Source: Candidatus Gottesmanbacteria bacterium
Lineage (GTDB): Bacteria > Patescibacteriota > Microgenomatia > UBA10105 > UBA927
DNA: 64,000 nucleotides
Assembly (NCBI GenBank): GCA_963790805.1
Contig: CAWBPL010000002.1
Span: 512,696 to 576,695, forward strand
Direction: 5' to 3'
Under the pieces are notes generated by a model. It was given only the letters and a program-made list of their open reading frames with translations. It made no database searches and was not told the origin of the DNA. Shown piece after piece: positions 1-64,000 of the stretch. The translations under genes and the position numbers were made by a program. The stretch's first letter is position 1. Every line of letters begins with the position of its first letter.

Positions 1-2
1 GA

Positions 3-377
3 AAGCGCAACATGTCGATTCTCATTACTTCCCATAATATGGCAGAGGTTGAAGAAATGTGTGACCGCGTGATTTTTTTAAATCACGGGAAAATATTTGC
101 CATGGATACGCCGCAGGGGCTGGCTCGCCGCAATTCCACGAGCGAATTACAACTTATGGTTGGAGACGGGTTGAAGCGTCTTATAGAAATGGCCCAACAG
201 GAACATTTCAAATTTATTGAGAAAAATCGCTTTATTACGATTACGCTTCCCGAGGAAAAAATCGCATCGTTTTTGACCGCTATCGGCAAACGCGGCGTTG
301 AATATACGGAAATTGAAATTGTCCGGCCATCACTTGAAGATTTCTTTTTGTCAGTTACCCACGGGAGGCATTCATGA
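3..377 (+). CDS. ABC transporter ATP-binding protein, C-terminal part (5' end cut by window edge)
   Basis: Frame is open to the window start. H-loop-type ILITSHNMAEVEEMCDRV. The stop overlaps the next start (ATGA at 374-377) of an ABC-2 permease. Confidence 0.8.
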   Translation, partial: KRNMSILITSHNMAEVEEMCDRVIFLNHGKIFAMDTPQGLARRNSTSELQLMVGDGLKRLIEMAQQEHFKFIEKNRFITITLPEEKIASFLTAIGKRGVEYTEIEIVRPSLEDFFLSVTHGRHS

Positions 378-1171
378 AAAATTTTTCATGGCATCGGGTA
401 TTTGGCATCATTCTTCGTCATTTATATAATTTCCGACGGACGTTTGATCGAGTTGTCGATGCATTTTACTGGCCCTCCGTCGATATTATTATTTGGGGAT
501 TAACGTTTTCAGCTATTTCAAAAGAGCAGGGCGGTCATGCAATCATCTATATAACAAACATCCTTTTGGCCATAATTCTTTGGTACGTCGTCTGGCGTGG
601 ACAATATGAAATTTCGGTCAATTTTCTGGAAGAACTTTGGAGCGAAAATATGGTGAATCTCTTTAGTACTCCTCTCACGCTTTCTGAGTGGACGGTCGCG
701 CTTCTTTCATTGGGAATCATTAAATTATTGCTGACAGTGGCATTTACTGCTACGCTGGCGTGGTTTTTGTACGCGGTGAATATCTTTCGGCTCGGGTTTT
801 TGCTCATCCCGTTTCTCGTCAATCTTCTTGTGGTCGGGTGGTGGTTCGGATTATTTGTCTCCAGTCTCTTGTTGCGGTGGGGGACGAAAATACAAACACT
901 CGGATGGGCAGGAGGGTACGTCATGGTACCGTTTTCCGCAGTGTATTATCCGCTTTCCTCTCTCCCGATCTGGATGCAGCGAATCGGTCAATTTTTACCT
1001 ACCACATATGTTTTTGAGGGCATGCGAGACTCGATTGCGTTTGGACATATGCCGATGGATATGGTGGTTAAAAGTACGGTTTTGAATGTTATCTATTTTA
1101 CATTCATGCTATTTTTGTTTATTTCCTCGTTTCGTAAGGCGCGTGCGAACGGGTTAGCACATCTTAAGTAA
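374..1171 (+). CDS. ABC-2 type transporter permease
   Basis: 265 aa with about 6 hydrophobic spans. Translationally coupled to the upstream ATPase. ABC-2-like layout. Confidence 0.8.
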   Translation: MKNFSWHRVFGIILRHLYNFRRTFDRVVDAFYWPSVDIIIWGLTFSAISKEQGGHAIIYITNILLAIILWYVVWRGQYEISVNFLEELWSENMVNLFSTPLTLSEWTVALLSLGIIKLLLTVAFTATLAWFLYAVNIFRLGFLLIPFLVNLLVVGWWFGLFVSSLLLRWGTKIQTLGWAGGYVMVPFSAVYYPLSSLPIWMQRIGQFLPTTYVFEGMRDSIAFGHMPMDMVVKSTVLNVIYFTFMLFLFISSFRKARANGLAHLK

Positions 1172-1243
1172 CGCAGTGTTGAGAAACGTTTATAATTACT
1201 CTGTTATAGAGGAAATGTTCTTACCCGAATTGTTAAAGATATT

Positions 1244-3235
1244 ATGACAAACGGTGGTCATATAGAAATTCCACGATCGCAAAGAATAGAAAAAGACGAT
1301 TTGTCGTTTCGAGAATCAGAAAGAAAACAAAAGCCAGAAACGTTGTCATTGCCTCCTAGTGAGTGGCTGACGGCAGACTATTTTAGAACTGACCCCGATC
1401 TTTTAGCTGACGCTACAATAGATCTGACAGAACGGTATCCACACATCGTTGATGAAATACTTGATAGTTTGCCGGATAAAGCGACGCAAGATAAATGGCG
1501 TGAACACAAAGAACAATTACTTGCTGCGGTAAACGCGGGTACCCGTATAGGAAATGAATTGAAATTGTTCATGTTGGGTACTAAGGAATTCGGTCCACGT
1601 TTCCGAAAAGCCCTTGAAATGCCGGAATTGGCTGATCATGCGGCAGATCACAGTCGTATGCTTGAGGCTACACAAAAAATGCTTATGATTATGAATCCGG
1701 ACACCGGTGAATTTGATACATCCATTGTTATGGCAGCGGCGATGTTTCCCGGACTTCATGATACTATGCAGCTGCTTCGTCGCTATTACAATATAGCGCA
1801 TCCGGAAGCACCGCAGCAGGACGCACGGATACTGCACGAAGAAGAAGAGGCATTTTTAATAAAATGTTTAACCGGACATATTGCTGACTGCGGGCAGTTG
1901 CAATATAACGAAGCGGAAAAAATTAGTACGTATTTAGCAATTTTTGTGTTGGTTCACGATAAACATGAGGAGCTGGAAACGATATTACAGGGAACCAACA
2001 AGGCATATACCGGTGAGGCTGAGAGCGCAGTCCCTATTTCTGACACCGATGTATATCCTTTATACCGACACCATGAATTGGATCTCACCACTTTAAGCAG
2101 GCATCAATGGTATGTGTTGTATCAGGGTTCTCGGAAAGAAAAACAGATAGTAAGTCCTGAAAAGGTTCCGGATAATACGGATTCAGAGTTCGGGCTGATT
2201 CCGTTTGTTGAGGAGGGATTTCGGAATGAAATACAAAATGCAATAGATGATAGAAAATCTCCTCAGTTTGTCCCGTCAGACGAACAACGGCGACAATTAT
2301 TGTCCTATTTATATATCAACGTGCTTTCTGATGTTTTGGATATGGGGTATCCGGCGGAATACGCGCTTCCTCGCAAGCTTTGTGGATCAAAAGCGCTGTC
2401 TCGGCCGCTCGTTCGCTGGTGGACAGATCTTTTCGAGGCTACGGATTTGGATCATCCTGATCAAACACATTCTGCATGGTCGCGCGCAATGATTGAGTTT
2501 TATATGATCATAGCATTTGCCAAACGGACACCATTCTGGCAAGATGCGCATTTTCGAGAGAGACTCGGAAATACCGTTTTAATGCAATCGGTTCGAACGG
2601 ATACTATATTTGCCGATCTTATGGAGGAATATGCGACGCCCAAACCCGAATCGTTTTTTTCTCATACAATTCATATCATAACCGATAAACGGGTGCAGTT
2701 TGTGATAATAAAAGCCATGGGCAAGCATAAAGGCATACCATCCAAAGAGAAAGAAAGAATAATACAACGTTTAAAGAATGATGAGGATACAGATGGTGTG
2801 CTTATTGACGTCATGGATTTACTCAGAAAATATCCACCCAAAAACAAACTTCATGAATCATACGCCGATCGACTGTGGGATGCGGTGGCGCGATTGCACA
2901 GCATAATTGAGGTTGCGAGCAAAAATCTAGCTCTCATGCCTAAACCCGATTACCCCGAAGCGAGAAGTGACACGGATGAGATATATTCATCTGATGATCG
3001 CATGAACAGAGAAATAAATTTTTCGCGATTTTTTAGTACGTTATTTCAATATATTGAGCAAAGAAGTGATATCGAACGAAGTATATTGTTTAATGCTTTC
3101 CGAAACGGTGCCATTGAGGGAATTCCGATTCTTATTCCTCAGGGGACAACATCGCTCGGTGATATTCTTGATGTAAAAACAATCCATGATAAATATCCGT
3201 ATTTAAAACAGATTTTACAAGTAAGCGATATATAA
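1244..3235 (+). CDS. Large acidic hypothetical protein (663 aa), no recognisable domain
   Basis: Long uninterrupted ORF with no TM or signal peptide. I could not identify any family motif. Confidence 0.6.
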   Translation: MTNGGHIEIPRSQRIEKDDLSFRESERKQKPETLSLPPSEWLTADYFRTDPDLLADATIDLTERYPHIVDEILDSLPDKATQDKWREHKEQLLAAVNAGTRIGNELKLFMLGTKEFGPRFRKALEMPELADHAADHSRMLEATQKMLMIMNPDTGEFDTSIVMAAAMFPGLHDTMQLLRRYYNIAHPEAPQQDARILHEEEEAFLIKCLTGHIADCGQLQYNEAEKISTYLAIFVLVHDKHEELETILQGTNKAYTGEAESAVPISDTDVYPLYRHHELDLTTLSRHQWYVLYQGSRKEKQIVSPEKVPDNTDSEFGLIPFVEEGFRNEIQNAIDDRKSPQFVPSDEQRRQLLSYLYINVLSDVLDMGYPAEYALPRKLCGSKALSRPLVRWWTDLFEATDLDHPDQTHSAWSRAMIEFYMIIAFAKRTPFWQDAHFRERLGNTVLMQSVRTDTIFADLMEEYATPKPESFFSHTIHIITDKRVQFVIIKAMGKHKGIPSKEKERIIQRLKNDEDTDGVLIDVMDLLRKYPPKNKLHESYADRLWDAVARLHSIIEVASKNLALMPKPDYPEARSDTDEIYSSDDRMNREINFSRFFSTLFQYIEQRSDIERSILFNAFRNGAIEGIPILIPQGTTSLGDILDVKTIHDKYPYLKQILQVSDI

Positions 3236-3374
3236 ATATTCTCAAAGAACCCCATTGGAAAGAGGAGTCTCCAAGGGTACACATGACAAATCTTGTACTA
3301 ATATTTGACAAATTCAGAAATTTTGCTAAGATGTATGCAACGCGTCAATAGGCGCTTTTTTTGAGGATTTAACA

Positions 3375-4079
3375 ATGACGTTAAAAGGCGACGCATTTGT
3401 CCTGTCCCTCGGTGGATCCCTCGTTGTTCCAAACGGTGGTATTGATACCCATTTCCTTCAGGAATTTAATGCTTTTATCCGAAACCAAATCTCCTCTAAA
3501 AAGAGGAGATTTTTTATAACTGTGGGCGGAGGAGTAACGACTCGACAGTATCAAAAAGCAGCTCAAGGTGTTCGAAAACAAGAAATTGATAACATAGATT
3601 TGGATTGGCTTGGCATTCACGCAACCAGACTTAACGCCCAGCTTATACGAACTATTTTTCGCGACATCGCTGATCCACGGGTGATTAAGCACTATGAGGT
3701 TATACTCAAAATAGACAAGCCTCTGGCTATTGCTGCCGGCTGGAAGCCGGGTTGGAGCACGGATTACTGTGCAGTAACGCTTTGTCAGGACTATGATATT
3801 GGGCAGATCATAAACCTCACAAATATCGATCATGTGTATACCAGCGACCCGCGAAAAGATCCAAAAGCTACATCGATGACCGATGTTACGTGGCGAAAAT
3901 ACAGGGATTTGGTTGGAGATACATGGATTCCCGGTATGAACGCTCCGTTTGACCCCATTGCATCAAAGCTCGCCCATGATTTGAACATTACCGTAAAAAT
4001 TCTCAATGGGAAAAATCTTGATAATCTTGCACAAGCGCTTGACAATAAAGAGTTTGTCGGTACCACAATCCATAATTAA
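3375..4079 (+). CDS. pyrH: UMP kinase, archaeal-type (amino-acid kinase fold)
   Basis: N-terminal VLSLGGS, ITVGGG and AAGWKPGWSTD motifs. The ~230 aa length is typical of archaeal-type PyrH. Confidence 0.75.
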   Translation: MTLKGDAFVLSLGGSLVVPNGGIDTHFLQEFNAFIRNQISSKKRRFFITVGGGVTTRQYQKAAQGVRKQEIDNIDLDWLGIHATRLNAQLIRTIFRDIADPRVIKHYEVILKIDKPLAIAAGWKPGWSTDYCAVTLCQDYDIGQIINLTNIDHVYTSDPRKDPKATSMTDVTWRKYRDLVGDTWIPGMNAPFDPIASKLAHDLNITVKILNGKNLDNLAQALDNKEFVGTTIHN

Positions 4080-4121
4080 TAAACAAAATCCTTAAGAGAA
4101 GATACGTGATAGAATAGGCCG

Positions 4122-5198
4122 ATGATACTGAATGAACTGACTCTTCAATACTTTCGGAGTTATCAAAAACAAACGTTTGCATTTTCTCCCAAAGTTACGC
4201 TTCTTATGGGTGTAAATACTGCCGGTAAAACCAACGTACTGGAAGCGATTTCCATGCTTGCGACCGGAAAAAGTTTTCGGGCCGATCAGGATCGGGAGGC
4301 GATTCATTGGGGAGAGGAATTCGCTCGTATAAAAGCAGTTGGTAGTGAGACAAAACTTGAAATTGTCATTACAAACGGTATTGTTACCGGTCAACACGCG
4401 CCGCTCAAAAAATATCTCGTCAACGGCGTCGCACGTCGTATGATTGATTTTATCGGGAATCTCAAAGCAGTTCTCTTTTGGCCGGAACATCTGGAGCTGG
4501 TTACCGATAGCCCGTCGATCCGACGAAAATATTTAGACAGCGTCCTCATACAGGTTGACCGCGAATATAGACGAAATCTTCTGTCCTATGAGCGGGGACT
4601 TCGGCAAAGAAACAGGCTTCTTGATCTTATTAATGAGGGGAAAGCAAGCCGCCAGCAACTTTTTTTTTGGAATCAACTGCTTATCAAGTCCGGTAATTAT
4701 CTCACTGACCTGCGCTTAGAATTTATTGAATTTATCAATACATCTTCAATTCCCCACGCTCGCTATCATATCGTGTATGACAAAAGCATCATATCGGAAT
4801 CCCGACTTGACCAGTATAAAGAAGAAGAAATTGCCGCGAAAGCGACCCTGGTAGGCCCCCACCGTGATGACATAATTTTTGAAAAATATGAGGCACAGAA
4901 CCAAAAAGAGCCCGGCGGGTTGGATTTAAGCAAATACGGAAGCCGCGGAGAACAACGACTTGCTATCTTGTGGCTCAAACTTGCGGAGGTATCCTTTATT
5001 GAAGAAAAAACAGGCGACCGTCCGACTTTGCTTCTTGATGATATTTTTTCAGAACTTGACGAAAACCATCGGGAACTCGTTTTAAATATTATTGGCAGAC
5101 AGCAAACAATGATAACAACGGCCGAGGAAGATGTCGTGGCTATGTTGAAGCGGGAAAATCCGGATATTGCCGTGATTTCGCTTCACCCGCGGAAATAG
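4122..5198 (+). CDS. recF: DNA replication/repair protein RecF
   Basis: LQYFRSY..., Walker A GVNTAGKTNVLEAI, signature GSRGEQR, Walker B LLLDDIFSELD. Confidence 0.9.
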   Translation: MILNELTLQYFRSYQKQTFAFSPKVTLLMGVNTAGKTNVLEAISMLATGKSFRADQDREAIHWGEEFARIKAVGSETKLEIVITNGIVTGQHAPLKKYLVNGVARRMIDFIGNLKAVLFWPEHLELVTDSPSIRRKYLDSVLIQVDREYRRNLLSYERGLRQRNRLLDLINEGKASRQQLFFWNQLLIKSGNYLTDLRLEFIEFINTSSIPHARYHIVYDKSIISESRLDQYKEEEIAAKATLVGPHRDDIIFEKYEAQNQKEPGGLDLSKYGSRGEQRLAILWLKLAEVSFIEEKTGDRPTLLLDDIFSELDENHRELVLNIIGRQQTMITTAEEDVVAMLKRENPDIAVISLHPRK

Positions 5199-5284
5199 TA
5201 TACCTTTTGGGTATCCGCCTATCGAATCAGTTTTTTCGCCTTTTCAGGCTGCAAACCTGAATAAGATGGGTGTAAAATAACACT

Positions 5285-6118
5285 ATGGAACCAGTAACTG
5301 TTGAAGATATAAAAAAACTTGCTCTTCCGCCCCGTGATTCCCATAAAGGGCAAAACGGGCGGTTACTGGTTATTGGCGGATCTCATCTTTTTCATGCGGC
5401 GAGTTTATGGGCACTGACGGTGGCCTCGCGGATAGTCGATCTTGTGCATTATTCCTCCGTTTCCGGGAATAATGAAATCGTACAAAACGCTAAAGCGGAG
5501 TTTCGAAACGGAATTGTTGTAGCAAGGTCCGATCTTGATTCCTATATACAGGAGGACGATTGTATTCTTCTGGGTGTCGGCATGACGAGAGACAATGAAA
5601 CCGAGACACTTACAAACGTGTTATTAAAACAATATCCCCAAAAACAATGGGTGATTGACGCAGGAGCTCTTCAGATGATGGATTTGACACTTATGCCGTC
5701 AGAGGCCATTGTAACGCCCCACCATGGTGAATTTGCGATCATTTGGGATAAGGCAATTGCCACACACCCAGAGCTTGCGCAGGTGACAACCGATGCAGAA
5801 AAAGTAAAGGTATTTGCCAAAGCATATCATTGCATTGTGCTTCTTAAAGGTGAACAGGATATAGCGTGTAATGGTGATACGTGTTGCGTTATAACAGGCG
5901 GAAACGCAGGGTTAACCAAAGGGGGGACGGGGGATGTGCTCTCCGGCCTCATTGCAGCCCTGTCTTGTAAAAACGATCCGTTTCTGGCAACCGTAGCCGG
6001 AAGCTTCATCAACAAAAAAGCAGGAGACGATCTGTTTAAACGCGTGGGTCCCTATTACAATGCAACGGATTTAACCAACCAAGTACCTCTCACAATGAAA
6101 GAATTATTGATTCCGTAA
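5285..6118 (+). CDS. nnrD: ADP-dependent NAD(P)H-hydrate dehydratase (YjeF C-terminal family)
   Basis: HKGQNGRLLVIGGS and KGGTGDVLSGLIAAL motifs. Confidence 0.85.
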   Translation: MEPVTVEDIKKLALPPRDSHKGQNGRLLVIGGSHLFHAASLWALTVASRIVDLVHYSSVSGNNEIVQNAKAEFRNGIVVARSDLDSYIQEDDCILLGVGMTRDNETETLTNVLLKQYPQKQWVIDAGALQMMDLTLMPSEAIVTPHHGEFAIIWDKAIATHPELAQVTTDAEKVKVFAKAYHCIVLLKGEQDIACNGDTCCVITGGNAGLTKGGTGDVLSGLIAALSCKNDPFLATVAGSFINKKAGDDLFKRVGPYYNATDLTNQVPLTMKELLIP

Positions 6119-6120
6119 TA

Positions 6121-7143
6121 TTACATCGCTCCGCCCTTGAAGTTAGGGCAGTTGGCTTTATACCACGTCATGGCATCCTGCGAACACGCGGCGCTTTTAT
6201 CACCACCAGCAGTAGGTGTACAGTCTACCCAGCCGCTTTGCGGGCATGTGTAGTTGATGGCTTGCGGGGTCGCTGAGGTGCTTGAGGCGGGCGTTGTCGT
6301 TGGAGTTGCAAAGGGCGCGAATGTAAACGTAGAAAGGATCTGATTATACGCGCTAACCATGAGTGGGTCAGCTTGGTAGTTGGTGAGGCCAAATATAACA
6401 ATATATCCGTCTTTGAGCTTTGCCATTGTATACAGATCCGGTTTTCCTGAGCCGGCCTGAGTGTTTGTGGAGTTGAATTGAAGAGTCTCTAGCCCGCTCA
6501 TTGTGGCTATTTTCATATTTTGTTTGTTGTTAAATCCCGGAGCTTTTAATTGATTGTATGCATCAGGCAGCGTAGTTGAGGTTGGAAGGAAGGTAAGAAC
6601 GTCAAATTGTACAACCGGAAGCGATTGAAGCTGGAGAGCGGTTTTGTTTTTATATGTGCTTGGTTCAAAGGATGCGGCAGGGTCACCTTCTGATGTTATG
6701 GAATCGTTAGTAGAATAATCAGCAGGATATTTCAACGAGAATCCGTATTTTGTATTGGTATATGTTTTCCAATTTGACATTGGATTGGGCGTAGGTGTTG
6801 GTGTGGAAGTAGGCGATGGTTTTGCTTTTGGCGTAGGCGTTGGCATGACAAGAACGATATGTGGGAGAGGTATGCGTTTTACAAATGAACTGACATGATA
6901 TTTTTCAAAGCCGATGCCCATAAGGAATACAATGACAAAACCCACCATTAATAAAAGTAAATTAGATTTCGGTTTTTGCGGAGTAATCGGTTGGGGAGGT
7001 GCGGGTGTTGTTGTCGTCGGAGGCTGTGGAGTCGCTTGCATTGATTCCTGCGGCGCGGGCGATTGACTCACTTCTGATGTGTCTGGCGCTGGTTGTGCGG
7101 GTGTCGCGGGCGTTGATGACTGACCTTGGGCAGAAGGTTCCAT
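6121..7143 (-). CDS. Membrane-anchored Pro/Thr-rich surface protein with 4-Cys C-terminus
   Basis: N-terminal low-complexity P/T/Q region, one TM (LLLLMVGFVIVFLMGIGF), a second PT linker, and a C-terminal CPQSGWVDC...C...C. Confidence 0.6.
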   Translation of the reverse strand: MEPSAQGQSSTPATPAQPAPDTSEVSQSPAPQESMQATPQPPTTTTPAPPQPITPQKPKSNLLLLMVGFVIVFLMGIGFEKYHVSSFVKRIPLPHIVLVMPTPTPKAKPSPTSTPTPTPNPMSNWKTYTNTKYGFSLKYPADYSTNDSITSEGDPAASFEPSTYKNKTALQLQSLPVVQFDVLTFLPTSTTLPDAYNQLKAPGFNNKQNMKIATMSGLETLQFNSTNTQAGSGKPDLYTMAKLKDGYIVIFGLTNYQADPLMVSAYNQILSTFTFAPFATPTTTPASSTSATPQAINYTCPQSGWVDCTPTAGGDKSAACSQDAMTWYKANCPNFKGGAM

Positions 7144-7163
7144 AGAAGTAGTATAGCAAGTTA

Positions 7164-7430
7164 TTATTCCTTCTCCAACTGTTCAATGAGTTTTGAAAGG
7201 TTGAGGGTAACTATAACCGCGATGACCGTTACCAAAACGGCATATACAAGAAGCGAAATGAACCCGCCTCCGCGCGGAAGATAGGGCTTCAAATACGTCG
7301 TTACCAATTCCTGAATCGCAGCATTCCAAGCAAGGGCGGCAACCAATCCAAAGCCGCTTGTGGCTAAAACGAGCATCTGCCGCAGGACGGCCAAATGCAA
7401 TTTATTTTGCTGTTGCTTTTTTGCATCCAT
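7164..7430 (-). CDS. Small 2-TM membrane protein (88 aa)
   Basis: The tracked 155-aa ORF was trimmed to MDAKKQQQNK (ATG at 7430). The upstream part overlaps the Fic gene region and looks non-coding. Confidence 0.5.
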   Translation of the reverse strand: MDAKKQQQNKLHLAVLRQMLVLATSGFGLVAALAWNAAIQELVTTYLKPYLPRGGGFISLLVYAVLVTVIAVIVTLNLSKLIEQLEKE

Positions 7431-7472
7431 GCGGTTATTATACGGGTATTCTGCGGGGAAAATCAAGCGCCT

Positions 7473-8516
7473 ATGTATACACCAAATTACAACATTACCA
7501 ACAAAATCCTTAAATACATGGGGATTATTGAAGCGGCCAAAGAGGTCATCGAAAACGCGCCGCTCGTGCCGGCATGGGAAGCACGATTTCGGGAAGACGC
7601 GCTCGTGCGTACGGTTCATCACGGGACCCATATAGAAGGGAACGAGTTGACGTTTGGCGAGGCGGAAAAAGTACTCGCCGGCGCCAAAATCGTTGGTCGC
7701 GAACGGGATATTCAGGAGGTATTGAATTACAGAAATGTTCTAAAGTTTATTGAAGAATACGATAAGAACGAAATTACCGAAGAAACGCTTAAGCATATTC
7801 ATGCGATGACAGTTAATCGAATTTTGCCCGATGATGCGGTCGGGATCTACCGGAAGACCCAAGTAGTTGTCAAAAACAGCCAGACCGGAGAAGTGACGTT
7901 TCGACCGCCGCCCGCGATTGAAATACCGTTTCTGGTTTCTTCGTTTTTGCAATGGCTCAATACCATGACGCCCGATGAGGTCAACATCATTCTCAAAGCA
8001 GGTATTGCGCATTATGAAATGGTCCGCATTCATCCGTTTTTAGATGGCAACGGGAGGGTAGCAAGGGGTCTTGCAACGCTCGTTTTGTTTAAAGGGGGAT
8101 ATGACATCAAGCGTTTCTTTTCACTGGAAGAACACTATGATCAGGAGCCGCTTGCATATTACGAATCGCTCCAAAGCGTCGGTAAACTCAATGGGAATCT
8201 GACGCCGTGGCTTGAATATTTTACTGAGGGGCTGGCAATAGAGCTCACCCGAATTAAAGAGAAAATTAAGACGTTATCGACGGATTTGAAGCTAAAAAAA
8301 TCATTGGGAGGTCAACAGCTTGCCATTACCGAGCGGCAGATTAAAATCGTTGAATTTGTCCAGGAAAACGGGTTTTTGCAGAATAAATCTTTCTTCGAGC
8401 TTTTTCCCATGATTTCGGAGGATACGGTGCTTCGAGAATTGAAGGACCTCATTAAAAAGGGTATAGTGAAAAAAGAAGGCACGACAAAAGGCGTTCGCTA
8501 CGTGCTTCGAAATTAA
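7473..8516 (+). CDS. Fic family protein (AMPylase-type) with C-terminal winged-helix
   Basis: Canonical HPFLDGNGRVARGL Fic motif. N-terminal THIEGN inhibitory-helix-like element. Start trimmed to MYTPNYNITNK. Confidence 0.85.
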   Translation: MYTPNYNITNKILKYMGIIEAAKEVIENAPLVPAWEARFREDALVRTVHHGTHIEGNELTFGEAEKVLAGAKIVGRERDIQEVLNYRNVLKFIEEYDKNEITEETLKHIHAMTVNRILPDDAVGIYRKTQVVVKNSQTGEVTFRPPPAIEIPFLVSSFLQWLNTMTPDEVNIILKAGIAHYEMVRIHPFLDGNGRVARGLATLVLFKGGYDIKRFFSLEEHYDQEPLAYYESLQSVGKLNGNLTPWLEYFTEGLAIELTRIKEKIKTLSTDLKLKKSLGGQQLAITERQIKIVEFVQENGFLQNKSFFELFPMISEDTVLRELKDLIKKGIVKKEGTTKGVRYVLRN

Positions 8517-8519
8517 CAT

Positions 8520-8705
8520 ATGGATTTGTCCGGCCCAGGCATCACGTATGCATTCCTCATTATTCCAGCCATGTTTGCCGTTGTTGTCATTCTTCAGGGA
8601 TTTCAAAAGCTTTCTCAGGGAAAAGCCGAGGGATATGTGGCGCTCGGGTTTGGCGCGTTATTTCTCGTGTTGATTTTTGCTGCCTATTTTCTATTCATAC
8701 GATAA
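8520..8705 (+). CDS. Small 2-TM protein
   Basis: 61 aa with two hydrophobic spans. It starts 4 nt after the Fic stop. Confidence 0.4.
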   Translation: MDLSGPGITYAFLIIPAMFAVVVILQGFQKLSQGKAEGYVALGFGALFLVLIFAAYFLFIR

Positions 8706-8738
8706 CGAGATCGTGATTGCTGCCTAACATAGATAGTT

Positions 8739-10463
8739 ATGAAGTTTTCAGAATTGGCCCAGTATTTTAATAAGCTCGAAGAAACCGCTTCCCGAAATAC
8801 GATGACGGAAATATTGTCTGACGTGTTTCGGAAATCAAACAAGGAAGAAATCGGGAAAATTTGCTATCTCCTTCAAGGGCGTGTTGTGCCGCTTTTTGAG
8901 GCCATTGAGTTTGGTGTTGCCGACAAATTTATGATCCGCGCAATCGCCTCTGCCTATCACGTGGAGGAATCACGGGTAGTAGCTGCATTTAAAAAAGAAG
9001 GTGATTTGGGAGCAGCTGCCCAATCCTGTTACTCTCAATCTTCGAAAAATTCCACTTCGCCGACGGTAAGCGAGGTATATGAGCGGTTGTACTCGATTAC
9101 GAAAGAAAGCGGTCAGGGATCACAGGATAAAAAAATTGCGTTGTTATCTCAATTGCTTGCCACAGTTGACACGTTATCAGCGCGCTATATTGCCCGCATA
9201 CCGCTTGATAAACTGCGGCTTGGGTTTTCCGATATGACCATGCTTGATAGCATCTCGTGGATGGTCAAAGGCGACAAATCGCTTCGCGAGAGGCTCGAGG
9301 ATGCGTATAACGTACGTCCGGATATCGGATTTATTGCAACAACGCTCAAGGAACATGGTATAGCCGGATTATCGCACGTTAAAGCTCGGGTTGGTGCGCC
9401 GATTCTTGCCGCTCTTTGCCAGCGGATTCCGACCGCCGATGAAATGATAGAAAAAATGGGGGTGGTTGCAGTTGAACCGAAATACGACGGCGTGCGGGTA
9501 CAAATTCATTTCGACAACGGATCGGCGAAAACCTTTTCAAGAAATTTGGAAAATACCACCGCTATGTTTCCTGAACTTCAGGAAATCGGGCATGAATTGA
9601 ACGCACATGAAGTGATTTTGGATAGTGAAGCGGTAGGAGTGGATCCAAAAACTGGGAAACTTATTCCGTTTCAGGAAACCATGACGAGAAAAAGGAAATA
9701 TGATATTGCGGAAGCCCGAACGAGCGTTCCATTAAAATTTTTCGTTTTTGACATTCTTTATAAAGACGGGAAAGAGCTTTTAACGGCCCCTCTTCGTGAA
9801 CGAAGAGGTATTCTTGAAAAAACATTAAAGCAAAAAGAAAACAAGCATCTCATGTTATCACCTGAGATCATTGCTCATGAGGCCAAGGAGATCCGCACCT
9901 ATCATGACGAACAGCTCAAAAAGGGACTGGAGGGAGCAGTTGTCAAAAAATGGGAAAGCCCGTATGAACCGGGGCGCAGGGGGTTTTCATGGGTAAAATT
10001 TAAACAGGAGGAAGGAAAAACCGGAAAGTTAACCGATACGATTGACGCCGTAATCATGGGGTATTCCAGAGGCGAGGGGAAGCGCTCTGGTTTTGGGATC
10101 GGCTTGTTTCTTGTTGGGGTGCGAGAAGGTGACCACTTTGTTACGATCACAAAAATTGGGACCGGCGTGTCGGATGATCTATGGAAAGAGCTTCATACAA
10201 AGCTTCATGATATAAAAACTGAGAAGCAGCCGAAAGAATATGAAAACGTCAACAAACTCTTTACGCCGGACGTGTGGGTGGAACCGAAGATTGTCGTTGA
10301 AATAGCAGGTGATGATCTGACGAAATCTCCTGCTCACGGCGCCGGTATTGCCGTCAGGTTTCCCAGATTAGTACGTATCCGGACCGATAAATCACCGCAT
10401 CAGGTAACAACGGTCAAAGAAGTGCGTACGATGTTTCATAACCAGAAACAGTCGTCTGTTTAA
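8739..10463 (+). CDS. lig: ATP-dependent DNA ligase (archaeal/eukaryal Lig1-like)
   Basis: Motif I EPKYDGVRVQIH (KxDG). 574 aa with an N-terminal DNA-binding domain and a C-terminal OB region. Confidence 0.9.
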   Translation: MKFSELAQYFNKLEETASRNTMTEILSDVFRKSNKEEIGKICYLLQGRVVPLFEAIEFGVADKFMIRAIASAYHVEESRVVAAFKKEGDLGAAAQSCYSQSSKNSTSPTVSEVYERLYSITKESGQGSQDKKIALLSQLLATVDTLSARYIARIPLDKLRLGFSDMTMLDSISWMVKGDKSLRERLEDAYNVRPDIGFIATTLKEHGIAGLSHVKARVGAPILAALCQRIPTADEMIEKMGVVAVEPKYDGVRVQIHFDNGSAKTFSRNLENTTAMFPELQEIGHELNAHEVILDSEAVGVDPKTGKLIPFQETMTRKRKYDIAEARTSVPLKFFVFDILYKDGKELLTAPLRERRGILEKTLKQKENKHLMLSPEIIAHEAKEIRTYHDEQLKKGLEGAVVKKWESPYEPGRRGFSWVKFKQEEGKTGKLTDTIDAVIMGYSRGEGKRSGFGIGLFLVGVREGDHFVTITKIGTGVSDDLWKELHTKLHDIKTEKQPKEYENVNKLFTPDVWVEPKIVVEIAGDDLTKSPAHGAGIAVRFPRLVRIRTDKSPHQVTTVKEVRTMFHNQKQSSV

Positions 10464-10503
10464 TGCGGCTCATCCTGATTTGCCGTATAATGCGAGAATC
10501 TGT

Positions 10504-11328
10504 ATGGAGAAGCCCCGTTTTTCTATCATTATTCCCACATTAAATGAGGAAAAATTTCTTCCGAAGCTTCTCACGTCACTTGCCGGCCAAACACAAAAAA
10601 ATTTTGAGGTCGTGGTTGTTGATGGCCTCTCAAAAGATAAAACGGTTGAAGTTGCCCGAACATTTGCCTCGAAGATCCCTAAATTGCAGGTTGTCATGAG
10701 CGAGAAAGCGAGACTGCCATTACAGCGAAATCTCGGTGCGAAGCATACAACCGGCGAATGGCTGATATTTGTTGATGCTGACAGTGTTCTCATGCCGTAT
10801 TTTATTGAAAGAGTAAAACACTTTATTGATACCCAAAAATCTGCTGTTTTTACGACGTGGGTAAAACCCGATACGGATGACGTAAATGACAGTATTTTTA
10901 CTCTCATCGCAAATATTTTTTTGGAGTCAACAATATTGTTTAAGCGGCCGTTTACGCCCGGCCCCCTAACCATCATCCGCCGGAATTTGTTTGAACTGAT
11001 AGGAGGGTACGATGAGACGCGTAAGTTTAATGAGGATGTGGATTTTGGTTTGCGACTGGCAAAAGCAGGAGCAGTTGCTGACATGCTACGGGAGACATTG
11101 TATGTCTGGTCGATGCGAAGAATCCGCCGCGAAGGAAAGGTGAAAGTTATTCAGCAGATGGTGGTAGCTTCATTACCGGTATTGTTATTCAAGCGGCCGC
11201 TCAAGTATATGCCGGGATATGTGATGGGGGGGCAACTATACGGTAAAAAGAAGCGGAAGCTTAAGCTGACAGTGCTGAAACGCTATGAAAAAGAGTTAAA
11301 AAAGCTCCTTACTGAGTTATTTGAATGA
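10504..11328 (+). CDS. Glycosyltransferase family 2
   Basis: FSIIIPTLNEE..., VVVDGLSKD, FVDAD motifs. Start moved to ATG 10504 because a TATAAT (10486-10491) lies inside the tracked TTG-initiated ORF. Confidence 0.8.
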   Translation: MEKPRFSIIIPTLNEEKFLPKLLTSLAGQTQKNFEVVVVDGLSKDKTVEVARTFASKIPKLQVVMSEKARLPLQRNLGAKHTTGEWLIFVDADSVLMPYFIERVKHFIDTQKSAVFTTWVKPDTDDVNDSIFTLIANIFLESTILFKRPFTPGPLTIIRRNLFELIGGYDETRKFNEDVDFGLRLAKAGAVADMLRETLYVWSMRRIRREGKVKVIQQMVVASLPVLLFKRPLKYMPGYVMGGQLYGKKKRKLKLTVLKRYEKELKKLLTELFE

Positions 11329-12582
11329 AGATTGGGGATATCGTTCTACCCAGTTTCCCGTCACCGGTTCAAACATCAAGGGGTCGTAGGAATAATTGAG
11401 TAATCTGATAATACTCTTGAGTCCTGTTTTTCCACTTAGCATATAATTTCTTTCTCCGTCATTTTGTACCCACCCCCATTCATAGAAACCCAGCGCCTCA
11501 GATTTTGGCTTATTGGTTATACAGTACAGTCCAACTTCTTCAATAGTATATTTCTTTAACAGTGGACGCAGTTTCATGGCCATGATCAAGACGGCGAGCG
11601 CCTGCAGCTTTTCATTCTCTTTACGTATAGCTGGAGTTTCCAGCGGAATTATCATTGGTGCGCCGATCTCGGCTATGCTCAGTTTTTTCTTCAGGGGCTG
11701 GAGGGCCTCAAGTGTTTCCTCCAATAAATCCATGTTACCGAAGGCTTGTTTGAACATATCAATCGGCGCGTTCTGCCTTAATAATTCAACTTTGGTTGGG
11801 TTATTACGCGCCTGAAATGCCTGTATAAAATATTTTCTATTTTTCCAGTAGAGATCTATGGTTTTTTTGGGGAGATGCCATATTCCTGGATAATAATCGA
11901 GCCCTATTTCATCAAAATTACTCAATACGTCTTGATTTTCTTGAATAAATTCGAGGGAACGGTACATGAACTTGGGAACAGATTTTACCGGTGATGCGTG
12001 GACTGCAAGTGTAGCCATAATGGATATTTTCTTACCAAAATACTGTTGCGATTTTTCCCGAAGAATGTTAGCGCACATTGGTATATGTTGTAATAGGACG
12101 TTAGGAGTATACGATTGCATATTGAGTTCGTTAAACGCCTGGATGTTTGAAGGAGTCATTGATGGTTTACCTTCGGGAGTGAGTGCATTAAATACAACAT
12201 CCACATAGTCTTGATATGCTTTTATAAAGGCTTCGGGATTCTTTTTTGCCAGTTTCACCGCCCATTCTGGTGTATGAGCAAGTACGATGGCGCTTTTTAG
12301 TCCCGATTCGTGGGCAATTTCTGTAATTTTTTGCAGTCGTTCAAGCTTCCCGTGGTCGATCTGTCCTTGCTCCGGCATAACATCTTCTATTTTCCAGTCG
12401 ATGCGAAGTTTGTCTACGCCCATCGTGCGCATTTCATGGAATAGTAAAGAGAGATTGTCCGCTTCTTCGGTGACGAGTGGTTTATCAAAATAGGCAAAGT
12501 GTTGATCCACTGAAATCGTTACACGATGACCGAGGATTTCTTTCGAGACGGAGTTGTCTATGATTAAGCCATTTTCCGACAT
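11317..12582 (-). CDS. Putative glycoside-hydrolase-like TIM-barrel protein
   Basis: 421 aa and cytoplasmic. AFNELN resembles the clan GH-A acid/base NE motif. No firm family assignment. Confidence 0.5.
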   Translation of the reverse strand: MSENGLIIDNSVSKEILGHRVTISVDQHFAYFDKPLVTEEADNLSLLFHEMRTMGVDKLRIDWKIEDVMPEQGQIDHGKLERLQKITEIAHESGLKSAIVLAHTPEWAVKLAKKNPEAFIKAYQDYVDVVFNALTPEGKPSMTPSNIQAFNELNMQSYTPNVLLQHIPMCANILREKSQQYFGKKISIMATLAVHASPVKSVPKFMYRSLEFIQENQDVLSNFDEIGLDYYPGIWHLPKKTIDLYWKNRKYFIQAFQARNNPTKVELLRQNAPIDMFKQAFGNMDLLEETLEALQPLKKKLSIAEIGAPMIIPLETPAIRKENEKLQALAVLIMAMKLRPLLKKYTIEEVGLYCITNKPKSEALGFYEWGWVQNDGERNYMLSGKTGLKSIIRLLNYSYDPLMFEPVTGNWVERYPQSSFK

Positions 12583-12638
12583 ATGGTCGGATTATATACT
12601 ATACAACGTAAATTTTAAGGATATAATGAGCCTATCAT

Positions 12639-14102
12639 ATGCAGATTATTGCCGATCTTCAACTTCATTCCAGATTCTCCCGCGCAGTATCGCCAGCCAT
12701 GGTATTGCCTGAGATCTGTATGTGGACAAAACGAAAGGGCATGGGGCTCGTGGCTACCGGTGACTGGACGCATCCGTTGTGGATGAAGGACATCAAAGAA
12801 AATCTTGAAGAAATCGGCAACGGGCTTCTGAAGCTTAAAGGGGCGAAGCCTGATGATCCATTGTTTCTTCTTGCGACTGAAGTTTCCTGCATTTATTCCC
12901 AAGGCGGAAAAGGGAGGAGAATTCATACGCTCGTGTGGGTTCCTTCGCTTGCTTCAGCCGACAAGGTGAACAAAGAGATGACCCGACAGGGATGCAACCT
13001 TATGAGCGACGGCCGGCCGATTATCGGGCTTACGTCCATACAGGTTGCCGAACTGGTCCTGACGATTGAACCGAACGCCCTTATTATTCCGGCACACGCG
13101 TGGACGCCGTGGTTCTCGGTTTTCGGCAGCATGAGCGGATTTAACAGTTTGGAGGAAGCCTACGGTCCGTATGCGAAGCATATTTATGCGGTGGAGACGG
13201 GATTATCAAGTAACCCGTCGATGAACTGGCGCATTAAAGAGCTTGATACCCGCTCGATCGTTTCATTTTCCGATGCGCACAGTGGGCCGAAGTTGGGGCG
13301 AGAATCAACTGTTTTTGATATTCCTGACGGAAAGCTAAATTATCAGGCGATTTATGAAGCAATTAAAAATACACCAACGGAGGTCGCAAACAAAAATTTA
13401 GATTCGTCTTCAGTTCTCTCGCGAAAACAGTCTTTGGCCTCCATAAAAAAATCTTCGCTCGCAAATGAATCCGAACAAAATTTTGTTTGCTCCCCCCGCG
13501 CGAATATTGCCTATACGATTGAGTTTTATCCCGAAGAGGGGAAATACCATTGGTCAGGCCACAGGCTTTGCAACATACGCTGGGGACCCAAGGATACGGC
13601 GAAAAACGGAACGACCTGTCCGGTTTGCGGGAAGCCGCTTGTGCAGGGAGTTGAACAGCGTGTGAGTGAGCTTGCTGGCCGAAGTGAAGAGGATTTGAGA
13701 CTTACCGTTACGTCAGAAGCGATATATCCAAACGGTGCGATGGTCCACGTGACGAAGAGTAAGGCATTTCCCAAGCGTCCGCCGTTTGTGATGCTTGTTC
13801 CGCTTCAGGAAATTATTTCAGAATGCATAGGATCGCCCGTAGCGAGCCCTAAAGTGCAAACGCCGTATAGACAGCTTACGGATGCATTGGGAGGGGAATT
13901 TGCGGTGCTTCTTCGTGCGGCGCATGGTGAGATAGCGAAAATTGCAGGGGAACGGGTCGCCGTGGGCGTTGATAAGGTTCGGACGGGCGACATTGTCATT
14001 GATCCCGGATACGATGGTGTATTTGGAGTTGTGAAGTTGTGGCGTGAGGGGGAAGTAAAACCGCTCATTGATGCGACCAAAGAGCAGCTGAGCATTTTTT
14101 GA
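12639..14102 (+). CDS. Endonuclease Q (PHP-domain, deaminated-base endonuclease)
   Basis: DLQLHSRFSRAVS, PAHAWTPW, SFSDAHS, GKYH and zinc-finger CPVCGKPL line up with my memory of Pyrococcus EndoQ. Confidence 0.8.
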   Translation: MQIIADLQLHSRFSRAVSPAMVLPEICMWTKRKGMGLVATGDWTHPLWMKDIKENLEEIGNGLLKLKGAKPDDPLFLLATEVSCIYSQGGKGRRIHTLVWVPSLASADKVNKEMTRQGCNLMSDGRPIIGLTSIQVAELVLTIEPNALIIPAHAWTPWFSVFGSMSGFNSLEEAYGPYAKHIYAVETGLSSNPSMNWRIKELDTRSIVSFSDAHSGPKLGRESTVFDIPDGKLNYQAIYEAIKNTPTEVANKNLDSSSVLSRKQSLASIKKSSLANESEQNFVCSPRANIAYTIEFYPEEGKYHWSGHRLCNIRWGPKDTAKNGTTCPVCGKPLVQGVEQRVSELAGRSEEDLRLTVTSEAIYPNGAMVHVTKSKAFPKRPPFVMLVPLQEIISECIGSPVASPKVQTPYRQLTDALGGEFAVLLRAAHGEIAKIAGERVAVGVDKVRTGDIVIDPGYDGVFGVVKLWREGEVKPLIDATKEQLSIF

Positions 14103-14206
14103 CCGACATTGGTTATTGACGATAAAATTCCAAGCATGGTAAGGTGGAAAGAGAGAAAAACATACAACGTGAGTTGTATAACAATATTTGAAGGGAGGTG
14201 AGAAGA

Positions 14207-14542
14207 ATGGCAGAAACAACAACAAAAGGAAATGAAAATCTTATGGGAGCTGCAAGCTACCTGTTAGGATTTGTCACAGGCATTATTTTTCTCGTCGTAG
14301 AAAAGCAGAGTAAATTTGTACGATTTCACGCCATGCAGTCAACCATATTGTTTGGCGGCATTTTTATCGTGAACATCGCCCTCGGGTTTATCCCAATTTT
14401 GGGATGGCTCGTCGGATTATTGCTCTCGCTCGCAGCATTTATCCTCTGGATTCTTTGTATGTGGAAGGCGTTCCAGGGTGAAATGTATAAAGTTCCCTAT
14501 GTAGGGGATATAGCGGAGAAGCAACTCGCGAAAATGAAATAA
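14207..14542 (+). CDS. Small multi-TM membrane protein (DUF4870-like)
   Basis: AASYLLGFVTGIIFLVVEK...RFHAMQS pattern. SD AAGGGAGG lies 8 nt upstream of ATG 14207. Confidence 0.6.
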   Translation: MAETTTKGNENLMGAASYLLGFVTGIIFLVVEKQSKFVRFHAMQSTILFGGIFIVNIALGFIPILGWLVGLLLSLAAFILWILCMWKAFQGEMYKVPYVGDIAEKQLAKMK

Positions 14543-14563
14543 CGTTATACACGTGATGGAGAC

Positions 14564-15250
14564 ATGATTGAAATAATCGATGTTACGTCTATCACGTGTA
14601 TTGACGTGGTAAAATTTGTGAAGTTTACTGACCGAATATCTGCCGGACATATTCTTGCGCGTTTTTTGACCTCATATAAAAATACTCCAGCAGTCGTTGT
14701 AGGATTACCTCGCGGAGGCGTTGTTGTCGCCCATGCGATTGCTTCTGATTTGGCCCTTCCCCTTGGCATATTAGCGGTAAAAAAAATTCCTTCTCCAGCA
14801 AACAGCGAACTTGCGATCGGAGCTGTAGCGTCTGATAATGTCTCATTTATCGATCGCGACCTTGTTTCGCGCCTTAATATTCCAAAGGAATATGTAACGC
14901 AACAGATTGAGAAATGTACTCAATTGGTCCATGAAAAAACACGGCGATACCAAAAATGGATTCACCCTCTGGAGATATCAGGAAAGACGGTACTTCTTGT
15001 TGACGACGGGGTAGCAACTGGGTCGACAATGGAGGTGGCAATACGATGGTGTAGCCTACAAAAGGCAGTTTCTGTTGTTGTAGCAATTCCCGTGGCACCG
15101 CTTGATACTGTTCTACATTTGCGATCCAAGGTGCATGAGGTCGTGGTTATAGAAAAGCCTGAGCGATTTGAAGCAGTCGGACAGTTTTATCATAACTTTC
15201 AGGAGATTACCGATAATGACATAATCAGGCTATTGCGCGATCAAAGGTAG
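14564..15250 (+). CDS. Phosphoribosyltransferase-family protein
   Basis: PRPP-binding loop VLLVDDGVATGSTM. The exact start is uncertain. Confidence 0.75.
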   Translation: MIEIIDVTSITCIDVVKFVKFTDRISAGHILARFLTSYKNTPAVVVGLPRGGVVVAHAIASDLALPLGILAVKKIPSPANSELAIGAVASDNVSFIDRDLVSRLNIPKEYVTQQIEKCTQLVHEKTRRYQKWIHPLEISGKTVLLVDDGVATGSTMEVAIRWCSLQKAVSVVVAIPVAPLDTVLHLRSKVHEVVVIEKPERFEAVGQFYHNFQEITDNDIIRLLRDQR

Positions 15251-15271
15251 GATATTAAGATAGAGGAACGT

Positions 15272-15862
15272 ATGAAACTTATTATCGGTCTTGGTAATCC
15301 AGGTGACGAGTATAAAGACACGCGTCATAATATAGGATTTATGGTCGTTGACCACTTATGCCATGAACTGGGTGGACCATTGGTGAAATGGGAAAACGAC
15401 AAGAATCATAAAGCGTTCATTGCGCATACGGGTGACGTTATTCTTGCAAAACCCATAACGTATATGAATAATTCCGGAATTGCAGTGAAAGGGCTCATGG
15501 ATTACTACAAACTGACGCCTCAAGATGTTTGGGTTATCCATGACGATATTGATCTCCCGTTGGGTAAAATCAGAATCCGTCAGAAAGGCGGTACTGCAGG
15601 CCATAACGGCGTGACGTCGATATTGAACCTTCTGAAATCGGATGAATTCGTACGTTTCCGTATGGGAATAGGGAGAGGAAAAGAATCAACCGGCATGAAT
15701 GAAGATAAAAATCTTTCCCATCGATCGGTTATAGCCTTTGTTTTATCGCGGTTTAACAGAAGCGAAGCGGGAAGTTTAAAACACTTGGTTAAACATGGTG
15801 CGCAGGCCGTTCGGATAGCGCTTACAGATGGCATGGACAAAGCCATGAATCGGTTTAACTAG
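15272..15862 (+). CDS. pth: Peptidyl-tRNA hydrolase
   Basis: MKLIIGLGNPG..Y..TRHNIGF N-terminus and HNG motif. Confidence 0.9.
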   Translation: MKLIIGLGNPGDEYKDTRHNIGFMVVDHLCHELGGPLVKWENDKNHKAFIAHTGDVILAKPITYMNNSGIAVKGLMDYYKLTPQDVWVIHDDIDLPLGKIRIRQKGGTAGHNGVTSILNLLKSDEFVRFRMGIGRGKESTGMNEDKNLSHRSVIAFVLSRFNRSEAGSLKHLVKHGAQAVRIALTDGMDKAMNRFN

Positions 15863-15869
15863 ATGTTGT

Positions 15870-16148
15870 ATGGCAAAAATCTCATCCGTCCAAAGTATCG
15901 GTCAGATACTTCTGACATTTAATCCGCTCGAAGATAAATATATTTCCCGCGAATTTCAATCCTACGGAATCTATTTGTCTGAGGAGTTAAACGATTATAA
16001 ACATAAAGCGCTCTATATCCGACTTGCAAAAACCGTTCCTCGGGCGATTTTAGAAAAATCACTTTCATTTGTAAAAGACAGCAACGCAAAAAGTAAAGCG
16101 AGATTATTTATGTGGAAGATGAAACAACTGAAAGAGGGCAAGGAGTAG
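15870..16148 (+). CDS. Hypothetical protein (92 aa)
   Basis: ORF only, tightly packed between pth and acyP. Confidence 0.4.
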   Translation: MAKISSVQSIGQILLTFNPLEDKYISREFQSYGIYLSEELNDYKHKALYIRLAKTVPRAILEKSLSFVKDSNAKSKARLFMWKMKQLKEGKE

Positions 16149-16154
16149 AGAGAT

Positions 16155-16427
16155 ATGGCGCGTGTCCACTGTATCATTTCCGGTGACGTGCAAGGTGTGG
16201 GATTTCGTGCGTGGGTCCTTCGTTTCGCTCGAAGTAGAAAGCTTTCCGGTTGGGTGAAAAATAGAGAGGATGGGGCGGTCGAGTTGATTGCAGAAGGGCC
16301 GAAAGGTGAGTTAGAAGAGCTTGTGAAGCGGTGTCACCGAGGCCCTGACGTTGCATGGGTAGAACACGTTGACGTGCAGTGGGAATCCAGCACAGAGGGT
16401 TTTGTCTCTTTTGAGGTGATATACTAA
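16155..16427 (+). CDS. acyP: Acylphosphatase
   Basis: ISGDVQGVGFRAWV and GWVKNREDGAVE motifs. Confidence 0.85.
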   Translation: MARVHCIISGDVQGVGFRAWVLRFARSRKLSGWVKNREDGAVELIAEGPKGELEELVKRCHRGPDVAWVEHVDVQWESSTEGFVSFEVIY

Positions 16428-16434
16428 AATCACC

Positions 16435-16905
16435 ATGATAGTTGAGAATATTAAAGAAATAATTCGTCGAAAACCCCTCATATTTCTTCTTGTTTTCTTT
16501 GGGTATTTTTTTATTGCCGCTGTTTTTAAATGGCACATACATCCGAATATCAGTACTGCGATTTTTTTGCTTGGCGGTATTGTTGGTGTCTATTTTCTTG
16601 ATGTCGCTGAAGTAGTATTTCATCTGACTCCTTCGCCGTTTCGCAGTGTCGTTTTTGAGTGGGCATTTGCCGTCGTCAGTTTGTTTATTATTTCGTCCTC
16701 TGGAAGTATGCTTGCGTCAGGACTTGTGCTGTCACTCTATCTTTCGATGATTTTGTGGCAAATCGGGGAGTGGGAAATTCACAAGAATCTTAACGATTGG
16801 TACACGATGATCAAAGGAACGGTAACGACAAACACGGAATTGTGGATTTTTGCCGGTTTCATCGTTTTATTTATTATAGAAACGTTTGTTTATATTTACT
16901 GGTAA
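16435..16905 (+). CDS. Multi-TM membrane protein
   Basis: 156 aa with about 4 hydrophobic spans. Its stop overlaps the next start (TAATG). Confidence 0.5.
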   Translation: MIVENIKEIIRRKPLIFLLVFFGYFFIAAVFKWHIHPNISTAIFLLGGIVGVYFLDVAEVVFHLTPSPFRSVVFEWAFAVVSLFIISSSGSMLASGLVLSLYLSMILWQIGEWEIHKNLNDWYTMIKGTVTTNTELWIFAGFIVLFIIETFVYIYW

Positions 16906-17399
16906 TGATTCTTCCTGAATCGAAATTGTGGCAATATCTTTCTGATGATCAGCGGGTGCTTGCCCGAGATGGAGAATTTTTAATCGCTGATACGGATCGT
17001 CATCACAATCAGTTTCCGACAGATTATTCGTATCTCGTGTTTCCGTTTGCCAAAATGTATGAAGGGTTTTTGAAGCAATTATTTTTAGATTTAAGCATCA
17101 TAACAGTGAAAGAATTCAGAAGCGATCATTATCGGGTGGGCAAAACCTTGAGTCCTAATCTCGTCGGTATGTTAAAATTCCGCAGTGCATTCGGACAGAT
17201 AGAAACCCGCTTTGGAAGTGATTTAGCCATTCAACTATGGCAAACGTGGAAAAATGGCAGGAATCTGGTTTTTCATTATTTCCCCCATAATTATCGGTCT
17301 TTGAATCTTGAGCAGGCGAAAATAACGGTACAGCGTATTGTTGATGCGATGAATCGGGCGGTTGAAGAGACGCATGTTCATCCGTCTCTTCGTACGTGA
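16905..17399 (+). CDS. Hypothetical cytoplasmic protein with HEPN-like RNxxxH motif
   Basis: Start trimmed to MILPESK (ATG 16905). GRNLVFH matches the Rx4-6H HEPN signature. No other support. Confidence 0.5.
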   Translation: MILPESKLWQYLSDDQRVLARDGEFLIADTDRHHNQFPTDYSYLVFPFAKMYEGFLKQLFLDLSIITVKEFRSDHYRVGKTLSPNLVGMLKFRSAFGQIETRFGSDLAIQLWQTWKNGRNLVFHYFPHNYRSLNLEQAKITVQRIVDAMNRAVEETHVHPSLRT

Positions 17400-17445
17400 T
17401 TAGTCCTTGCGCGCGTTTGGTGAACCGTTTATTGTAATAATAGAT

Positions 17446-18123
17446 ATGGCAAAGAAACGATCCTCAATAGCGACCACTCCCGTTAAGTCATTGGAATCAA
17501 TTTATCAGCTGTGGGCGTGGATTTTACTTTTTTGGAGCCTTTATCGGTATTTTTTCCGATTTCCTGAGTGGGTCGACGAATTTATCGTAAAACCGTTGGT
17601 GTTTGTTGCCCCCGTCCTCTGGTATGTATGGAAAAAAGAAAAACGCACATTGGAATCCGTCGGTATAACCGGAAAAAACTTTTTTAACAGTTTGTATATA
17701 GGCATCGGATTCGGCATGGTGTTTGCGCTTGAGGGGGTTTTTGCACATTTCATCAAATACGGCAAATTTTCGCTCACCCCAATCAACGCATTTGGCAATT
17801 ACGGATTTTTCCTTATTATCATTTCGCTTGCAACGGCGATCACCGAGGAACTGTTAAGCAGGGGATTTCTTTTCAATCGAATATACGAAAAAACAAAAAA
17901 TTTGCCCTATGCGGCGACGATGGGATCCGTGCTTTTTGTTTTACTCCATATACCGATTTTAGTGACCGTTACCAAGCTGCAAGGAGTAACGCTCGTATTA
18001 TTTTTTGCGACTGATTTTATTTTAGCGTTTGCCAACAGCATGTTGTATGTAACAACGGGTTCACTGGTCGCTCCAATTCTCGTCCATCTCTTCTGGAATA
18101 TGACCGTTGCGTTATACCTCTAA
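17446..18123 (+). CDS. CPBP (CAAX/Abi-type) intramembrane metalloprotease
   Basis: EELLSRGFLF (EExxxR), FVLLH and HLFWN motifs, with multiple TM spans. Confidence 0.8.
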   Translation: MAKKRSSIATTPVKSLESIYQLWAWILLFWSLYRYFFRFPEWVDEFIVKPLVFVAPVLWYVWKKEKRTLESVGITGKNFFNSLYIGIGFGMVFALEGVFAHFIKYGKFSLTPINAFGNYGFFLIIISLATAITEELLSRGFLFNRIYEKTKNLPYAATMGSVLFVLLHIPILVTVTKLQGVTLVLFFATDFILAFANSMLYVTTGSLVAPILVHLFWNMTVALYL

Positions 18124-18128
18124 TACCG

Positions 18129-18155
18129 CTAATCCCGCTTATTAAGCGGGATTAG
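18129..18155. terminator. 13-bp perfect inverted repeat between convergent genes (hairpin, no clear U-tract)
   Basis: CTAATCCCGCTTA-T-TAAGCGGGATTAG, read directly. Confidence 0.5.
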
Positions 18156-18189
18156 GAAATAGTATCAAACAAAACCTTTCGTTTACCTA

Positions 18190-18507
18190 TTATTGTGGCA
18201 TCATGCCCATCATGGTGGTGCTTTGGCCCATCAATTCTGAGCCGCCCTCCATCATCTGTGTGCCTTTATCCATCATGGTCCGATCGCCCATGCGTTTGCC
18301 TTGATCATTCATCAGTTTGCCTGCGTCTTGCATCATGGAGCCTTTATCACGCATAAGCGTGGTTGCCTGAAGAAACGCGACATCCTGTGCGGACGTTGCT
18401 CCCTTTCCAAGGTAATAGCCAACAATACCGCCAAAAATTGACATAACCAAAAGGACGGTGACACTCATTAGGTCGAGTTTAAATTTCGATGTTTTTGCTT
18501 TTGCCAT
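18190..18507 (-). CDS. Membrane-anchored Met-rich repeat protein (candidate Cu(I)/soft-metal binder)
   Basis: N-terminal TM, then LMRDKGSMMQDAGKLMNDQGKRMGDRTMMDKGTQMMEGGSELMGQSTTMMGMMPQ. Confidence 0.6.
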   Translation of the reverse strand: MAKAKTSKFKLDLMSVTVLLVMSIFGGIVGYYLGKGATSAQDVAFLQATTLMRDKGSMMQDAGKLMNDQGKRMGDRTMMDKGTQMMEGGSELMGQSTTMMGMMPQ

Positions 18508-18648
18508 TGTGTGTCACCTCCTTTCTGGGACAGAAATTACTTCTTCTATCATCATAGCGGTATTTCCCGATAGGATGCAAGAGTACATATGGGTATCCGC
18601 CATTGTGATTCGTCTCACAATATTTTATAGTGAATACACGAGAGGGAT

Positions 18649-18858
18649 ATGTGCGAAAATAATATTAGTAGAGTCAAAGAGATACGAGGAAATATTGCTA
18701 TTATGGAAAATAACCGTCGCGTTCGATTGGGGCCTCTCGACGGTGTTTTACAGGGAGATTATCTGGAAATATATGCCGATATTGCGGTAGCAAAAATTGA
18801 GACGGATGAAGCTCTGTCAATACTGTCGGCAAAGAAACAAGGAGGGTTACCGATATGA
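18649..18858 (+). CDS. hypC: HypC/HupF-like hydrogenase maturation chaperone (divergent)
   Basis: Starts MC. RVKEI.G..A......RRVRL.....LQGDYLEIYADIAVAKIETDEA parallels the HypC consensus (MC...V.EI.G..A.V...G..R.V.L.L...GDYVLVH.GFAI..ID..EA). Confidence 0.55.
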   Translation: MCENNISRVKEIRGNIAIMENNRRVRLGPLDGVLQGDYLEIYADIAVAKIETDEALSILSAKKQGGLPI

Positions 18859-19742
18859 TAAAAAAGGGCATCGTATTAAGCTTTTTAACAGCGTGTATTT
18901 CGGGAATATCCATATTTTCTAATGCGATATTTGTTTCGCATGCGGACCCCCTCATTTTTTCCATAGTGAGAAACGCTCTTGTTGCACTCTTGCTGACGGT
19001 TATTCTTGCGTTTACGAAACAAACGAAACTTTTACGCCAGCTTTCACGGAAACAGTGGGGTATGCTTATGCTTATCGGGGCCATAGGAGGCGGGATTCCG
19101 TTTGCCATGTTTTTTACGGGACTATCAACAGTCGGGGCCGTAAATGGTAATATTCTTCAAAAATCGCTATTTCTTTGGGTACTCCTTCTTGCTGTGCCGG
19201 TTTTGAAAGAACGCATTTCAAAGACTCAACTTATCGGTTACATAGCATTGTTTGTTGGTATGTTTGTCTTCGGCGGAACGTATAAGCTTATTCCCTCAAC
19301 GGGCGCGTTTTTGGTGCTTGGAGCAACGATATTATGGGCGATTGAGAATGTTATTGCAAAAATTTCTCTTGAGTATATTGAACCGGGGGTTGTGGCTTGG
19401 GGACGGATGGTTTTTGGGTTACCATTTCTTCTGGGAGCAGCAGCGGTCTTTGGTAAAACACCACTCCTTCTTCAGCCGTCCGCATACATGCTCATGCCGC
19501 TTGTTGTCAGCAGCGTTCTTTTAGTTTTGTATGTGACGACTTGGTACTGGGCCCTTTCAAAAGCTCCAGCGACAGTAGTTTCATCAGTATTAGTATTTGC
19601 GCCAGTCGTCACAGCGGTACTGGGAATGGTTCTATTTCATAAAGCATTCGTTGGACAACAGGGGATAAACGCATTGCTTCTTATTATCGGGTCGCTCTTG
19701 GTTTCCATGACAAAGGAAGCGCCCAAAGTGTTAGAAAATTGA
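18855..19742 (+). CDS. EamA/DMT-family transporter
   Basis: 295 aa with about 10 TM in two EamA-like halves. ATGA overlap with the hypC-like gene. Confidence 0.8.
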   Translation: MIKKGIVLSFLTACISGISIFSNAIFVSHADPLIFSIVRNALVALLLTVILAFTKQTKLLRQLSRKQWGMLMLIGAIGGGIPFAMFFTGLSTVGAVNGNILQKSLFLWVLLLAVPVLKERISKTQLIGYIALFVGMFVFGGTYKLIPSTGAFLVLGATILWAIENVIAKISLEYIEPGVVAWGRMVFGLPFLLGAAAVFGKTPLLLQPSAYMLMPLVVSSVLLVLYVTTWYWALSKAPATVVSSVLVFAPVVTAVLGMVLFHKAFVGQQGINALLLIIGSLLVSMTKEAPKVLEN

Positions 19743-19772
19743 CGTATGACGTTTGATTCGCAAGGTGTCAGG

Positions 19773-20486
19773 ATGTGTTCCCGATATTCATTTGCACCCA
19801 ACAGCCTGCATTACTGCGGCCCTGAAAAGCAGAATGACATGCTCGGGTACGTGAAAGAGGATGTCGTTGACGAAGGGCTTATTGAAATACTCCATCGCTT
19901 TGAGACGCTGTATCCCTATCTTGTTCTGATCGCCGCTTCTAACGGGATGAACGATCCTTTTGACCGAAAGGTCGTTGAAGCATATTGGCTTGGAAACAAG
20001 CTTCTTGGTCAGGTGAAGGGAAGTTCATTTGCGAACCATCTTACCGATGCGTTGAAACTCAAAATGAAAATTCCGATGTCGAAGCTTACACCCATGATGA
20101 ACCATGTTATCGACGGTGTCCCGCAACATAATTTTCATGTGATGAATATATTTATCCGTACGGGGCACGAAACGGTCACGCATACGCTTTCAACTATGGA
20201 TGAGTGTAGGATCAGCTGGGGCAGATTAGTAGGGGAATTTAATAATACGAAAATGACCAAAAGGCAATATATCGTGCGCACACAGCCGCTTGTGTATGAG
20301 CGGGAAAAACTTACTTTAGGGGTACCAGTCAATAAAATCGTCACGGATATCGCGATGTCACCGAAGATCGGGCAATGGGTCAGTCTCCACTGGGGATATA
20401 TTTGTGATGTATTAACCATGCAACAGCTTCAACTTCTGAAGAAACATACCGCTCTCGCTCTTTCTTTTGCCAATACAACAGTATGA
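19773..20486 (+). CDS. Conserved-looking hypothetical protein starting 'MC' (hydrogenase-context)
   Basis: SD AAGGTG lies 5 nt upstream of ATG 19773, while ATG 19746 has none. N-terminus MCSRYSFAPNSLHYCGP. C-terminus GQWVSLHWGYICDVL resembles the HypC C-terminal strand. Confidence 0.55.
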   Translation: MCSRYSFAPNSLHYCGPEKQNDMLGYVKEDVVDEGLIEILHRFETLYPYLVLIAASNGMNDPFDRKVVEAYWLGNKLLGQVKGSSFANHLTDALKLKMKIPMSKLTPMMNHVIDGVPQHNFHVMNIFIRTGHETVTHTLSTMDECRISWGRLVGEFNNTKMTKRQYIVRTQPLVYEREKLTLGVPVNKIVTDIAMSPKIGQWVSLHWGYICDVLTMQQLQLLKKHTALALSFANTTV

Positions 20487-20884
20487 TGATCTACGTGGTG
20501 GGAAATTCGCTTAAACCAAACGATAGTGTTCCGTTACAACTTATTAAACCCCTTCAGAGAATTTTTCCTCAATGTCATATAGAAGAAGTGGATCCGAATG
20601 AGAATTTTGTTCCGGAAGGGGGGAGTGTCATTATCGATACAGTTGAGGGGATTAAAGGCGTTACCATATTTCATAATATTGATGCGTTTGTAACGACAAA
20701 AAGCGTTTCACCGCATGATTACGATTTGGGGTTTCATCTCAAACTTCTTTTTAAATTGAGGAAAATATCAACCATTACCATTCTTGGTATCCCAGCGGAC
20801 GCATCAATGGAAAAGATACTCCGAAGTGTGGAATCAACGCTCAAAAAATTAATGAATAAAATAGAACGCAAGCGCGAGAAGTGA
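20483..20884 (+). CDS. Hydrogenase maturation endopeptidase (HycI/HybD-like)
   Basis: VVGNSLKPNDS, VIIDTVEG and SPHDYDL correspond to the GNxxxxDD / D / H metal-ligand pattern. ATGA overlap with the upstream gene. Confidence 0.6.
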   Translation: MMIYVVGNSLKPNDSVPLQLIKPLQRIFPQCHIEEVDPNENFVPEGGSVIIDTVEGIKGVTIFHNIDAFVTTKSVSPHDYDLGFHLKLLFKLRKISTITILGIPADASMEKILRSVESTLKKLMNKIERKREK

Positions 20885-22105
20885 TGCGGTTGAAATGACG
20901 ACAACAGAGATGATGCCGAAGTTTTGTTGAAATTTTGAATTGGCGTGAGACCCCATAATTGCTTTATTATTCGTGAGTTTTAAGAGGTAGTAAAAAATAA
21001 ACGGCAGCATCATGCTGTTTAACGCTTGGGAGGCGATAACGAGACTAAACAAAGAGACCTTCGGGAAGAGGACAATACCGCCGGCAACAACGAGTTGGAA
21101 GACAAAGATGAGATAGAAAGTTCGACTTTTGGTAAACGACGTATCAAGACTTCCTGACAATCCGAAGAATTCAGCAAATGCATAGGCGGTAGAAAGAGAG
21201 ACGGTGACGATTCCCATAAATCCTGCGATTAATATACCGAAAGCAAACAGCGTGCCGGCAAGTTCTCCTGCAAATGGTTTGATGGCAAGCGCTGCCTGAG
21301 TGCCGGAAACAAGCGTGATGTGATGGACATAGAGGGTGGCTGCTGTAGCTACTATCATGAAGAAGGAAAAAAAGTCCGTCAAAAATGCTCCCCAGTAGGT
21401 TTCAAATTGTGAATATTTGAGCCGTCCAGCCTCTATTTTTTTATCGAACGCAAAGCTGCTGATGAAAAATTGTCCCCACGGGGTGACGGTTGTGCCTAAT
21501 ACTCCTAGCCCGATGATGATGTAATTGCGGATGTATTCCGGGGTCATAGCGACGCCGTGGGGAAAAAGAAGGTTTGTGGTAGCAAGGGACCAATCCGGTT
21601 TTGCCCTGAAGGCAGAAAAAATATATGCAAGGTAAAATAGGCAGGAAATAAGCATAATATTTTGGTTGAGCTTGTAGTTTCCTTTAATAACGAAGAAAAA
21701 TATCACAATAAGGAGAGCAATAATCGTTGGAATTGCAGGAATATTGAGAATGTTACTTGTTGTTTTAACTGCCGCCACATCTACGATGATTGTGCCCATG
21801 TTTGCGATAAGAAGACACACAAAGATGAAAATTGACGCCTTGATGCCGTAATGTTCACGAATAAGGTCGCCCAATCCTTTTCGTGTTACCAGAGCCAAGC
21901 GGATTCCCATTTCCTGCGTGATGCCCAGAAGTACGGTAATAAGAAGAAGTGCAAATAAGATAGGGTATCCAAGCGTTGCTCCAGCGATTGAGTAGGTGGC
22001 AACGCCTGAAGCGTCATTGTCAGCCATCGCGGTGATGGTGGCGGGTCCAAAGACCGTAAGAAATAAGAGGAGTCGCCGCCTGTATTTTTTGAGAAATTCT
22101 ATCAT
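20849..22105 (-). CDS. NRAMP-family transporter, divergent metal site (NRMT-like)
   Basis: Collinear with MntH. The TM1 motif is D-A-S-G where MntH has D-P-G-N. The TM6 motif is T-P-W where MntH has M-P-H. Confidence 0.85.
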   Translation of the reverse strand: MIEFLKKYRRRLLLFLTVFGPATITAMADNDASGVATYSIAGATLGYPILFALLLITVLLGITQEMGIRLALVTRKGLGDLIREHYGIKASIFIFVCLLIANMGTIIVDVAAVKTTSNILNIPAIPTIIALLIVIFFFVIKGNYKLNQNIMLISCLFYLAYIFSAFRAKPDWSLATTNLLFPHGVAMTPEYIRNYIIIGLGVLGTTVTPWGQFFISSFAFDKKIEAGRLKYSQFETYWGAFLTDFFSFFMIVATAATLYVHHITLVSGTQAALAIKPFAGELAGTLFAFGILIAGFMGIVTVSLSTAYAFAEFFGLSGSLDTSFTKSRTFYLIFVFQLVVAGGIVLFPKVSLFSLVIASQALNSMMLPFIFYYLLKLTNNKAIMGSHANSKFQQNFGIISVVVISTASLLALAFYFIH

Positions 22106-23310
22106 TGTATCTTTTTTAAGATAATATCTGACAAATCGTCAACGGTAACGACTCCCAATATGTGTTTTTCCCGATTGATAACAGGGAGACAGGGGATTTT
22201 ATATTTGAAGAGTTTATAAATAACCACCTCGATAGACGTCGTCAAAAGAACGACGATTGGCTCCGGCACCATAAATTTGTACGCCGGTGTATCAAAATCC
22301 TGCATCATGAGTTCGTGGGGACTAAAAACGCCGACCAGTTGATCGTCGCGGTTCAAAACATAAATTGCGGTCACAGAAGAAAAATCGACAGTTGTATGCC
22401 GAATAGTGCGTAAAATTTCCCTGACGGTCATGTGAGATTCGATGGCGCAGAATTCACTGGTCATAAGTTTTCCAACCGGAGTTCGAGAAAAGGTCATGAG
22501 CCGATGGAGCGTGTTTTGTTTATCGTGAGGAAGAATTTTCATTATTTTATCCCGTTTGGCGCGTTCCAGTGCCAGCAATATGTCGGCGGCTTCATCGGGG
22601 CTGATATCAAGAATTATTTGGGCCGCCTTTTTGGGTTCAAACCGCTGAAAAAGATCAACCTGATAATTAACGCTCAGATTTTCAATAATTTCAGCAGCTT
22701 TGTTGATGTCAAGAGTTTGGAGGAACGTGTGAACGTTTTGCGTATTGGTCATTTCCAGATAGTCGGCAAGATCTTCTTCGTGGATTCTTGATAATCGTTC
22801 TTCCTGCTGTTTGAGTTTAATTTGGCCGTCTTTTAGCTCTAAAGTTAAAATATCACCCCACGACAGAAGCGTCATGGGTATGTCAAATCGGAAGAATTTG
22901 GCTATAATCCGTATCGGTCTTTCAACGCCGAGCCGTCGAAGAATTCCGGATACGCCGATATCGATTCCCGAAATAGAGAGCATGGGAATGTCTTGAAGGA
23001 TTATATCGTTTGCGCGCACAACTTTATTTCCCACAAGATCGATAATTTGTTTATCGAGTAATACTTTGGCGGCTGAGAGCTCCTGGTCACCCGATTTGAT
23101 GTTTTCGATCGTCCATTTAATGTCAATATGATGATCGATGTATCGCAGGGATGAAATGCCGATAAGTTTGGTTTTCTGTTGTTGTTCAACAAGAATTTTG
23201 GTTACTTGCGGGGTTTCGGCATTCAAAAAAATGATGTCGCGGAGTCGGCCAAGCATGTGCTGGTCTTCTGAAAAGACTTGTTTCCCAATAAGTTCAGAAA
23301 AAAAAAGCAT
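22102..23310 (-). CDS. Soluble PRC-barrel + MgtE-N + tandem CBS protein
   Basis: Start trimmed to MLFFSELIGKQ (SD AAGGAGGTGG). MgtE_N-like DLADYLE...AAEIIENL...PDEAADILLAL, then a CBS pair. No TM. 4-nt overlap with the NRAMP gene. Confidence 0.8.
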   Translation of the reverse strand: MLFFSELIGKQVFSEDQHMLGRLRDIIFLNAETPQVTKILVEQQQKTKLIGISSLRYIDHHIDIKWTIENIKSGDQELSAAKVLLDKQIIDLVGNKVVRANDIILQDIPMLSISGIDIGVSGILRRLGVERPIRIIAKFFRFDIPMTLLSWGDILTLELKDGQIKLKQQEERLSRIHEEDLADYLEMTNTQNVHTFLQTLDINKAAEIIENLSVNYQVDLFQRFEPKKAAQIILDISPDEAADILLALERAKRDKIMKILPHDKQNTLHRLMTFSRTPVGKLMTSEFCAIESHMTVREILRTIRHTTVDFSSVTAIYVLNRDDQLVGVFSPHELMMQDFDTPAYKFMVPEPIVVLLTTSIEVVIYKLFKYKIPCLPVINREKHILGVVTVDDLSDIILKKIQ

Positions 23311-23452
23311 TCCACCTCCTTGTGGTACGCATTGGGTTTTTAAAATCCGGATGTTTAAGTCGTGGTTTCCTGTTTCTATCTTCCCGCGGTGGTATATACG
23401 AATTCCAACCTCATTGTAGTCCCATAATCCAAGAAAGAGCAAGAGGGAAATG

Positions 23453-24748
23453 TCATGTTTCTGTCCAACGTACTTTCAAAAAATGGGTCGCACAGCTCAT
23501 GCACGGATCATAGGCACGGATAATTTTTTGAATTTCAAACGTCAACTCTTCCTTGGGTGCATCGATATGCGCGCTGACGAAATCGCGGATGGCGTGTTCT
23601 ATGCCGATTTGGTTCTGGCCCGTCGGTACGATAACTTTCGATTTGACCACTTTTCCCTCCGCACTCATGGCAACTTTGTGATAGAGGATGCCCCGTGGCG
23701 CTTCGATGATCCCCACGCCTTCCGCCTCTTTCGGCATTACGGTTGGCGGGGTTTCGGGCAGTGCTTGGTATTGATTGATTAAATCTATGCTCATGTCGAG
23801 CGCATGAAGCATCTCGACAGCCTGCGCAAGATTATTATGAAATATATTATTGGACGGGAATTGGGATAAAGCGAGAGCAGCGTCCTGTTTGGTTTTTGGA
23901 TGGAGAGAGTCGCGGTTAAGGTTCATTCGAGCTAACGCTCCCACCATATGGATGGAATCGCCAAAGAGGTAACCGGTTGAGGCAGAATAGGGGATTGATT
24001 GTCTTTTTAATTTATTCTCGAATTCATTAGGCGGGATTTGGGTTCCGTCGCTTGTTATAAGGGTCCCTTCGAGGAAGGAAAATTCCGGATCTTTTAAAGC
24101 CATGAATTTAAGCTCCTGAGTGAGTTCAAACGGGCATGAGAGAAATACCTCAATAAGCCGTAGAATTCTTGGTCGTATTTCGGCAAGCACCGGTATAAGC
24201 GCAAGAAGTGACTCTTTGGTCGGTATCTGGCTTAAACCTCCGACAGCAAGATATGGTGCGTGGACCGATCTGCCTGCGGTCGCTATACTTAATTTATTTC
24301 CCGCTTCCTTCACCGCAAAACAATCATGGATAAGATCGTGTTCAGCCGGATTATTTTCATCAAATGCAAGAATTGACTCGCGGTTAAATAGATCCGGAAG
24401 CACAAAGACATAGAGATGAAGCCCGTGATCGCGGATGATAAGACCATAATTTAATAGTTTTCGCAAAAGTTTGCTTTGGGCTGATATTTGAAGTCCCAAT
24501 CCATTTTCAACCGATTTTAAACTAGCTAACAGGTGAGCATTACTGCATGTGCCGCAGATACGCGCAAGAAGATGGGGGAGATTGGTGATCGTTTTGCCGC
24601 GGACTGCCTGTTCGAAAAATCGTCGCATTTCGACGATCCCGAAATTGCACTGCGTCAGCTGGCCGTCTCGAATCTGGAGATCAAGTTTCGCCGTTCCTTC
24701 GATTTTGGTAATTTCATCGAGTGTAAGATCAAGGTTTGTTGTGTGCAT
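23453..24748 (-). CDS. [NiFe]-hydrogenase large subunit
   Basis: L1 RICGTCSNAH, L2 DPCMSCATH, plus a 9-aa C-terminal extension (FLKVRWTET) for endopeptidase cleavage. The start (M at 24748 or 24763) is uncertain. Confidence 0.9.
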   Translation of the reverse strand: MHTTNLDLTLDEITKIEGTAKLDLQIRDGQLTQCNFGIVEMRRFFEQAVRGKTITNLPHLLARICGTCSNAHLLASLKSVENGLGLQISAQSKLLRKLLNYGLIIRDHGLHLYVFVLPDLFNRESILAFDENNPAEHDLIHDCFAVKEAGNKLSIATAGRSVHAPYLAVGGLSQIPTKESLLALIPVLAEIRPRILRLIEVFLSCPFELTQELKFMALKDPEFSFLEGTLITSDGTQIPPNEFENKLKRQSIPYSASTGYLFGDSIHMVGALARMNLNRDSLHPKTKQDAALALSQFPSNNIFHNNLAQAVEMLHALDMSIDLINQYQALPETPPTVMPKEAEGVGIIEAPRGILYHKVAMSAEGKVVKSKVIVPTGQNQIGIEHAIRDFVSAHIDAPKEELTFEIQKIIRAYDPCMSCATHFLKVRWTET

Positions 24749-24915
24749 AGTTTGTATTGTCATTCCCGACCTGATCGGGAATCTTCTTTTGCCGCTTTTG
24801 CTCACGAACGAAAATCTAGATCCGTCTTCAGTTTCAAACTCGTATTCTCCATGTATTTGGTCCTTAAGAGAAAATGAAGCCGGACAAAATTTTGTTCGCT
24901 CGCATAATCACTCTC

Positions 24916-25401
24916 TTATACTATATTAAACTCCTTTAAATATTTATCGATTAAATCCAAAAACGGCTGTTCGTTCATGGGACATCCATTTACCTCATCA
25001 TCAACTGTAACCACCTGCCGCAGAAATTTTACCATCGGCGCATGGTTAAATTGCTCAAGGAGCGCTTTGATTTCTTCTTTGGTAGGCCCATCAAAACGGT
25101 TTCGTTGGCCGCTGGGGAGCCCTGTACAGGCGCATCCGCCGATAGCCACGAGTTTGGTCGCAAGGCCTCTGATTTTCTTGAGTTTTTCTTCTTGTTCACT
25201 TGAAGAGATCGCTCCTTCCACGAATGCGACGTCCATCGGTTCCCACCGGTTGGTATTTTGCAGGACCTTGGCATGGACAAACTCAATTTTTTCTTTCCAG
25301 ATTTGCCAGCGTGTGTTGAGAAGCTCAGTAAATACGATTGTGGAATCTTCACAGCAGGTAAAGGTAAACCATCCGACGCGCAGTTTCTTTTTCGGTTCCA
25401 T
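24916..25401 (-). CDS. [NiFe]-hydrogenase small subunit, minimal (161 aa, HoxY-like)
   Basis: Cys ligands FTCCEDS, GGCACTG and NGCPM, enough for one proximal cluster. No Tat signal. Confidence 0.8.
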   Translation of the reverse strand: MEPKKKLRVGWFTFTCCEDSTIVFTELLNTRWQIWKEKIEFVHAKVLQNTNRWEPMDVAFVEGAISSSEQEEKLKKIRGLATKLVAIGGCACTGLPSGQRNRFDGPTKEEIKALLEQFNHAPMVKFLRQVVTVDDEVNGCPMNEQPFLDLIDKYLKEFNIV

Positions 25402-25452
25402 AGTTCAATAATATACAAATACTGGGGGCAGTACCAAGAGGCGCGATGGGAT

Positions 25453-26070
25453 TTACCGGAGAACCTGATTTACGGCAGTAGAAAGGTCATTGATACTTGA
25501 TAAATCCAGTTTTTTGCCGTTGAGGAAAAACGTTGGCGTCGCGTCAACGCCGAATCTGGTGCCGGCTGCTATATCATCAAGAATCCTATTGGTGAGGGTC
25601 GTATTTTTCATATCAGCGTCAAATTTTGTCATATCGAGGTTAAGTTGTTTGGCAAGATCGGTAAATTCAGTATCAGAAAATTTGTCCTGATTGGCAAAAA
25701 GAAGGTCGTACATTTCCCAGTATTTTCCCTGAACACCTGCGGCTTCGGCAGCTTGAGCCGCCTGATGGCTGAAGGGGTGTTGGTCAAGGGGAAAATTGCG
25801 ATACACATAGAGTAGATTGTCTTTATGAGCAGCTACGATTGCGTCAACGGTTGGTTTTGCGGCAAGACAGGCGGGACACTCAAAATCAGAAAATTCGACG
25901 AGATATACTTTCGCCTGAGGATTACCCTTTGTGTGCGCATCTTTGGGAATCATGTCATCTTGTGTGAGGGTGGGGGCGGGTTTGGTTAACACCAACGAAG
26001 CCAGTCCGATAACGACCGCAGTGATAACGATGATACCTAAAAACATTTTTGTTTCCCCTGTGAATTTCAT
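25453..26070 (-). CDS. DsbA-like thiol:disulfide oxidoreductase, membrane anchored
   Basis: N-terminal TM, thioredoxin fold, active site FECPAC. Confidence 0.8.
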   Translation of the reverse strand: MKFTGETKMFLGIIVITAVVIGLASLVLTKPAPTLTQDDMIPKDAHTKGNPQAKVYLVEFSDFECPACLAAKPTVDAIVAAHKDNLLYVYRNFPLDQHPFSHQAAQAAEAAGVQGKYWEMYDLLFANQDKFSDTEFTDLAKQLNLDMTKFDADMKNTTLTNRILDDIAAGTRFGVDATPTFFLNGKKLDLSSINDLSTAVNQVLR

Positions 26071-26076
26071 ACGAAT

Positions 26077-26550
26077 TTAGGAATGAGCCTCAAGTATATA
26101 ACTTTTCCACGCAAGGATACAGATGATCGTCATATTGACAGCAGACAGAGCGCACCATGTACAAATGCCCTTTATACGAAATATCTCCGTGTAGGTAAAC
26201 CAAGCCACAAAGCAGACGCCAAATGTTGCCATAGCAAGCATGCCCTTCAGGAGGTTTTTGTTCGTTGAGGTTGTGCGAAGAAACGCAAGGATCGTTAAGA
26301 TCGAATATCCCACAAGTCCGACTGCAGGAACAGGGATGCCGAATGGGTAGCTTAAGGGGCTTTTTTGAACAAGTGAGCAGCCGCCTGCGGTAAAGCAGAC
26401 AATCGACGAATGCCGTAAGAAACTTTGGAGAACATAGACTGCCATAATGATGCCGATGATAGAAAGAACGAACATGATGCGGTTAATCGTAACTATGTCA
26501 AATGCGGACGACAAACGTGTGTTCATAACGGAGGTGGTACTTAGCATCAT
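26077..26550 (-). CDS. Vitamin K epoxide reductase (VKOR) family protein
   Basis: 4-5 TM, loop cysteines (CFTAGGC), CTWC redox motif. A 6-nt gap separates it from the DsbA gene. Confidence 0.75.
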   Translation of the reverse strand: MMLSTTSVMNTRLSSAFDIVTINRIMFVLSIIGIIMAVYVLQSFLRHSSIVCFTAGGCSLVQKSPLSYPFGIPVPAVGLVGYSILTILAFLRTTSTNKNLLKGMLAMATFGVCFVAWFTYTEIFRIKGICTWCALSAVNMTIICILAWKSYILEAHS

Positions 26551-26572
26551 AATATGAGGAGTATTTAAGATA

Positions 26573-26588
26573 TGTAATATATATTACA
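26573..26588. promoter_or_regulatory. Perfect 16-bp palindrome TGTAA-N6-TTACA (candidate Crp/Fnr-family operator)
   Basis: TGTAATATATATTACA lies in the divergent VKOR / crp-like intergenic region. The spacing matches the CRP-type TGTGA-N6-TCACA. Confidence 0.45.
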
Positions 26589-26643
26589 CTAATTTTGTGA
26601 AAAAAGTATATACTATGCGCATATAAACACTTTTCCAACACCT

Positions 26644-27288
26644 ATGAATACATCAGTTCATCGCATAGTAGATGGTTTTTTTTCAAAATTTACTAAGTTG
26701 CAATATAAAAAGGGAGAACTCATTCTTCGGGCAGGGGATCCGCCTCCGGGTGTTTTATATCTCCAAAAAGGGTTTATACGCATGAGTTTTGTCGCTCAGA
26801 ATGGAGATATGCTTGTTCTTCATGTATTTAAAGCCGGTTCATATATTCCCATGACGTGGGTTATTAATAACACTCCCAACCGATATTATTTTGAGGCGCT
26901 CACCGAAGTGGATTTGTGGCGGGCGCCCGTTGAGGATGTGCGAAAATTTATTCGGGAAAATCCAGAGGTGAGCGAACATTTTATGTCAAGGATCCTCACT
27001 GGTTTGAGCGGCGTTCTTGAGCGGATGGAGCATTTGATTTTTGAAACTGCCTATCATAAAACTATTCTCCTTCTTTTGTATTACGTCAAGAATTTTTCCG
27101 GTTCTGATGGAGAAGGAGAGAAACTAATGATTCCTTTGACCCATAAAGAAATTGCGGCATGGATTGGTACGACCCGCGAAACAGCAAGCATTCAAATAGA
27201 ACTTCTCAAGAAAAGAAAGCTCATCATCTATAACCGGCGTTATATTGTCATCCCCGACATCGCCAAACTCAAAGCAGAATTATCTTAA
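26644..27288 (+). CDS. Crp/Fnr-family transcriptional regulator
   Basis: N-terminal cNMP-binding-like beta-roll and C-terminal HTH (HKEIAAWIGTTRETASIQIELLKKRKLI). No N-terminal Fnr Cys cluster. Confidence 0.85.
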   Translation: MNTSVHRIVDGFFSKFTKLQYKKGELILRAGDPPPGVLYLQKGFIRMSFVAQNGDMLVLHVFKAGSYIPMTWVINNTPNRYYFEALTEVDLWRAPVEDVRKFIRENPEVSEHFMSRILTGLSGVLERMEHLIFETAYHKTILLLLYYVKNFSGSDGEGEKLMIPLTHKEIAAWIGTTRETASIQIELLKKRKLIIYNRRYIVIPDIAKLKAELS

Positions 27289-27291
27289 AAA

Positions 27292-28107
27292 TTATCGACA
27301 ACCTACGGTGTAATTTGTAGTTCCTGAAGCAGTGCAGGATTCACAGAGGCCATATGTTGGATCGTTAACCTGCGTGCAAGAAGCTGGGCCCGCATCAATG
27401 CTTCCGCCGCATGTGTATGCTCCAGGGGTCGTTGTTGTGGGGTACGTGCAGTTAAACGCACCGCCACAGGAACCGCCTGAACAGGAACCACATGAACAGG
27501 TGGCATATTGATACGTTGTTATACCGGTACAATCGTAATCCCAGCTTCCGTCGGCTCGTGCCGTTGTGAAAAAATTCGTTTGATTCCAATGTGCATTTTT
27601 GGCTGACGCATTACCATCCGAAGGACTTGCATCGTAACAGTCAACTTGGATGGGGCTTTGGAGAGTATTCAGGCGGACATAGGTAGGTCCGGGCTTGTTT
27701 GCAGATACCGTTTCTACGTTTGAAGCCGGATATCCATCGCCGTCTGCATCAACCATCCAAACACCTGCGCCGGGTTTTAATGAAGCAGGGCTCCCTGCGC
27801 AGCCGGAGGGTAAAGCGATTGATCCTCCTGTAATGCTTATCGTTCCGGCTCCGATACTTTGACCGCAGGATAAGGTTAATGTTCCCGATTGAATGATGAG
27901 TGTTCCTGTGTTACTGGAGCCGGATCCGAAATCAACTCCGCCGTCCGATGTGCCGGCAAATGAGCAACTATTATTCGCGCCTAAATTAATCGTTTGTGTG
28001 GAGGTTGTGACGTCTGGGCAAGTGGATGATGAAGCAAACACCGGTCGCGGGGTACCAAATATAATGAATGTCAGTATGATGAAGACGATTATAGCGATAT
28101 ATTTCAT
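27292..28107 (-). CDS. Secreted Cys-rich protein (16 Cys) with DADGDGY motif
   Basis: Signal peptide ...PVFASSS. Gly/Ser/Thr-rich. C-terminal CSCGSCSGGSCGG cluster. Confidence 0.65.
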   Translation of the reverse strand: MKYIAIIVFIILTFIIFGTPRPVFASSSTCPDVTTSTQTINLGANNSCSFAGTSDGGVDFGSGSSNTGTLIIQSGTLTLSCGQSIGAGTISITGGSIALPSGCAGSPASLKPGAGVWMVDADGDGYPASNVETVSANKPGPTYVRLNTLQSPIQVDCYDASPSDGNASAKNAHWNQTNFFTTARADGSWDYDCTGITTYQYATCSCGSCSGGSCGGAFNCTYPTTTTPGAYTCGGSIDAGPASCTQVNDPTYGLCESCTASGTTNYTVGCR

Positions 28108-28109
28108 AA

Positions 28110-28736
28110 TTAATACGCGCGCAGCGTTAAGGACTGCATTTCTTTCTCTGTCGCTGTTTTGACCATGACGCTCGGGCTATAGATATACAAATGGGTATCA
28201 TTGGTTGTAATGGTTACCTCCCAGATGCTTGTTAATCCACTTTCGCTAACCTTCTGCATCGAATAGGACGCTGTTTTTTTGTCCGTTGTTAATGAGAGAT
28301 CAGCGGACAGAATTGGCGTTGTCCCGCTGGCCTCAATGGTAAAAGTCTGTTGTGTTCCGGTTGTTGGGTCAAACGGATTAATGGTAATAGAATTTATTTT
28401 CGGACCGGTGTGATCTTTTCCGTAACTGATAGTATATTTTATTTTTCCCTGTTGGAGCGGGTAGGGGGTTGGTGTTGGTGTCGGAGTCGGCGACGGTCTC
28501 GGAGGAGAAGTGGGAATTGCAGCGATAGGTGGGTTTCTTTGTTTGTATGACATAAATTGTAAATAGGCGAATAATCCAAGGTTTGCAACAAGAAAAAATA
28601 CCGCCAATGCCGGAATAACGTAATAAAAAAGTATTGAGCGTTTCGGTTTATTGTTTTCAACAACCGGAGAAGGAGCTGCGTTTGCAGATTGTACCGAAAC
28701 GGGTTTCGGAGTTTTACTTGCTTCTTCTTTAGCCAT
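28110..28736 (-). CDS. Membrane-anchored protein with PT linker and beta-rich ectodomain
   Basis: One TM, then PPRPSPTPTPTPTP. It ends 2 nt before the start of the Cys-rich gene. Confidence 0.55.
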   Translation of the reverse strand: MAKEEASKTPKPVSVQSANAAPSPVVENNKPKRSILFYYVIPALAVFFLVANLGLFAYLQFMSYKQRNPPIAAIPTSPPRPSPTPTPTPTPYPLQQGKIKYTISYGKDHTGPKINSITINPFDPTTGTQQTFTIEASGTTPILSADLSLTTDKKTASYSMQKVSESGLTSIWEVTITTNDTHLYIYSPSVMVKTATEKEMQSLTLRAY

Positions 28737-28939
28737 AATGAGCAGAAGAATTTACTAATAAATTCTTGTTTCTATAGTAACACGCAGTGAGTGGTAGTCA
28801 ATAGGAAATACGTATTGTCAGAAAGCGCTAAAGTTTATCGCGGGAAAAAAGAGGTTTTTTGTAATTTTAACCTTGTTTGATGATGTAAAAAAATTACATC
28901 AACAAATATTTGGATCATCCAACCCGCTTGATGCCAGAA

Positions 28940-29104
28940 CTATTCATATGCATCTGATTGGGAATTACCGGACAGATTCTTTTGTTCCTTGTTCGATTCT
29001 TGAGCTTCTCCGTCATTGGGAGATTCTGTTTCCATGGTATCGGTGATCCACTTATGTTGTTCTTCATCATAAAAAATAATGCGTTCTATTTTTTTTGTTG
29101 TCAT
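28940..29104 (-). CDS. Small acidic hypothetical protein (54 aa)
   Basis: Trimmed to MTTKKIERIIFYDEE. SD GAGGTG upstream. Weak call. Confidence 0.35.
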   Translation of the reverse strand: MTTKKIERIIFYDEEQHKWITDTMETESPNDGEAQESNKEQKNLSGNSQSDAYE

Positions 29105-29312
29105 AGTATATTCACCTCGCTTTGAACATAAAAAAACTCCCTTGTTTGGAGGGAGTGTTTGTGCGTTTTTTGTTGGTTTTTCTATCTCGCCAGACACTCC
29201 CACCTATCCGGAAAAATTCGGATTGTAGTGTAAAGTTTGTACTGGTGATTCAAAAATACCATAGACTGCTTGTACTATAGAGCTAAATTTACTCATTTGT
29301 CAACAATGAATA

Positions 29313-29627
29313 TTAAAATTGAAAGAGAATGTCGGCAAAATTTTTTATTCTGTTTCCCTCAACAATAACTCCCTCTTTCTGAAGAAGCGCTTTTTTATTT
29401 ATTATTTCTCTTCCTGTTGTTTTTCCCCGAAATCCTCCGATTGTGCCGTCGCTTGCGACAACCCTGTGGCAGGGGACTGTTGGAGCGTACGGGTTATGGC
29501 GCATGATTTGGCCGATTGCCCGATACGCGCGGGTACCGAGGGCATCCGCGAGCGCCCTATAGGTGGTTACACGGCCTTTGGGAACGGTCTTTAATAATGC
29601 ATACGTCTTTTTGGCAAGTGGGGTCAT
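29313..29627 (-). CDS. ogt: Methylated-DNA--protein-cysteine methyltransferase (short, C-terminal domain only)
   Basis: PCHRVV active site and the YRAIGQIMRHNP helix. Start trimmed to MTPLAKK. Confidence 0.8.
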   Translation of the reverse strand: MTPLAKKTYALLKTVPKGRVTTYRALADALGTRAYRAIGQIMRHNPYAPTVPCHRVVASDGTIGGFRGKTTGREIINKKALLQKEGVIVEGNRIKNFADILFQF

Positions 29628-29698
29628 AGAATGTATTATACACCAATAATTGTAATTTACTTTACAAAATATACTCATTTATAGTAGAGTAAAAGCAT

Positions 29699-30163
29699 AT
29701 GAAAAATACACTTCTTGTTATCGTTCTTCTTGTTGTATTGGTTGGAGTGTATCTCGGACGGCATACGCTGAAGACAATGCTCATGGGATCGAGTCCTAGT
29801 CCCACACCGACTGCGGCGATGCAACCCGCAACCGGTGCTCCTGAAGCTGCATCGGGGGCATCCGGCGTTATGACAACAAGCGGTACAACAAAAGAATTTG
29901 CCGTGTCCGGCACCGAGTTTGCTTTTTCACCGAGCACTCTCACCGTCGCCAAGGGCGATACGGTCAAAGTAACGTTTACCAATAACGGTGCCTATCCGCA
30001 CAATTTTACGATTACGGAGTTCAATGTTGCCAGTAAAACGGTTTCACCCGGCCAATCGGATACCGTGACGTTTACAGCTGATAAAGCCGGAAGTTTTAAG
30101 TATTTCTGCAGTGTCCCCGGTCATGAAGACAAGGGGATGGTAGGAACGCTGACGGTACAGTAA
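29699..30163 (+). CDS. Membrane-anchored type-1 copper cupredoxin (plastocyanin/amicyanin-like)
   Basis: Ligand pattern H (YPHNF) ... C-x2-P-x-H (FCSVPGH) ... M (GMVG). N-terminal TM. Confidence 0.85.
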   Translation: MKNTLLVIVLLVVLVGVYLGRHTLKTMLMGSSPSPTPTAAMQPATGAPEAASGASGVMTTSGTTKEFAVSGTEFAFSPSTLTVAKGDTVKVTFTNNGAYPHNFTITEFNVASKTVSPGQSDTVTFTADKAGSFKYFCSVPGHEDKGMVGTLTVQ

Positions 30164-30185
30164 CCCTTAATTCATTACGAAAATC

Positions 30186-30212
30186 AAAAGCCCCGCACAC
30201 GCGGGGCTTTTT
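30186..30212. terminator. Bidirectional intrinsic terminator
   Basis: AAAA-GCCCCGC-ACAC-GCGGGGC-TTTTT between the convergent cupredoxin and csoR-like genes. Confidence 0.8.
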
Positions 30213-30236
30213 GGTGAGTACATTTGTTTACCGGAG

Positions 30237-30638
30237 TTATTTTTTATTACATGTGCAATCTTTGCAATTGCAGGAGCACGGTTTCTTTTCGTCTTTAGTG
30301 CATGTGCACGTACAGTTATCGCATGTGCATGTCCCGCAGCAGCATTTGTGATCGGATGTATTGGTTTGATTCATAACTTCTATCACCTCCTTTATAACCT
30401 CATTCGCATTGCCTTTTTTAATTTCAGAAGCTACGCAGGTTTTCAGATGATTTTCCATGATGACTTCGTCGGCGCGCTTCAGTGCGGATTGGACTGCCTG
30501 AGATTGATTGATAACGTCGATACAATACTCGCCGTCTTCAACCATCTTGATGACACGCGTAAGATGCCCTTGGGCAATCCGTAGGCGGTGAAGAATTGCG
30601 TGATTTACCGATGTATCTCTTGGAATTCCTTTTGGCAT
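30237..30638 (-). CDS. csoR: CsoR/RcnR-family metal-sensing repressor fused to a Cys-rich metallothionein-like tail
   Basis: Cu(I) ligand pattern C (YCIDV) ... H-x3-C (NHLKTC). The last 37 aa contain 13 Cys (HKCCCGTCTCDNCTCTCT...PCSCNCKDCTC). Confidence 0.85.
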   Translation of the reverse strand: MPKGIPRDTSVNHAILHRLRIAQGHLTRVIKMVEDGEYCIDVINQSQAVQSALKRADEVIMENHLKTCVASEIKKGNANEVIKEVIEVMNQTNTSDHKCCCGTCTCDNCTCTCTKDEKKPCSCNCKDCTCNKK

Positions 30639-30674
30639 AGTTCGGCTTCCTCCACTTGCTCACTACGAGCGTTT

Positions 30675-30691
30675 ATCCCCCTATAGGGGAT
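30675..30691. promoter_or_regulatory. Candidate CsoR operator ATCCCC-N5-GGGGAT
   Basis: The G/C-tract inverted repeat abuts the csoR -10 box. It resembles known CsoR operators (ATACCCC..GGGGTAT type, recalled from memory). Confidence 0.6.
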
Positions 30692-30720
30692 ATAATATCT
30701 TCGGATTCGTTTTTTGTCAA
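30692..30720 (-). promoter_or_regulatory. Sigma-70-type promoter of csoR-like gene
   Basis: Minus strand TTGACA-17 nt-TATTAT. SD GGAGGAAG precedes the ATG. Confidence 0.6.
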
Positions 30721-30825
30721 GGACATCTCCGTTCAGGATGATTTAAGAGTTTACTATATGCATTTGCCTCTTGCCGGCGTGTTATACTGATGATACAGTA
30801 GTAAATCCTTGAAGGAGGAAATAGT

Positions 30826-31149
30826 ATGGCAGATGTGACGATAACCGATGCGAATTTCGACAGTGAAGTATTAAAAAACGATAAACCGGTATTGGTGGAT
30901 TTTTGGGCTGTGTGGTGCGGTCCGTGTCAAATGCAGGGTCCCATTGTTGAAGACGTCGCCAAAGAACTGACTGGGAAGGCAAAAATCGGTAAACTCAACG
31001 TTGATGAAAATCCAAATACCGCGCAAAAATTCGGCATTATGAGTATCCCGACCATCATGATTTTCAAGGGCGGGACGGTTGTGAAACAATTCATCGGCGT
31101 ACAGTCAAAAGAAACGCTCCTTGGGGAATTAAATAAGTTAATCAATTAA
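30826..31149 (+). CDS. trxA: Thioredoxin
   Basis: WCGPC active site, 107 aa. Confidence 0.95.
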   Translation: MADVTITDANFDSEVLKNDKPVLVDFWAVWCGPCQMQGPIVEDVAKELTGKAKIGKLNVDENPNTAQKFGIMSIPTIMIFKGGTVVKQFIGVQSKETLLGELNKLIN

Positions 31150-31153
31150 ACTC

Positions 31154-32092
31154 ATGACGTACGATGTCATCATTCTTGGCTCCGGGCCAGCTGGTTATAC
31201 AGCGGCACTCTATACTTCACGGGCATTTTTGAAAACGCTCATCCTTACCGGCATTCAGGAGGGCGGACAGCTTACAACCACGACCGAGGTGGAAAATTAT
31301 CCCGGATTTCCTAAAGGTATTTTAGGGCCTCAACTTATGATGGACATGAAAGCACAGGTTGTGCGTTTTGGGACAGAAGTCGTGCAAGAATCGGTGACGA
31401 AGGTTGAGAAAAAGGGAAAGACGTTTACTGTCGTTGCCGGTAGTGCAACATATGAAGGAAAAACCGTGATTGTTGCAACAGGAGCGTCAGCCATGTATTT
31501 GGGGCTTCCATCGGAGAAAAAATTCGCTGGCAAAGGAGTTTCGGCGTGTGCGACGTGCGACGGATTTTTCTTTCGCGGGAAAGAAGTCGTCGTCGTGGGC
31601 GGAGGCGATACTGCGATGGAAGAGGCGACGTTTCTCACAACATTTGCGACAAAAGTCACCATCATTCACCGGCGAGAAGGATTTCGGGCGAGTTCCATCA
31701 TGCTTGAGCGGGCCCGCAAAAATCCGAAGATTTCTTTTTTATTAAATAAAGTGATTGAAGAAATAGTAGGGGATACGGCTGTCAACGGGGTCAAACTGAA
31801 AGATACAAAGACGGGTAAAGTCGAAACATACCCGACACGGGGGGTGTTTTTGGCGATCGGACATACGCCGAACACGGAATTTCTAAAAACATTACTTCCA
31901 CTTGGTTCCAAGGGGTATGTTCAGGTCAATCGCCCAAAAACAGCACTTGAGCCGCAAACAGCGACGAGTGTGCTGGGTTTGTTTGCCGCCGGCGACTGCG
32001 TCGACCCCCGATACCGTCAGGCGGTGGTCGCCGCCGGCATGGGATGTCAGGCCGCTATGGACGCACAGAAATATTTGGAAGAACAAGGCTAA
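31154..32092 (+). CDS. trxB: Thioredoxin-disulfide reductase
   Basis: GSGPAGYTAA FAD site, CATCDG redox centre, GGGDTAMEEA NADPH site. Confidence 0.95.
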   Translation: MTYDVIILGSGPAGYTAALYTSRAFLKTLILTGIQEGGQLTTTTEVENYPGFPKGILGPQLMMDMKAQVVRFGTEVVQESVTKVEKKGKTFTVVAGSATYEGKTVIVATGASAMYLGLPSEKKFAGKGVSACATCDGFFFRGKEVVVVGGGDTAMEEATFLTTFATKVTIIHRREGFRASSIMLERARKNPKISFLLNKVIEEIVGDTAVNGVKLKDTKTGKVETYPTRGVFLAIGHTPNTEFLKTLLPLGSKGYVQVNRPKTALEPQTATSVLGLFAAGDCVDPRYRQAVVAAGMGCQAAMDAQKYLEEQG

Positions 32093-32103
32093 GAGGCTTC
32101 GCA

Positions 32104-33801
32104 TTAATGGATATATTTTTCACAAAATTCCTTTGTTGATAAATGTTCCACGGAGAAATCAGATAACCTGACATTTGTCGGGTATTTCGTCAGCTCGACG
32201 CCCTGACATACCGGATCATTCACTATCTCAAATGTTGCACCCGCATCAACGAGCCGCGTTATGGAATCCGTTGGTTTGATTGTACTGTGTTGTTTACATC
32301 CGACGTCAACGATAACAGGAACCGATGTGGCAATATCATCGCTGCAGGAAAGAAATGTGACTGGTCCGTATGCATAGTGCATGGTTTTGTACGCCCAAGA
32401 GATTGCTGCAACGGAATTTTTTGTGAGCGCATGGGAGTAAAAAATGTATTTGCCGAATATATCCGATGGACTTGGAGTATACACAACGATATTTTTTTGA
32501 TTTGAAAGGTTGATATATCGCGATACGACTCGCATGCGAAAATCAAATGATTCTTGGAAAGGAAACTGAAAGAAGTACGTATTTATAAAATTTCCGAGCG
32601 ATATGCTATAGAGTATCACGACGAGAATTAAAGACAGTTTTGGTACCAAGAGGCGGGTTGAAAGTGCATACGATATTCCGTTGCTAATAATAAGAATGGC
32701 AAAGGGGAAAAATAATGAAACCTGCGGGGTAAAATTTTCAATTCCCGTTGAGTGAATCAAATGAGGAATAATCGTCAGAAGGAGCATGAGTGATAAAAAT
32801 ACCGCCGTCCCTTTTTGTTTCAGAAAAAGATACAGAATTCCAAGGAATAGAAACAACGCATCCACGACATAAAACAGACCGTGTGAATAGATTGAAAAAA
32901 ACTGATCTCCGTTTAAAAACAGGTACGTCGGCGAAAGAGTTGTAAAAAATTTCGCGATGAGTATTTGAATAAATACCGTAAATTTATTGGTATACACGCT
33001 GCTTAAGGGGTTTTGCAGAGTCGTTTTGCGGATCATGTTAACCGTGGCGGTAATTTGAGGGTCATCGAAGCGAATAAGTTCCGAGAGGCGTGATGCCGGC
33101 TGGTGCACTATCGTATAGACAAAAAATCCGGTCATTAACAGGGCAGCTGCGATAACACAGAGGTAGTAGAAAGCATATTTTTTCTTATTCCGTAGATAGA
33201 CATACAGCACAGTAGCGACAACATAGGGAAAGAAAATGGTTTTAGATGCAATGTGAGAGTAAAAAGCCAATAAAAATATCGGGAGAGAAAATAAAATTTT
33301 CCAGCGGGTCGTATAAAGAAGAATAGCAAACGCCAGAAGATAAAAGAAGACTTCCGGATTCATTTCATACGCTGTTCTTCCTAAGAAGATAAACCACGGA
33401 TTTATAGCGGATATATAAGAAGCAATAATGGCAACCCGTGACCCGAATAGTTTATAGGCAATGCAAAATATCAGGAATACGTTTGCGAGGCTGATGAGAG
33501 CAAAAAATATTTTAATGGTTTCAAGAGTGAACGGGAAAAAGGAAACAACCGGAAGAAGCAAAAAATAGGTTATCTCTGCTTGTGAGTATCCGGTGGGATA
33601 GTGAAATGCAAAGATCGACCATGGGTTCCATGAACCAAATGCATCCGATCCTTTGAGAGCCATAAATTTCGATGTGAGAATGTATGTTAGCTCATCGCCG
33701 CCAACTCCCGAGGGAACCCGATCAAGCCAGAGAAGACGAAGGATTGCAGCCAGAATAAGCGATCCGATAAGCAGTAATGTCTGTACGCGAAAGCGTTTCA
33801 T
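32104..33801 (-). CDS. GT-C fold glycosyltransferase (PMT/ArnT-like, family 39-type)
   Basis: 565 aa with more than 10 TM in the N-terminal two-thirds and a soluble C-terminal domain. Confidence 0.75.
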   Translation of the reverse strand: MKRFRVQTLLLIGSLILAAILRLLWLDRVPSGVGGDELTYILTSKFMALKGSDAFGSWNPWSIFAFHYPTGYSQAEITYFLLLPVVSFFPFTLETIKIFFALISLANVFLIFCIAYKLFGSRVAIIASYISAINPWFIFLGRTAYEMNPEVFFYLLAFAILLYTTRWKILFSLPIFLLAFYSHIASKTIFFPYVVATVLYVYLRNKKKYAFYYLCVIAAALLMTGFFVYTIVHQPASRLSELIRFDDPQITATVNMIRKTTLQNPLSSVYTNKFTVFIQILIAKFFTTLSPTYLFLNGDQFFSIYSHGLFYVVDALFLFLGILYLFLKQKGTAVFLSLMLLLTIIPHLIHSTGIENFTPQVSLFFPFAILIISNGISYALSTRLLVPKLSLILVVILYSISLGNFINTYFFQFPFQESFDFRMRVVSRYINLSNQKNIVVYTPSPSDIFGKYIFYSHALTKNSVAAISWAYKTMHYAYGPVTFLSCSDDIATSVPVIVDVGCKQHSTIKPTDSITRLVDAGATFEIVNDPVCQGVELTKYPTNVRLSDFSVEHLSTKEFCEKYIH

Positions 33802-33815
33802 GAAAGGGTGGTGTT

Positions 33816-33835
33816 ATCAGATCAATTGATTTGAT
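33816..33835. promoter_or_regulatory. 20-bp near-perfect palindrome in divergent promoter region
   Basis: ATCAGATCAATTGATTTGAT, 9 of 10 positions paired, directly upstream of a TATGAT -10-like box. Confidence 0.4.
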
Positions 33836-33860
33836 ATGATAATACAATAATTACCCAAAT

Positions 33861-34571
33861 ATGGATAGACCAAAGCCACAAAAATTTCAGGCGGTTATTG
33901 AAAAAAAGGAACAGCTTACCAAATCGGTAATTCTCGTGACGTTTCAATTGGTAAATCCTTCGGAGATTATGTTTCTTGCCGGCCAGACGCTCATGCTTAA
34001 TGTCTCGCAAGGCATTAATCGCAGTATGTCAATCGCATCGCCGCCGCAAGATAAAACCCACATCCTCATGTGTCATGACGTGAGTCCCAACGGGCCGGGA
34101 TCGCAGTGGACAATTGCCCACAACGTGGGTGATACCGCGACGTTTATGGCGCCGCTCGGGATGTTTGTCATGGACAAGGAAAGCCACAGGAAAAAAGTAC
34201 TGGTGGCCACCGGAACCGGGATTGCACCATACAGGTCAATGCTTTTGGATTATCTTGAAAACGGCGGAACTGATGATATTACTTTATATTGGGGCATGCG
34301 TCATGAAGAAGATCTCTACTGGGTTTCTGATTTTCAGCAGTTATCTCTCACATATCCTCATTTCCGGTTTGTGTTGACGCTGTCCAAACCAACCGATTCA
34401 TGGCAAGGGAGGCGGGGGAGAGTCACGGAACATGTGATACAGGAAGAACAGAATCTGCCGGCCACTGATTTTTATCTCTGCGGTAATCAGCTGATGATTA
34501 AAGACGTTGAAACGCAATTAGCCCAGAAGGGAGTCCCCACGCGTCAGATTTTCAAAGAGCTGTATTTCTGA
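33861..34571 (+). CDS. Ferredoxin-NADP reductase-like FAD/NAD(P)-binding oxidoreductase
   Basis: RSMSIAS (RxYS-type FAD motif) and GTGIAP NAD(P) motif. No Fe-S domain. Confidence 0.75.
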   Translation: MDRPKPQKFQAVIEKKEQLTKSVILVTFQLVNPSEIMFLAGQTLMLNVSQGINRSMSIASPPQDKTHILMCHDVSPNGPGSQWTIAHNVGDTATFMAPLGMFVMDKESHRKKVLVATGTGIAPYRSMLLDYLENGGTDDITLYWGMRHEEDLYWVSDFQQLSLTYPHFRFVLTLSKPTDSWQGRRGRVTEHVIQEEQNLPATDFYLCGNQLMIKDVETQLAQKGVPTRQIFKELYF

Positions 34572-34686
34572 TGCCGCATGATTTGTTTACTTCGTTTCGA
34601 CTTAATTACTATCCTGTCTCTTTTGTTGTCAAGCCAAGGACTTGCACAAAAACGTAATATGCGTATACTTACGAAAGGTGAAAAAT

Positions 34687-35964
34687 ATGAATACAACAAA
34701 CCCATTTGAAAACGCTATGGCCCAATTAACTATAGCTGTCTCTTTCCTTACGGATAAAAAATCCAAAGAAGAAGTTGAAATACTTCGCCAGCCCCAGAGA
34801 ATTCTCAACGTTTCTATTCCTGTCCGAATGGATAACGGAAAGCTGAAAATTTTTCAGGGATACCGCGTACAGTTTAATAATGCCAGAGGTCCGTATAAAG
34901 GCGGCATCCGGTTTCATCCTCAGGTGAGTATCGATGAAGTAAAAGCGCTCGGGTTTTGGATGGCGATGAAATGCGCCGTTGCTGATTTACCCCTCGGTGG
35001 CAGCAAGGGCGGTATTATTGTCAATCCCAAGGAATTGTCTCAAGGTGAACTGGAGCGCCTTTCTCGGGGATATGCGCGGGCGATTGCCGATTGCATCGGA
35101 CCGGATCGTGACGTTCCGGCGCCGGACGTAAACACCACCGGACAGATCATGGGGTGGATGGTAGACGAGCTTATTACAGTACGAAAAGCAAAAGGAAAAG
35201 AAGCCAAAAAACTCCGAAGTACATTTACCGGAAAACTCATTACGGATGGCGGAAGCGAAGGAAGGGAAGAGGCGACGGGACTGGGCGGGTTATTCGTCCT
35301 TCAGACTGTTCTTTCGAAATTAGGACTTAAGGGAAAACTGACTGCGGCAGTGCAGGGATTCGGCAATGTGGGATATAACGTGGCAAAATTTCTTGATGAA
35401 GCAGGTATTACCATTGTTGCCGTATCGGACAGTAAAGGCGGCGTTTACGTACCGGACGGTTTAAGTCCAGAAGCGACACTCGCGTGTAAACAGAAAACGG
35501 GAAAACTTGCCGGATGCTATTGCAAAGGATCGGTGTGTGATGTGAAGGCCGGCAGGCAGATTACGAATGCTGAACTTCTCACTCTTCCGGTTGATATTCT
35601 GGTGCCGTCGGCGCTTGAGAGTGTATTGACGCGCGAAAACGCCTCACATGTAAAGGCGAAAGTCGTTTTGGAGATGGCAAATGGTCCCACAACTCCGGAG
35701 GCAGATACCATATTATATAAGAAGGGTATCGTTGTCGTTCCTGACATTTTGGCCAATTCCGGCGGTGTCACCGTTTCATGCTTTGAGTGGCAGCAAAACC
35801 TCAAAGGCGCGCACTGGAGCAAAAAAGCCGTCAACGCCAAGCTCAAAAAGAAAATGGGAGTGGCGGCAGGTGACGTCTGGGATGCCGGCCGTAAGCATAA
35901 AACCGATCTTCGCACCGCCGCATTTGTTGTGGCCTTGGATCGTATTATGAAGGCGATGAAGTAG
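34687..35964 (+). CDS. gdhA: Glutamate dehydrogenase (Glu/Leu/Phe/Val dehydrogenase family)
   Basis: KGGIRFHP, catalytic GGSKGG, GFGNVG Rossmann motif. Start trimmed to ATG 34687 with SD GAAAGGTG. Confidence 0.9.
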   Translation: MNTTNPFENAMAQLTIAVSFLTDKKSKEEVEILRQPQRILNVSIPVRMDNGKLKIFQGYRVQFNNARGPYKGGIRFHPQVSIDEVKALGFWMAMKCAVADLPLGGSKGGIIVNPKELSQGELERLSRGYARAIADCIGPDRDVPAPDVNTTGQIMGWMVDELITVRKAKGKEAKKLRSTFTGKLITDGGSEGREEATGLGGLFVLQTVLSKLGLKGKLTAAVQGFGNVGYNVAKFLDEAGITIVAVSDSKGGVYVPDGLSPEATLACKQKTGKLAGCYCKGSVCDVKAGRQITNAELLTLPVDILVPSALESVLTRENASHVKAKVVLEMANGPTTPEADTILYKKGIVVVPDILANSGGVTVSCFEWQQNLKGAHWSKKAVNAKLKKKMGVAAGDVWDAGRKHKTDLRTAAFVVALDRIMKAMK

Positions 35965-35982
35965 TTCATTGCATATTGTTAT

Positions 35983-36213
35983 ATGTCAGATAGCGAATTT
36001 GCCGATAAAGATACCAAACCATTGAATCCTGAGGATGCCGTGAATGTGATCAGTGCACACCGAATGGTATCCGGAGATACATGTCCCGGCGGTCGAATTC
36101 AGATAAATCAACGGAATATCGTTTACGGAATGGCCACAGGGTGGTGCGTTGCCTGCGGAGAGGAAGTTATGCAAGGACCGAAAGGCTGGATAGCCCGGCT
36201 AGAGCTCAGGTAG
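35983..36213 (+). CDS. Small hypothetical protein (76 aa, 3 Cys)
   Basis: ORF only. CPGG ... WCVACGE. Confidence 0.4.
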   Translation: MSDSEFADKDTKPLNPEDAVNVISAHRMVSGDTCPGGRIQINQRNIVYGMATGWCVACGEEVMQGPKGWIARLELR

Positions 36214-36230
36214 TTAATAATTGTCTTGTA

Positions 36231-36259
36231 TTGACAATCACAGCGAAAGCCACTAAAAT
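36231..36259 (+). promoter_or_regulatory. Near-consensus sigma-70 promoter with AT-rich upstream element
   Basis: TTGACA-17 nt-TAAAAT, preceded by TAGTTAATAATTGTCTTGTA. The strongest promoter-like signal in the window. Confidence 0.7.
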
Positions 36260-36265
36260 ATATTT

Positions 36266-36441
36266 TTGCCCATAGATGCAGGGCCTTTTGTGAATCGAAA
36301 TTCCTTTGATTCACATATATTTTTCATGAGAAGCAACCAACTATATACCTTATTTACCGAAAGGGATCTTGTAGTGTAGTGGTCACTTCTCGTCGAAAGA
36401 CGAACGATTAACCTCGCATCAGGCGGGGTTTTTGCTTTTTT
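36266..36441 (+). ncRNA. Candidate ~170-nt non-coding transcript or rRNA leader segment, unidentified class
   Basis: Bounded by the promoter at 36231-36259 and the terminator at 36412-36441. No plausible ORF. Internal hairpins (GTGAATC..GATTCAC; TCGTC-GAAA-GACGA). Confidence 0.35.
36412..36441 (+). terminator. Intrinsic terminator-like hairpin plus T-tract
   Basis: CCTCGC-ATCAG-GCGGGG followed by TTTTTGCTTTTTT. Confidence 0.65.
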
Positions 36442-36571
36442 AGTGACTCGTAGTCCCGATCTGATCAGGGCATACGAAGAACTATACCCGAAGGGTATCG
36501 CACATTAAATAGAAATGGATCTCTGGAAGGGGGAACCTGCCAGTAAACTTGTAGGGTGAACCCTCATCATA

Positions 36572-36644
36572 GGGCCCGAAGTTTACCTGGTTGAACGCTT
36601 CATTTGCAATGAAGAGGCAGGCGGTCCGACTCCGCCCGGGTCCA
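36572..36644 (+). tRNA. tRNA-Ala (anticodon UGC), CCA not encoded
   Basis: Manual cloverleaf: acceptor GGGCCCG/CGGGTCC with the G3:U70 Ala identity pair, D stem GTTT/GAAC, anticodon stem CTTCA/TGAAG with loop TTTGCAA, T stem GGCGG/CCGCC. The T-loop reads TCCGACT (C at position 55). Confidence 0.85.
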
Positions 36645-36684
36645 CAGACAGTTAACGAACGTAAGTGAGTTTACTGCTGTGAAT

Positions 36685-36795
36685 GTCGCGTAATCGCGAC
36701 GCCACAGGTCCGAATAAAGGTTGCAGTGTAATCACTGCGCCACAGGTCCGAATAAAGGTTGCAGTGTAATCACTGCGCCACAGATCCGAATAAAG
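36685..36795 (+). repeat. 38-bp tandem repeat (2 full units plus a partial) preceded by a variant hairpin
   Basis: Unit GCCACAGGTCCGAATAAAGGTTGCAGTGTAATCACTGC at 36701-36738 and 36739-36776, partial copy at 36777-36795. Each unit has a GCAGTG-TAAT-CACTGC hairpin. GTCGCG-TAAT-CGCGAC at 36685-36700. Confidence 0.9.
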
Positions 36796-36840
36796 ACAGT
36801 TCTTGTATCGAGATTAGACGTTAACAATTAACTTCTATTC

Positions 36841-36872
36841 TCGCGACAAGAGCGCGAATGGCTCTTTAAAAA
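36841..36872 (+). promoter_or_regulatory. rRNA leader boxB-like hairpin plus boxA antitermination element
   Basis: TCGCG-ACAAGAG-CGCGA followed by GCTCTTTAAAAA (boxA consensus GCTCTTTAACAA, 11/12). Confidence 0.6.
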
Positions 36873-37310
36873 TTAAACGACGTCTCTATAGCGTAGGTGA
36901 AATTCCTATTATAGAGATTTAAAGTTTTGATAGTAGTTGCATCGTAAGGGGTAATCCTTCTTAGGATTGCCTTTTATAAGATGGTTCCAGTTTTTATACT
37001 GGGACAAATTTAATTTCGTCAAATACGGACAAAGGAATTCTAAAGTAATTTGGATCCTTTGTTCTCTGCAATGCTACAAAGCTGACAATGGATGCCCTGG
37101 GCATTCATACCGAGGAAGGACGTCTATGACAGCGATATTCGTCGGGGAGGAGTCATAATCCAGTAATCCGGCGGTTTCCGAATGGGGCAACCCACTCCGA
37201 TTTAATCGGAGGAGCATATGGCGAAGCCAGTCGCAAGATTGAGGTAACCATATGTGGGACACCATCCGAACTGAAACATCTCAGTAGGGTGAGGAAAATA
37301 AATCAAGAGA

Positions 37311-37341
<31 letters not shown>

Positions 37342-37553
37342 TGAGCCTAAACCCCGCGAAAGTGGGGGGTTGTAGGGCCAGCGATATGTGATGAAAAAAC
37401 GATAGAAGAACACCATGGAATAGGTGGCCAGAGAGAGTGAAAGCCTCGTACACGAAATTGTTTTTTCCGCTAGTTGGTACCTAAGTACCAGGGGCCACGA
37501 AGGGCCTGTGGGAATCTGGGGTAACCACACTCCAAGGCTAAATATATGAATGC

Positions 37554-37592
<39 letters not shown>

Positions 37593-39059
37593 CACCCCGG
37601 AAGGGGAATGAAAGAGTACCTGAAATTGTCAGCTAACAAGCAGTGAGAGGCGTGCGTCGCAAGACGCATGCTGATCGCGTGCCTATTGAAGAATGATCCG
37701 GTGAGTTACCGTTTACTGCGAGTTTAACCATAGAAATATGGGGAGGCAAAGTGAAAGCGAGCCCTAACTAGGGCGATTAGCAGTCTGCGGTAGACCCGAA
37801 ACCAGGTGAGCTAACCTTGAGCAGGGTGAGTCCCGATGAAAATCGGGAGGAAGCCCGAACTCGTCAGAGTTACAAATCTGTGAGATGACTTGAGGTTAGG
37901 GGTAATATGCCTATCGAACTTGGAGATAGCTGGTTCTCCCCGAAATATATTTAGGTATAGCGGTTGATTATTCTTATGAAGGGGTAGAGCACTGAATGAT
38001 ACTTATTTCGCAAGGAATGGGCATCAATCAAACTCCGAATACTTTCATAAGTACTCAGCCAGTCAGACATGCACGGCTAAGCGCGTGTGTCAAAAGGGAA
38101 ACAGCCCTGATTCACATCTAAGGTCTCTAACTGTATGCTAAGTTGTTAAGGAAGTCATGGTTTAAAGACACCCAGGAAGTTGGCTTAGAAGCAGCCACCT
38201 TTTAAAGAACGCGTAACAGCGCACTGGATGAAAGCCGTGGCGCCGAAAATGATCGAGGATTAAGCATACGACCGACGATTGAACTTCTCCGATTTTATCG
38301 GAGAGGGGTAGGGGAGCGTTCTTACTGCAGCGAAGGACAGACCGTAAGGTTATCTGGAGCGGTAAGAAGTGAGAATGCCGGAATGAGTAGCGTTTGAGAG
38401 TGCGAATCTCTCATGCCGAATGCGCAAGGTTTCCGAAGCAACGTTCGTCGTCTTCGGGTTAGTCGGAACTAAGGCGAGGCCTCTATTGGGGGCGTAGCTC
38501 GATGTAAAAACGGTTTATATTCCGTTACAGAAGTGTGTTAATTAAGACTCAAGGGGGTGACAAAGGAGAATAGGTCTCATGGCTGATTCGTTGGCCACTA
38601 AGCTTTGAAATAGTGATAACTGGTAAATCCGTTATTGCGTTTAATTAAAGAAGCAGGGAAGGTCAAACCGCAAGGGGCGACCAACAGAGATAGTTTTGCT
38701 TTCGAGAAAAATCTCATTGAGAAGCACATTTTTTCCGTACCACAAACCGACACAGGTGCGCTGGTAGAGTATACCAAGGCAAGCGGGCGACAGTGGTTCA
38801 AGGAACTCGGCAACAAAAACTAGGCGTAACTTATTGGAGATGCCTTGCCTGGATTAGTCCAGGCCACAGTGAAAGACACAAAGCAACTGTTTAACTAAAA
38901 CACAGGTCTCTGCGAAGCGGAAACGCAACGTATAGGGGCTGACACCTGCCCAGTGCCGGTAAGTTAAAAAAGGTTGGTGACTTGAAGCAATTTGAGAAGC
39001 CGATTTTTTAAGCTCCGGTGAACGGCAGCAGTAACTATAACTGTTCTATGGTAGCGAAG

Positions 39060-39094
<35 letters not shown>

Positions 39095-39709
39095 TAGCAT
39101 GACTTTGTGACTGTCTTGAACCATCACCCGGCGAAATTGAAATGGCTGTGAAGATGCGGCCTACTTACACATGGACAAAAAGACCCCGTGAAGCTTTACT
39201 GTAGTTTGGCACTGAGGACTTTATTTTGACTGTCGAGCATAGGTGGGAGACTTCGGTCGAAACATGGAATACCACTCTTCGAAATGAGGAAATCTTACTT
39301 ACTCCTGCATAAAAATCCAGGAGAAGAACACTGTCTGACGGGCAGTTTAACTGGGGAGGTTGCCTCCAAAAATGTAACGGAGGCGTACAAAGGTTGGCTA
39401 ATCCTGAATGGAAACCAGGACGTGTCGTGCAAACGCGGCAAGCCAGCTTGACTGCGAGACGTACAGGTCGAGCAGACGCGAAAGCGGGTGTTAGTGATCC
39501 TCGATTACCTCGTGGGAGGTATCGGGCTTAACGGATAAAAGCTACTCCGGGGATAACAGGCTGATCGCTTCCGAGAGTCCATATCGACGAGGCGGTTTGG
39601 CACCTCGATGTCGGCTCATCCTATCCTGGGGCTGGAGAAGGTCCCAAGGGTCCGGCTGTTCGCCGGTTAAAAGGGTACGCGAGCTGGGTTCAGAACGTCG
39701 TAAGACAGT

Positions 39710-40559
39710 AGACCTTGATGGATTGACACCATCATAATGAGCTGTCAGTTTTCCGATGTTCTATACGAACCACATCGAGATAAATTTTACTGTTATATTT
39801 TATTGAAAACCTTTGCGTTATAGCAAAGAAAATCTGACTATTTGCTGGAAACTCCGAGCATGACGTGATACTATGGTTTATAGAGATCAATAAGTCTCTA
39901 TGAATACAAGTGAAAAATCATCGTCTGCGGACAATCAGCAGGTAAGTAAGAAGATAAGTAATGACTATTTTGTTGGATTTGTTGATGGGGAAGGGTGTTT
40001 TTATGTGGGATTTGGTAAGCGTGATGATTTGCCACTGAAATGGCAGATAATTACGGAATTTCATGTAAGTCAAAATCCAGGGAGTCGCAATGTGCTTGAA
40101 GCGTTACGAGATAGGCTTAAATGTGGATATCTTAAGCCAAATCACGCGAAAAGCAACAGTGACAAAACGTGGGTTTTGATCGTAAAAGATCGGGATGATT
40201 TGGAAAATAAGGTTGTTCCATTCTTTGAGAAATATCCATTACAATCAGCAAAACAACAGGATTTTGTAATATTCAGACAAGTGTTGCACCTTATACAGGT
40301 GAAGCAACATTTGACAAAAGAAGGCTTTAAAGAGATTGTTGATCTAGTTTTTTCAACTAGTAGACAGACTAATAAGCGTTATTCAAAATCCATACTTTTA
40401 TCTTCTTAACACCTCAGAGACTATATGTCAGACTCCGATTCGATCGGAGAAGATATAGTCCGAACTTAGTAGCGATACTAAGAGTATACCCTTCGGGTAT
40501 CCATATCTTTAAGCAACTTCGATAAGAATTGAACTTGCAAGAGCTATGTAACAATATTG
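39710..40559 (+). mobile_element. Group I intron in 23S rRNA at the GACAGU|UCGGUC site (I-CreI-type site, about E. coli position 2593)
   Basis: rRNA collinearity breaks after ...GTCGTAAGACAGT (39709) and resumes at TCGGTCTCTATCC (40560). The upstream exon ends in U and the insert ends in G. It carries a homing endonuclease ORF. Confidence 0.8.
39900..40409 (+). CDS. LAGLIDADG homing endonuclease, single-motif (homodimer type)
   Basis: YFVGFVDGEGCF motif. 169 aa with no second motif. Located inside the 23S intron. Confidence 0.9.
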   Translation: MNTSEKSSSADNQQVSKKISNDYFVGFVDGEGCFYVGFGKRDDLPLKWQIITEFHVSQNPGSRNVLEALRDRLKCGYLKPNHAKSNSDKTWVLIVKDRDDLENKVVPFFEKYPLQSAKQQDFVIFRQVLHLIQVKQHLTKEGFKEIVDLVFSTSRQTNKRYSKSILLSS

Positions 40560-41044
40560 TCGGTCTCTATCCTGTGTGAGCGTTGGATTCTTGAGGGGAG
40601 TTCTCCGTAGTACGAGAGGACCCGGAGGAACAGATCCCTGGTGTGTCTGCTGTCGGAAAACCGGCAACGCAGAGTAGCTAGATCTGGAAGGGATAAGTGC
40701 TGAAAGCATCTCAAGCACCAAGCCTACCCCAAGATGAGGAATCGTTATAGACCCGTTGTAGATGACAACGTTAATAGGCGGGAGGTGTACACGCTGTAAG
40801 GCGTTTAGCTAACCCGTACTAATCGGTCGATGTTGCGGAGAACAAAGGATATCACCTTTGTCCGCGATGAAATTAATGACAAGGGTAATCTGTCGGATTA
40901 CTCCTTACGTAGTAACTACTTTTGAAAGTGAAGACTTAACAATTGAATAAGATAGACTCTGTAGCAAAAAGTATCCAGCGTTGCTGGATGGTTCACAGTA
41001 TGTCCCGATCAAATCGGGACGACTGTTCACAAACCGCTCTAGAG

Positions 41045-41166
41045 TCTTCCAGTCTTTTGAGCGATGTGGAAACACCCGATCCCATTCCGAACTCGGAAGT
41101 GAAACGCATTAGCGCCAACAATAGTGAATTCGCAAGAATTCGTGAAGATAGGTCAAGGCTGGGGGA
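41045..41166 (+). rRNA. rrf: 5S rRNA
   Basis: CCCGATCCCATTCCGAACTCGGAAGTGAAACGC core. Helix I: 41045-41056 with 41155-41166. Flanking stem AAACCGCTC/GAGCGGTTT, then a T-tract. Confidence 0.9.
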
Positions 41167-41189
41167 CTGTGGAGCGGTTTTTTGATAGC

Positions 41190-41216
41190 TAATTTACCTA
41201 ATTCGCAGGTTTGCCG
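41190..41216 (+). repeat. 27-nt intergenic motif, copy A
   Basis: TAATTTACCTAATTCGCAGGTTTGCCG, between the 5S gene and the cupin stop codon. Confidence 0.8.
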
Positions 41217-41228
41217 GCGCGATCATTA

Positions 41229-41570
41229 TTATTCTAAATACTCAATATAATCTTGAAGATATCGTGGGGTATTAATAGCAACCATTTTTAAATTACCCTC
41301 GTCAAAGTATGGGGTTCCTCGGCTAATAAAAACGAGATCACCTTTTGAGACATTTGTTTTATTGCCATCAATAGTGAAAAATCCAGATCCCGCAATTACG
41401 TAATAGGCAGCGTCCCCGCGTTTATTAATTATCTTTTTATTTTTACCCGAAATTTCAACGATAGAAACGCTTAAATTATCAATCTCATCAGAAGAGAGAA
41501 TTTGTGTGACTTTAATGAAGCCCCTGTTCTCTGTTTTCGTTTCAGAGGTTCTGATAATCTTATATTTCAT
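41229..41570 (-). CDS. Cupin-domain protein (113 aa)
   Basis: Small beta-barrel pattern (GDAAYYVIAGSG...GDLVFISRGTPY). Confidence 0.7.
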   Translation of the reverse strand: MKYKIIRTSETKTENRGFIKVTQILSSDEIDNLSVSIVEISGKNKKIINKRGDAAYYVIAGSGFFTIDGNKTNVSKGDLVFISRGTPYFDEGNLKMVAINTPRYLQDYIEYLE

Positions 41571-41576
41571 ATGTAT

Positions 41577-41603
41577 TAGTTTACCTTATTCATCGGTTTG
41601 CCG
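41577..41603 (+). repeat. 27-nt intergenic motif, copy B
   Basis: TAGTTTACCTTATTCATCGGTTTGCCG, fills the cupin-racemase intergenic gap. Confidence 0.8.
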
Positions 41604-41609
41604 CGATTG

Positions 41610-42314
41610 TTAATATGATTGTTTTGCTGCTTCTTGTGCGTACAACTCATTGAAATCGATAAGCGGAACCGTTGCGTCGGTCTGTTTGACCAATAACGGT
41701 AACTCCGTGCACGCGAGTAAAATGCTCTCTGCTCCTTTGGCTTTCATTTTTTCGATGAACCGTAATAAGTTCGTTTTGTCTTCGTTTGTTTGTTCGCCAC
41801 CGATGATATTTAGAATGATCTGTTCGACGATTTTTTGATCGGCATCATTCGGACTAATTACGTCTATGTGCGCTTCCCGCAAATACTTGCTATATGTTTC
41901 CTTTTTGATTGTGGTGTATGAAGCGAGTATTCCAACCTTCTTATATCCCTTTTCTATAACATAATCGGTACTGACCTTTGCGATTCGGATGATGGGAATC
42001 TTTACCAACGGTTGCAGTCTATCGATAAAATATTGCAATGAGTTGCAGGTGATGATGATGAACGCACAGCCATCCTGTTCCAGTTTTTTCGTTGCCTCTG
42101 CAATGAGTGAAAAGGTAAGATTTTCATCGGCAATGCTCTCGACGAGATCCGGCGTCGGAACGCTATAGATAATCATCGGCGGATAATCGCGGATAAACTT
42201 GGCGCCGAAATGATCCTGATAATATTTGATAATCCGCATATAATGATCAGCTGTGGATACTGGTCCTTGGCCACCAATGATGCCAATGGTTTTGTGCGTA
42301 TTCATTAGAAACAT
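41610..42314 (-). CDS. Aspartate/glutamate racemase family protein
   Basis: IGIIGGQGPVST, with catalytic Cys motifs ITCNS and LACTELP. Confidence 0.85.
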   Translation of the reverse strand: MFLMNTHKTIGIIGGQGPVSTADHYMRIIKYYQDHFGAKFIRDYPPMIIYSVPTPDLVESIADENLTFSLIAEATKKLEQDGCAFIIITCNSLQYFIDRLQPLVKIPIIRIAKVSTDYVIEKGYKKVGILASYTTIKKETYSKYLREAHIDVISPNDADQKIVEQIILNIIGGEQTNEDKTNLLRFIEKMKAKGAESILLACTELPLLVKQTDATVPLIDFNELYAQEAAKQSY

Positions 42315-42340
42315 TATATCAGTGGGGAGAAGATTATAGT

Positions 42341-42367
42341 TAATTTACCGTATTTGTCGGTTTGCCG
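42341..42367 (+). repeat. 27-nt intergenic motif, copy C
   Basis: TAATTTACCGTATTTGTCGGTTTGCCG, in the divergent racemase / GNAT region. Confidence 0.8.
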
Positions 42368-42393
42368 TTGCTTGACGGTAGTATAATGACCGC

Positions 42394-43233
42394 ATGAGTT
42401 ACACAATCCGTCGGGCGAGTAAAAAAGAACTGGAAACTGCCATTGATTGGGCAGCCAAAGAAGGGTGGAATCCTGGCTTGTACGATGCGGAGGCGTTTTA
42501 CGCGTTGGATCCAACGGGATATTTCATGGGATTTGTAGATAACGAGCCGGTGGCTTCGCTTTCCGCCGTTTCGTATCATGGTGGATTTGGATTTTTGGGA
42601 TTCTATATCGTGAAACCTGAACATCGGGGGAAAGGATATGGCTGGGCACTCTGGCAGGAGGCGATGAAATATCTTGAGGGACACAACGTCGGCCTTGATG
42701 GCGTCGTTGCCCAGCAGGAAAACTATAAGAAATCCGGTTTTACTCGAGCATATGCAAATATTCGCTACGAAGGAATGGGGGTAAAAAGTGCTACGAAATC
42801 CGAATACATCGTTTCGATTTCAAAAGTACCGTTTGATGTTCTTCTTAAATACGATCGGCAGGTGTTTCCTGCGGACAGGGCCACATTTCTTAAACTTTGG
42901 ATTAAACAGCCCAAAAGCTTGGCGCTTGGATACGTGAAAGACGGGAAACTGTTGGGATTCGGTATGGTGCGGCCATGTAGAGTGGGGTATAAGGTGGGGC
43001 CGTTATTTGCGGATAACGGGAAGGTTGCGGACGAATTATTCCAACAGTTTCGCGCATTTGTCGGTAAAGAAAAAATTTATCTGGATGTGCCGGAACTCAA
43101 TAAAAAAGCCGTTGCATTTGCCAAGAAATACAAAATGAGACCTATGTTTGAAACCGCACGGATGTATACAAAGAATGTACCGAAAATTGATCTTCAAAAA
43201 GTCTTCGGCGTGACGACGTTTGAGGTGGGATAA
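42394..43233 (+). CDS. GNAT N-acetyltransferase with C-terminal YitH-like domain
   Basis: FYIVKPEHRGKGYGWALWQEAM acetyl-CoA motif. TATAAT ends 6 nt before the ATG. Confidence 0.8.
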   Translation: MSYTIRRASKKELETAIDWAAKEGWNPGLYDAEAFYALDPTGYFMGFVDNEPVASLSAVSYHGGFGFLGFYIVKPEHRGKGYGWALWQEAMKYLEGHNVGLDGVVAQQENYKKSGFTRAYANIRYEGMGVKSATKSEYIVSISKVPFDVLLKYDRQVFPADRATFLKLWIKQPKSLALGYVKDGKLLGFGMVRPCRVGYKVGPLFADNGKVADELFQQFRAFVGKEKIYLDVPELNKKAVAFAKKYKMRPMFETARMYTKNVPKIDLQKVFGVTTFEVG

Positions 43234-43256
43234 CTGTTCTTCTTCGTGTATACTAA

Positions 43257-43811
43257 ATGCAAGCCATGAATACTGTTGTTATCATTATTGTCGTTATCAT
43301 CCTTGCGTGGATTGTGCTCACCTATAACGGGTTTATCCAGCTAACGAACCGCGCTAATGAAGCATGGAGTGATATTGATGTGCAGCTCAAAAGGCGGTGG
43401 GATCTTATCCCGAATCTCGTGAATACGGTCAAAGCCTATGCGAAGCACGAGAGCACGGTGTTTGAAGATGTTACCAATGCGCGGGCGAAGGCAATGGGAG
43501 CGACATCGGTGCACGATAAAGACATTGCCGATGGAGTCGTTAAAGATTCGATCGGAAAACTACTTGCCGTTGCGGAAAACTACCCCCAGCTTCAGGCTTC
43601 GAGCGATTTTGTCAAACTGCAGGAGGAACTTACCGATACGGAAGATACCATTGCGGCGGCCCGAAAATACTACAACGGGACGGTCAGAAACCTGAATATC
43701 AAAATTCACTCATTTCCTGATATGATGATTGCGAGCGTTATCGGAATGAAACCGCGTGACTTTTTTGAAGCGGATGAGGAAGAGCGCGAGCCGGTTGATG
43801 TAAAGGTTTAG
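43257..43811 (+). CDS. lemA: LemA family protein
   Basis: N-terminal TM, then YNGFIQL.NRANEAWSDIDVQLKRRWDLIPNLV, typical of LemA. Confidence 0.85.
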   Translation: MQAMNTVVIIIVVIILAWIVLTYNGFIQLTNRANEAWSDIDVQLKRRWDLIPNLVNTVKAYAKHESTVFEDVTNARAKAMGATSVHDKDIADGVVKDSIGKLLAVAENYPQLQASSDFVKLQEELTDTEDTIAAARKYYNGTVRNLNIKIHSFPDMMIASVIGMKPRDFFEADEEEREPVDVKV

Positions 43812-43825
43812 AACGCACTTATTAC

Positions 43826-45763
43826 ATGAAAAAGATTATCGGGAGTATTATCCTTCTTCTTGGTTTTTTTCCGTTTTTTGTTCCTTCCACAGTCCTTGCG
43901 CAGGATTCACGAAGCTACCGTTATGCGGGTATTTCAACCGTCATAACCGTGAATCCGGATACGACCTTCGACGTTGCCGAGACACAAACGTATAGCTTCA
44001 TCGGCACGTACAACATGGGTTATCGCACGATTCCGTTTAAGAAAATCGACGGCGTTACCGATATCCGCGTCGTTGATGATACCAACCATGCGCCGCTTGT
44101 CTATTCTTCAACGCGTCTTACCAAGACCGATCCGACCAGCTGGGGGAAATATACGACCTACCGCGAAAACAACAGCGAAAATATCGAATGGTACTACAAC
44201 GCGGCGAATCAGCAAATGACGTGGACGTTGTATTACAAAGTGCATGGCGGACTAGAATTTGATAAAACGACGGACCGCCTGTACTGGAATTTGTTTACGG
44301 ATTATACGGTGCCGGTTGATGAGGCGGATGTGCGCGTGTATCTGCCGGGAAATTTTTCCTTGAGCGGGTTGCCGGTTTTTGCCTATCGCGGAAATTCAAC
44401 GATAAGTTTGAGACAAATGCCTCTGACCGGCGACCGCTCTGTCGGATTTACGCAGTATAGTTTTGCGCCGGAGGAAGCGTTTACCGTTGACGTCAGCTGG
44501 CCGATGGGGTTTATCGATCGGGGAGCGTATTGGAGAGATTTTCTTGCGATGTATTACGGCTATATTGCTGCGGCGGGTATATTTCTTCTTTTTATTATCA
44601 TCGGTTTTGTGTACTGGACGGTTGCGCAAAAATTGCCGGAGTCGCGCCTCACAGTAGTGCCGGAATATAAGCCGCCTCGGGATCTCAAACCCGCCCTTGC
44701 AGAAGTTGTCATTAAGGGGAAATTAACGCCGAAAGGATTGGCAGCGACGATTGTGGATCTGGCGGTTCGCGGGTATCTGCGGATCGAAGAAGAGAAGAAC
44801 GAGGGGCCGGGTCTTTCGTCATGCTTGAGCGTCATCTTTCCCATCGTTATTTTCATATATGTCATTATGAGAATTTTTATAACATTTGCAGGCACGCAGG
44901 TAAGTTTTGTGTCGTTCCCGTTCATTTTGATAGCGCTCGTTTGTATTTCCATTTTCATTGCCGTCGTGCGAAGCATTGCGAACCTCATGAAGGGTGCAAA
45001 AAATTATAAAGTGACGTGCATAAAAAAGCTGGAAGGCCCTGATATTGAAGATTATGAGAACCGCTATATCAGCGTTTTGATGAACGGGGATGATTCATTT
45101 ACGACCGATTCATTGAGAAAATCGACAAGCAGAACATTGTATTACGAGATTCAGGGAGTCAAAGACGCCATCGATAAGCAAGCCGAGGTTGAAACCAAAG
45201 CGTTTGCCGTTGATCCGCTTGCCGGAAAAAAGGAACTGGCTATTATGTGGATTCTACTTTTCGGCACGTTCTACTTGGTGGCATTTACGGCCGGCGCGTG
45301 GACTCAAACATCTGTAATTATCGGATCGGTCATTGTCGGTTGTGCCGGCTTACTTGTGTTCATCCGGTATCAGACGCGTCTGAACGCTGAAGGCATGATG
45401 TTGCGTGATGAATGGCTGGGATTCAAACTGTTCCTTGAGACGGCGGAAAAAGGAGAATTGCAGCATGTGAGTCCTGAAATGTTTCCCCAATATCTGCCGT
45501 ATGCGATGATCTTCGGTGTGGAGAAAAAATGGGCGAATGCATTTAACGGCATGACTATGCCACCAATGACATGGTATGGCGGCGGATACGTTGGAGGCGG
45601 AAGTTCGTCATTTAGCTCAAGCTCAGGTGGTTTTTCGGGGTTTAGCGCCTCATTTAGTTCTTCATTTTCCTCCGCATTTGCCTCATCTGCCGGTGGCGGC
45701 GGTGGCGGTGGTGGCGGCGGCGGTGGTGGCGGCGGTGGTGGCGGCGGTGGTGGAGCGGGGTAA
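43826..45763 (+). CDS. DUF2207-type membrane protein with Ser/Gly tail
   Basis: Signal peptide, large ectodomain, several TM, and a C-terminal S/F-rich then poly-Gly tail. Classic LemA partner. Confidence 0.8.
   Translation: MKKIIGSIILLLGFFPFFVPSTVLAQDSRSYRYAGISTVITVNPDTTFDVAETQTYSFIGTYNMGYRTIPFKKIDGVTDIRVVDDTNHAPLVYSSTRLTKTDPTSWGKYTTYRENNSENIEWYYNAANQQMTWTLYYKVHGGLEFDKTTDRLYWNLFTDYTVPVDEADVRVYLPGNFSLSGLPVFAYRGNSTISLRQMPLTGDRSVGFTQYSFAPEEAFTVDVSWPMGFIDRGAYWRDFLAMYYGYIAAAGIFLLFIIIGFVYWTVAQKLPESRLTVVPEYKPPRDLKPALAEVVIKGKLTPKGLAATIVDLAVRGYLRIEEEKNEGPGLSSCLSVIFPIVIFIYVIMRIFITFAGTQVSFVSFPFILIALVCISIFIAVVRSIANLMKGAKNYKVTCIKKLEGPDIEDYENRYISVLMNGDDSFTTDSLRKSTSRTLYYEIQGVKDAIDKQAEVETKAFAVDPLAGKKELAIMWILLFGTFYLVAFTAGAWTQTSVIIGSVIVGCAGLLVFIRYQTRLNAEGMMLRDEWLGFKLFLETAEKGELQHVSPEMFPQYLPYAMIFGVEKKWANAFNGMTMPPMTWYGGGYVGGGSSSFSSSSGGFSGFSASFSSSFSSAFASSAGGGGGGGGGGGGGGGGGGGGGAG
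45692..45754 (+). repeat. (GGY)21 trinucleotide microsatellite encoding 21 consecutive Gly
   Basis: Counted codon by codon from the sequence. GGT/GGC only. Confidence 0.9.
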
Positions 45764-45906
45764 ACACCCTTTTGTATCGGAATGTGATCAACACATTGAA
45801 TACAAGAAGGGGTTGGTTAAAGATATGGGAAAACTCCGTTTCTTTAACGTGTGATCCCTGATATATTGACTTTTTTCGACAAACAAATCATAGTAAAAAT
45901 ACGTCT

Positions 45907-46377
45907 ATGGCACGGAAAAAATCCCCCCAAAACCTTACCAAATCATTCATGTTGGCGCTTTTAGTTGTGCTTCTTGCGACTTCCGGCGTTCTCGTATGGG
46001 CATCCATTTCAGGAAATCAGGACATACGCGGGAGAGCATCTAATTTTGCATATGCTATTCCGGTGGGTAACATGTGCACTCCGGGTAGCTCAGTTCATTG
46101 TGTAACAGGGGCTACGTGTAAACCAGTAACAAGTAATGCTCTTAAGGGCTTTGTGATGGGAACGTGTGTTGGGCCATCGCCAACACCAGTTCCGTGTCCA
46201 TCAGCATCACGATCATGTGTTACGGCGAGCGGCGTCAGAGGGAGTCAGGGTTGCAGAACAGTAGGAGGACAAGCGGCATGGGATGATTGCCGGCCGCCGA
46301 CAAATCCATCGTCGTGCTTGGCAAATTGGGATTGTAGAAGTGGGTTTAGCTGTGGGGCGAATCATAAATGCCATTAA
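45907..46377 (+). CDS. Secreted/anchored Cys-rich protein (12 Cys)
   Basis: N-terminal hydrophobic anchor, then a Cys-studded 110-aa region. Confidence 0.6.
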   Translation: MARKKSPQNLTKSFMLALLVVLLATSGVLVWASISGNQDIRGRASNFAYAIPVGNMCTPGSSVHCVTGATCKPVTSNALKGFVMGTCVGPSPTPVPCPSASRSCVTASGVRGSQGCRTVGGQAAWDDCRPPTNPSSCLANWDCRSGFSCGANHKCH

Positions 46378-46454
46378 TGTAAAATAGGCTGTTATTGCTT
46401 CACATTGAACTTCTTTACTCCAATATAGTTTTTTATTCTTTTTTCGAGGTGGCC

Positions 46455-46838
46455 TTAAGCCGTGTCCATAATCACTTTTCCGCCGTTTTCGATACTCGGA
46501 GCCCGTATCACGATGACATCAGTTTCAGGAGCAGTTACGAAGTTCGCCATAACCGTTTCCGGCCAGAGAATGTAAAAATCGCCGGCATGGGCAACAATAT
46601 GGTTTCCGTTTATCGAACAGGTTATCGATCCTTTAATCACGATATTTATTTCAACAGAATCGCGGTGATAATGAGACGGGTCTGGCGGTTTTGGGGCAGG
46701 GTAATGCTGCCATGAGACATCAACGAGATCGGATGTAAGAAGCTCGTTCTCCATGAAGTGCCCGAAAAACCATCCCTTGCCGCGGGCGATATCGTCAACA
46801 CTCCCGACAATATATTTTCCTTTGTTCTTATTCATCAC
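46455..46838 (-). CDS. Cupin-domain protein (127 aa)
   Basis: HYHRDSVEINIVIKG...AGDFY cupin motifs. Confidence 0.7.
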   Translation of the reverse strand: MMNKNKGKYIVGSVDDIARGKGWFFGHFMENELLTSDLVDVSWQHYPAPKPPDPSHYHRDSVEINIVIKGSITCSINGNHIVAHAGDFYILWPETVMANFVTAPETDVIVIRAPSIENGGKVIMDTA

Positions 46839-46954
46839 CCGCTTATTATAGCAGGATGAATTTCATGTATTAAAAACCTTTGTATCGCTTCATCCATGAT
46901 CATCGGATCACTGGTTGCACTTTCTTGTTATAATGGGGCACAAGAACTTATTCT

Positions 46955-49426
46955 ATGAAACGAGCGATTGTTGTTTTTGCCATCTTTGTTGCAATCTGCG
47001 TATTCTTTTTCCGTCCGTATTTTTTCTCGCATAAACTTTTATTTCCGACAAACTTGCTTATCGGTTTTTACGCACCATGGAACACGATGAAGTTTCCTGG
47101 TTGGGAAGGGGGAGTTCCGTTTAAAGGATTGGGACACGATAACCTTAATATCTTTTATCCCATGAAACTGCTTTTACGGAAATCAGTACGCGAGCATAGT
47201 TTCCCTTTCTGGACACCGTACAATTTTGCCGGTGCCCCGCTTTTCGGCGACGGACAGTCCGCCGTCATGTATCCGTTGACATTATTGTATGTATTAATTC
47301 CCTCTCTTGCCGATGCGTTTTCAGTCATGGTACTTCTCATACCGTTTCTGACTATGCTTTTCACCTACGGCATGCTCCGCCATTTTAGGCTAAGCCGGAT
47401 TGCCGCCATGTTTGGCGCCGTTGCATTTGCGTTTTGCGGATTCATGTCGGTGTGGATGGAGGAAAATCCGGCGGTATCCCAAAGCGCCATCTGGCTTCCA
47501 CTTCTTGTCTGGCTTATCGATCTTGTTATTACAACGCCCAAGCGCAGGTGGTTTATCCTCTTCGCCATCGTGACGGCTGTTATGATGGCATCGGGATTTT
47601 TACAGATTTGTCTGTACGAGCTTCTTTTTCTTGCTGCGTACGGGATATTCCGGATCGCAACATTGCCCATTTCTACAAAGAAAAAATGGCAACGGTTGGG
47701 AGTCGTTGTACTTTCGGGAGTCATCGGTCTTCTTCTTGTTGCTCCCTATCTTACAACGACGTGGGAAAGTTATAAATTGTCGCCACGCGATTTTGTCAAC
47801 GTTCCTGAAATCCGTTCGATATTCTTAGTGCAATGGTCGCATATCATTTCGCTTTTTAATCCAGACTGGCTCGGAAATCCCGGTTCATACAATTTTTTGG
47901 GGGTAGGGAGTTATTATGACAAGGCCCTCTTTATCGGCGTCATCCCGCTGGTATTTGCTCTTATCGGGCTCTTTTCCAAAAAAACCACGTGGGAAAAATT
48001 TTTCTGGTGGGTGGCAGCGGGTACGCTACTTCTCGGGTTTTCATCGCCGTTTACCCAGTGGTTGTTCGGACTTCCGATACCGATTCTTACGTCCATGCTG
48101 CCGAGCCGCATTTTTTATCTCTCATCGTTTGCGCTTGTCATTCTTGCGGCCGCTGTATTTGATAAGCTCCGAAGCGACGCTTGGTATAAAGAGCTGCCGA
48201 AGATTATCCGTCCCGTTGCGGCAATTTACTTGCTCATCATCATTATTCTGGAAGCCTTTCTTCTCGTCGTGATGACTGAATATAACCTTACCGGATGGAC
48301 GGCCGGTTATTGGGCCCACATGGTGCGGATTCTCATTGTGTCTGATATGAAATTAACGTTTGAGATTCCGAGTATTCTTCTTCGTAACGTAGCTATTTCT
48401 CTTATCCTAACAAGCGGAACACTGGTGATTCTTTTTGTTGCATATCGCATGAAAAATCTGCGGTTTTGGGTGCCGTTTGTTCTTTTTCTTCTGACTATTC
48501 CTTCAGCATGGTATTTTTCCAGCAAAAGTTATTACTTCGGTGAACGGCTGTTTCTCTATCCGCAGGAAGAGATGATTACCAAACTTCAACAAATAGCAGG
48601 CTTAAATCGCATAGAGTTTGCTGATGAAGGCTCCAGAATCCACGCGTCAACCAACGTGGTGTACGGACTGTATAGCCCAGAAGGGTTAAATCCGGTCTTT
48701 CCGTTTCGCTACGGACAGCTTGTTAAATCAGCCGTCAACGGCGGAATCCTTACCAACGACATTCCAAGAATCAGCGTTGACATGGATTTACGGCGCGCTT
48801 CAGTTGATGCTTCGGCAAGCGCGAGGATTTCCCGATTGTTAGCCCTTCTTGGCGTCAAATATATAACAGAGCGAAAAGATACAGGGTGGTACCCGATCGC
48901 GTTTCCAAAACACACGATCGTCTGGGAAGGCGAGCATTTCCGCATTTGGGAAAATAACTATGTTCTTCCGCGGGCGTTTGTCGCAACTCATATCGTTGTA
49001 GGTCGCAATGCGCAGGATGAATTGAATACACTGTATGATGCAAAAACCGATCTTCAAGACACGGCGATTGTCGAAGCACCGGTTACTATTTATCCATCAA
49101 AAACCGATCGACCGGGGACTTCCTCAACCGCGATAATCACGTCCTATCGGATGGATGATCTTACTATCAGCGTCAAAAGCACGCAAAGCGGCCTATTAGT
49201 GCTCTCCGATGCGTATGCACCATGTTGGCACGCGCGCGTGGATGGTAAAGAGGCGCCGATTATGCGTACTGATTTTGCATTCCGAGGTGTTCCGGTTGCC
49301 TCTGGAGATCACATCGTAAAAATGTATTACTATCCAACATCGTTTGTCATTGGTCTTTGGGGGCTTGGGGCCGGTATTCTTCTTCTTTTAGGAGGCACCA
49401 TCAGTATCCGTTTTCGGTCGTTGTAG
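46955..49426 (+). CDS. YfhO-like polytopic membrane glycosyltransferase (823 aa)
   Basis: More than 12 TM, then a soluble domain and a terminal TM. N-terminal pattern FFRPYFFSHKLLFPTNLL. Confidence 0.7.
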   Translation: MKRAIVVFAIFVAICVFFFRPYFFSHKLLFPTNLLIGFYAPWNTMKFPGWEGGVPFKGLGHDNLNIFYPMKLLLRKSVREHSFPFWTPYNFAGAPLFGDGQSAVMYPLTLLYVLIPSLADAFSVMVLLIPFLTMLFTYGMLRHFRLSRIAAMFGAVAFAFCGFMSVWMEENPAVSQSAIWLPLLVWLIDLVITTPKRRWFILFAIVTAVMMASGFLQICLYELLFLAAYGIFRIATLPISTKKKWQRLGVVVLSGVIGLLLVAPYLTTTWESYKLSPRDFVNVPEIRSIFLVQWSHIISLFNPDWLGNPGSYNFLGVGSYYDKALFIGVIPLVFALIGLFSKKTTWEKFFWWVAAGTLLLGFSSPFTQWLFGLPIPILTSMLPSRIFYLSSFALVILAAAVFDKLRSDAWYKELPKIIRPVAAIYLLIIIILEAFLLVVMTEYNLTGWTAGYWAHMVRILIVSDMKLTFEIPSILLRNVAISLILTSGTLVILFVAYRMKNLRFWVPFVLFLLTIPSAWYFSSKSYYFGERLFLYPQEEMITKLQQIAGLNRIEFADEGSRIHASTNVVYGLYSPEGLNPVFPFRYGQLVKSAVNGGILTNDIPRISVDMDLRRASVDASASARISRLLALLGVKYITERKDTGWYPIAFPKHTIVWEGEHFRIWENNYVLPRAFVATHIVVGRNAQDELNTLYDAKTDLQDTAIVEAPVTIYPSKTDRPGTSSTAIITSYRMDDLTISVKSTQSGLLVLSDAYAPCWHARVDGKEAPIMRTDFAFRGVPVASGDHIVKMYYYPTSFVIGLWGLGAGILLLLGGTISIRFRSL

Positions 49427-49486
49427 ATACCCCCATTGCATATACCGACCGCATTCATTACGATAAGAAGGTTAAGGAGGCAGATT

Positions 49487-49870
49487 ATGGCAGGATACAA
49501 AGATGATATTGAGGAATTGACACTCAAGAATACGTTTTTCCGTCATGTTCTTTTTACCGCTCCGCATTCGCAGTTAGTGCTTATGGCCCTGAAGCCCAGC
49601 GAAGAGATCGGCATGGAGGTGCATCCGGACAACGACCAGTTTTTCCGGTTTGAGAGCGGGGAGGGGAAGGTTATCATTTCCGGACAGGAGTATATGGTCA
49701 AAGACGGTGACGCGGTGATCGTACCGGCCGGAAGTTATCATAATGTTATTAATCTCTCAGGTGACAAGCCGTTAAAGCTTTATACGATTTATTCTCCGGC
49801 CCATCATCCGGACCGCACGATTCACAAAACCAAAGCGGAGGCCGAGGCCGCCGAAAAAGCAGAACACTAA
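49487..49870 (+). CDS. Cupin-domain protein (127 aa)
   Basis: SD AAGGAGG upstream of ATG 49487. GMEVHPDNDQFFRFESGEG...AGSYHNV cupin motifs. Confidence 0.75.
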   Translation: MAGYKDDIEELTLKNTFFRHVLFTAPHSQLVLMALKPSEEIGMEVHPDNDQFFRFESGEGKVIISGQEYMVKDGDAVIVPAGSYHNVINLSGDKPLKLYTIYSPAHHPDRTIHKTKAEAEAAEKAEH

Positions 49871-49897
49871 ACTACCTCAGAGGTACCATATAAATAC

Positions 49898-49927
49898 TTG
49901 CACTGTGAGTGTAAGTTGTTGTATACT
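49898..49927 (+). promoter_or_regulatory. Sigma-70-type promoter
   Basis: TTGCAC-18 nt-TATACT upstream of the 95-aa ORF / XRE pair. Confidence 0.5.
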
Positions 49928-49985
49928 CATTTTATGAGTTCAAACACCATTATCTCAACAGGAGAAGTTTTGCAAGAGGATTCCT

Positions 49986-50273
49986 ATGGTAAAAAAGAGA
50001 CAAAAGGACGTATTAGTTTCGACCGAGTTAGCCGAAGGGCTTGTGGCGGTATTAAACAGTGCCATAGCCAAGAAGCAACTCAAGGGTCGTGAGAAGCATT
50101 TGGCTTCGGCGTATGCCGAACTATTGGCGGCGAGGTTGTTGGAAAATGAAGACAAGGCAAGAATTACCATTTCGGTTCAGCTTATCGCCAACATTCTAAG
50201 AATCATTCTCATGATTTTGGTGCCTGACCCCTTGATCAGGGGATTGGTAGAATTTTTAGGAAGAATGAAATAA
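49986..50273 (+). CDS. Hypothetical protein (95 aa) with hydrophobic C-terminus
   Basis: ORF with an AGAGGA SD. No recognisable motif. Confidence 0.4.
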   Translation: MVKKRQKDVLVSTELAEGLVAVLNSAIAKKQLKGREKHLASAYAELLAARLLENEDKARITISVQLIANILRIILMILVPDPLIRGLVEFLGRMK

Positions 50274-50284
50274 GAAAGGATAGT

Positions 50285-50584
50285 ATGATTAACTGGGGTA
50301 AAACCATTAAAAAATATCGGGAAAAACTCAAGCTTACGCAGGTAGAACTCGCAACACGTGTGGCCATTACGCCGACGTATCTTTCGGCGCTGGAGCATAA
50401 CCGCAAAGAGCCCAGCTTGATGCTTATCCATGCAATAAGCCGAGCCTTCCGCGTGCCGCAGGAGATATTGTATTGGGAGGCAGTGAGCTTTCCGTCTCAC
50501 ATGAAGACTACGTATACTAAAGAAATCCGACTCGCCAAAGCACTCACCCGAACTGTGTATGACCAATTGACCCCAGTTCGCTAA
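50285..50584 (+). CDS. XRE-family helix-turn-helix regulator
   Basis: IKKYREKLKLTQVELATRVAITPTYLSALEHNRKEPS, typical of HTH_3. Confidence 0.8.
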   Translation: MINWGKTIKKYREKLKLTQVELATRVAITPTYLSALEHNRKEPSLMLIHAISRAFRVPQEILYWEAVSFPSHMKTTYTKEIRLAKALTRTVYDQLTPVR

Positions 50585-50643
50585 AGATTCCTCGAAATAC
50601 CATTTTTTATTCATCTCTTTTGATCCAATGCTATAATCGCTTC

Positions 50644-51438
50644 ATGGGTAATGTGTTTCTCTTTAAGCTTGTCCTTTCATTTTTCATCGGAAGCCTGTGG
50701 GTTATCACGGCAACAGTTTTAGCAGATCGGCTTGGACCGAAAATCGGCGGGCTTATTACCGGTCTTCCGTCGACTGCGTTATTTGGTCTTTTCTTCCTTG
50801 CGTGGACCCAGAACGCGTCAGCAGGTACGGCGGCAACGACGGTGATGCCCGTCTCGGCCGGATTTACCTGTCTTTTTATCCTGATGTACTGCTTCCTTGT
50901 GACGAGGAGTTTTTGGGCGGCGCTTCTTGCAGCACTTGCCCTCTGGATGGCTCTCGCATTTGGCCTTATCCAGTTGCATCTCCAAAGCTTCTTGGTATCG
51001 CTGATCGGATATATCGTGTTATTTTTGATCTCCCTCTACTTTCTTGAAAACAAACTGAAAATCCGCTCGATTACGGGTAAGAAGTTAAATTATACGCCGA
51101 CGCAGATTGTCGGGCGGGGACTGGTGAGCGGGTCGATTGTAGCCCTTGCGGTGTATCTGGGGAAAATCGGAGGGCCCACGATGGGCGGCATGTTTTCGAT
51201 GTTTCCCGCGACGTTTATCAGTACGATACTTATTACATATTTTACCCAAGGAGGACGGTTTTCCGCAGCTATTATGAAAAGTTCTATGGTGAGCGCTATA
51301 ACGACGGTCATTTATGCGATTACCGTGCGTTACACGTACGTGCCTTGGGGAATTGCGTGGGGAACGCTCGCTTCTATTTTTGTCTCATTCTTCAGCGGCT
51401 ACGTGATTTATCGAATCGTTATCAGGCGGTTGCAATAA
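50644..51438 (+). CDS. Polytopic membrane protein (internal duplication likely)
   Basis: About 8 TM. Start set to ATG 50644 because TGcTATAAT (50629-50637) lies inside the tracked TTG ORF. Confidence 0.6.
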   Translation: MGNVFLFKLVLSFFIGSLWVITATVLADRLGPKIGGLITGLPSTALFGLFFLAWTQNASAGTAATTVMPVSAGFTCLFILMYCFLVTRSFWAALLAALALWMALAFGLIQLHLQSFLVSLIGYIVLFLISLYFLENKLKIRSITGKKLNYTPTQIVGRGLVSGSIVALAVYLGKIGGPTMGGMFSMFPATFISTILITYFTQGGRFSAAIMKSSMVSAITTVIYAITVRYTYVPWGIAWGTLASIFVSFFSGYVIYRIVIRRLQ

Positions 51439-51467
51439 TGTTGATTTTCGAGGGTATCCTTTTACTC

Positions 51468-51496
51468 TTGAGCGCTAGGCGATAATGCGGTATAAT
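51468..51496 (+). promoter_or_regulatory. Sigma-70-type promoter of rpsA
   Basis: TTGAGC-17 nt-TATAAT. Confidence 0.65.
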
Positions 51497-51529
51497 ACCA
51501 TACATCTCAATTGAAAGGCGGTTTAATGA

Positions 51530-52732
51530 ATGGCTACAAACAAGAAATCATCGGGTGAGAAACAAATAAAGCAGGAAGCTTCTCCTGCGGTAAAGTCAGA
51601 GCCGAAAACCTCAAAAAAAATATCCCCTCGGAAAGACTCGGGGCAGGCAAAACAGCCTCAAACAATGGAAGAACTCCTTGCCATGACGGGCTATACCCTG
51701 AAAGGCATTAAAAAGGGTGACGTCGTAGAAGGAGTAGTCGGCCGCGTAACTCCCAACGAAGTGACGATTGAAATCGGCGGGAAAACCGAGGGAGTCGTTA
51801 TCGACCGCGAACTTGAAAACTATCGGGACATGCTCATGGAACTTACACCGGGCACCAAAGTGGTTGCTCAGGTGATTGTTGCGGAAAACGATCGGGGACA
51901 ATCCGTGCTTTCCCTTCGCCGGAGCATTTTTGAAAAACGATGGGAAGATTTGGCCGTCCATCAGAAAGACGGGACACCTGTTGAAGTGACGCTGAAGGAG
52001 CCGGTTCGGGGGGGAATCCTGGTTGATTATGGTGGGCTTCGTGGCTATATTCCACAATCCCAGCTTGACGGCGGACTCATGAAGCAGATCGATAAAATTA
52101 CGGGCAGGCGGATTTCTGTAAAAGTCGTCGAAGTTGACAAAGAAACCAACCGTTTAGTGTTTTCTCAGCGGGCGGTGAGTGAGGGAGCGACGCTAGCCAA
52201 GCAAAAAGAGTTGTTAGATGCCCTAACCGTCGGTGAATCGGTACAGGCCACCATTACCGGAGTCGTTCCGTTTGGCGCATTCGGGAAGCTGAAAGTCACA
52301 AAAGAGGGCGTAGAGCATGATATTGAAGGACTTATCCATATTTCGGAAATCGCGTGGGAAAAAGTTGAAGATCCCGGCCAGTATATAAAAGTCGGCGATT
52401 CCGTCAAAGTAAAGGTTATCGGCGTTGATCCTTCTACCGGCAAACTTACGTTATCCTTAAAACAGCTTCTTCCTGATCCGTGGGAGCATGTTTTGGATAT
52501 GTTTGAGAAAGACAGTCAGGTCAAAGGCACGGTATCGCGCGTTACGCCGTACGGCATTTTTATTACGCTGTCACCTGGTATTGAAGGACTTATTCATATC
52601 AGCAAAGTTTCTCCAGGTGAAGAGCCCAAAGTAGGGGATGAGATCACCTGTCTTATCGAGGATATCAAGCCCGATCAGCGCAAAATCAGCCTCTCGATGG
52701 CCCTTACTGAAAAACCGATGGGATACCGCTAA
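51530..52732 (+). CDS. rpsA: 30S ribosomal protein S1 (four S1 domains, basic N-terminal extension)
   Basis: Repeated G..V.G.V........G.F(V/I) S1 motifs. Confidence 0.85.
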   Translation: MATNKKSSGEKQIKQEASPAVKSEPKTSKKISPRKDSGQAKQPQTMEELLAMTGYTLKGIKKGDVVEGVVGRVTPNEVTIEIGGKTEGVVIDRELENYRDMLMELTPGTKVVAQVIVAENDRGQSVLSLRRSIFEKRWEDLAVHQKDGTPVEVTLKEPVRGGILVDYGGLRGYIPQSQLDGGLMKQIDKITGRRISVKVVEVDKETNRLVFSQRAVSEGATLAKQKELLDALTVGESVQATITGVVPFGAFGKLKVTKEGVEHDIEGLIHISEIAWEKVEDPGQYIKVGDSVKVKVIGVDPSTGKLTLSLKQLLPDPWEHVLDMFEKDSQVKGTVSRVTPYGIFITLSPGIEGLIHISKVSPGEEPKVGDEITCLIEDIKPDQRKISLSMALTEKPMGYR

Positions 52733-52735
52733 CTA

Positions 52736-53743
52736 TCAGGAAGACGCAGGTGGCGCTTGGTTCAATTTGTTTTTGAGTTCCTCAATTTCCTTTTTGAGCT
52801 CGGTCATTTTGAGCTCTCTGCCGACCATAAGGGCGTTCATCCTGCCCAGTTCATCTACTTTGGAATTCAATTCTTTTGTCCGTTCCTGGACTTTTTGTTC
52901 CAAGGTTTTACTGTACTCTTCAAGCGTTTTCCTTGATTTCTCCAAATCTTCGGTCATGGTATTAAACACTTCTGCGATGTCTCCAAATTCATCTTTGGAA
53001 TGTGTGTCGATCTTTACATTCAGCTCGCCTTTTTTGACCTGTTCCAGGCCATAGGAGACTTTCTTCAGTGGTTTGATGACCATGGCCTGCATAAGAACGA
53101 TCATTGCCATGATCGACCCCACAAGGGTTACCACGACGACAATCATCGAATACATTAGATACGACTGGAAAAGTGCGGTATTTTTTTGCTGGAGAAATCC
53201 AATGCGTACTTTTACTGTCGAAAACGCTTTCGTATATCCGACGATCAAACCAACTGAATCATAAAATCGCAACTGAATTTTTACGGGAGATATGTTTCCG
53301 TTCGTATCGTTTAGGAATGTCTGGAAATTATCAAGGTCAAAGGAGGTTGTTTGATTCAACACATGTTCCTGTATATCCTTCTCGATCTCGTGATGGGAAA
53401 GAAGCGACGTTATTTCGTTGTCATCGGACTCCAACAGATATTTCTTCTGGGGAATACTATAGACGATAGCATTATTATTGCCTGTATCAATTTCCCCAAT
53501 AGCCTCAATAACATCCTGCTCGGTCGCACCTGCCGCCTGTGCTTGCTCGTTTATATCGTCATAAAATAAACTTGAACTGTTTCCAAATGATTCCCGCCCG
53601 AGTTCCAGAAATTCCTCTTTAAACAACTGAATATTTTCGTGTTGACTCCTCTGTAAGGATACGACAGAGAATACCGTCAGAAATGTCGAAACCACACAAA
53701 ATCCGACTACGAGAAGACTGATAATTTTCGTGTTGATCTTCAT
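52736..53743 (-). CDS. Membrane sensor with extracytoplasmic domain, HAMP and coiled coil, no output domain
   Basis: TM1, ~170-aa ectodomain, TM2, HAMP (IKPLKKVSYGLEQVKKGELNVKI...FGDIAEVFNTM), coiled coil, end. Confidence 0.75.
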   Translation of the reverse strand: MKINTKIISLLVVGFCVVSTFLTVFSVVSLQRSQHENIQLFKEEFLELGRESFGNSSSLFYDDINEQAQAAGATEQDVIEAIGEIDTGNNNAIVYSIPQKKYLLESDDNEITSLLSHHEIEKDIQEHVLNQTTSFDLDNFQTFLNDTNGNISPVKIQLRFYDSVGLIVGYTKAFSTVKVRIGFLQQKNTALFQSYLMYSMIVVVVTLVGSIMAMIVLMQAMVIKPLKKVSYGLEQVKKGELNVKIDTHSKDEFGDIAEVFNTMTEDLEKSRKTLEEYSKTLEQKVQERTKELNSKVDELGRMNALMVGRELKMTELKKEIEELKNKLNQAPPASS

Positions 53744-53912
53744 ACGGATAAAAAATATCCCGACCGGAATCGGGATACTTTATCTCCAAATATATACCCA
53801 TCTTACTCAGGTTTATAACTTTCTTAAGTGAAAAATCTGATTAGATGGGTCTATACTCAAAAACTTAGTTACAAATCTGAGTTTTTGCGGTATAGTATCA
53901 ATTCTATTCGTT

Positions 53913-55031
53913 TTACCTAATTCCCTGTTTCGCCAAATTGGCTACAACATCCACATTAGAGTTGTCGATAAGACCTACTCCTGTATCAATAGTGAGCCCG
54001 GCAAATCTGTATTTCTTCGTGAGACACGCCTGAAGAATGGGCAGGAACCCCTGCAAGTATGGTTGTTGGTCCTGAATTAATCCTATGTATCCGCTTTGTA
54101 TCCCTGCAACCGTATTGGCAGATAAATCAAACCCACCGATGACATAATCACCGGGTTTTTTACCTAAATTTTTCAAAATCGTCGGCATAGAAGCGGTCAG
54201 CGCTCCATGATCGATAACGATAATTTTCGCGTTTGGATATTGGGAAAACGCGTCAGCAACCATTTTTTGTGCAGCCGGAGAATTCGTGTTCTGTTGCACC
54301 GCCGCCGATATGGTTATTTCGTGAACAACAAGTTTACCGCTTTTTAGGCCGTCAATCGCTCCTTTTGTCCGTTCATATCGGGCGGGGTCGGTCGCGGAAT
54401 CCACCCCGAATACAATTGCCTCCGTGCCGGCTTTGGGCTGATATTTCCGGACGATTCCGCTACTTACCAGAACTCCGGAATTATACAAATCCTGCCCGAC
54501 ATAGCCAAAGCCCTTGCTGGTATATTGTTCGCGTACGGCGGGGATATCGACATTCTGCAGAGTAACGATAATATTTTTCCGTTCTGCTTCATCCACAAAC
54601 GAACCAAGAGCAGCAGCACCCGGATGGCCCATCATGGCGATAGCGTCCGGAGCGGTATCAATGGCACTCTTAAATTGCGTAACCATTTTATTGGAATCCC
54701 AATCTGACCAGACGTATTGAACGCGCGGACCAAGAACAGTTTCCGCATCTTTTGCTCCCTTATAGACAACGCTGGCAAAAGAATCCGTTGGGGTGCCTCC
54801 CGGGAAAAACACGATATTCACACCGGAGCAAAATTTTTGTGCACTCACATTTTGAGATGAAGAAGTTTTTTTAAATCGAGGTAAAACCCAATATGCGCAG
54901 CCACCAATACAAATACCCAGGATTACCAGTAAAATTCCCGTACTATATCCATGTTTTTTTGAGGGTGAAGAAGCATCCGAAGAGGCAGAGGAATCAGTTT
55001 GGGCAGTAACTGTAGTATTCACTACTATCAT
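53913..55031 (-). CDS. Membrane-anchored periplasmic-binding-protein (PBP1, sugar-binding type)
   Basis: N-terminal TM, then a LacI/RBP-like two-lobe pattern. No permease or ATPase adjacent. Confidence 0.75.
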   Translation of the reverse strand: MIVVNTTVTAQTDSSASSDASSPSKKHGYSTGILLVILGICIGGCAYWVLPRFKKTSSSQNVSAQKFCSGVNIVFFPGGTPTDSFASVVYKGAKDAETVLGPRVQYVWSDWDSNKMVTQFKSAIDTAPDAIAMMGHPGAAALGSFVDEAERKNIIVTLQNVDIPAVREQYTSKGFGYVGQDLYNSGVLVSSGIVRKYQPKAGTEAIVFGVDSATDPARYERTKGAIDGLKSGKLVVHEITISAAVQQNTNSPAAQKMVADAFSQYPNAKIIVIDHGALTASMPTILKNLGKKPGDYVIGGFDLSANTVAGIQSGYIGLIQDQQPYLQGFLPILQACLTKKYRFAGLTIDTGVGLIDNSNVDVVANLAKQGIR

Positions 55032-55124
55032 AGTAATAACCTACAAAATGTTTGTCAAGACATAAGTGCCTATTTTTCGTCTTGCGTGACACGTTTTGAA
55101 AGATAGTGCTAGAATAGCTCCACG

Positions 55125-56438
55125 ATGAAATTGAGATCTTCCTTCGTTTGCCAGCAATGTGGATATGAAACTCCCTCGTGGTACGGGAAGTGCCCGAATT
55201 GCGGAGAGTGGAATTCATTGGTGGAAACGGTTAAAGAGGAGGGGAAAGTATCAGGTCTTCATAGGATAACTGCGGATCCGGTGACGGGCGCAAGACCGCA
55301 GAAAGCTTTCCGATGTCCGGCATATTGAAAAAAACAGGGTCAAAAGCGGGTTTGAAGAGTTTGACCGCGTGTCGGGGGGGGCATCGTGCAGGGATCGGTT
55401 ACGCTTTTGGCCGGTGACCCGGGAATCGGTAAATCAACATTATTACTTCACGTGCTCGGCAAAACAGGTGGACTTTATGTTTCAGGTGAGGAATCAGCCG
55501 AGCAGATCAAGCTTCGCGCAAAACGGCTGGGAATAGCGGGTTTAAATATCATAGTATTACCCGAGACCAATGCGGAAGCAATATTGCCGCGGCGATCGAG
55601 AAAGGTACAACCCTGCCACTGGTCATCATTGATTCCATTCAAACGATTTCTTCTTGGGATTTAGAAGGAATGGCGGGGTCGGTAGGCCAAATCCGGCATA
55701 GCGCCGAAATGCTGGTGGCCGCCGCCAAATCAACCGGCGTGCCGGTCATGATCATTGGCCACGTAACCAAAGAAGGGATCGATTGCGGGGCCAAAGTATT
55801 GGAACATATGGTCGATACGGTCCTGTATTTGGAAGGGGAACGGTTTGCTAATGCCAGCATTCTGCGAACGCTCAAAAACCGGTTCGGTGCCATCGAGGAG
55901 GTCGGAATTTTTGAAATGAGTGGATATGGACTGAAGGAGATAGACAATCCCTCTGAGCTATTTTTCAAGATCGAGTAAAAAATGTTGCAGGCAGTGTCGT
56001 CACGGTTATCATGGAAGGAACACGTCCGATGCTCGTGGAAATACAAGCACTCACCGTATCCTCAGTCAACTTGCGATGCCGCGGCGTATCGGAAACGGCG
56101 TTAATTATAACAGGTTGCAGCTTCTTATTGCCATTTTGCAGAAACGCCTGAATGTGCCGCTTGGAAATTTTGATGTTTTCGTCAACGTCAGCGGGGGAAT
56201 TAAGATCGAAGAACCTGCGGCGGATTTGGCAATCGCCATCGCGATCCTTTCTTCATTTAAAAACAAACCAGTTGATCCTAAAACCGCCGTATTTGGTGAA
56301 CTCGGGTTATTGGGTGAAGTCCGATCGATCGGTTCTGATGAGCGCCGGACTAAAGAAGCCCGACGATTAGGGTTTACCACAATCATTTCTCCAAAAACCA
56401 TACGGAACCTCAAACAGGCTGCCGATACACTGGCATAA
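55125..56438 (+). pseudogene. radA: radA/sms disrupted by five single-base frameshifts
   Basis: Zn finger CQQCGYETPSWYGKCPNCGEW, Walker [29 protein letters not shown] and the Lon-like C-terminus are all present. They are spread over frames 0,1,0,2,1,0. Confidence 0.85.
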
Positions 56439-56487
56439 CACGTTGGCCTTCATCTCGCCAGATCGCATTCTGTAGTGTACAATACAT

Positions 56488-57333
56488 TTGATGAAAAAGA
56501 ATTCTAAGCCCGTTGAAGTACAAAAAGAGATACCGCTGAAAGCTTTAGGTAAACCAAATGGAAAAGGGGAAGTGAAGCCGACACCGGCCTTTACACAGGC
56601 GCTGGCCCGCGAGATTGTAAAAAATCTGGTCGCGATTGGACAGTTTACTGCGCGCCCGTTTAACCGAGAACGGGACCCGAAGCCCATACAAGTCAAACCT
56701 CCTGAGCTTGGCGATCATCCGGTATTGGTTGATACGAGTATCCTTATTGATGGGAGAATTTTGCCGATCGTTAACAGCGGATTTTTAACAGGAACTCTTC
56801 TTATTCCTCAATTTGTGTTAGGTGAAGTGCAGCATATTGCCGATTCAAGCGATTCGCTGCGGCGTGCGAAGGGGAGAAGAGGATTGGACATTGTGGGTAA
56901 GCTGAAGTGGCAGAGAGTAAACGCACTTCTCAAAGTAAAAATTATCAACGATGATTTACCGGAGGTAAAAGAAGTCGATCACAAGCTGATTGCTCTTGCC
57001 AAGAAATGGCATGAATATCCTGCCGGCCGGCAGATACGGCTTTTGACGGTTGATTTTAACCTCGCCCATCTGGCCCGCGCACAAGGTGTTGTTGTATTAA
57101 ATGTTCATGATATGGCGCAGGCTCTCAAGTTGACGCTGGTGCCAGGTGAGGATGTAACGATAAAAATTTCCCATGAAGGCAAAGAGCGCGCACAAGGGGT
57201 AGGGTATTTAACTGATGGCACGATGGTCATTATTGATGAAGCCAAAGACAAAGTAGGCATGGATGTTGTGGCAGTTGTAACCAAAATCCATCAAACTCCG
57301 GCGGGGCAGCTGTTTTTCGCACGATTGAAATAA
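56488..57333 (+). CDS. PIN + TRAM domain protein (YacL-like)
   Basis: PIN VLVDTSILIDGRI and C-terminal TRAM (GEDVTIKISHEGKERAQGVGYL...). radA-yacL synteny as in Firmicutes. Confidence 0.8.
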   Translation: MMKKNSKPVEVQKEIPLKALGKPNGKGEVKPTPAFTQALAREIVKNLVAIGQFTARPFNRERDPKPIQVKPPELGDHPVLVDTSILIDGRILPIVNSGFLTGTLLIPQFVLGEVQHIADSSDSLRRAKGRRGLDIVGKLKWQRVNALLKVKIINDDLPEVKEVDHKLIALAKKWHEYPAGRQIRLLTVDFNLAHLARAQGVVVLNVHDMAQALKLTLVPGEDVTIKISHEGKERAQGVGYLTDGTMVIIDEAKDKVGMDVVAVVTKIHQTPAGQLFFARLK

Positions 57334-58342
57334 TTTGGGGTTCCTGCTTATTATTCTCGCTAGCGCCGCACCAACAACCAGTCAGGATAATCTTTTTGTT
57401 CACACTATATTACCCACAGGTAGCATTTTTGTCTGTTGTAGCAGGTTGTGTACGCTCGAATAACAAACAGGAGCTCTCCTTATTTTTTAGCAGCCATCCG
57501 CTCCTTTTACCCCAATAGGGAGCTACCAATACATATTTTTGTCCGAATGAATGCTACGACATTCATTGGGTACGTGCGAGGCTGATTGTGTGATCAGAGA
57601 GCACCGAAAGAGGGGGTACGATTCGATGAGGATCAAAAATATCGTATTGGAGATCCTGTACATTCACAACTTATCCACAATTATTTCTTAAAAGTTATTT
57701 AGGTTGTTGGAACAGTCTATATTTGAATAATAAAACTATAAGACTATGATATTTTCGAATGAAATTTCCTATGGGACTTGACAAGGACTTTTTCACGTGT
57801 TTCAATGAATACGTGACACGACTACCGCAAGATCATTTGGGGTCTGGAGGCTTCTTAGGAGCTTTCAGGCAAGGTTTAGCATCCCTCTTGGGCAGAGGGA
57901 AGAAAGAGCGCCTTTCACCTCTGGCGCAGGAGCGTATGCGCTTCGAAGAAGAGGTGCACGAACAGTTCGTGAAGTTAAAGGAAAAAGGAATCAGTATTCC
58001 GATCTTTACACTGTGACTCGTCAGTATAAAGAGAAACGGCGAGCGTGATGCGAAGCGGGAAGGGGAATTCTCTTTCCCAAAAAAAAGCATCACTACCGCT
58101 AGCAATTGGGTTAAGGTTTAGCTACGAGTAGTAATGCCTTTTGTAAAGGGTAACGGTCTGATTGGGCAAAAAGATCGTTACCTATTTGATGACAATACCA
58201 ACCTCTATTTTTCTTGTCAAATATTTTTTTGAAGCTAAAGAGATCCATTTGGATTGCTAGAACAAAATATTTTCATCGACAAATTTTGGCCGTGAAATGA
58301 TTTCGTCGGAATTAGTTTTTCATAGAGAAATGTGCTTCAGTC

Positions 58343-58588
58343 GCTTTCCATTTTGTGCGCATCCGTCAAGAAGGCTTGAGCTTGGTGGGTGGCACGGATT
58401 GAAGGGATTGCGACTCGCGCAGATTTGGGTGGATCAACGTTTCCACCATAAACAGTCAAGCGATTTGACTCGGTAGATATTTTAGATAAGCTGAATAATG
58501 GTTCATCGAGCACTGGCGGGAAGAAAATCCGTGACAGGACCCATAAGTGTGGAGTTTTTGCGCATGACGGTGCTGCAAAATGGAAAGC
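58343..58588. repeat. 246-bp element bounded by 13-bp perfect inverted repeats (plus a 6-bp extension)
   Basis: GCTTTCCATTTTG-TGCGCA at 58343-58361, versus TGCGCA (58559-58564) and CAAAATGGAAAGC (58576-58588). Nested pairing 58393-58400/58526-58533 and three internal hairpins. Confidence 0.5.
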
Positions 58589-58699
58589 TCCCTCCACACA
58601 ATAGGTTGACAATCCATATTTCTCGATATACAATCCCTGCGAATCAATCTTTATATACATTTTCGAGTAGAAAAAGTATACGTAAAGAAGAGATTGAGT

Positions 58700-58786
58700 A
58701 AAAAACGCGCACGCGTGTTTTCTGTGGGGGATAGTTTGTTGGGCAGGCGAGCTATCTCCCACAGAGGACATAATGGCGCGTTTTTT
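58700..58786 (-). terminator. Compound stem-loop terminator after the GT-C operon
   Basis: Outer AAAAAACGCGC/GCGCGTTTTTT (11 bp) encloses TGTGGGGGATAG/CTATCTCCCACA. On the minus strand it ends in a T6 tract. Confidence 0.7.
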
Positions 58787-58792
58787 GTTGGT

Positions 58793-60340
58793 CTATTGTT
58801 TCGGAATTTCTACGATAAGAGCCGCAGCATCGCGAAATGCGTCAGATGTATAGGGCGCGTAATACCGAATTGCGCTGGGGTAACGATTCATGAGTTGATC
58901 GGTAAAGCGTTCGTTCTCAAGAATGGGAGCCAAAACAAAAATCGTATTTCGCTTCGGATTAATCGGCGTTGTCATCATAAAATCCCGTTTCGCATACCAT
59001 GTATAGGATGTGCGAAACGGATCACCGTTTTGATACAGAATATAGGTGAGGATTTCGCGGGGGAAATTATCGGTAAGATATATGTCAGAGGAGGACTGCT
59101 GGGTTTTGAGAAAATTCGCCACAACAAACGTTTCGGGATGAAAACCGTCCGGCTGTCTTCGATTGCTCCCCAAATATGTCATGTAGGTTGCGATTGCGCT
59201 TATGGTTATGAAATACAGGATAAAAAATAGTTCAACGGTTTTTTTATTCTCTTTCGCCGGATGCGATATCCATTGAATCATAACGATTATTCCGTAGGCG
59301 ATGAAAAAATAGACAGTTGGAATCGCTCCGATTGCGCGATTCCCGTTGGGTGTAGAAAGGATTGCAGGAAGCAAACTTACGAAGAACCATCCAAGCATAA
59401 ACCAAAGTCGCCGGTCTTTGTGCCGGATTGCCTCAACGATGACAATGACAAATGAGAAAGGAAACAAAAAAAGCGCCGGCGGATCCAGAAGCGGATTATT
59501 GATAAAAAAATCATTGCCGTTTCCGCGCCAGACGAATAATCCTGCGGTTGCAATGATATTTTGAATAAGCGGGGTGAGTGAATGGGTATGAGCCATTTGT
59601 TGAGTCACCAGAAGGTATGTAGTACGTCCAATAAGGATATTCCAGTTGGTCATGCCATAGATGATCATGGGTGCGCTACAAAAGAGAAAGCATGCAACAA
59701 AGATGAGCATAGAGCTTCTATATTTTTTTCGGAATGATCGCCGAAAGAGAAGTGCTGCGCCGAGCCCTGCACATACCACCACTGGGATAATTCTTCCCGC
59801 ATCATAGGTATAGAGAATAAGAGCGGTTGCGGCACCAGATGCGACAAACCACCATCGTCTCTTGGTTGTTATAGCAAGATAGATGCATAAAAAAATAAGG
59901 GTTGTTACGGTAGGTACCGTTATGGCTCTCCAGCCGGATCTGCTCATCACAATGTGCCATCCTGAGGTCGCGACCAGCCATGCGGCCAGAAACGAAATGG
60001 TTCTCGGATACAGTTTTCGAAGGAAGATATATAAAAGCGGAATAAGGAGAATTCCCCACAGGGCACTTGCGGTTTTGATTGTTGTTGTGGTGTTTCCGAT
60101 AAGTGGCGTGAGAGCAACAACGGTCAGCCGGATAATGGGCTCGCCATGCCATTGGGCGGCATAGGGCACAAAGTCTTTCCAATTGCCCTGAAGAATTGAG
60201 CGGGCTGCAGATCCTTCCCACGCAGCATCGTTATTAATTCCCAAGGGCACGTCGGCTATCCGATAGAGACGGAAAAAAACTGTTGCCGCAACAAGAACAA
60301 CAACGAGGAGCAGTCGTTTGGCATTATGTGTTATTTCCAT
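58793..60340 (-). CDS. GT-C glycosyltransferase (family 39 / ArnT-PMT-like)
   Basis: 515 aa with more than 10 TM and a soluble C-terminal domain. Confidence 0.75.
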   Translation of the reverse strand: MEITHNAKRLLLVVVLVAATVFFRLYRIADVPLGINNDAAWEGSAARSILQGNWKDFVPYAAQWHGEPIIRLTVVALTPLIGNTTTTIKTASALWGILLIPLLYIFLRKLYPRTISFLAAWLVATSGWHIVMSRSGWRAITVPTVTTLIFLCIYLAITTKRRWWFVASGAATALILYTYDAGRIIPVVVCAGLGAALLFRRSFRKKYRSSMLIFVACFLFCSAPMIIYGMTNWNILIGRTTYLLVTQQMAHTHSLTPLIQNIIATAGLFVWRGNGNDFFINNPLLDPPALFLFPFSFVIVIVEAIRHKDRRLWFMLGWFFVSLLPAILSTPNGNRAIGAIPTVYFFIAYGIIVMIQWISHPAKENKKTVELFFILYFITISAIATYMTYLGSNRRQPDGFHPETFVVANFLKTQQSSSDIYLTDNFPREILTYILYQNGDPFRTSYTWYAKRDFMMTTPINPKRNTIFVLAPILENERFTDQLMNRYPSAIRYYAPYTSDAFRDAAALIVEIPKQ

Positions 60341-60344
60341 GGCG

Positions 60345-62087
60345 TCAGCGGCACAGCGTTTGCGTTGTAAAGATGGCGTACTGTCTGCTTCGCGAGAGAA
60401 ATACCGGCCGGTACGTTTTCAAAAAATACGATAAATTGATGTTCGGAAGGTTGGGATCATTCGTAACATTTTCCACCGTTACATAGGATATGTGGTATTT
60501 GGCAAAGATGGGGCAAAATGTATTTTTATCTCTGCTTTCATACATGATGTTCATAATGGGCATTCTGTTTTCTTTATATCCTGCGCTCCATGCAAAATAC
60601 GGCCAGCCCAAGAATATCGGTCTGCCCGCGATTGAAGCCGGATGGTAGAGATAACTGCTGTTTAAAAAAACCGCGCCACTGGGAGTATTTTGATAAATCC
60701 ACGTTGCCACCTCATTGGCCGGAATGTCGGCGATTGATCCTTTGGTATCGTTAAACACCACAAAGAAATCAATAATCCCAGTAAGCGTCAGAAATACGAT
60801 ACAGATTATTACGACGGCATAAATATATATACGAAGGAGGATGTTGTGGGTATGGGTCCTAACCAGTTTCCATGCGGTTACGAGAATATACGCAGAGATC
60901 ATGTCGCCCATGGCCATAACGAAATTAAACAATTTATGGTTCGCTGAAGCTTCAACGGAAAATTTAAAGAGATTGGGGATAATGAAAAGCGGAATGATAG
61001 GCAGAATAGCGCGGCGTGCATTTTTGGGAATGAGAAAAAATCCTAATGGTATAAGAATGCTATGAAGCCCCAAATTTTGCCACCAGAATGTGATCATATG
61101 CCAGAGCATGAGAGGAATTTTTTGCTGGGCTAATAGTTCGTTATGGATGATGTAGCCCGGATACCATTCAACGGCTTTTACCTCATTTTGCAAAAGAAAA
61201 AGTTGCGGAATGATGAATATGGCGCTTATAACGCCGGTTGCAAAAAGAAACATCCGCTTTTCAGGGAATAACAGGAAATAACAGATTAAGAATATCGCAA
61301 GAATAATAAGTGACGGCGGGTGGAAATAGGGGAATATGCCGAATAGTATGCCCCACGGGATGGCGGCTGTGATCTGATTCTGAAGCGAAGTCTTTTTGCG
61401 CGTGATGACGGTGTAAAGATAAAAAAGAACCAGTGCAAATGCGACAGCGAGATGCCGTTGATTGGTATAGATATTGAGGTTCCAGAATGCCGTAATTTCG
61501 CCCGGTCCCCACGGGGCGAATGCCGGAAAATCTTTGGCCCTCACGATGTCGGTGAACGTATTGATTGATAACGGATGGAGCGTAAAAAATCGAAGGAATC
61601 CGAGCGATCCGTTAAAAAGGAAAAAAATGACCGTTAAGACTCCGACTGCGGTTGATTGAAAAAGTTTTTTTGCAATGAGATATAAAAATGCGAGGGTAAG
61701 GAAGAATCCAAGAGTACTGGGTACATTTAGTGCCCAATCGATGCGAATACCGAGTTTTTCCAGAATTCCAACAAACATAAAAAACAAATAATGGTACCGG
61801 ATCGGTTCGCCGGGGAAAATGGGATATTCTACTTTGCCATGAATAAACCGCGTGAGATTATCACCCATGGAAAATGAACGGATAAGCGGTATGTGTGCGC
61901 TAAAGTCGCTCCACAATTTGAACGCCACCTGAAACGAATGCGTTTCACTATCGTAGGAAAACGTATGGAACATGAGCCAAAATGAAAAGACAAAAAGAAC
62001 AGCAAAGAAGACTATATCAAATCGTTCGAAATGCTTTTTGAAAAGGACGCCCGCTTGTTTTAGTTGGGAATAAATGGTTGTTTTCAT
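60345..62087 (-). CDS. Large polytopic membrane protein, GT-C-like (DUF2298/YYY-like?)
   Basis: 580 aa with many TM. WSDFSAHIPLIRSF...EYPIFPGEPIRYHY motif. 4-nt gap to the downstream GT-C gene. Confidence 0.6.
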   Translation of the reverse strand: MKTTIYSQLKQAGVLFKKHFERFDIVFFAVLFVFSFWLMFHTFSYDSETHSFQVAFKLWSDFSAHIPLIRSFSMGDNLTRFIHGKVEYPIFPGEPIRYHYLFFMFVGILEKLGIRIDWALNVPSTLGFFLTLAFLYLIAKKLFQSTAVGVLTVIFFLFNGSLGFLRFFTLHPLSINTFTDIVRAKDFPAFAPWGPGEITAFWNLNIYTNQRHLAVAFALVLFYLYTVITRKKTSLQNQITAAIPWGILFGIFPYFHPPSLIILAIFLICYFLLFPEKRMFLFATGVISAIFIIPQLFLLQNEVKAVEWYPGYIIHNELLAQQKIPLMLWHMITFWWQNLGLHSILIPLGFFLIPKNARRAILPIIPLFIIPNLFKFSVEASANHKLFNFVMAMGDMISAYILVTAWKLVRTHTHNILLRIYIYAVVIICIVFLTLTGIIDFFVVFNDTKGSIADIPANEVATWIYQNTPSGAVFLNSSYLYHPASIAGRPIFLGWPYFAWSAGYKENRMPIMNIMYESRDKNTFCPIFAKYHISYVTVENVTNDPNLPNINLSYFLKTYRPVFLSRSRQYAIFTTQTLCR

Positions 62088-62164
62088 GCTCGCTCAATGA
62101 ATTCCATCGCCGGTTGAGTGTTGATTGTATAATACCTGAATTGACGTTGGAATTCAGTGCCTTT

Positions 62165-63580
62165 TCAAAAAGTTTTCTTCACGCTTTCATTGATACTGTG
62201 TGCCGCTTTTTGGCCGAGTTCTACTGCATAGTTTGTGCCGCGGTCCCAAGGATAAATGCTGTCCATGTTGGCTAAATAGATTCCATCAATGGGTGTTGTT
62301 AGTTTCGGTGCGATAGCGCTGTAGTGAAGCTGGTGGACGGGCTGCGCGAACGGACCCACAAACATTCTCGCATTGATGATATGAAATTGATGATCAGGCG
62401 AAAGCCGTTTGATAAACGGCAGAAACTCTTGTAATAGTTGCTCTTTGTCCATTGATAAATACCTGTGACCCTGCGGCAGGTAGTTGCCGAAATACGTCAC
62501 ATGATGATTGCCGTAATGCTTTTTATCCATAAAATTGGTGTGGGCCACAGCCGCCAGAAACGGAAATGACCGGTCGGTGATGGAAAGCCAGTAGACATTG
62601 TTTATGATCGGTTTGTCGGTTTCCAGTATGAGCGTTTGGGCGTGCAAATGCGGGATCGAAAGAACCGGTTTGGTATAGCTTTCGGGAAGCGCAGGGAGGA
62701 GTTTGAGCGCAATCGGCGTTGGCACTGTAAGAAGTACGCGGTCAAAGATTTCTTTTTTACCATTAACGGAAAGTGCGAATGAATTTCCCTGAGGCCTTAC
62801 TGATTCGACTGATGTACTTTTTTGTATCGTGCCGCCGGATTTTGTAATGGTTTCTTCCAGCCGCTCAATAAGCGATTGGAATCCGCCCTCAATATAGTAA
62901 AGATTCGGCGTGCGTTTATTGACTCTCGCCCACAACCATGACGCGGCAATTGTTTCATCATACGTTCCGAATTTACCGGTCATAAGGGGTTCCCAGATAA
63001 CCTGCCAACTGGCGGATCCGCCAACCTTGGTAAAAAACTCTTTAGCTGTTATTCCTTCGAGTGTTTGCCAAAAGGGGTACACTTTGCAAAATGCAGCCAT
63101 CGCGCCTGTTCGCAGCCTGTCGATCATGGATAAATAGGGGAATTGGAGAAGGTGGATTGGGGAGTCAAGTTGAAAGATGTTGGAATACGCTTGGGTTGAC
63201 GAAAATTTTCTTGATCCGCTGCTCGCAATAGTCTTTTGCTCCATAGACAGCGATGGTTTTAAGCTCGGGAAGCGATCTTCGAAAATTTTGTCACCCCTCG
63301 CATACATATTAGGCAGATAGTTTGCCGTAATCGGGCGTTTCATGATGAGGTTGTCGCTTATCCCTAATTCTTTCATCAAATCCAGTATCGCCGTGTCGTT
63401 GGTGAAGAGATGATGATAGGCGTATTCCAGTGACCAATCCCAATTTTTTTCCCGATACCCGTAGGCAAGTCCGCCGAGATCTTTGTCCCGTTCAAAGAGC
63501 GTAACCTCGTGGCCGCGTTTGGTAAGTGTATAAGAAGCGGTTAAACCGGTGATGCCGCCACCGATGACAGCGATCTTCAT
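62165..63580 (-). CDS. FAD-dependent oxidoreductase (amine oxidase / phytoene desaturase-like)
   Basis: MKIAVIGGGITGLTASY...ERDKDLGG dinucleotide-binding motif. Start trimmed to ATG 63580. Confidence 0.8.
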   Translation of the reverse strand: MKIAVIGGGITGLTASYTLTKRGHEVTLFERDKDLGGLAYGYREKNWDWSLEYAYHHLFTNDTAILDLMKELGISDNLIMKRPITANYLPNMYARGDKIFEDRFPSLKPSLSMEQKTIASSGSRKFSSTQAYSNIFQLDSPIHLLQFPYLSMIDRLRTGAMAAFCKVYPFWQTLEGITAKEFFTKVGGSASWQVIWEPLMTGKFGTYDETIAASWLWARVNKRTPNLYYIEGGFQSLIERLEETITKSGGTIQKSTSVESVRPQGNSFALSVNGKKEIFDRVLLTVPTPIALKLLPALPESYTKPVLSIPHLHAQTLILETDKPIINNVYWLSITDRSFPFLAAVAHTNFMDKKHYGNHHVTYFGNYLPQGHRYLSMDKEQLLQEFLPFIKRLSPDHQFHIINARMFVGPFAQPVHQLHYSAIAPKLTTPIDGIYLANMDSIYPWDRGTNYAVELGQKAAHSINESVKKTF

Positions 63581-63642
63581 GAGAAGATTGTAGCATATGC
63601 GATTTTCCAAAGTAGAAGATGTGATCTTTCGTATATGTGGTT

Positions 63643-63927
63643 TTATCTGTGATTACCTAACACAGAAGCCATAAGTGTAAGATGAGTAGATCGTCTGACG
63701 GCATCGGGCAGTTGCGCTACAGTATATTCGGGCGGGTGACGGAGGGCAAATTTGATAGATTCCAAAACTTCATCGGCCATACCTCCCTGAGCAATATCGG
63801 TTGCCCACGCCAACACTCGTTCGTCATTGGGATTAAGAACTGTGTCTTCTGGCTTGATTCGCCGTTCAAAGTTATACAGTGCGGCTTCAGCCGTTCTTTC
63901 GTTTTGTCTCCATTCTGTTTCTTTCAT
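63643..63927 (-). CDS. Hypothetical protein (94 aa)
   Basis: ORF only. Confidence 0.4.
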   Translation of the reverse strand: MKETEWRQNERTAEAALYNFERRIKPEDTVLNPNDERVLAWATDIAQGGMADEVLESIKFALRHPPEYTVAQLPDAVRRSTHLTLMASVLGNHR

Positions 63928-64000
63928 ATTAGGCGATTTTACAATCTCATCCTGATAGTGTATACTTGATGTTCAATATGGTGAACAAGGTGGAAATAAT

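Follow-up and report, generated by a model that had tools for sequence, protein, structure and literature searches.

We describe csoR-MT, a gene of a Candidatus Gottesmanbacteria bacterium that encodes a predicted copper-sensing repressor of the CsoR family with a Cys-rich, metallothionein-like tail. We propose that the product is an autoregulated, Cu(I)-derepressed repressor whose tail forms metal-thiolate clusters, so that the regulator would itself act as a copper-inducible buffer. We put the probability of this reading at roughly 0.55. The gene lies in a 64-kb stretch of DNA, the whole of which was analysed and is called the window below. Its coding region has the following features.

30237..30638, minus strand: csoR-MT coding sequence, 133 amino acids plus stop, ATG start
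30369..30599, minus strand: CsoR core, residues 14-90, three-helix protomer (Pfam span and AF2 model)
30522..30524, minus strand: codon for Cys39, position X of the W-X-Y-Z Cu(I) site, with second-shell Tyr38 before it (alignment with MtCsoR)
30435..30449, minus strand: His64-x3-Cys68, positions Y and Z of the Cu(I) site (alignment with MtCsoR)
30240..30350, minus strand: metallothionein-like tail, residues 97-133, HKCCCGTCTCDNCTCTCTKDEKKPCSCNCKDCTCNKK, with 13 Cys in 37 residues

The original prediction assigned the protein to the CsoR family with a C...H-x3-C set of Cu(I) ligands, and both parts of that assignment hold. Residues 14-90 match PF02583 (E=7.4e-23; 81.2 bits against a gathering cut-off of 22.8), and an AF2 monomer model contains helices at residues 11-34, 39-74 and 78-93 with pLDDT values of 80-92. 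The best solved relatives are MtCsoR (2HH7; E=4e-18), GtCsoR (4M1P) and TtCsoR (3AAI). CsoRs in the PDB match at E=4e-18 to 4e-14, and the nickel sensor InrS and the persulfide sensor CstR score behind the copper-sensing CsoRs in the same comparison. The ligands sit in the motifs YCIDV, which holds C39, and NHLKTC, which holds H64 and C68. Together with Tyr38, directly before X, and the second-shell Glu, E84, 16 residues past Z, they align as Y38/C39/H64/C68/E84 with Y35/C36/H61/C65/E81 of Mycobacterium tuberculosis CsoR, and none of the five varies among 53 relatives (alignment A3). The best NCBIfam match of the core is RicR, with a score far under the RicR cut-off. Position W presumably falls on R7, a non-ligand, if the X-minus-32 spacing of RcnR and InrS applies; H13 and H17 are close by. 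Cu(I) CsoRs are defined by x-C-H-C plus the second-shell Tyr/Glu pair (2024 metallostasis review; superfamily network study). By this signature, the core of csoR-MT is a canonical Cu(I)-sensing CsoR. Members of this class bind Cu(I) with an affinity of about 1e18 per M or tighter and leave DNA when they do so, and the same is predicted for csoR-MT.

The tail consists of two Cys blocks. The first, CCC-x2-C-x-C-x2-C-x-C-x-C, has 8 Cys and is joined by a Lys/Asp linker to the second, C-x-C-x-C-x2-C-x-C, which has 5. Counted from its first Cys, the tail is 37% Cys, with seven CxC motifs and no aromatic residues, and without metal it is net cationic (6 K/R against 4 D/E). No Pfam family, metallothioneins included, matches it at E values up to 10, and comparison with PDB sequences gave no significant match; hence, “metallothionein-like” refers here to composition and motif only. 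In the AF2 model, residues 94-133 form a low-confidence coil with pLDDT of about 50, as expected for a metal-free metallothionein-like segment, and the tail is probably disordered. An Fe-S cluster site in the tail is unlikely, since in our judgement the CxC spacing is unlike known Fe-S motifs and there is no Pfam match.

Homologous tails are found on other CsoR-family proteins. A search of 5.8 billion proteins recovered 13 clusters with such tails (P0001-P0013), 63-89% identical, and a second search, for which the query was the most divergent tail type, added six more (P0270-P0275), so that the tailed set comprises about 19 protein clusters at 90% identity. Nine genomic loci besides the window encode tailed proteins (L001-L007, L042 and L164), and an independent assembly (L163) has an identical protein in the same gene order as the window. 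The original prediction had called for a search for CsoR homologues with Cys-rich extensions and had allowed that all close homologues might lack the tail, and the clusters listed above dispose of that possibility. The relatives belong to Candidatus Gottesmanbacteria and related Microgenomates (CPR/Patescibacteria). Every tailed homologue has the composition of a metallothionein, that is, about 30% Cys or more, CxC/CxxC motifs and no aromatic residues; Cys content among the tails is 33-46%. The tails are 24 to 48 residues long with 10-16 Cys, and whole blocks have been gained or lost. All begin with a block of the form CC(C)-x2-C-x-C-x2-C-x-C-x-C, after which come a linker that varies, with a 7-aa insertion in L007, and at least one further CxC block.

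Could the tail be an artefact, or neutral low-complexity sequence? We consider this barely credible. All 13 Cys columns are invariant over seven genomic loci while their codons alternate freely between TGC and TGT, and across the same loci pN in the tail is 0.03-0.2, as low as in the core, with pS saturated at 0.8-1.0. No DNA tandem repeat was detected as a source of the tail, and a terminator follows right past the stop codon. Cys conservation, codon turnover, low pN and the lack of a tandem repeat together exclude a frameshift, read-through or an assembly chimera, as does the recurrence of the tail in about 19 clusters and many independent assemblies. Within the window, the csoR-MT tail is the sole Cys-dense segment in a real open reading frame; the three other Cys-dense matches all fall in non-coding frames. 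Thus, the 13-Cys tail, present in the open reading frame just as the original prediction gave it, is a real and selected segment.

Few of the relatives carry the tail. The majority of relatives are tail-less, about 92 aa long with the N-terminus MPKGIPR, and just 3 of the 37 species-representative genomes recovered encode the tail. In an exhaustive profile search over 1.84 billion representatives, the tailed proteins fall into one 50%-identity cluster, and no tail of this kind is seen on the other 149 top-ranking CsoR-family representatives. Databases label the tailed proteins merely as FrmR/CsoR-family regulators. Neighbour-joining on the 90-aa core recovers an all-tailed clade in 0-1 of 200 bootstraps and sub-groups of tailed proteins in 155 and 185 of 200; the nearest neighbours of each tailed protein are themselves tailed. 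A single origin of the tail is plausible. In every example found, the metallothionein-like segment is the C-terminal tail of a regulator. A homology search with the tail by itself offered too few shared 5-residue words, and the known tailed proteins were likewise not recovered by it. A metagenome scan with the back-translated pattern CCCx2CxCx2CxCxC gave matches that, among those listed, were dominated by (TGY)n microsatellites, and the CsoR core was absent from the 146 open reading frames among the matches listed.

The regulatory DNA around csoR-MT has the following features.

30692..30720, minus strand: sigma-70-type promoter, TTGACA (30720-30715), 17 nt, TATTAT (30697-30692), an 11/12 match
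30674..30692, no strand assigned: predicted CsoR operator, TATCCCC-N5-GGGGATA, perfect 7-nt arms with 100% complementarity
30648..30653, minus strand: Shine-Dalgarno sequence GGAGGA, 9 nt ahead of the ATG (read from the sequence)
30186..30211, minus strand: intrinsic terminator past csoR-MT, an 11-bp stem with 7 G-C pairs, then a T-run

The original prediction, a TTGACA-17-TATTAT promoter followed directly by ATCCCC-N5-GGGGAT as a G/C-tract inverted repeat of the CsoR type, is borne out, and the arms of the repeat extend to 7 nt. The promoter is the top match of the region, and the same architecture occurs in L001, L003, L005, L006 and L164. The palindrome overlaps the -10 hexamer by one base. 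Its exact core, ATCCCC-N5-GGGGAT, has a single match in the window. Tolerating two mismatches gives three matches against 2.04 expected, and we attach no meaning to the other two since the count is at chance level. What places the csoR-MT palindrome beyond chance is its conservation at the same position: of 41 related loci, tailed or not, 37 have the element directly downstream of the -10, as does L164, while the flanking spacers diverge. The clade architecture is TTGACA, 17 nt, TATTAT or a near variant, then TATCCCC-N3-5-GGGGGATA. A conserved element amid diverging spacers is strong footprint evidence that TATCCCC-N5-GGGGATA is the clade's CsoR operator. Since it begins on the final base of the -10 and spans the expected start site, it implies repression by occlusion and autoregulation of csoR. 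Both operator and promoter are common to tail-less Microgenomates CsoRs, and are no novelty of the tailed proteins. The promoter, the Shine-Dalgarno sequence and the strong terminator bracket csoR-MT as a self-contained monocistronic unit, a module of about 500 bp with promoter and operator included. Lying between convergent genes, the terminator may function in both directions.

Three further genes flank the module.

29699..30163, plus strand: membrane-anchored cupredoxin, convergent with csoR-MT (PF13473, E=8e-16; PF00127, E=1e-14)
30826-31149, plus strand: trxA, divergent (PF00085, E=5e-31)
31154-32092, plus strand: trxB, divergent (PF07992, E=4.5e-49)

Inspection by eye suggests candidate type-1 ligands in the cupredoxin, namely the H of PHNF and a C-x4-H-x4-M arrangement in CSVPGHEDKGM, and a convergent cupredoxin occupies the same position in L006 and L163. 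No operator was found upstream of the cupredoxin, nor a second operator for other genes of the window. We therefore reject the idea that CsoR directly controls the cupredoxin or any other gene of the window, and csoR-MT appears to be the only gene clearly under the operator in this lineage.

Comparison with related loci suggests how this arrangement arose. In about 30 of them, csoR is divergent from a gene for a DsbD_2-cupredoxin fusion and one for a 65-aa HMA protein that matches CopZ and MerP best; a tightly packed run of trxA, trxB and a flavin reductase gene often comes next. The ancestral order was csoR divergent from DsbD_2-cupredoxin, the CopZ-like HMA gene, trxA and trxB. The window lineage has lost the DsbD_2-cupredoxin and HMA genes from the csoR locus, and they are likewise missing beside csoR in L163, which is why trxA now lies 187 bp from csoR. 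The cupredoxin of the window is only 26% identical to the cupredoxin domain of the fusion. The original prediction described a compact copper/thiol-redox island. Its content stands, with a convergent cupredoxin and divergent trxA-trxB both supported by Pfam matches. Its compact design does not: the island reads as the reduced remnant of a larger copper/thioredoxin operon rather than as something built around the tail. In the sister locus L006, an unrelated co-directional gene lies upstream of csoR, and L164 has unrelated neighbours; in neither is trxAB adjacent.

The thioredoxin genes raise the possibility that the tail senses thiol redox state or reactive sulfur through a disulfide or polysulfide, which thioredoxin would reset. 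Such a role would explain why trxA-trxB adjoin csoR in the window and form part of the divergent operon in many relatives, and the persulfide sensor CstR does belong to the CsoR superfamily. Nonetheless, trxAB adjoins csoR just as often in tail-less relatives, and in two tailed loci, L006 and L164, it does not. Moreover, csoR-MT has the Cu(I) signature, with His at Y and the Tyr/Glu pair, not the x-C-x-C of CstR, and the trxA of the window seems to be transcribed from a separate promoter, with a candidate extended -10 (TGtTATACT, 30780-30788) about 90 nt from the operator. We regard a thiol-redox sensor as very improbable.

A neighbouring CopA or CopZ supports assignment to the Cu(I) class rather than defining it, and csoR-MT has neither in the window: searches of the 64 kb for a P-type ATPase motif (DKTGT), an HMA motif, a DsbD_2 homologue or a tblastn match found none. 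CopA was also not seen beside csoR in the roughly 30 related loci with an adjacent CopZ-like HMA gene. A copA or copZ gene may lie elsewhere in the genome, outside the window. The tailed lineages represented by the window and L163, by L006 and by L164 have no CopZ/DsbD_2 genes beside csoR, where nearly all tail-less relatives have retained them. Five other tailed loci (L001, L003, L005, L007 and L042) retain CopZ and DsbD_2-cupredoxin next to csoR; hence, the tail did not simply replace those genes.

What is the functional significance of a metallothionein-like tail on a copper sensor? The suggestion of the original prediction, that the tail could buffer metal or tune the response threshold, is plausible. 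We infer that Cu(I) is the metal, that the tail forms clusters with it and that buffering is its main role. The repressor, predicted to be a dimer-of-dimers tetramer like others of its superfamily, would occupy TATCCCC-N5-GGGGATA at its own strong promoter and cover the transcription start. Cu(I) bound between subunits at Cys39/His64'/Cys68', with Tyr38 and Glu84 as second shell, would free the repressor from DNA, as in characterised CsoRs. The tail, unstructured when metal-free, would fold around metal-thiolate clusters, most likely of Cu(I), in its Cys blocks of 8 and 5. Rising copper would thus lead to derepression, to more repressor and hence to more tail, and we propose that the regulator doubles in this way as a copper-inducible metallothionein. 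As the tails lowered available Cu(I), repression would resume. By analogy with the Cu:Cys ratios of known Cu-metallothioneins, the tail of each chain might take up 7-10 Cu(I), a very rough figure. A point against buffering is that cells usually contain few copies of a regulator, which restricts its capacity. The point has less force in ultra-small CPR cells, where we estimate that one molecule corresponds to a concentration on the order of 0.1 uM.

The main alternative to a buffer is a second sensor or electrostatic ejector. The tail would then be a second sensing or allosteric element with a polynuclear Cu(I)-thiolate cluster that forms cooperatively. This cluster would either compete with the C-H-C site, and so sharpen or shift the threshold, or replace the cationic charge of the Lys-rich tail by an anionic one and thus help to eject the protein from DNA. 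We consider this unlikely. There are precedents: one report describes a Cys-rich copper-sensing cluster in Drosophila MTF-1 (PMC2396432), and the Cys-rich extension of CorE senses copper through a cluster. The tail is net cationic without metal, and release of CsoR from DNA has been attributed to surface electrostatics (2024 review). Five residues past the sensor Cys, at position 44, 18 of 20 tailed proteins have N and 122 of 141 tail-less proteins have H, so that the change from His to Asn tracks the tail and hints at co-evolution, but the correlation was computed without phylogenetic correction. On the other side, the canonical Cu(I) site is complete, second shell included, and a second sensor is therefore not needed, and the variation of the tails from 10 to 16 Cys suits capacity better than a precise allosteric switch.

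An alternative that keeps the tail as a metal-binding segment is that it binds Zn(II) or Cd(II), not copper, whether in a structural Zn cluster or as a means of widening response or protection to divalent thiophilic metals. Zn/Cd-metallothioneins also typically have CxC-containing, Lys-rich Cys blocks, and the metal preference of the tail is not assignable from sequence alone. One study links a csoR-cueA system to Cu, Zn and Cd co-tolerance (PMC5057107). However, the sensor site of csoR-MT is a trigonal Cu(I) set, and the neighbours in relatives are a CopZ-like HMA protein and cupredoxin-domain proteins. We consider binding of Zn(II) or Cd(II) improbable and, like thiol-redox sensing, less likely than a second sensor.

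The copper-inducible buffer reading can be taken a step further for the window lineage, where csoR-MT could constitute a one-gene copper homeostat: sensor and sole local effector in one protein, with tails that sequester copper until repression returns. We offer this tentatively, as a possibility that is more doubtful than not. If it is true, a few dozen tetramers, each with tens of Cu(I), would buffer copper to a meaningful extent in ultra-small CPR cells, and the system would be a minimal alternative to the usual arrangement of a sensor plus CopZ/CopA.

In bacteria, one protein normally senses a metal and another buffers it, and how buffering sets the threshold of a sensor is a central question in metal homeostasis. 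Full-text literature searches, the 2024 metallostasis review and the CsoR superfamily network paper yielded no mention of a CsoR that bears a Cys-rich tail; the only tail that the latter two mention is the poorly conserved one of actinomycetes, and the network study excluded sequences with long extensions prior to its analysis. We found no published account of a CsoR and a metallothionein-like tail in one protein, and we do not claim a new principle. Tailed and tail-less sisters on the same operator provide a ready-made comparison, with the same core and DNA site with and without the tail. csoR-MT is also among the few concrete leads on copper handling in genome-reduced CPR bacteria, and its compact module could serve as a self-limiting copper-sequestration part.

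Known CsoRs, including M. tuberculosis CsoR (2HH7) and the Geobacillus/B. subtilis type (4M1P), have in common with csoR-MT the Pfam family, the three-helix protomer, the x-C-H-C ligands with Tyr/Glu and a G/C-tract inverted-repeat operator that overlaps their own promoter, implying autoregulation. The MtCsoR operator, GTAGCCCACCCC-N4-GGGGTGGGATAC, is similar in type to that of csoR-MT. The two proteins differ at the C-terminus, where csoR-MT has a conserved 13-Cys tail and MtCsoR the poorly conserved actinomycete tail of roughly 30 residues. Unlike known CsoRs, csoR-MT has no adjacent CopA pump and, in the window, no CopZ. A precedent for the logic is RicR, a CsoR paralogue of M. tuberculosis that controls the metallothionein MymT: by analogy, in both systems a CsoR-type repressor would make a Cys-rich, copper-sequestering polypeptide copper-inducible. 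RicR and MymT are the products of two genes, whereas csoR-MT joins sensor and Cys-rich polypeptide in a single chain, made from one autoregulated promoter. In the general searches made with the tail, no sequence similarity to MymT came to light.

Vertebrate beta-domain and fungal Cu-metallothioneins resemble the tail in Cys content, in CxC motifs, in being Lys-rich and in having no aromatics, and further in predicted disorder without metal, in modular blocks and in a variable number of blocks. The tail differs from them in that it is not free-standing, has no detectable homology to metallothionein families and is so far a predicted metal binder. CopY (CxCx4CxC) and Ace1/Mac1 are copper-sensing transcription factors with Cys-cluster modules. 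Drosophila MTF-1, according to the accessible part of the report (PMC2396432), and CorE are, like csoR-MT, transcription factors with a polythiolate copper-binding module. In all of these factors the Cys cluster is the sensor itself and the DNA-binding folds are unrelated, whereas csoR-MT has a complete, separate CsoR sensor site besides its tail. Other CsoR-family proteins also carry an extra thiol-containing C-terminal element after the core: some have short tails ending in CC or CCH (for example P0143, P0196 and P0175), and one is a CsoR-HMA fusion (P0179). These elements have 2-3 Cys or are a folded CopZ-like domain, and are unrelated in sequence to the 10-16-Cys tail.

We identified a conserved operon in Microgenomates that encodes a fusion of a DsbD_2 membrane domain to a cupredoxin-like domain, together with a CopZ-like HMA protein, TrxA, TrxB and a flavin reductase. 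It is found at the two loci listed here and at ~30 further loci:

L001, 4748–5928, minus strand: DsbD_2-cupredoxin operon
L003, 4821–6000, minus strand: DsbD_2-cupredoxin operon

NCBIfam has no name for the fusion. The operon looks like a thioredoxin-fed, CsoR-controlled, membrane copper-handling system, for which we found no characterised equivalent.

In the window, the csoR operator (TATCCCC-N5-GGGGATA) abuts the csoR −10. In many relatives, a conserved element lies directly 3ʹ of the operator:

L012, L017, L021, L023, L025, L035 and others: AAAGTCAA, within the ~10 nt separating the operator from the csoR ATG

The reverse complement of this element, TTGACTT, could be the −35 of a divergent promoter for the DsbD_2-cupredoxin/HMA genes. 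The −10 of this candidate promoter (TATAAT) would be the csoR −10 region read as its reverse complement, and the operator would sit within the ~19-nt spacer. Hence, a single site could repress transcription in both directions. At several loci, the csoR −35 (TTGACAT) is overlapped by the ATG of the divergent gene. GTCAA is absent from the csoR operator region in the window, consistent with the divergent genes having been lost there.

Other genes in the window encode a VKOR homologue with a DsbA-like neighbour and two apparently secreted proteins:

25453–26550, minus strand: VKOR homologue and neighbouring DsbA-like thioredoxin-fold protein
27292–28107, minus strand: apparently secreted protein, Cys/Gly/Ser/Thr-rich in its C-terminal part (CSCGSCSGGSCGG...)
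28110–28736, minus strand: apparently secreted protein encoded by the adjoining gene

The VKOR homologue and the DsbA-like protein would form an extracytoplasmic disulfide-forming pair, and VKOR adjoins csoR at three tailed loci (L003, L005 and L042). Neither of the latter two proteins has a Pfam match, and the adjacent pair is conserved, being found also at tailed locus L006 (2103–3574).

Tailed and tail-less CsoR proteins also differ within the core, five residues past the sensor Cys:

30507–30509, minus strand: codon for residue 44 of the window protein

This position is Asn in 18 of 20 tailed proteins and His in 122 of 141 tail-less proteins (raw counts that ignore kinship). The Asn may reflect loss of an auxiliary ligand, or merely common ancestry.

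Seven further CsoR-family representatives (P0179, P0143, P0160, P0175, P0196, P0200 and P0243) carry different thiol appendages. In one case the appendage is a fused HMA (CopZ-like) domain; in several it is an unrelated C-terminal tail ending in CC, CCH or CCS. Additional C-terminal thiols may be a recurrent, undescribed theme among CsoRs. Four homologues (P0008, P0009, P0027 and P0289) have N-terminal extensions upstream of MPKGIPR, the usual start of tail-less relatives; these probably represent mis-called start codons. The N-terminal extension at L003 overlaps the promoter and operator.

Many MAGs, including those containing L006, L008 and L011, are titled “uncultured Gammaproteobacteria bacterium”. 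This title looks like a placeholder or mislabel; the genes and synteny of the loci in these MAGs match those of Gottesmanbacteria/Microgenomates.
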